Assembly (NCBI GenBank): GCA_002269645.1
Contig: NIVC01000481.1
Coordinates: forward strand, 310,001-374,000
DNA: 64,000 bases
Direction: 5' to 3'
Source of the DNA: Macrostomum lignano
Lineage: Eukaryota
A program made the translations under genes and the position numbers. How positions within the stretch are numbered: position 1 is the stretch's first letter; every line of letters begins with the position of its first letter. Of the stretch, positions 1-64,000 are shown piece after piece. The notes beneath the pieces are model-generated. The model saw only the letters and a list, made by a program, of their open reading frames with translations. It did not search any database and was not told where the DNA came from.

Positions 1-199
1 ACATACTCAGAGTCACAGAGTGGCATTGCTGCATTTTCTAATATGACTGGCCCATGCAGTAACTTGAGTTCAAATAATATTTGCACTCTGTTCTGCTGTT
101 GGAGTTCTGTTCAACAGAACGCACAGAGCAAGCCAAATACTCGTGAAGAGCATTTTTTTAGCTTTGTGCAAAAATTAAAGTCAGCAGTAAGTCTTTGAT

Positions 200-412
200 A
201 GAGAGTGTGGAGATAGAAGGGGAGATGAGAGTTTAGATAAGATGAGAAGAGATGAGAGAAAATGAGAATATCAGAGGGGTGAGGGTAGATAAGAGAGAAG
301 AAAGAAGAGAGAAGAGGGGAGAGAGAGGAAAGAAGAGAGAAGAGAGAATAGAGGAGAGATAAGAGAGAAGAGAGAATAGAGGAGAGAGAAGAGAGAAGAG
401 AGAAGAGAAGAA
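200..412. repeat. GA-rich low-complexity tract
   Basis: Degenerate (GAGAA/GAGAG)n; explains ORFs 111..431 and 271..516. Confidence 0.85.
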
Positions 413-1429
413 ACAAACTTTGAGCGGGCAAGTTTATTGGGAAGCGTCAAAGGACCCGGGGGCCCGGATAGAGGCTTAGCAGGTCGCATGTGACCGGCGG
501 GCCAGAGTTGCCTCACTCAATGACTCACTGGTTTTCGCGGTTCTACAAGTTTACCTGCTTCTACACAATGCTGTACTCGTGTGTTTACAAATGCTCGGCC
601 TACAATTTACGTATATGACACACCTACATTCGAGTAGAAAACTCACTACTTGCCAAAATGGAAGCTCTCCTACTTACTTTGTTAGCGCATTATTTGTAAA
701 CTAATATATCTTTTTAAAATTTTCCACGCTTCTGGAAAGTTCTTGAGAATTATATTTGCTTTTTCCATATACTTTTACAACTAATTCTTTGTTTCATTGC
801 ACGCTTTTCTAGATGTTTTTTATTGACTATAAACGTATCATTAAGCGTATGGAGCTCTTTGTACAGTCCAACTGTACATTCAGCTAAAATTCCTATCCCC
901 TGCCCAAACGATAAGACACCCACCTCACGCCATGCAGCACCCCTTCTGAACTGACCTAACCTCTCATTGGCTGACAAGCGCTCAGCCAATGAATGCTCTT
1001 CTATACTTCCGAAGAGCCACATTCACTAAAGCCTATTGATTGGTTAAGAAACTGAGATTTTAATTGAACACAGTCTTGTAATTCGAGTACTTCTTTGTAT
1101 TCTAAGATAATTTACCTGAAGAATGAAAAAATCTACGGACAGAAGAAATCTACAATAAGACAAATAAGGAAGACTGCATTAATAGTACACACGAGGGACA
1201 AGAAGATATTGACAACATCGAATAATCTGGAATGAAAAAATACATTGAGAGACTAGAGAATGAAGTCTGATTATTATGTAACAAATATAGTCTAGAAATT
1301 TATGAATTTTGCTATTATCACTAACTAAGAAGAGCTCTAATGCTTGATAGTTAAACGGTTTTATTATTTTTAACTAGAAAAAAAATTCGACGTCAAAACG
1401 CTTTATATACGACTGATGAACTGGACAGC

Positions 1430-6768
<5,339 letters not shown>

Positions 6769-7463
6769 GATCTTTCTGAGCCTTTCTGCTGTTGTTGATT
6801 TCTCAGCAATCGGCTGATGAAGTACTAGATAGAGAGAGATGCTGCGAGATCGCTTTAGCTTCAGTCCCGATCATTAATGCTTTTTCCTCTCGATCTGCTC
6901 GCGTTATTCCTAATTTCTGAGTCCCTTTCTATCCCCCTTGTCCACTCCCAATTGGTTGAAGCCGGTTGCTATGGGATCCCGGAATATGACTTTTTTATGC
7001 ATGCATATACTCTTAAGCTGTGTAATCAAAGGCATCGACGCACACTTATTGATTATTTATTGCATGGGAATTGAGTCGACGTAATTCTCGAAATTTGAAT
7101 AATAAAATTTTATATGAATTATTAAAGTGAAGGAGTTCATTTTTACGATCATGCATCGACGAAGGTGACGGGTAAACAGAACAGAAACAGCCAAAGTGCA
7201 TGATGAAACTTTAGACTCTGCATCTACTCAAAATCCAGGCTCTCTAGAGTTGCTCTTAGCAACCAGCTCGGGCTGAGGGGAACAGTTCTTAGTCTGTATT
7301 GAATGGAAAGAGTTAGAAATGACAAAGAAGACACTGAAGCTCAAGTTGTTGGATAACGGTTAAGAGTATTAAGGTAAAATGATCGCTTTGCAATGCTTGA
7401 CAAAGGATCTCGTTCTATTCCGTTTGTGGTTTCGTTTCTTTTTGTAAGGACCCTCGTTCGCTT

Positions 7464-7702
7464 ACCGGATGTGTAGCTCACCGGATGTGTAGCTAACCGG
7501 ATGTGTAGCTAACCGGATGTGTAGCTCACCGGATGTGTAGCTAACCGGATGTGTAGCTCACCGGATGTGTAGCTAACCGGATGTGTAGCTCACCGGATGT
7601 GTAGCTAACCGGATGTGTAGCTAACCGGATGTGTAGCTAACCGGATGTGTTGTTAACCGGATGTGTAACTAACCGAATGTGCAGCTAACCGGATGTGTTG
7701 CT
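7464..7702. repeat. 16-bp minisatellite (accggatgtgtagcta)
   Basis: Period 16 (7464 to 7480). Confidence 0.95.
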
Positions 7703-8888
<1,186 letters not shown>

Positions 8889-9554
8889 TATCCCTACAAC
8901 TACAACAGGCAAAGAACAGAATCCATGCTTCAGCCACCGCTATTAGCAAATTTGCGTTGAGCAAATACTTGATTTGGCTCAAACAGATATGATGAAGAAT
9001 TTTCCCCAACCCAGCCTCCTAACCATGCAGGAAAGGGAATTTCAAATTAAAAGACACGCACATGCAACTCGTACATTGTATTTTGAGCCCCGGTTAAGCG
9101 CCGTAGGGTCGAGTTTTTCCTTTCTCCGAGTGAACAGCTCAACTTTGAAGAAAAATTTTCAACTAGCGCAAGGCAATAGACGCGCGGCTGCCTCATCTCT
9201 TGGGGAAAGATGCTGCACGCCCTGTGCATACACTTCAGTATAGCTAAGGCGGCTTTAAGGCAAAAAAACAAGATCAGTCTTCAAATATGTGCAGAGGAGT
9301 TTCTCGTGTCAGGGCAGTGTGGAGGGTCATGTATAGCTGATGTCCTTGATTCTGTGCCACTGCTGACAACCAAAGGTACCGACTGTAAGAAGATCCCAGG
9401 TACAAGGCGGAGAACCCGGCCAAACTTTTGATATGAAAAGATGAGAAGCAGACGACAGTGACCTTGTAAAAAATAAATTGAAAAAGTACTTTACATTGAA
9501 CAACTCTGCCTTAACAAACTGCAGACTGGTATGAATTATGAATATTTTCAACCA

Positions 9555-10625
9555 GTATGACCGATTTCTAAATTGATCTATGACCATGGAGTGGATCATT
9601 ATGTATGACCGATTTCTAAAATGATCTATGACCACGGAGTGGATCATTATGTATGACCGATTTCTAAATTGAGCTATGACCACGGAGTGGATCATTATGT
9701 ATGACCGATTTCTAAAATGATCTATGACCACGGAGTGGATCATTATGTATGACCGATTTCTAAATTGATCTATGACCACGGAGTGGATCATTATGCATGA
9801 CCGATTTCTAAATTGATCTATGACCATGGAGTGGATCATTATGTATGACCGATTTCTAAAATGATCTATGACCACGGAGTGGATCATTATGCATGACCGA
9901 TTTCTAAATTGATCTATGACCATGGAGTGGATCATTATGTATGACCGATTTCTAAAATGATCTATGACCACGGAGTGGATCATTATGTATGACCGATTTC
10001 TAAATTGAGCTATGACCACGGAGTGGATTTTATGTATGACCGATTTCTAAACTGATCTATGACCATGCAGTGGATCATTATGTATGACCGATTTCTAAAA
10101 TGATCTATGACCACGGAGTGGATCATTATGTATGACCGATTTCTAAATTGAGCTATGACCACGGAGTGGATCATTATGTATGACCGATTTCTAAAATGAT
10201 CTATGACCACGGAGTGGATCATTATGTATGACCGATTTCTAAATTGAGCTATGACCACGGAGTGGATCATTATGTATGACCGATTTCTAAATTGAGCTAT
10301 GACCATGGAGTGGATCATTATGCATGACCGATTTCTAAATTGAGCTATGACCATAGAGTGGATCATTATGTATGACCGATTTCTAAATTGAGCTATGACC
10401 ATGGAGTGGATCATTATGTATGACCGATTTCTAAATTGAGCTATGACCATGCAGTGGATCATTATGTATGACCGATTTCTAGAATGATCTATGACCATGT
10501 AGTGGATCATTATGCATGACCGATTTCTAGAATGATCTATGACCATGTAGTGGATCATTATGCATGACCGATTTCTAGAATGATCTATGACCATTCAGTA
10601 AATCATTATGCATGACCGATTTGTA
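9555..10625. repeat. 48-bp minisatellite (tatgaccgatttctaaattgatctatgaccacggagtggatcattatg)
   Basis: 16-codon periodicity in ORFs 9327..10019 and 10010..10594. Confidence 0.95.
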
Positions 10626-11339
10626 AATTGATCGATAAAAATTTGGTCATACGGCATGACCAATATACAAAACAGATAAGATCAGTAGATTTGTCTACAA
10701 AGGTATGACCAAAATTCTTTAGAAAGCTATGATCGGACAAGTAGACCTTACAAAGTTCTAACTAAAATCGGTCAAAGAAATTCGCCAACTGATTTGCTGA
10801 GGCTCGCCGTGGAGATTGTTGAAATTTATGCAGCAGCAAATCGATTCATAGCTCTCACTGCAATGAGACACGGATTTCTACATCCATAAATTCCCAGATG
10901 CAAGCGATATAGATATTTATGAGTTATATGCCATTATATAGTCGAATTTGTAGCAGAAGTGCTGCGTGAGCTTCTCGGGAAACTGCTTCTGACAGTTCGA
11001 ATTGTAGCAGAAGGATAAAAAATCAGATAAAATGCTCAGATATGAGCAGCTAATATAAGTAGACGCACAACTGAGATTTTATCGTAGCCAGGCCCCCCCT
11101 ATTCCCATATTGTATTTATAGCCCAACCAAGCGAATGACTTATAAAATGTAAATGATAGAAATATGAAACCACACATATACATATATATAATGTCAATAC
11201 GGAAGGCTTTGACGGGTAGAGGCCAGAGGCGCGGCAACCTGGCAAAATATCGAGTCACCAATGTACTTTTAGTCTGCTGCTCACAGTCGTGTAAGGAGAG
11301 AAGTAGAACTGCATATTGAAAAGTAGACGTAGATATGAT

Positions 11340-12020
11340 GAATAATACTTAGACACGGAGAAGTAGAAGTATACACGTGACAGGTAGAGGTAGACATAAG
11401 AGGTAGCAGTAGACACAGGAGAAGTAGACATGGGAGAATTAGAAGTAGAAACAGAAGTAGAGGTAGACAAAGGAGGAGCATACATGGGATAATTAGAAGT
11501 AGATAGAGAGAGAAGTACGAGTGTAGACATAAAATTAGACACTGAAAAAAGTAGACACGGGAGTAGACACAGGAGTAGACACAGGAGTAGACAAGGGAGA
11601 AATAGACACAGGAGTAGACAAGGGAGAAATAGACACAGGAGTAGACAAGGGAGAAATAGACACAGGAGTAGACAAGGGAGAAATAGACACAGGAGTAGAC
11701 AAGGGAGAAATAGACACAGGAGTAGACAAGGGAGAAGTAGACACGGGATAAGTAGACACAGGAGAAGTAGACACAATGAAGTAGACATGAGAGAAGTAGG
11801 CACAGGGGAAGTAGACACGGGAGAAGTAGACACGGAGAAGTAGACACGGGAGAAGTAGACACAATTAAGTAGACATGGGAGAAGTAGACACAGGAGAAGT
11901 AGACACGGGAGAAGTAGACACGGGAGAAGTAGACACGTGAGAAGTAGACACGGGAGATGTAAACACAGGAGTAGATACGGGAGAAGTAGACACAGGAGAA
12001 GTAAACACGTGAGAAGTAGA
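11340..12020. repeat. Degenerate GAGAAGTAGACAC-core repeat
   Basis: Variable 12-29 bp units sharing gtagacac. Confidence 0.9.
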
Positions 12021-12539
12021 TCGCTTACAAATGACAGTAGAAAGAAGTAACTCAGTAAGCCAGCTAAATTATCTTTTTGATTTCTCAAAGAGATAGATTT
12101 TAAAACGAAATAGTTAAAGCCTTCTTGAGGGTTGGAACAAAGCAAATTTATTGATATATTTAATCGCGTTAGTAAAATTATAATTTAGTATTACATCTGG
12201 TCAAAAATTTTATGCTTGATGTGGGAAGAGAAAAAGCTGGATCTGTCAAATAAAAATAAATATTGCAGGATATTGTCAAGAGAAAAAGACGGGCGAACCA
12301 AAAAACCCAGTCAGGTTTGAAGGACAAAAAAGGTCAACGACCCAGTTAACGGAAGACTAAAAAGGCAAAATTATAAATGATTACTCATTAATACAGCATA
12401 TATGCTCGTAATGATTAGTAAAACTATCACCGTTTAGAAGAGCAGGGAGAAAATACATGTATGCGTTTTGGTTGGGCAGGCTGTAGTTGAGACAAAAAAG
12501 TAGACACTAAGATCTGAACAAGTAGAGTATTTATTATAT

Positions 12540-13985
12540 GGAGAAGTAGACAGTGAGATATGGGGGAGAAGTAGACAGTAAGATATGGGGGAGAAGTAGA
12601 CTGTGAGATATGGAGAGAAGTAGACAGTGAGATATGGGGGAAAAGTAGACAGTAAGATATGGGGGAGAAGTAGACAGTGAGATATGGGGGAGAAGTAGAC
12701 AGTAAGATATGGGGGAGAAGTAGACAGTGAGATATGGGGGAGAAGTAGACAGTGAGATATGGTGGAGAAGTAGACAGTGAGATATGGTGGAGAAGTAGAC
12801 AGTGAGATATGGGGAGAAGTAGACAGTGAGATATGGGGGAGAAGTCTAAAGTAAGATATGGGGGAGAAGTAGACAGTGACATATGGGGGAGAAGTAGACA
12901 GTGAGATATGGGGGAGAAGTCTAAAGTGAGATATGGTGGAGAAGTAGACAGTGAGATATGGTGGAGAAGTAGACAGTGAGATATGGGGAGAAGTAGACAG
13001 TGAGATATGGGGGAGAAGTCTAAAGTAAGATATGGGGGAGAAGTAGACAGTGAGATATGGTGGAGAAGTAGACAGTGAGATATGGGGGAGAAGTAGACAG
13101 TAAGATATGGGGGAGAAGTAGACTGTGAGATATGGAGAGAAGTAGACAGTGAGATATGGGGGAAAAGTAGACAGTAAGATATGGGGGAGAAGTAGACAGT
13201 GAGATATGGGGGAGAAGTAGACAGTAAGATATGGGGGAGAAGTAGACAGTGAGATATGGGGGAGAAGTAGACAGTGAGATATGGTGGAGAAGTAGACAGT
13301 GAGATATGGTGGAGAAGTAGACAGTGAGATATGGGGAGAAGTAGACAGTGAGATATGGGGGAGAAGTCTAAAGTAAGATATGGGGGAGAAGTAGACAGTG
13401 AGATATGGTGGAGAAGTAGACAGTGAGATATGGGGAGAAGTAGACAGTGAGATATGGGGAGAAGTAGACAGTGAGATATGGGGAGAAGTAGACAGTGAGA
13501 TATGGGGGAGAAGTAGACAGTGAGATATGGGGAGAAGTAGACAGTGAGATATGGGGAGAAGTAGACAGTGAGATATGGGGAGAAGTAGACAGTGAGATAT
13601 GGGGAGAAGTAGACAGTGACATATGGGGGAGAAGTAGACAGTGAGATATGGGGGAGAAGTCTAAAGTGAGATATGGTGGAGAAGTAGACAGTGAGATATG
13701 GTGGAGAAGTAGACAGTGAGATATGGGGAGAAGTAGACAGTGAGATATGGGGGAGAAGTCTAAAGTAAGATATGGGGGAGAAGTAGACAGTGAGATATGG
13801 TGGAGAAGTAGACAGTGAGATATGGGGAGAAGTAGACAGTGAGATATGGGGAGAAGTAGACAGTGAGATATGGGGAGAAGTAGACAGTGACATATGGGGG
13901 AGAAGTAGACAGTGAGATATGGGGGAGAAGTAGACAGTGAGATATGGGGGAGAAGTAGACAGTGAGATATGGGGAGAAGTTGACA
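12540..13985. repeat. 23-24-bp minisatellite (gagaagtagacagtgagatatggg[g])
   Basis: Direct reading. Confidence 0.95.
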
Positions 13986-14271
13986 ACTTGAAAAGAAGTT
14001 CTTATCGAATCAGTAATACCTTAATTACCGGAGTAATTATAAATCCTGCTAATTAATAAGTGTTACTATATCATCAGGTAAAAAAGGATCAGGAAACGAT
14101 AAATTTTGATTTTATTCATTGAAAATACACATCACGCGCACAGAAAAACGATCTGGTCCCTCACTAGAAGCTTTTTAGCTAGAAAAAATTCCTATCACAC
14201 TACTACTCCGAATTCTCCAACAGTAGTATAGTTAGCAATAGACTTTTAGACAGTTCTCTCATCAACTAAAC

Positions 14272-17200
14272 TCAATCGGTCTTGCTAAAGTCGCCGGTTT
14301 CGTCGGAGTTGGGCGCCGAAATTTGGTCGGCAGCGGCGTCCACGGCGCGCCTTTTGAGTTCGCCCTCGGCTGGAAAATAATTCACACACACAAACAAAGG
14401 AGAGTCGAGTTATATTCGGTTATAATGAGGATATTCATCATTAGCAAGTATACAAAAGCAATTACTTACAATCTTTTTTACTCGCTGGGATAAAACAATA
14501 AATTTTAGCATTTAAAGAAACCATTTACCAGCAAGGCATTTCTAGCTTATATTCTATTATACTACTTACTGAAAAACTGTTCATAAGTAGTATAAATCTT
14601 ATTGTTTTATAGGAAAATTTGAAGCATAGGTCAACGATATGTAATAGAAGAAAAAATAGAGCGAACTCACTCGAAAACATAAACATTAACCCAGAACAAG
14701 AAAAACTGCCAGATAAAAGCAATATCTATCAAATCCTTATTATTATTATTTCTCATTTTTTCCAATTATCAAACAATTTGACAGTTGATATTTTCAAAAT
14801 AAGAACTTTCGTTTTACTTCATGGCTTACCCTGAGCCTGAGCTTGCTGAGCCGATTTGAATACTGCGTATTGTTTGAATATTACAGTAATACTGCATTAC
14901 TACATTAATACATTGGTATTATTAATATTATTTTTCTTTACTATTATTAACAGAACAGAAAAATACAGAATTATAAGGAACAAATTTTTATTAATAAAGT
15001 GCACTGTACTTATTAGATATGGATAAACTATGTTAATTTAGGTCCAATTAGGTCTGCGTACTCTGTGCTCATTTAGGTCTGGTTAGGTTTAGGTGCACTC
15101 TGTGCTAATTTAGGTCTGATTAGGTTTAGGTGCACTCTGTGCTAATTTAGGTCTGATTAGGTTTAGGTGCACTCTGTGCTACTTTAGGTCTGATTAGGTT
15201 TAGGTGCACTCTGTGCTAATTTAGGTCTGGTTAGGTTTAGGTGCACTCTGTGCTAATTTAGGTCTGATTAGGTTTAGGTGCACTCTGTGCTAATTTAGGT
15301 CTGATTAGGTTTAGGTGCACTCTGTGCTCATTTAGGTCTGGTTAGGTTTAGGTGCACTCTGTGCTAATTTAGGTCTGCTTTGGTTTAGGTACACTCTGTG
15401 CTACTTTAGGTCTGATTAGGTTTAGGTGCACTCTGTGCTAATTTAGGTCTGGTTAGGTTTTGGGACACTCATTGGAACTGATTAGGTTTAGGCGCACTAT
15501 GCTAATTTAGGTGGTTATTAGGTGCACCATGAGCTAATTTAGGTCTGGTTAGGCTTAGGTACACCATGAGCTAATTTAGGTCTGGTTAGGTTTAGGTGCA
15601 CTCTGTGCTATTTTAGGTCTGATTAGGTTTAGGTGCACTCTGTGCTAATTTAGGTCTGGTTAGGTTTAGGTGCACTCTGTGCTAATTTAGGTCTGCTTTG
15701 GTTTAGGTACACTCTGTGCTACTTTAGGTCTGCTTTGGTTTAGGTACACTCTGTGCTACTTTAGGTCTGTTTAGTTTTAGGTGCACTATGTGCTAATTTA
15801 GGTCTGGTTAGGTTTTGGGACACTGCTAATTTAGGTCCAATGAAGTTTTAGTACACTCTGCTAATTTAGGTCCAGTTAGGTTTGGGTACAAGCTGTGCTA
15901 TTTTAGGTCTGGTTAGGTTTTGGGACACTGCTTATTTAGGTCTGGTTATGTTTAGGTACACCATGAGCTATTTAGGTCCAATTAGGTTTAGGTACACTCT
16001 GCTAATTTAGGTCTGGTTAGGCAATGCAAAACACTTACCCTCAGTAACCAACTGCCCAGCAGCGTCATGCACTTTGCCCAGAGTGGCATCAATGCTCTTC
16101 TGATGCTTGAGCACAATTGGGCGAATCACTCGGTTGTAGAGCAGCACAGATCCGTTGGCAGAGATTGGCACCATCAGGTAGATGAGGAAGATGCACTTTA
16201 GAAAGGCGTACAGTGGAATCCACCAGAGAAAGATGTCAGTGAATGTCTCCAGCAGGCTGAAGGCGGCGTACACAACCCAGTAAGTGAGCCATTTGGTGTC
16301 GTCATCTTTCTCGTGAGTCTCAATGGCCTTCACAGAGGCGTAGGCTGGGTATAGAAAGCCAATGAAGTTGGCCAAGAAGTTTGAGCCATAGCCAAACATC
16401 AGGTAGATGGCCAAGAATGCAATGAGACCTGTTTTTGGTTTGAGTGGTGGGTTTTAACATGTGCATAATTCATTATCAACAGAGGACTGAAAGTCTAACT
16501 GGATTGATTTAGTTTCGTATTTTTTCATACGAAAAATTGTTTATGATTGTGCTCTGCATAAACTACAGAGTATAGTATACCACACAGACCTTAGAAAAGA
16601 TTTGTATACAAACTTAGTATCCCTTTGAAAGCTTTTTGATTGTATTTGGGTAAATTCTATATAGACTTACAATAGTATTCCTTCAGTTTTTTAATTTGAT
16701 AATATATTATTGTATATCATGTGCCCTTTACTAAAACCATATATACAGTATGCGGCAGCTAAATCCGGAATTTATTAAACTATTTTAAAAAAGCTTGAAA
16801 TCCATAGAAAAAAGCACTGTATTTTAATGTAAATTGGTAAGAGCATATGTTAAATGATGATAGAGAGTTTTACTCAAAAAACCCGCCATCAGCAGCGACG
16901 ACCTTCTCTAGGCGGGACCGGAAAGAGCGGCAGGCATCGGCAACGACCTTCTTGTCAAGGTTCGCCATTGCCTCCACAATGGCCGCCTTGAGCAAGTCCT
17001 TGGTGTTGTAGGACTTGTGGTTCACCTGTCTGGTCAACTCGCCCCAGACAAAGTAGTCGAGTGGATTGCAGTCAGGGGAGGAGGGAGGCCACAAGTCCGG
17101 CGACCAGTGGTGGGGCACATTGCTGTACAGCCAGGCTTGGGTGGTCCTGGCCTTGTGGGCTGGTGCCGAGTCCTGCTGGAAGACGTATGGCCTCCCTTGG

Positions 17201-20200
17201 GCAACCCGGTCCATCCAGGGCTTCACAGTTGTCCTCAGGATCTTGATGTAGTCGTCAGCGCCAAGGCGGAGGCCGTCCTTGAAGATATACGGTGGCATGA
17301 CATCCCCCTCAGAGCTGACAACACCAAACACCATGATGTGGGCAGGGTACTTGCTATGCATTGCTACAGGTACAGGTATTCTATATGGTTTAAAAGCTAT
17401 ATAAATACAGACGTCTGAAATGCTGCAGTTTTTTCTCTTTAACGTGTCGTCTTTGAGCTGGAATTGATTGAAACCTTTCCGGATTTAGCAGCCGCACACT
17501 GTAATTACCATGTATAATCATATAGTATATAGGAAGTTATCAATTAGTAACTATTTCCCTATAAAAATCAAAGCAACTAGATAAACAAAGTGATCTTATC
17601 TAGGCTAAAGAAGCTAAATGATAGTTTAAATTTTAGAAACATTTAAACTAAGTAAAACATCATGCTATTTTTTAATCACAAGAAGGAGCCTATGACTTTC
17701 TTTTGAACATGGTATATATAATAAAGCTAGACTATATAGTATATTTAATCAAGTATTCATGACTATTTTGACTGACTAATACTACTTCAATATGAAACTA
17801 ATACAAAATAAGGAAAATGGAAAATATATATTGACAAAGGTAAAGCCAAAACGCCACGGTTAGGCTGGGCACTGATATTGAGGAAAAAATTGCCACAAGA
17901 CGGCACCTATGTGCCATTAAACTACTGCCTTTCTGTAGTTTGGAAAGCCCACTCATTAAAATTCATGTGCCTATCTTTGCTGTGTATGGCACTATATGTT
18001 TCGGTACACTTTAAAACAAAATATTTTATTGCTCTAATAGAATTTTTGCTAATCAGATGATAATTATGAATAGACCACAAAGGACTTTGGGAGTAAATAT
18101 TGCCCCATATCTGCTTGAGCAATAAAACGCTGCACCACAGGTAGCTTATGCCTTATAATTGCAGTCATAAAGAGGAATTTATCAATAGTAATAACACAGT
18201 AGTATCTTATCTATAATTGCTTTGTAATATTTCTGCCAGGTGCGTTAACTTGGTTATCATACTGCTCAATTTACTTATAAAGGTTTGATCTAGTTCTATT
18301 TGATCTAAAACAAGCGAGTGCCTGAACTGAAAGAGCTGTTTGCATAGCTTGTACTGTCTACAATGCCAACGACAAAAAAAACTCATAACGAGAACAGGCA
18401 AAGTTTGTGCCTGCTCTGCTTGAGACGAGCTTCTGCGCTGATTTCTTCTTGCTCTAATTTCGAATCTGTGGCAGCCGACTTGTTCCAGGACTACGAGGCA
18501 GTGCGGCACTTTCTACCTGAAGGAGTTTGCCAGGGCTGCAGGGGCGTTTTATCGTCACTAAGAAGTCTGACGCCTCGTGCTCTGCCACCGCGACCAGATT
18601 ACGAGAAGATAATAGCCGACATGAAGAGTCTGCCTCCAGCCACCAGAAGCAGACCGGATTGCAACTGCCAACTGTGCGAAATGGCTCGTGGCAATCACCA
18701 CAAAGGCAGCGATCCAAAGACGCCTTACACAACAGGTCCTGCTCGAGCCCCACCTGGTCGACCACGCAAAAGATCCCCAGCGCCAGCTGAAGGAGCAACG
18801 GCTGTGCTTTCCTGCTCATACTGTCATTCTCCAGTTGGGCGTGGCAAACAGCACAAATGCAACTCGACAGCTAAGGTGACTAACATCGAGCAAACAGTCA
18901 GCCCAAGGACAAGGGAGATGCTGGCCAGCAACTGCATTGCCGAAAAGACGGGTGGGTCGACGGCGGATTCGAATTCGATCACTCTAGCCAGACATCGAGG
19001 CGGCCATCCGATTCGAGTTGCTGTGCATGTTGCTCAAAACAGCAGTGCGAGCTTTCCTCCAACGAGGACGGACACTATGATGCACTTGAAAACAACTCTG
19101 AATCTGAGCAACAATCAAGTGCTACAGGCTGCTCAAGTGCTTCGTGCTGGCGCGAGCTCATCTCGTGCAGTCGAGTCAAACTTGAAGAAAATTTTGGTAC
19201 AGCAAAATCGAGCATTAGAGGATTACTTCGACATCCAGAATCTCCAGTTCTCGGAGCTGACCTCGACTGCCGCAACAGCCGACACTATTTGCCGCCCGAC
19301 TGTTGTCTGCAACGACTCGGTCAAACTCATTGCACATGTTGCTCAGCAACGCAGTTTCAATGATTTTCACTGTCTGCTGGGTCTCGATGGTGGCGGCGGA
19401 TTTTTTAAAGTTTGCGTTTCGATAATTGGCTCTAACGCAAAACCCGAAATCGGAACTCGAGGAGCCAACAGCAGGAAATTCTGTGACACGGGTGTCAAGA
19501 AGATCCTGTTGCTTGCGATCGTCAACGACGTTCCTGAGACTTACGGAAATATTCAGGCTCTGCTCGAGGCGATCGCTGTCAACGAACTTCAAATCCCAGT
19601 CACTGCAGATATGAAAGTTGCAAACATCATCTGCGGACTGCAACCTCATTCCTGTACACATCCGTGCCCCTATTGCGAAGCTCTGGCTCCTCTTACAGAA
19701 AATGGTGTGCCAAGAACTCTTGGGAGAATTCGGCAGTTTGCTCAGCAGTTTCAAGCAGCTGGCCAAGTTCGTGCAAAGGCAAAGAACTTTAAAAACTGTG
19801 TCAACATGCCACTGCTACCAGGCGATGATGACAAAGAAGTTTTGATGCTTCTGCCGCCACCTGAGCTGCACCTGCTCCTTGGAGTCAGCAACCGACTGCT
19901 GGACAAGCTCAACGAAGCTTGGGGTGCGAATCGCGCGTTCGAGTGGGCTCATCAGCATGGCATTATTCGAGCTGATTACAGAGGTGGCATGATGGAAGGA
20001 AACGCCTGCCGCCAGCTGCTCCGCAAATCACCGCAGCTTCACGCTGATCTGCCTCCACCATTACAGCCGTACGGGGCGTGTCTGATGGCGTTCGATCGGC
20101 TGGTCAGCAGCGCCTTTGGAACCGAATTGGCGGCAGACTTTGAAGAGGCAATTGAGAATTTTCGACTGGCCTACATGAGCTTAAGCTTGCCTGTCACCCC

Positions 20201-21827
20201 AAAAGTTCACGTTGTCTTTTGCCATGTTGGAGAGTTCTGCCGGCGGACAGGGCAAGTGCTTGGCAGCTGCAGCGAGCAAGCAGTGGAGAGTGTTCACTCT
20301 GATTTTGCCAAAACGTGGTCACGGTACAGCCTGCCAGCGCACCATGCTGAGTTTGGCCAAAATCTTTTGCGCGCCGTGGTTGCTTACAACAGCCACCACA
20401 TTTAATCCCGGTAACTCGGTTTTCTGCTTTACCGGTAAAAGAAATGGCAGTGGTTGTTAGTCTTACAGTAAAGTAGTATTCAAAGGACCCTATAAATTTA
20501 AAATACTAAAATTTTTGCAAGCTCCCGTACTGTAGAAAGCTTTCATACTTTTGCTACTTTATATGCTAATACGAGCGTACCTTGCAATATTATTGCAGAA
20601 ATGCATGTAGTTCTGGTTAATATTTGAGGAACTTGCTACACAAAAAGAATATAGTTATTTTGAAATTTTTCTATAAAACCCATGCTGTTTCCGAGTATTT
20701 AAATGTAAACAATTTGTAATGTTAGAAATCGTAAACTTATTTAACTTACTAACTTACAAGCTAGTTAACAAGTAAAACAAGCAATAATACTACACAAACA
20801 TTAACCTAAATAAACTTCTTGTAATCTTGTACTCTTTTTTGTACAAGTATACATTAAGTCTGTCACTTGCTAAAAATTTCTGCTTGTCTTATTAACGAGA
20901 GCAATTAATGAGAGCAATTGTACACAGATTGTACACAAAGATAGGCACATGAATTTTAATGAGTAGGCTTTCTGAACTACAGAAAGGCAGTAGTTTAATG
21001 GTACATAGGTGCCATCTTGTGGCAATTTTTTCCCCAATATCAGTGCCCAGCCTAACCGTGGCTACCCTAGCAACTTTTCCCTTTTTGTCTTAATCCCTAG
21101 ATATCTTCATATATAAAACAATGCATACAATACAATATATAAAAATATGTCAATTACAATATATCAAAAAATAATATGGTAACAAAAACTACAAAATGAC
21201 ATGTGTGACACCTAGACCTAAAGAAGAAATTTTAGAATGCTAAAATTTTTATAGATTTTTTTATTGCAAACAACTTGTCTTTTGCTCAGAAAAGCATAGT
21301 TTAATATATTTAAGATAGGGTCTAGGGAAAATACCAATTTTTATGTTGAAATGTTGTTACTAGGCCTATAAAGATAATTATATATTCATAAGAAAATTGC
21401 TTGTTGTCTTACCCAAATATTAATAAATTATTTCTGGGCACTTTTGCTATTATATTGTTTTATATTTTTCATTTCATTGATTCTCCTTCGTCTAAAACCG
21501 TAAACTGTTTTTTGTTAAAGACCTAATTAGTATAGTAATTAGTAATAATAACTGCACTGGTAAAAACTTTTTTGTCACTATATTACCATTGGGGGGCATT
21601 GGCATTATGTTACCATTAGCTTTTTATTTTTAGCTATTTTTTCACGTTTTCCATCATTCATAAAAATATTTCTTAATGCTCAACATGCTCAACAAAAGAC
21701 CAGCATCGTACATACCAAGAGCAAAGTACAATCGTTTGACTCCAGTCTTTTCTTCCACGACTTTACACGCCTGACCGATTGCGTTGTCCTGATTGAGAAA
21801 CTTTTCAAGCCTTTTAACGTACTCCAT
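14272..21827 (-). CDS. REEP5: REEP5/DP1/Yop1-family ER-shaping protein (TB2/DP1/HVA22 domain), 4 exons, about 210 aa
   Basis: complement join(14272..14369,14830..14862,16039..16428,21716..21827). All introns are phase 1 and GT-AG; total 633 nt. Exon 1 reads MEYVKRLEKFL...EEKTGVKRLYFALG. Exon 2 has IGFLYPAYASVKAIET...DDDTKWLTYWVVY...WIPLY..LKC.FL.YL, the family signature. Confidence 0.92.
15035..16020. repeat. 37-bp minisatellite rich in TTAGGT, in REEP5 intron 2
   Basis: Period 37 (15061 to 15098). Confidence 0.95.
16746..17501 (-). mobile_element. Tc1/mariner maT-family (DD37D) element, internally deleted, 756 bp
   Basis: 25-bp TIRs cagtatgcggcagctaaatccggaa (16746..16770) and ttccggatttagcagccgcacactg (17477..17501), 2 mismatches. 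TA on both flanks (16744-45, 17502-03). Carries the C-terminal half of a transposase. Confidence 0.9.
16870..17361 (-). pseudogene. maT transposase C-terminal fragment, 163-aa open frame lacking the HTH and first catalytic Asp
   Basis: KYPAHIMVFG, FQQDSAPAH and WPPSSPDCNPLDY motifs; 37 residues between the 2nd and 3rd catalytic Asp; ends ...ADGGFFE*. Confidence 0.88.
17855..21060 (+). mobile_element. Chapaev-type (CMC; RAG1/Transib-related DDE) DNA transposon, apparently full length, about 3.2 kb
   Basis: 125-bp TIRs at 17855..17979 and 20936..21060, 6 mismatches (all transitions), termini CACGGTTAGG...CCTAACCGTG. One uninterrupted 680-aa transposase ORF. No 4-5 bp TSD visible. Confidence 0.88.
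18363..20405 (+). CDS. Chapaev-like DDE transposase, 680 aa, intronless
   Basis: N-terminal H-x7-C-x2-C...P-x3-C-x2-C...CxCxxC zinc finger; AT-hook-like PGRPRKR; GLDGGGGF (D); VTADMK (D); CPYC...H-x4-H (KVHVVFCH) zinc site; ELHLLLG; EGNACRQLL; SEQAVESVH (E). Confidence 0.88.
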   Translation: MPTTKKTHNENRQSLCLLCLRRASALISSCSNFESVAADLFQDYEAVRHFLPEGVCQGCRGVLSSLRSLTPRALPPRPDYEKIIADMKSLPPATRSRPDCNCQLCEMARGNHHKGSDPKTPYTTGPARAPPGRPRKRSPAPAEGATAVLSCSYCHSPVGRGKQHKCNSTAKVTNIEQTVSPRTREMLASNCIAEKTGGSTADSNSITLARHRGGHPIRVAVHVAQNSSASFPPTRTDTMMHLKTTLNLSNNQVLQAAQVLRAGASSSRAVESNLKKILVQQNRALEDYFDIQNLQFSELTSTAATADTICRPTVVCNDSVKLIAHVAQQRSFNDFHCLLGLDGGGGFFKVCVSIIGSNAKPEIGTRGANSRKFCDTGVKKILLLAIVNDVPETYGNIQALLEAIAVNELQIPVTADMKVANIICGLQPHSCTHPCPYCEALAPLTENGVPRTLGRIRQFAQQFQAAGQVRAKAKNFKNCVNMPLLPGDDDKEVLMLLPPPELHLLLGVSNRLLDKLNEAWGANRAFEWAHQHGIIRADYRGGMMEGNACRQLLRKSPQLHADLPPPLQPYGACLMAFDRLVSSAFGTELAADFEEAIENFRLAYMSLSLPVTPKVHVVFCHVGEFCRRTGQVLGSCSEQAVESVHSDFAKTWSRYSLPAHHAEFGQNLLRAVVAYNSHHI

Positions 21828-22949
21828 GGCAGCTTGTAGCAGACTCTACTTTCAATTACTTAACAAGGAGTTTTTGAAAGAAAGTTTAGTTAATTGACAG
21901 GTAAACAGTTTCTTAGTCAGTTTGAACGCTGATCTATGCAGAGAAAAAAAGTAGCAAAATTTCTAAGAAAGATAAGCCTTGCACAGAGCAAAGCTACGTA
22001 GGCATATAAACAATATAAAAAACGTATTTTAGCCAAACTTTAGTTAGTTTTTCAGCAGAACCTAGTCCATTTTTAACATTAAAAAAACTTTTTAAAATGC
22101 TATTATGTAATCACAACCAAAAAAGGAGTAAAATTTAGTCATAGCATCAAAGTTATAGCTGAGCTGTGACCTAAGATGTATTTGACTTTGAGTTGTATCT
22201 GAGCTGTATTTGAGCTATATCTGAGCAGCTGTATAGCTCCACTGACAGTCGTCAAATAGATCCAGCCTCCAGCAGCGCGGAATCTTTTGAGGCGTCATGA
22301 TGATAAGGAAATCAAATCAACGAGACAAATAAAACAGATTTACATTTACATGTAGGTGAAAGCACAGGGTTCTGATGGATGCTTTACTGTCAGAATTGAG
22401 GCTGTAACGATCGAGATTCTTTTGTTTTTTATCAAAACTGAAACTATACTCCACATATTTATTGTTCAGAAAGTTTAGTTGTAGGCTTTAACTTTTTTCT
22501 ATCTTGCTATTATTTGTATTTAACATAAAAAACTGCGTCCTTTTAATGCATGTTTCCTGTCAAGGATGCGCATATGCAATGCATTAATTATATCTTCAAT
22601 TAAATGCTACGAACTACGAACTATTCGTTCTACAAACTATTAAATGTTATTGCGTTTCATTCGAGGTGAATATATGCATTTATGCATTCCACATCCGAAT
22701 CAAGGGACCACTCCACTATAGAAGTTACTGCAGTAAACGCAAATTGGTTCAAATCAAAATCAAAATAGAGTCGAGCTAATCCACTGCCATGGCAATCAAG
22801 TGCGAGCGTTTCGACTAGGGTATTTATAATTGTCTTTCAGTCTGTGCATACATTCGTGCACATATGGTTGCGGAAAATAGAATACATCACACATGCAGCT
22901 GCCGCCGCCAGACGGGGCCGGAGATGAGGCGGATGTTAAAAGGATTAAA

Positions 22950-23850
22950 GTTGGAGCTGCATGGTGTTTATTTTTGTTTGAATCTGGCACAGTGACAAAC
23001 ATTAACCACAATGAAAACCAAAGCTATATTGTGAGACGAATGTCTGAAAAAAAAGAAGTGACGCAAAAAAGAGAATGCGAGCAAATCGAACTCCTCCCGG
23101 CAACAACACTGCTCTGCGACCGCTGTGGGAGGAAAGGGCCCTAAACAAAGGCAATCGCTGAGCTCCCAGACTCGCGAGCGCAGAGTCAGAGACACCGCTG
23201 CATTCTAGGAAGATAAGAAACCGACCGTGATTGTCTGCTGCTCACGTGACAGCAAGAGAGAATGCGGCAGTGCAATTCGTGCGCATGATTGGCGCCTGCA
23301 GCAATGAGTACGGAGGGTGATATCTTCACTGATGACACCACCCACGTTTGTGTCTCATGTTCTGCAACAACGACCGAATGCGATCGGTTTGGCGTTAGCC
23401 ACAGGAGGAGTTTCTGGACGACTTTGTGCGGCTAGCCGGCTCACAGAGTGTTTCAATGCACGCCTGGAGCAGAATGTGGCTGCACGTGGGCAGACCTATG
23501 TATGCAGAACTGTTAAAGCAACAGTCTCTGTAAACCTTGCTATACAGCAATCTTATACAGCCTGCAGAACTTGCATTCGTCATGGCGAAAACGCTGCGCT
23601 GAATCGAGAATAGCAAAGTGCAGCTGCTGCATGAAACCAGGCCGCCAAAGTCGCATGAAAGCCCATCGGCTTCGTAAAGCGAAGACTTTAGCAGGGTGCC
23701 TTGCAAAAATGATGAGCAGTGAAGCCATTTGCAACAGCTCTGCCCCGAGAGTTCATCAATCGGCTGGTGATCAGGATGCCACGACGAATGACAGTTACTT
23801 TTGAATGCTCGGGGTTCCTATACACACGCGATACTGAAAGAAGCATTAAA
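22950..23850 (+). pseudogene. Heavily decayed Tc1-like transposase relic
   Basis: Tc1-like pieces occur in the correct order across frameshifts and stops: FESGTV...SYIVRR; RP*LSAAHVTAR; AHDWRLQQ*...IFTDD; SVSMHAW; LPREFINRLVIRMPRR...SGFLYT. TIRs not identified; boundaries approximate. Confidence 0.5.
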
Positions 23851-24364
23851 AGAAATTGCTTAAATTTTTGTGGCGCGTAAAAGCGTTAGTTGGGGGGGGG
23901 GGTTAGGGGGTTAGCTGCCGCTGTGTATACGATAGAAGAAGTTTTGGAAGACAATGCAGCCATCCCAAATGACTTTTTAGAAGCAACAGAAATTATACGA
24001 CTTGAAGAGTTGCTTCAAGTTGCTTCCTTCTGTCTATCTTAACTTGACAAGTTAGCCATGCTTGTCGTGCCACCTTCTCTGGGAAACTAGACTTCTCTTT
24101 CTTTCGACTTCAAAGCCTCTCTGAGCAAAGACTAAGCAGCGCACAATTCAAGCATCCATTCTTACCACTTTTTTCTGCTTCCACTCTGCTTCAAAACAAT
24201 GTAGTTTTAAAGGCTGGTGGAGATGTCGCAGAGCACAAGATCAGAACTGAGCTAGAAAAAAAGGTGAGCGAGCGGCTTGCAAGAGCTACAACAGCAACAG
24301 CTATCAGTGAGTGACTTACGATCTGCCAACCGACTTCAAGCTGCAAAGTTCAAACTCAAGAGAT

Positions 24365-26187
24365 ATGCAGCAGCTCCTAGCAGCCGCATTCGCTCTGTTA
24401 GCGACGGCTTGCCAGACAGTCGCAGGCAGCTGCGCCAACCAGAAGCTGTTCTCTTTAGCTCAGCCCGACAGCCTGACGGTGCCGCAGTCCTTCAAGTCCG
24501 TGCAGGCAGTTGGCAGCGAGCTGCAGTGCTCTCTGCAGTGCAGGGCCCAGTCCGGTGTCTGCTTCGGCTTCTACTGGCAAGAGGCGAGTCTGTTGTGCCA
24601 GCTGTTCAGCATCGCTGCGTTCTTCAGCAAGTCGCTGTGGCAGCCGAGCGCCAGGTCGGTCAACGTCTTTACGAAGCCGTTCGACTGTGAGTTTTGCGCT
24701 GATTGAATGCAATGGCATAAATGACTTGTAATCACGGAGATTCAAAGCTCTTAAATGTTTTGTCCTTCGCTTTGCATGCTGTGTTACCCACAGAAGCAGC
24801 TTTGATTTTGCTTAACTTGCAGTATGAGAGCTCCTCCAGGTGCTCACAGTCCAAAATCACAAGTCCCATGGATCCGTCCCACAGAGCTCCTTTCCTGCCT
24901 TTTTTAATCGATTGGACAAGCGTGGTTCCTGCGGTTTAGGCTACTGCTTTTATCTACTGTAATATTTTAGTGGATTATCTTGGTAGGTTGCTACCACCAG
25001 GCTCCTGGTGTTCCCTAATCCTAGGATGTAGTATTTAAAGAACTGATTCAGGACACCAAATGAAAAATTTTAGGTTTGACACAACGTAATTTACATAAAA
25101 TTATAATTGATAAAACGCCAATTGCACAAGTGGTTCTTTTCATTAATTTCCCCCTTCTAGGTAAGTGCTTGGGCAAGAATCCCAGTTTTGAGGCAAGACT
25201 CCTCTTAGTGCGATTCTAAGTCCTATTCCTTACCTTGCTTACCTATTCCTTTCTTTCCTTACCTATTTTTACCTTGAATTCCTTTTGATAGAATTCTTTC
25301 AAGTCAGAAACCTCACTCGGAAGATGAAGCGCTTGCGTTTCCCCAGAGCCCAACTGCTCTTTACTAGTAAAGAGCCCAAAGTCCCAAAATTCGCGATCTA
25401 CTCTACCCTAATTATTTTCCCTGGCTAAAACTACTGATAGTAGTGTAAAAGCATATTTGTCCCGTGTCTATTTCTACCCCTAAATTTTGCCCTACTACAC
25501 GATTATCGATAAGGTCCTGGCATCAATGACGTTGCCTGTTGCAGAATCTCTTTTAGTGTCTATTTGTTAAAGTGATAAGTTTCTAAGCAAGTCCAAATCC
25601 AACCCGAGTGAAGCAGGAGGAAAAGTTAAAGGGCATACAATTGAAATACAACTGCAGAAAGGTTTGTTTCTCATCAATACTACGAGCACTAATTCCGCCC
25701 AATGTCTCTTTTTGCAGTGTCAGCAGAATCCATCCTGACTGTTCAACACTGCAGTCAGATTTCTACTCTAGCGGGTGCAGTCTGCAGTCTCGCAATTGAT
25801 GGCAACACGAATCAGCTCTTTAACGGAGGCTCCTGCACCCACACTTACGGAGGCGACTTCCAGTGGTGGCAGGGCGACCTCGCTCAGCAGTCCCAAGTCA
25901 CGGCAGTCCGCATCTTCAACAGACAGGACTGCTGCGCTGAGAGGCTCAACAACTTCACCCTGTTGGTTGACGACGTCGAGTGCGCCAGGGTGGACGCGGA
26001 TCCGAGCTTCTCCATCAAGATGGTCAGCTGCCTCGGCTACGGCAGTCGGGTTCGCCTCGTCAGTCGCTTGCGTGGTTGGGTGTTCAGCCTGTGCGAAGTT
26101 GAGCTGTTTGGCTTCACGGTCTCTGTGCTGCCTAAGCGGACTGATGAACGAGTTTTTATGAAAAATCTGCCTGAAGCGTTTTTTTAA
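24365..26187 (+). CDS. Secreted PAN/apple-domain + F-type (fucose-binding) lectin protein, 2 exons, about 263 aa
   Basis: join(24365..24686,25718..26187). Donor T|gtgagt and acceptor tttttgcag|TG are both phase 1. Signal peptide MQQLLAAAFALLATACQTVAG; PAN pattern CSLQC-x6-CFGFYW-x6-CQL; F-type lectin motif H-x26-R-x-D-x4-R (CTHT...NRQDCCAER), AIDGN, WWQGDL, LCEVELFG. Confidence 0.85.
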
Positions 26188-26760
26188 TAATCTTGATAAA
26201 CCTTTAGAGTTCCTTTTCTGCTTTCAGTTTGTGATTTTTATTAAATGTTGTTACCAGTTTGTTATAACCAGCCTAATGGTTCTTTTTAATAATCTTCGTT
26301 AAACTCTCTTTAGAATTCTTTTTCTGTTTTCAATTTGATTTTTACTAAATGCCTTTACCAGTTTGTTATAACCAGCCGAATTGTTTTTTAAAAATCTTGT
26401 TAAACTCTCTTTAGAATTCTTTTTCTGTTTTCAATTTGATTTTTACTAAATGCCTTTACCAGTTTGTTATAACCAGCCGAATTGTTTTTTAAAAATCTTG
26501 TTAAACTCTCTTTAGAATTCTTTTTCTGTTTTCAATTTGATTTTTACTAAATGCCTTTACCAGTTTGTTATAACCAGCCGAATTGTTTTTTAAAAATCTT
26601 GTTAAACTCTCTTTAGAATTCTTTTTCTGTTTTCAATTTGATTTTTACTAAATGCCTTTACCAGTTTGTTATAACCAGCCGAATTGTTTTTTAAAAATCT
26701 TGTTAAACTCTCTTTAGAATTCTTTTTCTGTTTTCAATTTGATTTTTACTAAATGCTAAT
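26180..26760. repeat. 101-bp tandem repeat at the 3' end of the lectin gene
   Basis: Unit starts at 26299, 26400, 26501, 26602 and 26703, plus a diverged first copy. Confidence 0.93.
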
Positions 26761-27053
26761 TAGGTTGTAGGCGCATATATGTAGGCCGTTTTATTTTTTT
26801 GTTCAGCTTGGCTATAGCGCTCGGCCTGAGGTTATTCGTTTCGCACATCAGCTAACTATTATAGATACACGCACTCTATGAATTCTCATTTCGCGATTAA
26901 TTAATCCTGTCGTTCCCCTGTGATTCAAAGCAAACTAAGACAAATTTGATTGGGTCTCTCAGTCTGTCCATTCGTTTACTCATGGCACTTTGGGATGGGG
27001 TTGGCATTGAGGTGCCGTTAACTCTCTCTCTCTCTCTCTCTCTTTCTCTCCCG

Positions 27054-28510
27054 GGTCTATGTGAATTTAGTAACCGACATTTTAAGTAACCGTGAATTTA
27101 GTAACGCAATGGTGCAGCTGAGGGATGTCCCATATGTATCAGTATCTTAGAGTTACTGATACATATATCTATTCTTTAAATGGGTGATTGCAATATTAAT
27201 ATTGCTTAAACCAGTGAGAAGAAGTCAAGGCAGTTGACACGAGAGGCGCAGGTTCGAGCCTGGCCCCATTGTACGAGTATTCGAGCGTATTTATTTACTT
27301 TATTATATCGGACTTAAAAAACAAATAAAAAACTTGGAGACCTAAAAGCGAAAAAAAATCGTTACGCGCTTGGCGGGTCAGCGACAGTCCGCTTGGCATA
27401 AATAACCGCCACCCAAGCCACGGGCACGTGACCTACAGTGTAGGCGCGGCCCACCACCCCGCACCAACGCACAAGAGCCACGCCCCATTGCATGGTTTAA
27501 CACCCAACCAAGCTACGCCCGGTCGGACCATTAAATTGAAGAATTTTCGCCGATCGGGATTATCCCCATATCTCCCAACTACGCCTAGATGGTAATGCTT
27601 GGATTTAGTAACGAATATATAATAGTGACTATTGAATTTAGCAACCCATATTCGGTATGAAGGAATTCTATTGTCCTGCAATTTCACTCTTACATAGTGA
27701 ACCCAATGTAGAAAATTTTGCAATAAAATGCAGTAAATAAAATTCAATTTAGCAACAACGTTGAGCCCATGTTAAGTGTTGCTTTTGACATCTCCCTGAT
27801 TCCTCCATTGCTTTTATATTCCGTGGGAAACTCAAGAAAACCTATTTGTAACAGTCAGTATAGATATTCAAATTTTAATTTGTTTTATATTTCATTACTT
27901 TTTCAGACAAGAAACTATGAATCCATTTTTTATGAAAAGGGGTAAGTAATTAATTGACTACTGTAATTAGTTTATAATAATCTACACCGGCATGATGCAA
28001 ATCTTCATTTGTTTTTCTATGTCATTCAGTCAGTGCATCAATGGGTTCATTTGCTGGGATATAGCTGCGATCATAGAGCTGATTATTTCACTTTGCACCA
28101 GCATTGTGACCAGCTTGCCTGGATTTAATTAGTGCTAATTAAGTCCAGACGGACTAGGCTACTATTTGTTTACATTTTTGAAGTGTTAGCTGACCCGAGT
28201 TAGCTACTCGGGTCAGATGCGTTCATGTGCAGCATATACTTTGTGAGCGTATTACAACCCTTAATTCAATTGCATGCTTCCTATTGTAAGTTGTAACCAA
28301 TAATTGTGTGTACGGGTTTGTGTGCTTGTGCAGGTACAGCAGGTCCTGATCGGCAAAAATTCTTCAGTTTATGCATAGATTAATATTGAAATCACCCATA
28401 TAAAAAGTAGGTATATAATGTAACATTATAATTATACTAATACATATGGGATATCCCTCAGCTGCACCATTGCGTTACTAAATTCACGCGTTGCTAAATT
28501 CAAGGGCACC
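27054..28510. mobile_element. Non-autonomous TIR element of about 1.46 kb, flanked by (TC)n on both sides
   Basis: A 54-bp inverted repeat (gtgaatttagtaacgcaatggtgcagctgaggga...tat) at about 27092..27145 and 28434..28487 with 2 mismatches. Repeated GAATTTAG(T/C)AAC motif; outer ends GGT..TGAATTTAG. No credible ORF. Exact termini uncertain. Confidence 0.7.
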
Positions 28511-29378
28511 TCTGTCTCTCTCTCTCTCTATAGCTGTTCCAGGCGAGATGAGGACCGTTTGTTGACCACTTCCCACCTTGAGCACAACAGGATGAGTCTT
28601 TGCAATGGACTCTGACAATCTGACTGGACTCAAAACGAATCCTCTCAATCATGCGTTTTTACTTCTTGCTACGCGAGCAAGTCTCGACCCCTTATAACTT
28701 TCTTTAATCGTCATCGACAGCTTTCAGCTTTCTCTTATTTATTTTTTTAGAACTCCTAGTCAGGTAGGAGATCGATAACCATCGCAAAGCCCAACTATTG
28801 AATACATGCATGTAATGTTGTACCTAGCGATCACTGGAGATGCGAATTTTGTGAAAACTGTTGCTCTGCTAAGAGATTACTTTTACTGTAACAGTAGCTA
28901 TAGCTGTAGCTCGACAGCCAATCACCGACTTTCAAGATTGCATTATAAAAAAGGCAGTCCACAATGAGTGCAGAGGGTCTAAAACATCCTTCCGAGATAA
29001 GCAGTTGAATTAAGTATAGCATAAACTCCACTGCCAAGAACAGCATGAGTGGTTTCAGCATCTTCCGCATTTCTCGTTAAAGAGCTGTGCTAGCTACCTT
29101 TTAAGAGTGGCACTTGAGTCATTTTCCTCACAGCGATACTTTTCTCAACCATGCAAGCCAATCTTGAATGCGAGACGTGTGAAGTCAACCAGCCAGCCTC
29201 GCCAACACCACCTAGGAGCAGAAATATAACCAGAATCTTAAGTGGAACGGTAGCAGGTGTCAGCGACACACGGCCAATAAGAAATTCTCTGGTGTGAGGG
29301 AAATTTGTGATAAATACGAGTATTAGGCTCAGAGAGGCGCAAGCCCCAACAATATATTCCATATCACGACAATCCAAA

Positions 29379-30344
29379 ATGATAGCTCTACTACTGCTCG
29401 CATCGCTTCTGAGCAGCCCTTGCTCAGCCTCCGGCCAGACGCAGCAGTGCACCGGCGGTGTCCGTCGCTACCAAAATTACAGCCTGCAGCCGGACTGCAG
29501 CGACTCTAACAGCACAGCTGATGAAGCAGGCGACTCTGTCACGGTGGCCACCTCAAGCCCACTCACCTGTGCACTCATTGCCAGCCAGAATGCCACAGCT
29601 GCTCCAGCTGCACTCGTCATGATGAGCTCACCAAACCACAACTCCATCAGCGAGTGCCGCATCGTCTCTGCTTCGTGCCAGCGCTTCAAGCTGATCAACA
29701 AGTCGGAATCAGCTCGGCGACCGACTCCCCTGCTTGTTCTGGTGAGGTCAGCTGACTCGAAGGCGTTCCTTGTGTTCTCAATCAAGGCCGGCAGCGGAGT
29801 GAAGTCGTGGCAGCTTTTCGCAGGCGGCGATGCGGCGTCCAGTAGTGAGCGGCTGCTGCTGCAGTCGATGGATTCCCCTCTGCTGCCGGACAGGTTCAGG
29901 TCCGGCCTGCTGGACAGGATGCCGAGTCTGCTGCGAGCCCTGGCCTTCAAGCAGCTCATTGTGTGCGTGTACAGGCCTGGCGGGGAGCTGGTGGTGAAGC
30001 TGGTGTTCGACGTGTCCGGCCTGGGCGACTCTATCGACAGGGAGAACTGGTTCCACTGGAGCCACCTCGTCTACAGCTGGCCCGTGCCCGACCTGAGCAA
30101 CCGGTCATTTAACTTCTTTAGCATTCGTGGAGCAGACAGCCATGAAGCGAGATTTTGTGTAAATTTTTATTACAACGGCTGCCAAGATTCATCTGGATTG
30201 CTTCTCGTATTTGATGCAGATTCCAGCTGTGACTGGATGGGTGAACCCAGTTTAATGCCTCGGATTCGGTACAACCCGACGGGCAAAGGTAATTGGAAAG
30301 GAAACGCCATGCCCGCTGATTACCTGGCTGTCTGGGCTCGCTGA
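29379..30344 (+). CDS. Uncharacterised secreted protein, intronless, 321 aa
   Basis: GC-rich open frame; signal peptide MIALLLLASLLSSPCSA; Cys-containing degenerate PAN-like N-terminal part; globular C-terminal domain (LVFSIKAGSG...ENWF...LVYSW..DL...FSIRG...RFCVN...GC...C.W...ADYLAVW). The track's start at 29307 is a GTG and probably too early. Confidence 0.75.
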   Translation: MIALLLLASLLSSPCSASGQTQQCTGGVRRYQNYSLQPDCSDSNSTADEAGDSVTVATSSPLTCALIASQNATAAPAALVMMSSPNHNSISECRIVSASCQRFKLINKSESARRPTPLLVLVRSADSKAFLVFSIKAGSGVKSWQLFAGGDAASSSERLLLQSMDSPLLPDRFRSGLLDRMPSLLRALAFKQLIVCVYRPGGELVVKLVFDVSGLGDSIDRENWFHWSHLVYSWPVPDLSNRSFNFFSIRGADSHEARFCVNFYYNGCQDSSGLLLVFDADSSCDWMGEPSLMPRIRYNPTGKGNWKGNAMPADYLAVWAR

Positions 30345-30817
30345 TTGACCTGAGATACTCAGCCACCTGTGCAGGACTAGCAAGCCTGCTGATTGACAGC
30401 AACTGTAAAGGCTTGATGCTCCTAAGGATTTTTTCTAGATGTTGTCATATTGTAAATGTTTGAAAAATCAATCCAAAGTCTGTTTATCAAAAGCAATTTT
30501 AGCAAGGCCAAGGAGAAAGTGGGAGCTGGGTGTCTTCACACACAGATAGCTGAAATACAGCATGCGTATCCAAGGCAAACAAGATATGAACTATCATTTT
30601 TGGATGCAAATCAACTGTGTATTTACCTGGCTTGTTAAAGTGTTAAATTACAGCACGTTGTCAATCAAATAAAAGTACAAAATGAAAACTAAGCTCCGGA
30701 ATTAATTTTTTTCGAAAAAGACGGTGCAATGCGGCTGCTAGTATATTTTTTGGTCTAACAAGAACACAGGTAAGAGTGTAGAAGTCTCGATACAGGTGAT
30801 GAAGAACCGTGCTGAAA

Positions 30818-31060
30818 TCACGTCGACTGACCACCTTTAGTCTCCTGATACTTGGCCATGCAGACTTTCATTTTTCGAACCTGCTCCTGGCACTGCCGCC
30901 AGTCTCTGTGCTCGGCCATGCACTCCATGACGTCATTGTGCTGGTCCAGACAGCCAGTGCGCTTTAGCATTGCTTCGAAAACATCTTCTTCCTCATCATT
31001 GCTCGGCGTTGGCTTCCAGCTGTGCTTCGACTCTTGCTGCTGCTGCTGCTGGGTAGACAT
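30818..31060 (-). CDS. COA4: Cytochrome c oxidase assembly factor 4 (twin CX9C, CHCHD8 family), 80 aa
   Basis: DEEEDVFEAMLKRTGC-x9-C MAEHRDWRQC-x9-C matches COA4 (EEEDP...SGC...ECM..H.DWRQCQ). ATG at 31060. A probable 5'-UTR intron acceptor lies at 31081-82. Confidence 0.9.
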   Translation of the reverse strand: MSTQQQQQQESKHSWKPTPSNDEEEDVFEAMLKRTGCLDQHNDVMECMAEHRDWRQCQEQVRKMKVCMAKYQETKGGQST

Positions 31061-32044
31061 GGAGGGCAATCAGAATGTTGCTGAAAGAAGAGGTTGTTAA
31101 TCAGCCTATAGACAATGTTTTAGGAGGCTTTCTAAAGCTTGATTAGCTCGTAATTCAACAAATATAATTTGGACCGCTAGTTGGTATTCAGATGATTAAT
31201 AGCACTCTGAAACTTTAGGAAAGTTATTTTTTTCTAGGTAAGAAGGAATATTAAAATTAATAAAAATCGCAGGAGAGTTCTGAGAAGCCTGGCGCAAAAT
31301 TTTTGATGAAATCGTCAAACAATCCAGCACCGGTGCAATTCTGCTCATCCCGCTGACTACTATTGAGCACAGACGCTCGTACAAGCGCGCCAATACTGTC
31401 TGTACACAGGGACGCTCAAACAGGGTGTACAAGGGCCCTGACACATAAGGACCAAATGAATGTGACAGCGCACGGAACAGAACTTGGGGGGGGGGGTCGT
31501 GGCCCTTCCTGTGTTTGACTGGAGATAAGTTTTTTTGCAATTTTAAATGTAGTATTCAAAATACTACTGGATTCTTTTTTCAATTGTAGAATTGCATTGC
31601 CTTAAATGGAGTTTGACGAGAACCATCCGTCGTATGAATCTGTTGGAAAGATGGCAAGAGACGCAGTTCTGGTCGAACTTTACTTGCTTGCTATTCTCGA
31701 GGAGGACTTTTAATTTTTAAAAAATTAAAGTTGATAATAAAACTTTTGAATCACATTCAACAAAAACATACTAAATTTAAATGATGTTCCGAGTCCAGTA
31801 GAACACATTGTAAATTAGCTCGTACTTAGCTTATAAATATTGCAACTAAAATAATCCTTCAACTATAAGGTGATCCTTGAAACATAGCTTACAAGAAAGT
31901 AATTTTCTATGGCCAAGAGACCATTCTTGTTTAGCGTCTAAGAATATTTTGGCGACTTCTCAAAACGACGCGAACGAGCAGACCTGGCTTCCGCGGTAAC
32001 AGAGGCATCAATATTGAATCGGCAGACAAAGACAGTCGCTTAGC

Positions 32045-34991
32045 ATGCGTCGAAGAAGTTGCAGCCATCTTCTCAACAGATCATCCGATAAAACGGTTGA
32101 CAAAACTGCCAGCGAGAAGCAATGCAATTACAAAGTGGTTGCCCTGGGCAACAGCGGGACAGGCAAGACTTGGCTAATCGAACGATTGATGGCTCGACAA
32201 AAGCAGAGACGTAAGTCGAATGTAATCTAACATGGATTTCTGAGTCTTCTGACGTGGATTAAAGTAATTAATAACTAAGGCAATTTATGCTGCCCTGTCC
32301 ATGTTGGTTCAGTGACTTCTGAATAGGAGCATTCAGTCGAATAAAAGCATGAAGTTTTACGTCAGAAAAGTTAAATGTCGGTACCATCATAGCGTCGAAA
32401 TAGCAATGTCGTCGAAGTTTCACATTGTCGAGAACCAGAATTCGGGTTATCCTTTTCTCTATAAATATATATATTATAAAATTCCTAAAAATTTCCTTCG
32501 TAGTGTCTAACTTCATTCATAAACATTCCATTGTTAGAACATTAACAGTCGCAACTCTTTGTTTTTAATTTCTTTCCATATACTGATCCGACAGACAGCC
32601 TTCTCTGCAGATTTTCTTATAAGCTTCTTTCATTTGCCAAATGCTCATTTGTTTGAGGAATTATCGTACGTGACCAACCGGCACCTGCCAAATGGACGCT
32701 GAGCATGCATGTCCATTTTTATTCATTTCAATTTCAATTTCGACAATGTCAAATTTCCACAGTGAGAAAGCGACTCCTATAGGTGTCGAAAATTTAAGTT
32801 TTGATATTTTAAAGTATTTTAAAGTTCCTATTAAAGTCCAATCTCTATTTATGTCCAGCCTCAGCTGACCCTAAATTTCCATTTTCGGTCAGTTAGCGCA
32901 CAATACTCAAGGTCGGTCAGTTAGCGCACAATACTCAAGGTCTTATAAAATCGAATAATCTAAGAAGTTTAATTCGAGTGGGTCAACACTCAATCTTAAT
33001 AGCTGCATGACCAAAATTATCGATCAAAAAACCACATTTAACAGCGTACAAGAACTACTTTTCGGACAGTCCATTAGCAACCAACGATGTCGCGGAGTCG
33101 GATGGCACAATCGGCGTGACAGTCAATCTGTGCAAAGTTCGTCTGATTGACAATCAAAGTGCCGCCCAAGCAGGCTGCAGCAAAGGCGGAGTCGGCAAAA
33201 CCGTCCTGTTACACCTGTGGGACACTTCGGGCAAGCCAAGGTATCGCAATCTGATTCGCAACTATATTACGGACGCGCATTGCGTCATTCTAGCATACAA
33301 TCCTGCCGAGGGCTTCGAGGCGGCCCAGCGCGATCTGGCCAGCTGGTACAGCTTCGTTAAGGAGGCGAAAAGAAAAGTGTCCATGACGTTGGGAGGCGAT
33401 ACGGCGGAATCGCTAGCTCGAATGGTCGGCAAGCAGCAAGCGGAGCAAGGTAATTCTCCATAATATTTACAGGGATCATTACGCAAAAGTATCATGCTTT
33501 TTAACTTTTAAGCTCAAGCTCGGAAAACGTAACCAAGGACTCAAGTAGGGTAATTGCTCGGATAACGTAACCAAGGACTCAAGTAGGGTAATTGCTCGGA
33601 TAACGTAACCAAGGACTCAAGTAGGGTAATTGCTCGGATAACGTAACCAAGGACTCAAGTAGGGTAATTGCTCGGATAACGTAACCAAGGACTCAAGTAG
33701 GGTAATTGCTCGGATAATGTAGCCAAGGACTCCAGAGCAATCGCTCAGTGAATGTAGCCAAGGACTCCAGAGCAATCGCTCGGAGAATTGTAGCCAAGGA
33801 CACCAGAGCAATCGCTCGGAGAATTGTAGCCAAGGACTCCAGAGCAATCGCTCGGAGAATTGTAGCCAAGGACACCAGAGCAATCGCTCGGAGAATTGTA
33901 GCCAAGGACTCCAGAGCAATCGCTCGGAGAATTGTAGCCAAGGACACCAGAGCAATCGCTCGGAGAATTGTAGCCAAGGACACCAGAGCAATCGCTCGGA
34001 GAATTGTAGCCAAGGACTCCAGAGTAATCGCTCGGAGAATTGTAGCCAAGGACTCCAGAGTAATCGCTCGGAGAATTGTAGCCAAGGACTCCCAGAGTAA
34101 TCGCTCGGAGAATTGTAGCCAAGGACACCAGAGCAATCGCTCGGAGAATTGTAGCCAAGGACACCAGAGCAATCGCTCGGAGAATTGTAGCCAAGGACTC
34201 CAGAGCAATCGCTCGGAGAATTGTAGCCAAGGACTCCAGAGCAATCGCTCGGAGAATTGTAGCCAAGGACACCAGAGCAATCGCTTGGAGAATTGTAGCC
34301 AAGGACTCCAGAGCAATCGCTCGGAGAATTGTAGCCAAGGACTCCAGAGCAATCGCTCGGAGAATGTAGCTAAGAAACTAAGGGGAATTTCTCGGACAGC
34401 AAATATTCCAGTAGTCTGAGTAGCCTTGAGTACATCCAAAGGGCGAAAAGGCTCAAGGGAATGGTTGAATTAAAGTTATATCTGACTCTATACCGAACTC
34501 AGAAAACACAACACCTAGCAAGATCCCGAAATTTCACCTCGCCGCAACAAGCAGACCTCTCTGCCCTGCCAATAATCGTGGCGATCTCTAGCGGCACCTG
34601 CGCCTACAGTTTAAGCGAAACCGCACAAGCCGGAGTGAATTTTGGCCGGGTATTTGCCAGCTCAGTGTGCGGCCGATTCTATTTAGTACAGCGACCGTCC
34701 AGCTGCCTACTGCCTCATCGATGCCAGCATCAACACGGCGATTGCGTTCAGCAACTTATTGGACATCGTCTGACCTCGCAGCTGCTAGCCGAAGTGCTTC
34801 TACACCACCAACGGTCTAGACAGCACCGGAAACAGCGTCAGCGGGAACAACTGGAGAAGGCTCAATCGCGACAGCAGAGCCTGCTGCTACTCAGCGGACC
34901 AGACGAGCTCGGAGAAGACGACGACAACCGGTGTAAATTTTGGTGTCGTCGAATATTCGGATGCCAACGCAAGAAAGGCGTGAAGGCTTGA
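32045..34991 (+). CDS. Highly divergent Rab-like GTPase (Rab27-like features), probably 4 exons
   Basis: Model: join(32045..32210,32611..32665,33070..33449,34552..34991), phases 1,2,1. Exon 2 and the aag acceptor of exon 4 are tentative. Motifs KVVALGNSGTGKT, GTIG, LWDTSGKPRYRNLIRNY and CVILAYN; G4/G5 degenerate (LPIIVAISSG). Confidence 0.65.
33527..34370. repeat. 38-bp changing to 36-bp minisatellite in the Rab-like gene intron
   Basis: aaccaaggactcaagtagggtaattgctcggataacgt, then agccaaggactccagagcaatcgctcggagaattgt. Confidence 0.95.
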
Positions 34992-35149
34992 CAGTATGGG
35001 CAATAATTATTCTTTTGATAACAAATAATTAGAATATAAAAAATTGAGCGCGTTTTAACAAGTATACAATAAAAAATACCGTAGAATACAAGTGTACAAA
35101 CATCAACTCAAAACTAGTAGCGTGCCTTTTGTATATAGTGTCGCAATAT

Positions 35150-35520
35150 TGGCACACCAATCACACAGAAGTTACACACCAATCACACAAAAGTGGCACA
35201 CCAATCACACAGTAATGACACACCAATAACACAGAAGTGGCACACCAATCACACAGAAGTGGCACACCAATCACACAGAAGTGGCACACCAATCACACAG
35301 AAGTGGCACACCAATCACACAGAAGTGGCACACCAATCACACAGAAGTGGCACAGTATTCACACAGAGGAGTGACACACCAATCACACACAGGAGTGGCA
35401 CAACAATCACAAAGAAGTCCCACACCAATCACACAGAGGAGTGACACAACCCAATCACACAGAGGAGTGACACAACAATGACACAGATGTGACACAACAA
35501 TCACACAGGAGTGGCACACC
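35150..35520. repeat. 22-bp minisatellite (acagaagtggcacaccaatcac)
   Basis: Period 22 (35231 to 35253). Confidence 0.9.
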
Positions 35521-36949
35521 TGAGAAGACACCTGAGAAAAAAAGGTAGCTGAATGCAAGCAGAGCCATAATACGCATAATCAGATTCATACTTAAACTAT
35601 AATTATAAGAACTACAAAATTACAAAAACTGCCTATGACAAATTATCCATAGCGATAAAACTGATTGCATTGTAATATTGTATTGCGGTCATTAATTCAC
35701 TGGATAATTTCTCTTTTGATAATTTGTGCACAATTGAAGCTAACTATATCAATTGAGTGGACATAAATTAAGTAAATAAGGCTTCGGTGTTTATCTAAAA
35801 TTTTCCAACTATTTTGTTAAATTATTTAGTTACTTGTTAAAAATAAAGACAAAAAATAGATTTAAAAACTTTTCTGCGGACATACTAATCGAGAGAATTA
35901 GATGACACAAAGATCTCTTCTCTGTACCCGCAACTTTTATTAGTCCGTTTAAGTAATTGCATAACTTATACATTTACAGCCAGTTTGCGTAAAGATAAAA
36001 CACTAAAAAACACACACAATGAGCATATAAATGTATTGTTAGAGTGAGTTATATAAATATACATTATAATATTTTCCAATCACCAAGAGACCAAAGGCGC
36101 ATGAAGAGAAAGAAGACAGCATTAAAAACTAGAAAATATACTAAGAAGTAATCTGCATTAACATGCATAGATTGTATATGTATAGTGCAGAGCGACTTGA
36201 TTTCAAAGTGCCAATTAAATTTAATCATTAAATTATTGCACTTAATTGATCACCAATTTCCATTTCGGGAGTGAAAGACGACCCGACCTTTAATGAATTG
36301 TTCTTTTAATAAAACGGCTTTAGAGTAAGGAATGTATATACATATATCAGGCTAAAAGCGGTTAATGAATAAAACAATAAATAATAATAACACAATTCGC
36401 TGACAGACCCTTATTGCACTACTGTCAGTAGCTCAGTAGAGTTTTATTAATAAAAACAGAAATGTTTATAGTAGATTGCTAAAAATGTACTTCTCTTAAT
36501 ACAATATTTTACAATATTGCACATCAGAGTCGGAATGTAAAACTTTCTAATTAAAAGTCGTCACATTATTCGTAACTAAACTCCCAGGTTAAAACGAACC
36601 AGTGCAAAGGAAATTAAGCAAAAAAAAACTAAAGAAAAAGTGTGTTGCCTTACGGAATGCACGAGGGTCCAAGTTCTGACACAGATTGAACAGACCATAA
36701 ACACAGAAATGTAAAACATGTCTTATAATTCACATGATGCAGCTCAGAACACAGAAAACGGCCTGATGAGCAAGACATGGCACATTTAAAGTTCACACCG
36801 ACTTCTGCCTACCTAGACAAAAGGCCCCTTACATGTAGGTGTTTTTTAGATCTTAAAAATAAATTGTTGATTTCAAATTCTCACACCCATTGAGTCCCTT
36901 TATAAATTAAAGGTCTCAAAATTTAACCATTGAAACAAAGACGAATACT

Positions 36950-37500
36950 AAATCTCACCCCTAAAACTAGATATTTCAAAATCTCACCCCTAAAACTAGA
37001 TATTTCAAAATCTCACCCCTAAAACTGGATATTTTAAAATCTCACCCCTAAAACTGGATATTTTAAAATCTCACCCCTAAAACTGGATATTTCAAAATCT
37101 CACCCCTACAGATTGAAAATTTCAAATCTCACCCCTAAAAACTGGAAATTTCAAATTCTCACCCCCTAAAAACTGGAAATTTCAAATTCTCACCCCCTAA
37201 AAGCTGGAAATTTCAAATTCTCACCCCCTAAAAACTGAAAATTTCAAATTCTCACCCCCTAAAAGCTGGAAATTTCAAATTCCCACCCCCTAAAAACTGG
37301 AAATTTCAAATTCTCACCCCCTAAAAACTGAAAATTTCAAATTCTCACCCCCTAAAAGCTGGAAATTTCAAATTCTCACCCCCTAAAAACTGAAAATTTC
37401 AAATTCTCACCCCCTAAAAGCTGGAAATTTCAAATTTCCACCCCCTAAAAACTGAAAATTTCAAATTCTCACCCCTAAAAGCTGGAAATTTCAAATTCTT
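36950..37500. repeat. 29-31-bp minisatellite (ctcacccc[c]taaaactggaaatttcaaatt)
   Basis: Direct reading. Confidence 0.92.
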
Positions 37501-37849
37501 ACCCTCTCACCCTCTACAATTGGAAAATAAAAAATCCCACCTTCTATAATTCAGCCATTAAAAATACGATATCTGAAAGGGTGTAATGAAATGCACAAAT
37601 GACTAAATAGATATGGTGAGAGTGACAGGACTATTGAATCGCATGATGAGGAATGCCGTTTTTTGCCGTCTTTTTGCATTAATCGATGAAATGGTCAGTC
37701 AGTTTAGCAATAAATAAATAAACAAATAACTGAGACAACAAATAGGGGACAAAAAGGCCAATAGAAAAAAAATTTCGGAAAGCAGGTGGTCGAGGTTAAA
37801 GACAGACAGACAGACTGACTGACCCATGCCACAGTGCAATGGTGAAGAC

Positions 37850-53460
<15,611 letters not shown>

Positions 53461-53614
53461 TGTGTGTTGCTCAAATTAATATAAAAAATATCTTCTAACG
53501 AGACCCTTTCTCCTATAACAGGTCTTTAGTTTAGTCAGTGACGTTTCAGCCATGGATTAAAGGCACGTTGCTAGGGTTAATAACACATTCTATTTTGCTG
53601 TACTGAAACGATGG

Positions 53615-53939
53615 TAGGAGGGGGGGTTGGTGGATGGCCCTCAGTATGTGCGCGGGTTGGGCCTGACTGGCCGGGGCCCACGTGAATGAAAGAGAGGGGA
53701 GAGAGGGGAAGAGAGTGGGAAGGGAAACTCTTCAAGTCTCTCCCAAGCTTTAACTGGTTGCCCTTGACAACGAAAGCAACTGGCTGATAGAATGCATTAA
53801 TAACATCGAGAGACGAAAAAATGTAGGGTATGGAGAGGGGGGGGCAGAATTCTGACTGTACAATCAGCCCTACTCTACGCCTCTCCCTTGCCTCACCTAC
53901 GAGCTTAAAATCGCAGCTATTCAACCCCCCCCCCTCCTA
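53615..53939. mobile_element. Putative 325-bp MITE with poly-G TIRs
   Basis: TAGGAGGGGGGGTTG at 53615 and CAACCCCCCCCCCTCCTA ending at 53939; TA at both ends; non-coding interior. Confidence 0.4.
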
Positions 53940-54378
53940 GCAGCAGCAGCTCCCACTCCCCATCTGCCCCACCCCCTCCCGCTGAGTCAGATGCCGGAAC
54001 CAAGTCTCGCCCTAAGAGCTGAGGGAGACCAGATAGACAGATAGATTTGATAGTAGGATAGACAGGTGAGCAGAGACAAAATAAAGCCAGAGTCAGTGAG
54101 GCAGACTTAGCTACAAGGACAATGGCAGTGCCAGAGCGAGAGCAGTGTACACAGTAGCTAAACTTCCAAGAGTACATTCAAATTTAAAAATGCCTACCTT
54201 TCAGTAACTGAAGGAACAAAATTGCTTCCTTCCTAGCATACAAAAAGACAATGCTTAGCATTAAGTTGTCAAGGCCTATATGGTACTTTATGTCTCGGGT
54301 TAAAATATTTGACTAAAAAATATTTTTTATAATGTGAAATTACATAAAAACGACTCTGCGTAAAATGCATCTAAACTT

Positions 54379-55066
54379 TGAGGTCATGACCCGCTGTTCA
54401 TCTCTGAAACATCAAAATGCAACTCAGCATTGAGGTCATGACCCGCTGTCCATCTCTGAAACATCAAAATGCATCTCAACATTGAGGTCATGACCCGCTG
54501 TCCATCTCTAAAACATCAAAATGCAACTCGACATTGAGGTCATGACCCGCTGTCCATCTCTGAAACATCAAAATGCAACTCGACATTGAGGTCATGACTC
54601 GCTGTCCATCTCTGAAACATCAAAATGCAACTCGACATTGAGGTCATGACCCGCTGTCCATCTCTGAAACATCAAAATGCAACTCGACATTGAGGTCATG
54701 ACTCGCTGTCCATCTCTGAAACATCAAAATGCAACTCGACATTGAGGTCATGACCCGCTGTCCATCTCTGAAACATCAAAATGCAACTCGACATTGAGGT
54801 CATGACCCGCTGTCCATCTCTGAAACATCAAAATGCAACTCGACATTGAGGTCATGACCCGCTGTCCATCTCTGAAACATCAAAATGCAACTCGACATTG
54901 AGGTCATGACCCGCTGTCCATCTCTGAAACATCAAAATGCAACTCAACATTGAGGTCATGACCCGCTGTCCATCTCTGAAACATCAAAATGCAACTATAC
55001 ATTAAGGTCATGACCCGCTGTCCATCTCTGAAACATCAAAATGCAACTCAGCATTGAGGTCATGAG
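54379..55066. repeat. 52-bp minisatellite, about 13 copies
   Basis: tgaggtcatgacccgctgtccatctctgaaacatcaaaatgcaactcgacat; period 52 (54379 to 54431). Confidence 0.96.
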
Positions 55067-55132
55067 GTCTTACTCTTTGCTTTGTCATGACCCGCTCTTT
55101 ATCTCGCAAGAGAAAAAGTCAGAACTGCTCAC

Positions 55133-55556
55133 CGATTCCACAACTCTGTTGCCCAGCTCAGACTGTCGAGGTGAGTCAGCCGAGCCAGAAGCAACAATAC
55201 CGTCTTGACCAACGCCGCTGCTGCCACCACCAGACGCGGTTGAAGCGGCAGCGGCAGGGACCGCGGGGGCGGCAGTCGAAGAGTTCGCTGACGTGGCAGC
55301 AGCGGACATCCGAGACGGTTTAAAGGGCAATTTGGACTTTGAAATTGGAGCACTATGGTTAGTAGTGGCAGCTGTGGGCACAGCTGACTGATGCTGAGAT
55401 GAAGCTGGCTGCAGAATCGAATCCGCTGCCGCAAAGGAGCCGCTGATGACGGAGCCTGACACCATTGACGCAGCGTCCGCGTCTAGCGAAGGGTTCGTCA
55501 TCATCTGGTAGCCTTTGAGGGGACTGCGGCTGCGGCCGGCTGACTTCACTTTGTCC
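55133..55556 (-). CDS. Probable additional upstream exon of the ABCG gene (Ser/Ala-rich, low complexity)
   Basis: GC-rich open frame with acceptor ccgtgcag| (55557-58), ATGs at 55504 and 55501, and a phase-0 donor TCG|gtgagc. It would join in frame to 53469 only through a weak gag acceptor. Confidence 0.45.
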
Positions 55557-55692
55557 CTGCACGGTCGGGGAGGCGAGCAAAGTCAGTGGGAATGCGGGCT
55601 TACTGAGCTGTCTTTAGGAACTATTCAAAAGTAGAAGAGAATTCACAGCGTTAATTAAATAGAAAGAAAGTGGAAGCTGTACCTTAATATGG

Positions 55693-55755
55693 AGGACAGA
55701 CAGACAGACAAACAGACAGACAGAAAAACAGACGGACAGACAGACAAACAGACAA

Positions 55756-55801
<46 letters not shown>

Positions 55802-55802
55802 C

Positions 55803-55886
<84 letters not shown>

Positions 55887-55887
55887 G
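55693..55887. repeat. (GACA)n microsatellite
   Basis: Direct reading. Confidence 0.97.
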
Positions 55888-58800
55888 GCAAACAGATGAC
55901 ACTAACAAGCGATATTCAAATGAGATAGAAAGCAAGTTAAGAACAATATAAAAGCAATAGATATCGCAAGTACAAAAAACAGCACAGAATAACAAGAGAG
56001 AAACGCAAGACGCATACAATAGGAAATTAAAATATTGCTCAAAATTGACAGCTGCTTCATAACTAAAACAATGCGACTAAAATCGGCATAGTTCTAAACG
56101 TCTGCGAGTCATTATCGCGCAAAATTAATGGAAAGAGGTGAAGATTTTCATTTGCACTTTTTCCTGCCTAATACAGCTACAGCAAGCACGTTGACAAGGT
56201 GGTAGCCAGGCTTTGCTCTCTGTGTTAACTCGGCAAACGCCAATTATAATGCGAATGAAGTTAAACAGACCGAACAGTCAACCGTCACGCCACGCCTGAC
56301 ACAATTTATTTGTTGCATATCAATCGCCGATTGGAATATAGATAAGTAGAAAGAAGTGCACAGATAGGCCCCAGAGTATTCTTCACTCTTATCTAGGCTA
56401 TTTTTAGCAACACGAAGTCTATAAGATAAAGATGTTGTACCTTCTTAGTAGCCTACTAACAGTAGTGTAATTCGCAGTCGTTTTTATAGAAATTTGAATT
56501 TTTCACTTCAATAATTATAACAATGCACTGTACGAATTTCTCTACCCTTTAGCTTGAAGTTTTGATAGCACATTTGCAAGAATTCACTAATTTTGCAGCA
56601 ATAGAAACGTTGTAAAATTTATTGCACAAACTACAAAACCTAGCCTATTGAATAGTAAAACACTGCATTTTTCTAAGCTAACAGTCTCTACTGATAGACA
56701 GAGTAAGTCTATAGATTTTATAGTAAAGTATTAAAACTACATACTATATAGAAAGTAGCAGTTCTATAATTAAAGGAAATGCTTCTTCAACACAATGGTA
56801 AAATGTACTTACACAGAACACTTGATGAAACTTGATATTGGTAAAATAAAATTAACAGATGAAAAATATTTTTATTCCAAAATTATTACCAATTAAATTG
56901 TTCTACAAAAACTAGATACCACAAACTAAGCAAAAAACAAAGAAAAAAACTTACATTTCAGTTATTGAAGAAATTAATTTTTTCTCTTGAACAGCACTTA
57001 GTTTGGCATTTTCTCCAATGATTCAAGTCAACAACTGAAAATGAGAATTGCTTTTATAAAGCGAAACTTCTATAAAGTTTAGAAATAGCTTCATTTAATT
57101 TTTTGGTCTTAACTATGTCTTAGCTGATTTTTTAATTATATTGTTGTTACTATAACAAAGCTACACAAGATAGAAAACCTAAATAAAGATTTGGCATTTT
57201 ATGAGATAGTAATTGACAGCCAATGGGTATTTTACACTTAATTGTCAAGTTATATTGCTATTTAAAATGCTTCAAGAAAATAACTGGTTTAGATTGGTAA
57301 CTATAAAAAAAATGACTTAATCTAAAAAAGAATTAAAAGACTAGATTGTAGATTCTTGATTTGTTTTACAAACATTTGTACCTATATATTTAGACTATAG
57401 GTGGACTCATATATGCAACTTCTGAAATAACATTAACAATGCAACTTGCTTTAAAAAAATTTTACTTGCATTTGTACAATACTTTAAAAGCAAAAAAATA
57501 TTTAGATTATAAAATTATGCAAAAAGTGTCAAATATGTTAATTTGTCTAAAACTATTAAAAACCAGAAAACTATCAATTCTGTTAGTAGAGTTCCACTGC
57601 AATTAAATTTTTTTCCATATCTATAGGCCTGTCCATAGCCATACGTATAATTTTTCCTATAGCCTATCCATATTCACATATTTACATCTTTAGCCAGTAA
57701 TTTTTTATAACTTCTTACAACTTTCTTGTTGTAGTTGCAATGGACTAACAGCCAGCAATGCTTAGTAAAATGTCATAGAAAAGGGCTATTGGGACTTTTT
57801 GTTACTAGCTATTATAGTTTCAAAAAATTCAATTAGGAATAATGTTCTGCAGATAATGTAGAATCCACTTATGGTGCTTCAATGCCCTTCAACTTGATTG
57901 CATTTTGATTGTTTTCTCTCTTTTCTCCCCTCTTTCCCTCTCCTTTCTTTTCTCTCTTCTCCTTTCTTCTCTTTTTCCTCTCTTCTTTCTATTTCCTCTC
58001 CCTTTTCTGCTCTCTATTCTCTCCTTTTCCCCTTTTCTTCTTGCCCATTTCTCTTTTCCTCTCCACCCTTTACTTTGTCTTCTTCTCTCATTTTTTCTTA
58101 GTATATTGATCTTAGTATCTCAGAACTATATCTAATTATAGTTCTTAGTGTATATATTAATCTATATCTTAGGCCTAGTATTTATCTAGGCAATTCTTCT
58201 GTTCTTTTTATTGGTAGCATTCTAATTGTACTAGTAGCCTTAGTAAAACTTAGTAAATATACTAGCATTCAAGAGCACAAGAATTGCTTGCAGGAGATTT
58301 GACTATCAATATTTTCCTGCCAAGCTTTTCCTAGGGAGATTTGCCCACAGTGTATTTTGCCCATCAGTAAATTGCCCATTAAGATTTGATTTCCAAGAAT
58401 TGCCAATTAGATTTGCCCATAGTGCAATTTACCTATGAGTGAATTGCCTATGGCTATAAGTGAATTAATTGCCTACTAAGTTACTTTCCTAAGAAGGTTT
58501 GCCTGCAATGCATTTTTATTATTTTTACTAAGAAAAATATGAATTTGATATGCAGTTACTATCAAAATGTTTTAAGTTAGGTAAATCTTTTTATTAAGAC
58601 TTACTAAGCATTTAGAAGGCAATAAACACAAAATCCGCTATCTAGCTAAATTTACTAGAGGAAAAAAGCATTGCCAACAAACCTAGGTAAGGTAGAAATT
58701 TAATAGGTAATTTGCTTGTAGTTTACTTGTAGGCAAATTGTACTGCAGGCAAATCTTGATAGGCAAGTTATCTATAGGCAATTATCATAGACCCATAGCA

Positions 58801-61800
58801 TTCTCAATAAAACTGCCCTAAGCAATATGTTATTAGTATCTATATTGCATATATCTCTTCCAATCCTAGACATTCCCAAGATAAGAGCTCATAGCCTTTG
58901 GTATTCTATCTTTATTTTAAGGTTCTACTTTGTATCTTCTTATTTTTATTTTCTACTTCTTAATAGTATATATAGTCATATATTTCTCTATTTCACTTCA
59001 CTATAAATTAATTAAAATGAATTGAATCTTTTAAAGTTTACTAGGAATACTTTTTTTTAATCACTCACTTTGCTAAATGCTAAAAGCCATAAAGGTTTAA
59101 ACTGTGGTGGGCAAGGTTGGTCTTTCTTACCAAAACTTTGCATCTAAATTTTGAAGCTGTTTTGAAGAAAAAATAATTTTAGGAAATATTTCATAAAATA
59201 CAAACATTAAATCAAAAAAATTTTAGATTCGTGCTAATTTAAAGTGCAAATAATTTAGGATATTTTGCTAAAAATAAATAAAAGCCTTCTATACTCTTTA
59301 TTGCTATAGCTATAGCAACAGCTAAACTTTATTTACTATTTAGCTACCCTTCATCTTTCATTAGCTACAATGTGTGCTAACTAGCTTAGCCAGGTTGACC
59401 AAAAGTCTAATAATATAGTTCTATCTATCTATCTATCTAATAATATAGTTCATTATATTATTAGATAGAGGTCACAGAGACTTGGCTAAAGCAGTAAAGC
59501 TAAAGTAAATAATACTTTAATAGTTTCTTTTGTTGCTTAAATACAAATTGACTCATCTTTTTTTGTTCTATTCCAACTTTTTTAATGAATTTCAAATTTA
59601 AATTATTATATTTACAGTAATTAAAAATGACTTGTTAATAAGTATCTAAAATTAACAGCAATAGAAATAATTATTTTTACTAATAATTCTAAGATAAGAA
59701 TCTAATTTAAATCAAATTTTAAAATGCAATTTATGAATATTAATTATAATCATTAGGCAAAAGCGTAACAATAAGTTTTATTGTCAAAAGACTCATGCCA
59801 CTAAAATACATGCACATGTAAAATATGTAGACACAGAAATTAGACTTTAAGTTTATTAATTTTGTATCATAATTACAATTAGGCCTAGGCCCTTTTAGTA
59901 TTACTATACAATACAGCCCATAGTTATACTTAGTTTTAGTTCAAAGTATAAAATGCAAAAAATAGATAATAGTTAATATGTTTAAGATTTATTTCTACAG
60001 AAAAAATGCAAACAAATGCTTTGAGTTGAGCTTATTTAATTTGAATTTATTTGCACCTCATCACTTGATCATACTATAAAAATAACAAAATGGAATATGA
60101 TATTTGACGATCTGATCTGACCAGCAACAATAACAAAAGGAAGACAACAATTTGGTGAGGTTTCAGTTTTCAGCGACATTTGACGATCTGATCTGACCAA
60201 CAACCAAAACAAAAGGAAGAGGAAGACAACAATTCAGCGACCTTTTTTCAATTTTACTGTTTTAATATGACCTATTACATTTTATTGCTAAAACTTCACC
60301 TCTGCGTACATTAATTCTCGAAGCGACGAATCTTGAACCAGAAGGCTCAAAGTCCACCCATCGTACGATTTCAGTCCCTCCAGCTCCAGCTCCAACCGAA
60401 TCAAAACTCGAATCGAATCAAAAACTGCATCCTAGAAATTTAGATTTCCTTTTTGTACGAAAAAGTAGCTGATAAAAACAAATTCAGCATTTTAGGTTAA
60501 TACTCTACAACGTAAATTATTCTTTAAATATCAAGTGAATAATTCAATACAAATTGAGTTTATTATATATGATTTTTAAGTAGTTGAAGTCCTAAAATAC
60601 AATGTTTCAAAGATATCGTGCTTGAATCATTCCAGCACAGACTGGGCGTGTCCAAAGCAGGTTTTTCATTGGTGCATTAGCAGCGAAATTATGGAATTTC
60701 CTTTTCTGCTGCTAAATCTTAAAATAATTAACATAATTAAAACATTGAATCGAATGTTTAACTTAATTATTTCACAAGTGTGTTATATACTACATATAAT
60801 TCTCTACATATAACTATACCAGTGTGCATGACATGACATAGTTATACTCCATATTACGAGTGGAGTTCTAGATAAGCGTCTGAGTTAGGACGTCAATTTC
60901 CGGCCTCATTTCTCTTATTTATGTGACGCAGCTTTTTGGTTCTGTAAAACCTGTCGACACATGGGGATCATTGCTGAGTACTAACAATATTTCATAAATT
61001 ATCTGAGAAAGGATCGACAAGCATTTACAAATTTCACTTCCAGAATGCTTTTTTACATGTGGTGAATTCATGTAAATCCAGCGCTTTGAAATGGTACAAA
61101 ACAATTAAAGTTTACAGAGTTTACAAAATAGCTATGGTCGGATTCACTTTGTGTATTCGCTCTCCTGAACCTCTTGCCGAAGAAAAAGTGTGTATACAGC
61201 AGTAAGAGGGAATCAAACATATAGCGCTGCAGAAAGCAAGCATCGACGCCATTTTTGGCATCAAGCTTCATTTGCATGTGTATTTACATTCTCTCTATGG
61301 TTGTACAAGCATGCACGCTTACATGTAGGTCTTCCCAAGGTTCACAAAAACGCAGTCTGCTTCGTGGTGCACCATGCAACCATACTGTGCTGTATATGCC
61401 AGCTGCTTGGTATCAATCTTTCTCTCCTATACGCCCGCAAGTAAGGCAGAAGAAGAATTAAGAGCGGCCGAGGGGGTCGGGAAAGCCGAAACCAGCTGCA
61501 GTGGAAAGAAGCGGTATAACATATACAATGCAATAGTCTTAATCCATGATGCAGCAAGGAATATTATCGCTATTGCGATATATTACTGAATCTGCGCGGT
61601 ACGCGGGCTCCCACTGCCACGTGCAGCTGTATGCATGGCAGAAGCACCCCTCGTGCAGATTTCGCATTTCACCCCCTCCTCACATATTCCATAGAAAGAT
61701 ATTTCATCCTAGCTCGTATTAGATTGGATATATAGGCGCTTTCAATGGATTTGGATTATTTGCAGAAATGGAACTACGCCTATACGCCGAAAGCAATTTC

Positions 61801-61876
61801 TGTTGGGCAAAGGATTGACGAGAGTAATAAAATAATTTTTGCCGTTTTACCTTTACAACAGCTGTGAGGCCCTTTC

Positions 61877-62161
61877 CAGGGGCGTCGTCACCAGGGGGGG
61901 GGGGGCAGGGGGACATGTCCCCCCAGTTAAAGCCATTGGGGGGACATACCAATGCTTTGTCCCCCAACCATCCTTTTGACCCATTAAAGTAATCCATAAT
62001 TTTGTTTCAGGACGACAAAATATAGCGCCTGTGACACCAAAATCAGTGTACTGCGGTGCCAAAATGAGCGCTGAGAACACCGATTCTGAAAATAATTTAG
62101 GTGTACATTTATAATTCTTGGCTTTGTCCCGTCCACCATAAAATCCATGGCGATGCCCCTG
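61877..62161. mobile_element. Putative hAT-like MITE, 285 bp
   Basis: CAGGGGCGTCGTCA / TGGCGATGCCCCTG 14-bp TIR (2 mismatches), followed by the typical GGGGGGGCAGGGGGACATGTCCCCCC subterminal sequence. No clean 8-bp TSD. Confidence 0.5.
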
Positions 62162-62814
62162 CCTTTGGCACCTCTTGGTGCCCCTGATACTGGGGCCCCA
62201 ATGACCCAAAAAAGTTCTGGCCACGATCCTGTGTGTGTTTTGTGTGTCTGTGTGTGAAATCAGTGCCTTCCTTTTTTCTAACTGCGTAGGGAGGGGTTTG
62301 GCCATAGACAACACGCAAATATCTAACTATAGTAATAATCTTATAATCTTAGCTTAAAACGACCTGCACTAACGCTTCATCGGGTATTTTCCTTTATACA
62401 TGTGTACATGTAGCAGTGATTCAGTGAAGCGCAAGAGGGCCAGAACGGATTCATATCGAACCAATCGGACTGCAATTTCAAGCCAGCCAAGCGTGGCACA
62501 TCGTGTGGTTGAAAATCTAATAATAATGTCATGTATAGGTCTGACACAGCTCTCTGTTACAATATATATATGCAGAAATTTTGGCAAACCATGATGTACT
62601 CTGTGGTTTCCCATGCGTATGCGGGATTAGCAATAATCCTACTGCTGAAGTCTAGAGTGAGATAAGATAACTGATATCTATCTAGCCAACCGCTCGTAAT
62701 TATCTTATCCATTCATATCTAGGAATTTCCGAAAATCTAGGGCTAATTTAGTGTGTCATATTTCATTTCGATAGGGCCCAAAGTCAATGTCAGTTGGCGC
62801 CATAATTGATTTCG

Positions 62815-63362
62815 AATGGGCGCCAAAATCATTGTCAGTCGGTGCCAAAATCGATGCTGATGGGGCGCCAAAATCGATGCTGAAGGGGCGCCAAAATCGA
62901 TGCCGAAGGGGCGCCAAAATCATTGTCAGTCGGTGCCAAAATCGATGCTAAAGGGGCGCCAAAATCGATGCTAAAGGGGCGCCAAAATCGATGCTGAAGG
63001 GGCGCCAAAATCGATGCCAAAGGGGCGCAAAAATCGATGCCAATAGGGGCGCCAAAATCGATGCCAAAAGGGGCGCCAAAATCGATGCCAAAAGGGGCGC
63101 CAAAATCGATGCCAAAAGGGGCGCCAAAATCGATGCTAAATGGGCGCCAAAATCGATGCCAAAGGGGCGCAACAATCGATGCCAAAAGGGGCGCAACAAT
63201 CGATGCCAAAAGGGGCGCCAAAATCGATGCTAAATGGGCGCCAAAATCGATGCCAAAGGGGCGCAAGAATCGATGCCAAAAGGGGCGCCAAAATCGATGC
63301 TGAGAGAGCGCCAAAATCGATGCCAAAAGGGCGCAAAAATCGATGTCTAAGGGGCGCCAATG
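62815..63362. repeat. 22-23-bp minisatellite (gggcgccaaaatcgatgccaaa[a])
   Basis: Direct reading. Confidence 0.95.
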
Positions 63363-63849
63363 TCAATGCTATAAAAAATTTAATGATTACACTTTGACTC
63401 TCGACTCCATTTCTATCTAGCTCAAAGTTTGTATCGAGTTGCACAAAATGAAGAGCTAGATAAAAGTACCAAAGCCACGATTAAATCCAGGAAGTTACTA
63501 ACTGTTGACAGCTACTTGGTTATTTTTTTATATATGCATATTATATACATGTATATGGTCTTAAAGAGGGCAATGCAAATTCAACAGATCATTTCATTTC
63601 GGTTGGTTGCCCACGGCCGTTCGTGACAAGCAATTGCATTTCAGATTACATGTAATTAAAACGGCTAGAAGAAACTTCATATTCTTTATGTTTAGCATCG
63701 AATAGATAAGATTTTTTTGTATATCTGATAATAGCAAGTGTTCAACTCGATAAAATATCTTGATGCAAAAAATCAGAGGGGCATCGCCAAAACAGCGGAT
63801 TTTCACTGTCTGGAGGGCTTAAGGTGCGAAACGGAGAAGCTAAAAGGAA

Positions 63850-64000
63850 TTAAAGGCGCCCAAACACGGAAACGAAGCCAGTCGCGCCAAATCAGGGTTC
63901 AAGGCGCCAAAATAGGGTTAAGGGCGCCAAAACAGGAGTTAAAGGCGCCAAAACAGCAGTTAAAGGCGCCAAAACAGCAGTTAAAGGCGCCAAAACAGGA
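63850..64000. repeat. 21-bp repeat (aaaggcgccaaaacagcagtt), running off the window end
   Basis: Direct reading; shares ggcgccaaaa with the preceding array. Confidence 0.85.

Follow-up and report, generated by a model that had tools for sequence, protein, structure and literature searches.

The window analysed here, 64,000 nucleotides of contig NIVC01000481.1 of Macrostomum lignano, contains on its minus strand a gene whose first intron hosts two separate transposons. The gene is REEP5/6-like: its product carries a TB2_DP1_HVA22 domain (PF03134, E=8.8e-30) and shares 57-64% identity with molluscan, nemertean and other spiralian proteins that bear the name REEP5-like, and its spliced exons match M. 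lignano BOX15_Mlig010854g1 with 100% identity. The following parts of the gene were mapped.

21716..21827, minus strand: coding portion of REEP5-like exon 1, made up of 37 codons and one further nt (phase 1), donor GTATGT at 21715
16429..21715, minus strand: REEP5-like intron 1, 5287 nt, host to the maT relic and a 3.2-kb element
16039..16428, minus strand: REEP5-like exon 2, TB2/DP1/HVA22 domain
14272..14369, minus strand: REEP5-like exon 3 with the stop codon

The original prediction, made from the letters of the window, placed a deleted maT element in sense orientation to REEP5 in intron 1, and its ends, its TA duplications and the mapping of the exons agree with this. An unbroken 163-codon frame in a non-autonomous element (17361..16870, minus strand) and an AATAAA directly inside the downstream inverted end (16776-16771) had been predicted as well and were both found. 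The element is made up as follows.

16746..17501, minus strand: maT relic, in REEP5-like intron 1, sense to the gene
17502..17503, no strand: TA target-site duplication on the 5′ side of the relic, from the sequence and inverted-repeat arms that include the TA
17477..17501, minus strand: 5′ terminal inverted repeat, 25 nt, CAGTGTGCGGCTGCTAAATCCGGAA
17374..17476, minus strand: 5′ untranslated remnant, without ATG
17362..17373, minus strand: transposase codons V-P-V-A upstream of the Met, containing the AG at 17365-17364, from homology to transposases
16870..17361, minus strand: 163-codon open frame, C-terminal half of the DDE domain, starting at a family-conserved internal Met
16771..16776, minus strand: AATAAA adjoining the 3′ inverted end on its inner side, from the sequence
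16746..16770, minus strand: 3′ terminal inverted repeat, 25 nt, 2 mismatches to the 5′ one
16744..16745, no strand: TA target-site duplication on the 3′ side of the relic, from the sequence and inverted-repeat arms that include the TA

The pair of inverted ends is unique within the window, and shuffles are expected to give none. The 3′ end can be aligned to the 3′ end of a relative (L004), which has AATATT where the relic has AATAAA, and ends related to those of the relic (CAGGGTGGCGCAG.TAAATCCGGAA) are carried by the relatives L004, L015 and L014.

Family assignment, deletion and age of the maT relic

Judged by its sequence, the 756-bp element is an internally deleted, non-autonomous maT (DD37D) derivative of the Tc1/mariner type. 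The 163-codon frame matches Tc1/mariner DDE transposases with E=2.6e-70, and truncation of the domain leaves its score against Pfam DDE_3 at 26.5 bits, slightly short of the 28.6-bit cut-off. Amino acid identity is 58-67% to the closest DDE_3 transposases (64% for those of the spider Uloborus diversus) and 55-65% to the named matches, which come from crustaceans, a cephalopod and insects. The second and third catalytic residues, D64 (FQQDSAPAH) and D102 (NPLDYF), have 37 residues between them and stand in columns that are both conserved in the transposase alignment; with Asp in third place the signature is DD37D. Structures in the PDB are matched only over the C-terminal half of the catalytic domains of Sleeping Beauty, Mos1 and SETMAR; the profile of the frame reaches E=5e-16 for Sleeping Beauty versus 6e-7 for Mos1, which does not discriminate between families.

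Members of the maT/DD37D family are about 1.3 kb long, encode a transposase of about 346 aa and have inverted ends of 13-48 bp (bioRxiv 10.1101/2022.10.13.512200). The relic shares with them the 37-residue spacing, the third catalytic Asp and the TA duplication, and its 25-nt ends, which differ by 2 mismatches and start with CAG, are inside the family range, but it measures only 756 bp, and its paired-like DNA-binding domain, nuclear localisation signal and first catalytic Asp are all missing. Without the first Asp and the DNA-binding domain it is thus a deletion derivative and not an autonomous member. The missing N-terminal part, including the first-Asp motif FFSDEKNF, is present in the relatives L003 and L004.

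Transposase homology ends at 17373 in tblastn, and the deletion junction lies at about 17374-17380 within the direct repeat tacctg-tacctg. Compared to full-length relatives of about 345 aa, some 550 bp or 180 codons have been lost. Past the inverted end, the 5′ part showed no significant similarity to the relatives. As the scores of the 5′ 145 nt against full-length relatives (25-27) are within the range of shuffled sequences (mean 24.7, sd 3.5), the 5′ breakpoint was placed by analogy with L015 only.

Deleted elements with an open 163-codon frame also occur in Uloborus diversus (L014) and in two further organisms (L015, L017). Like the relic, these elements keep both ends, have lost the N-terminal half and open their frame at the same conserved Met; the breakpoints are not the same, with either a 5′ leader or 30-38 N-terminal codons retained and junctions 4 to 12 codons before the Met. 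The deletions are therefore independent and do not represent one lineage. For these recurring 163-aa frames we considered a hotspot for deletions or a short form under selection and rejected the recurrence as evidence, because a 163-codon frame is callable only if the break falls within about 19 codons of the Met, and the recurrence is therefore largely an ascertainment effect.

The original prediction proposed to look for other genomic copies with the same deletion and acceptor; in the M. lignano DNA covered here there is one, at a duplicate locus (L002) with the same insertion at the same site. This copy is 98.9% identical to the relic and retains the acceptor AG, the open frame and the AATAAA. 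In about 300 kb of M. lignano DNA (window, L001, L002, L005-L013) we found only the relic, its duplicate and one unrelated antisense relic; this second, more decayed maT relic lies in the same intron at paralogous REEP loci. Between the window and the duplicate locus the maT frame differs by two non-synonymous changes (I26F, V140I) and one synonymous change (P24P), too few (n=3) to decide on purifying selection, while REEP5 exon 2 shows four synonymous and no non-synonymous changes; the 353 nt between the relic and the 3.2-kb element show no differences within the aligned stretch. Under simulated neutral substitution the 163-codon frame stays open with a probability of 0.82, 0.66 and 0.36 at 1%, 2% and 5% divergence; young elements can be expected to have kept their frame. 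That the maT copy is young rests on conserved residues that are still intact and on the duplicates differing by 1%.

Interpretation of the relic within REEP5-like intron 1

With high probability the maT copy is an inert relic of a cut-and-paste maT (DD37D) transposon in intron 1 of the REEP5-like gene. Either a complete element, about 1.3 kb long, or a copy that was already deleted and was moved in trans by a complete one would have inserted at a TA of this intron. Interrupted gap repair after excision produces internal deletions, and a deletion of this kind probably took about 550 bp with roughly the first 180 codons, among them those for the DNA-binding domain, for the region of nuclear localisation and for the first catalytic Asp, so that both ends, the 5′ leader and 167 codons at the end of the frame are left. 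The remaining element would be immobile by itself and would leave the REEP5 pre-mRNA together with the rest of the intron. The young age of the copy would explain its intact frame; the AG ahead of the Met is old coding sequence, and the AATAAA is part of the element's A+T-rich 3′ tail. The anatomy of the relic, its family signature, its position and its presence in both duplicate loci are observed; we infer that the relic is probably neutral and has not been exonised.

According to the original prediction the relic may act as an exon trap. In this reading exon 1 would be spliced to the AG at 17364 or to a different in-phase AG of the element, transcripts would end at the AATAAA, and a 201-aa protein consisting of REEP5(1-37), Ala and the C-terminal 163 residues of the transposase would lower or compete with full-length REEP5. 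The arithmetic of this proposal is correct. Exon 1 ends in phase 1, an in-phase AG at 17365-17364 stands before CA-ATG, G/CA gives Ala, and the join of 21716 to 17363 reads ...FAL-A-MHSKY... over 201 codons. The element is moreover sense and upstream of the true intron-1 acceptor, which is itself pyrimidine-poor, so that a weak site would be possible as far as strength is concerned; acceptor strength was left out as an argument, the true acceptors of the two introns of known structure being very unlike. An AATAAA is in place, and it is kept at the duplicate locus together with the AG and the frame. All these features, however, either come from the transposon itself or are no more than chance would give. 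The proposed acceptor cctgtag/ca consists of the transposase's own codons (VPVA-M versus the family consensus VPIV-M) and is remnant coding sequence. The 46-codon open stretch ahead of the Met contains five in-phase AGs (17475, 17451, 17415, 17397, 17364), so compatibility with the frame of exon 1 is expected; the whole intron has 349 AGs, of which 14 are followed by at least 100 open codons. On its sense strand there are four AATAAA and eight ATTAAA motifs, and the other AATAAA motifs (21628, 21265, 18030) all precede the relic, so REEP5 transcription must already read through them. An intron of the ancestral transposase gene ending at the AG was considered and rejected, as relatives read straight through (...EEVPIVMHSKY...).

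The fusion product would join 37 REEP5 residues without a complete membrane hairpin to half a catalytic domain with no DNA-binding part, and with two non-synonymous against one synonymous change the duplicates show no sign of constraint on the frame, although three changes give no power to reject purifying selection. Among 5.8 billion proteins none was more than 67% identical to the 163-aa frame, fused or not, and none came from M. lignano; an exact-sequence look-up of the frame in a protein collection gave no match. The absence of a fusion isoform from the GenBank annotation of M. lignano says little, because transcripts overlapping repeats were deliberately excluded from it (PMC5730564). The relic resembles SETMAR and CSB-PGBD3 in that a transposon frame lies sense in a host intron with an AG ahead and in phase with the upstream exon, and the SETMAR catalytic domain matches the family profile. 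Nevertheless, SETMAR retains a whole transposase with its DNA-binding domain, and the relic only half a catalytic domain. CSB-PGBD3 reportedly likewise keeps its whole transposase. Both fusions are conserved and have transcript support, whereas the REEP5 relic is without a protein record of a fusion among the 5.8 billion proteins. We regard the exon trap as unsupported rather than refuted, and as improbable.

Very unlikely, in our view, is the expression of the relic from its own leader and promoter, by which a free 163-aa fragment would act as a dominant negative on full-length maT transposase. The stretch from the 5′ inverted end to the Met is free of ATG, so the conserved Met would be the first AUG, and deleted elements keeping the C-terminal frame recur in several genomes. 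This recurrence is, however, largely an ascertainment effect, neither the DNA-binding domain nor the N-terminal part of the transposase is left in the fragment, and the three changes between the duplicates look neutral. Hardly credible is a domesticated insert kept for a cis-regulatory role on REEP5, for example as an enhancer or splicing modifier. Its presence in both duplicate loci and the identity of the aligned stretch between the relic and the big element would fit such a role, but any insertion predating the duplication would be shared, and since this intron has a maT relic of its own at the paralogous REEP loci, a different one that is antisense and further decayed, it looks rich in transposons and not like the site of a selected insert. 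We likewise give little credence to two bolder ideas, namely that the relic serves as an alternative last REEP5 exon, giving a short transcript for REEP5(1-37) and the transposase fragment, and prematurely ends part of the expression in both duplicate loci, or that the product of the recurrent deleted elements, which keep exactly this C-terminal frame, inhibits maT transposition in trans.

The neighbouring element with a predicted RAG1/Transib fold, and significance of the locus

The second transposon of intron 1 is separate from the maT relic and comprises two features.

17855..21060, plus strand: 3206-bp transposon, antisense to REEP5, with CACGG...CCGTG ends and 127-nt inverted repeats
18363-20405, plus strand: intact 680-aa frame of this transposon

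A structure model of the 680-aa protein (mean pLDDT 65; good for residues 280-680) was compared by Foldseek and found RAG1 (E=5e-12), BbRAGL (7e-8) and HzTransib (2e-6), with TM-scores of 0.4-0.5, and a RAG1/Transib-like fold is predicted from it. By sequence profile HzTransib was matched only marginally (E=0.19), in the region of the H..H / SE..E motif, and GLDGGGG, D416 and PC..C were found as conserved motifs. A Pfam search with the protein gave no match even at E up to 10, nor did an exact-sequence look-up of the frame. The CACGGTT ends share the CAC start of the Transib/RAG type. The target-site duplications have 4 bp in five clean cases (GAGC, ATCT, TTGC, AACC, CTCG), in contrast to 5 bp for RAG and Transib (PMC7204232). 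By the RAG1-core-like fold of the model with Asp/Asp/Glu, and by its zinc-binding Cys/His motifs, the protein would belong to the Transib superfamily, taken here to comprise Transib, TransibSU, Chapaev as well as Chapaev3. The 4-bp duplication presumably places the element in a Chapaev-like branch rather than in Transib proper. A second copy of the element is 99.4% identical, and the duplicate locus lacks the element and has a footprint-like scar at the empty site.

As it stands the maT relic matters little, being another decayed intronic DNA transposon in a genome rich in repeats, which make up over half of the M. lignano assembly (PMC5730564). It does advise caution: when a sense intronic element combines an open transposase frame with an AATAAA and an AG in phase, this is the default of a young deletion derivative and not evidence of exonisation. 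If transcripts with the junction did occur, the locus would represent an early stage of transposon exon capture, directly testable in a flatworm capable of transgenesis. The more promising lead is the element with the predicted RAG1/Transib fold, with its intact frame, nearly identical second copy and footprint-like empty site.

The maT relic and its host gene

The host gene is REEP5/6-like, lies on the minus strand and carries a TB2/DP1/HVA22 domain in exon 2 (PF03134, E=8.8e-30). Splicing its exons gives BOX15_Mlig010854g1 (199 aa) without any difference. Window 12000-26000 agrees at 100% identity with contig NIVC01000481.1 (GCA_002269645.1). BLAST self-match ladders and the raw sequence revealed a long tandem array with a ~37-nt unit (cctaaaccagacctaaattagcacagagtgca-like) filling intron 2 (window ~15030-16020) and another with a ~25-nt unit downstream of the gene (window ~12540-13985).

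Features of the REEP5-like gene and of its intron 1 (window positions)
21827..21716, minus strand: exon 1, 37 codons plus one base, phase 1, donor GTATGT
21715..16429, minus strand: intron 1, 5287 nt
16428..16039, minus strand: exon 2
14369..14272, minus strand: exon 3
16746-17501, minus strand (sense to REEP5): maT relic, 756 bp, TA at either side
17361..16870, minus strand (sense to REEP5): 163-codon transposase frame
17855-21060, plus strand (antisense to REEP5): 3206-bp transposon, CACGG...CCGTG ends, 127-nt inverted repeats
18363-20405, plus strand: intact 680-aa frame of the 3.2-kb transposon

A deleted maT element in sense orientation within intron 1 had been proposed, and its TA flanks, inverted ends and DD37D frame confirm this. 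The inverted ends span 25 nt with two differing positions, and such a pair was absent from shuffled sequence. The frame matches DDE_3-type Tc1/mariner transposases (E=2.6e-70); its closest relatives show 58-67% identity (spider proteins 64%), and named matches from copepods, a cuttlefish and insects 55-65%. Its Pfam score of 26.5 bits is slightly below the cut-off because the relic keeps only part of the domain, and the family profile matches the catalytic domains of Sleeping Beauty, Mos1 and SETMAR in their C-terminal half only. D64 and D102 are the second and third catalytic residues, with 37 residues between them and Asp as the third; this DD37D signature is the defining mark of maT (bioRxiv 10.1101/2022.10.13.512200). 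By sequence, the relic is a deleted maT element and the family assignment is correct.

The frame opens at a Met that the family conserves as an internal residue (alignment consensus VPxVM-x-TKFPA). Homology to full-length relatives reaches four codons 5′ of it, to 17373, where the relic reads V-P-V-A-M, and the relatives at loci L003 and L004 have ~180 extra upstream codons, among them those for the first catalytic Asp (FFSDEKNF) and for a helix-turn-helix region. Therefore ~550 bp were lost from the relic, between the 5′ leader and ~17374-17380, and the junction sits in a short direct repeat (tacctg-tacctg). Adding ~550 bp restores ~1.3 kb, the typical length of maT elements (bioRxiv 10.1101/2022.10.13.512200). 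The relic is predicted to be unable to bind its own ends or to cut DNA, so it would be non-autonomous. The unbroken frame noted earlier in such a copy is real: 163 codons are open while ~180 upstream codons are missing.

A second copy of the REEP5-like gene, 98-99% identical, is present in the assembly (NIVC01002699.1, locus L002), which fits the known redundancy of the M. lignano assembly, with 180 Mb in blocks at least 95% identical (PMC5730564). L002 shares the maT insertion, with its TA, junction, AG and AATAAA; therefore the insertion is older than the split of the two copies, between which no presence/absence polymorphism of the relic was seen. The two frames differ by one synonymous (P24) and two non-synonymous changes (I26F, V140I). 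This is what neutrality predicts, three changes being compatible with constraint too. Exon 2 shows four synonymous and zero non-synonymous differences.

No copies of the relic beyond the window and L002 were found in ~300 kb of M. lignano DNA. Paralogous REEP loci (L005-L007, ~9300-9900) contain a different, antisense and more decayed maT C-terminal relic 100-215 bp 5′ of exon 2, in the same intron of the paralogous REEP gene P0183; it shares 71% identity with P0002 across 38 aa and is adjoined by a mariner-like N-terminal fragment. Transposon relics are thus commonplace in this intron, and the same intron of related genes gathered transposons independently.

Features proposed for an exon trap

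According to the original prediction, REEP5 exon 1 may be spliced into the transposase frame at an AG at 17364 and the transcript may end at the AATAAA of the relic. Exon 1 does end in phase 1, and from this in-phase AG a 201-codon fusion frame could be read. The AG itself is present and in phase. The string cctgtag/ca represents the old transposase codons Pro-Val-Ala and did not originate beside that gene. Upstream of the Met 46 codons are open, and five AGs are in a phase compatible with exon 1 (17475, 17451, 17415, 17397, 17364), giving fusion frames of 201-238 codons each. Throughout intron 1 there are 349 AGs, 14 of which open at least 100 codons in phase, several of them on the antisense strand of the neighbouring 3.2-kb element. 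With sense orientation, itself a one-in-two event, some AG in frame is almost certain to occur. The proposed poly(A) signal exists as well, at chance level for intron 1, whose sense strand holds AATAAA four times and ATTAAA eight times. Three of the four AATAAA are upstream of the relic and must already be read through; at the position matching the relic's AATAAA, the L004 relative has AATATT. With simulated neutral substitution, frame and ATG stay open with a probability of 0.82, 0.66 and 0.36 at 1%, 2% and 5% divergence, respectively.

In the hypothetical product, 37 REEP5 residues that contain no complete membrane hairpin would be followed by half a catalytic domain. SETMAR, suggested as a parallel together with CSB-PGBD3, has kept its transposase whole, whereas the relic encodes half a catalytic domain only. 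CSB-PGBD3 also retains a whole transposase. Among 5.8 billion proteins, including the NCBI and UniProt proteomes of M. lignano, none is more than 67% identical to the 163-aa frame, so no fusion is predicted in databases. This carries small weight because the M. lignano GenBank annotation left out repeat-overlapping transcripts (PMC5730564). None of the evidence lines available here backs a REEP5-transposase fusion as a function, and we regard a functional fusion as very improbable. Cryptic splicing at noise level may occur at one of the candidate AGs. In all probability the relic is inert within the intron.

A second transposon in intron 1

The 680-aa protein of the neighbouring 3.2-kb transposon has no Pfam match, and only ten homologues, all unnamed, were found in the protein collection. 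Two UniProt M. lignano models join this frame to host domains (P0243, 1171 aa, Peptidase_M16; P0245, 818 aa, ubiquitin-conjugating enzyme). These chimeras may be prediction artefacts or genuine read-through; they are of the fusion type sought by the original prediction, with a different element. Another contig (L008, 9493-12698) holds a second copy of the transposon, 99.4% identical and flanked by a 4-bp duplication (GAGC), which suggests recent activity; the observation also takes in L009-L013. In a sister family (56% identity), five loci have 4-bp duplications, exact in four cases.

The AlphaFold model of the protein is reliable over residues 280-680, and its Foldseek matches are the RAG1 core (E=5e-12), an amphioxus RAG1-like protein and the Helicoverpa Transib transposase. 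At the sequence level the one match, a marginal one, is with Transib and covers the His..His and Ser-Glu..Glu motifs. RAG and Transib produce 5-bp target duplications (PMC7204232), whereas that of the 3.2-kb transposon has 4 bp. The 4-bp duplication and a Cys-rich N-terminus make the transposon a probable Chapaev-like member of the Transib superfamily, in the sense of PMC4411706.

The 3.2-kb transposon is missing from L002, where the site (10779-10784) reads CCAAAAC-GCTA-TA-GCTA-CCC. The window site (17851-17854, 21061-21064) reads CCAAAACGC-element-GCTACCC, without a matching 4-bp duplication. Hairpin-forming transposases leave palindromic extra bases on excision, and the L002 site looks like an excision footprint with such bases. 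The difference between L002 and the window is also consistent with a small rearrangement at insertion.

Internally deleted maT elements in other genomes

Among the 120 best homologues of the frame, seven have a length of exactly 163 aa, and the loci of four of these (L014-L017) were inspected. Internal deletions mark three of the four, which keep either both ends or a 5′ end that can be recognised; the fourth, L016, is truncated where its contig ends.

Deleted maT elements in other genomes
L014: Uloborus diversus (spider), CM049482.1, deleted maT element
L015: ENA sample, deleted maT element
L017: 920-bp Logan contig, complete deleted element, TA at the flanks

The Uloborus diversus frames are annotated as 'uncharacterized protein' genes. 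In each of the three elements a 163-codon C-terminal frame is open from the same conserved Met. Between junction and Met there are 4 to 12 codons, and the retained 5′ part varies; therefore the deletions are independent. Selection for a short form, or a hotspot of deletion, is a less probable source of these recurrent frames. The clustering of breakpoints is probably an ascertainment effect of how frames are called, because only breaks near the Met yield a 163-codon call. As far as their sequences tell, these elements show that an open C-terminal frame is a common state of dead maT copies, which would require no host function.
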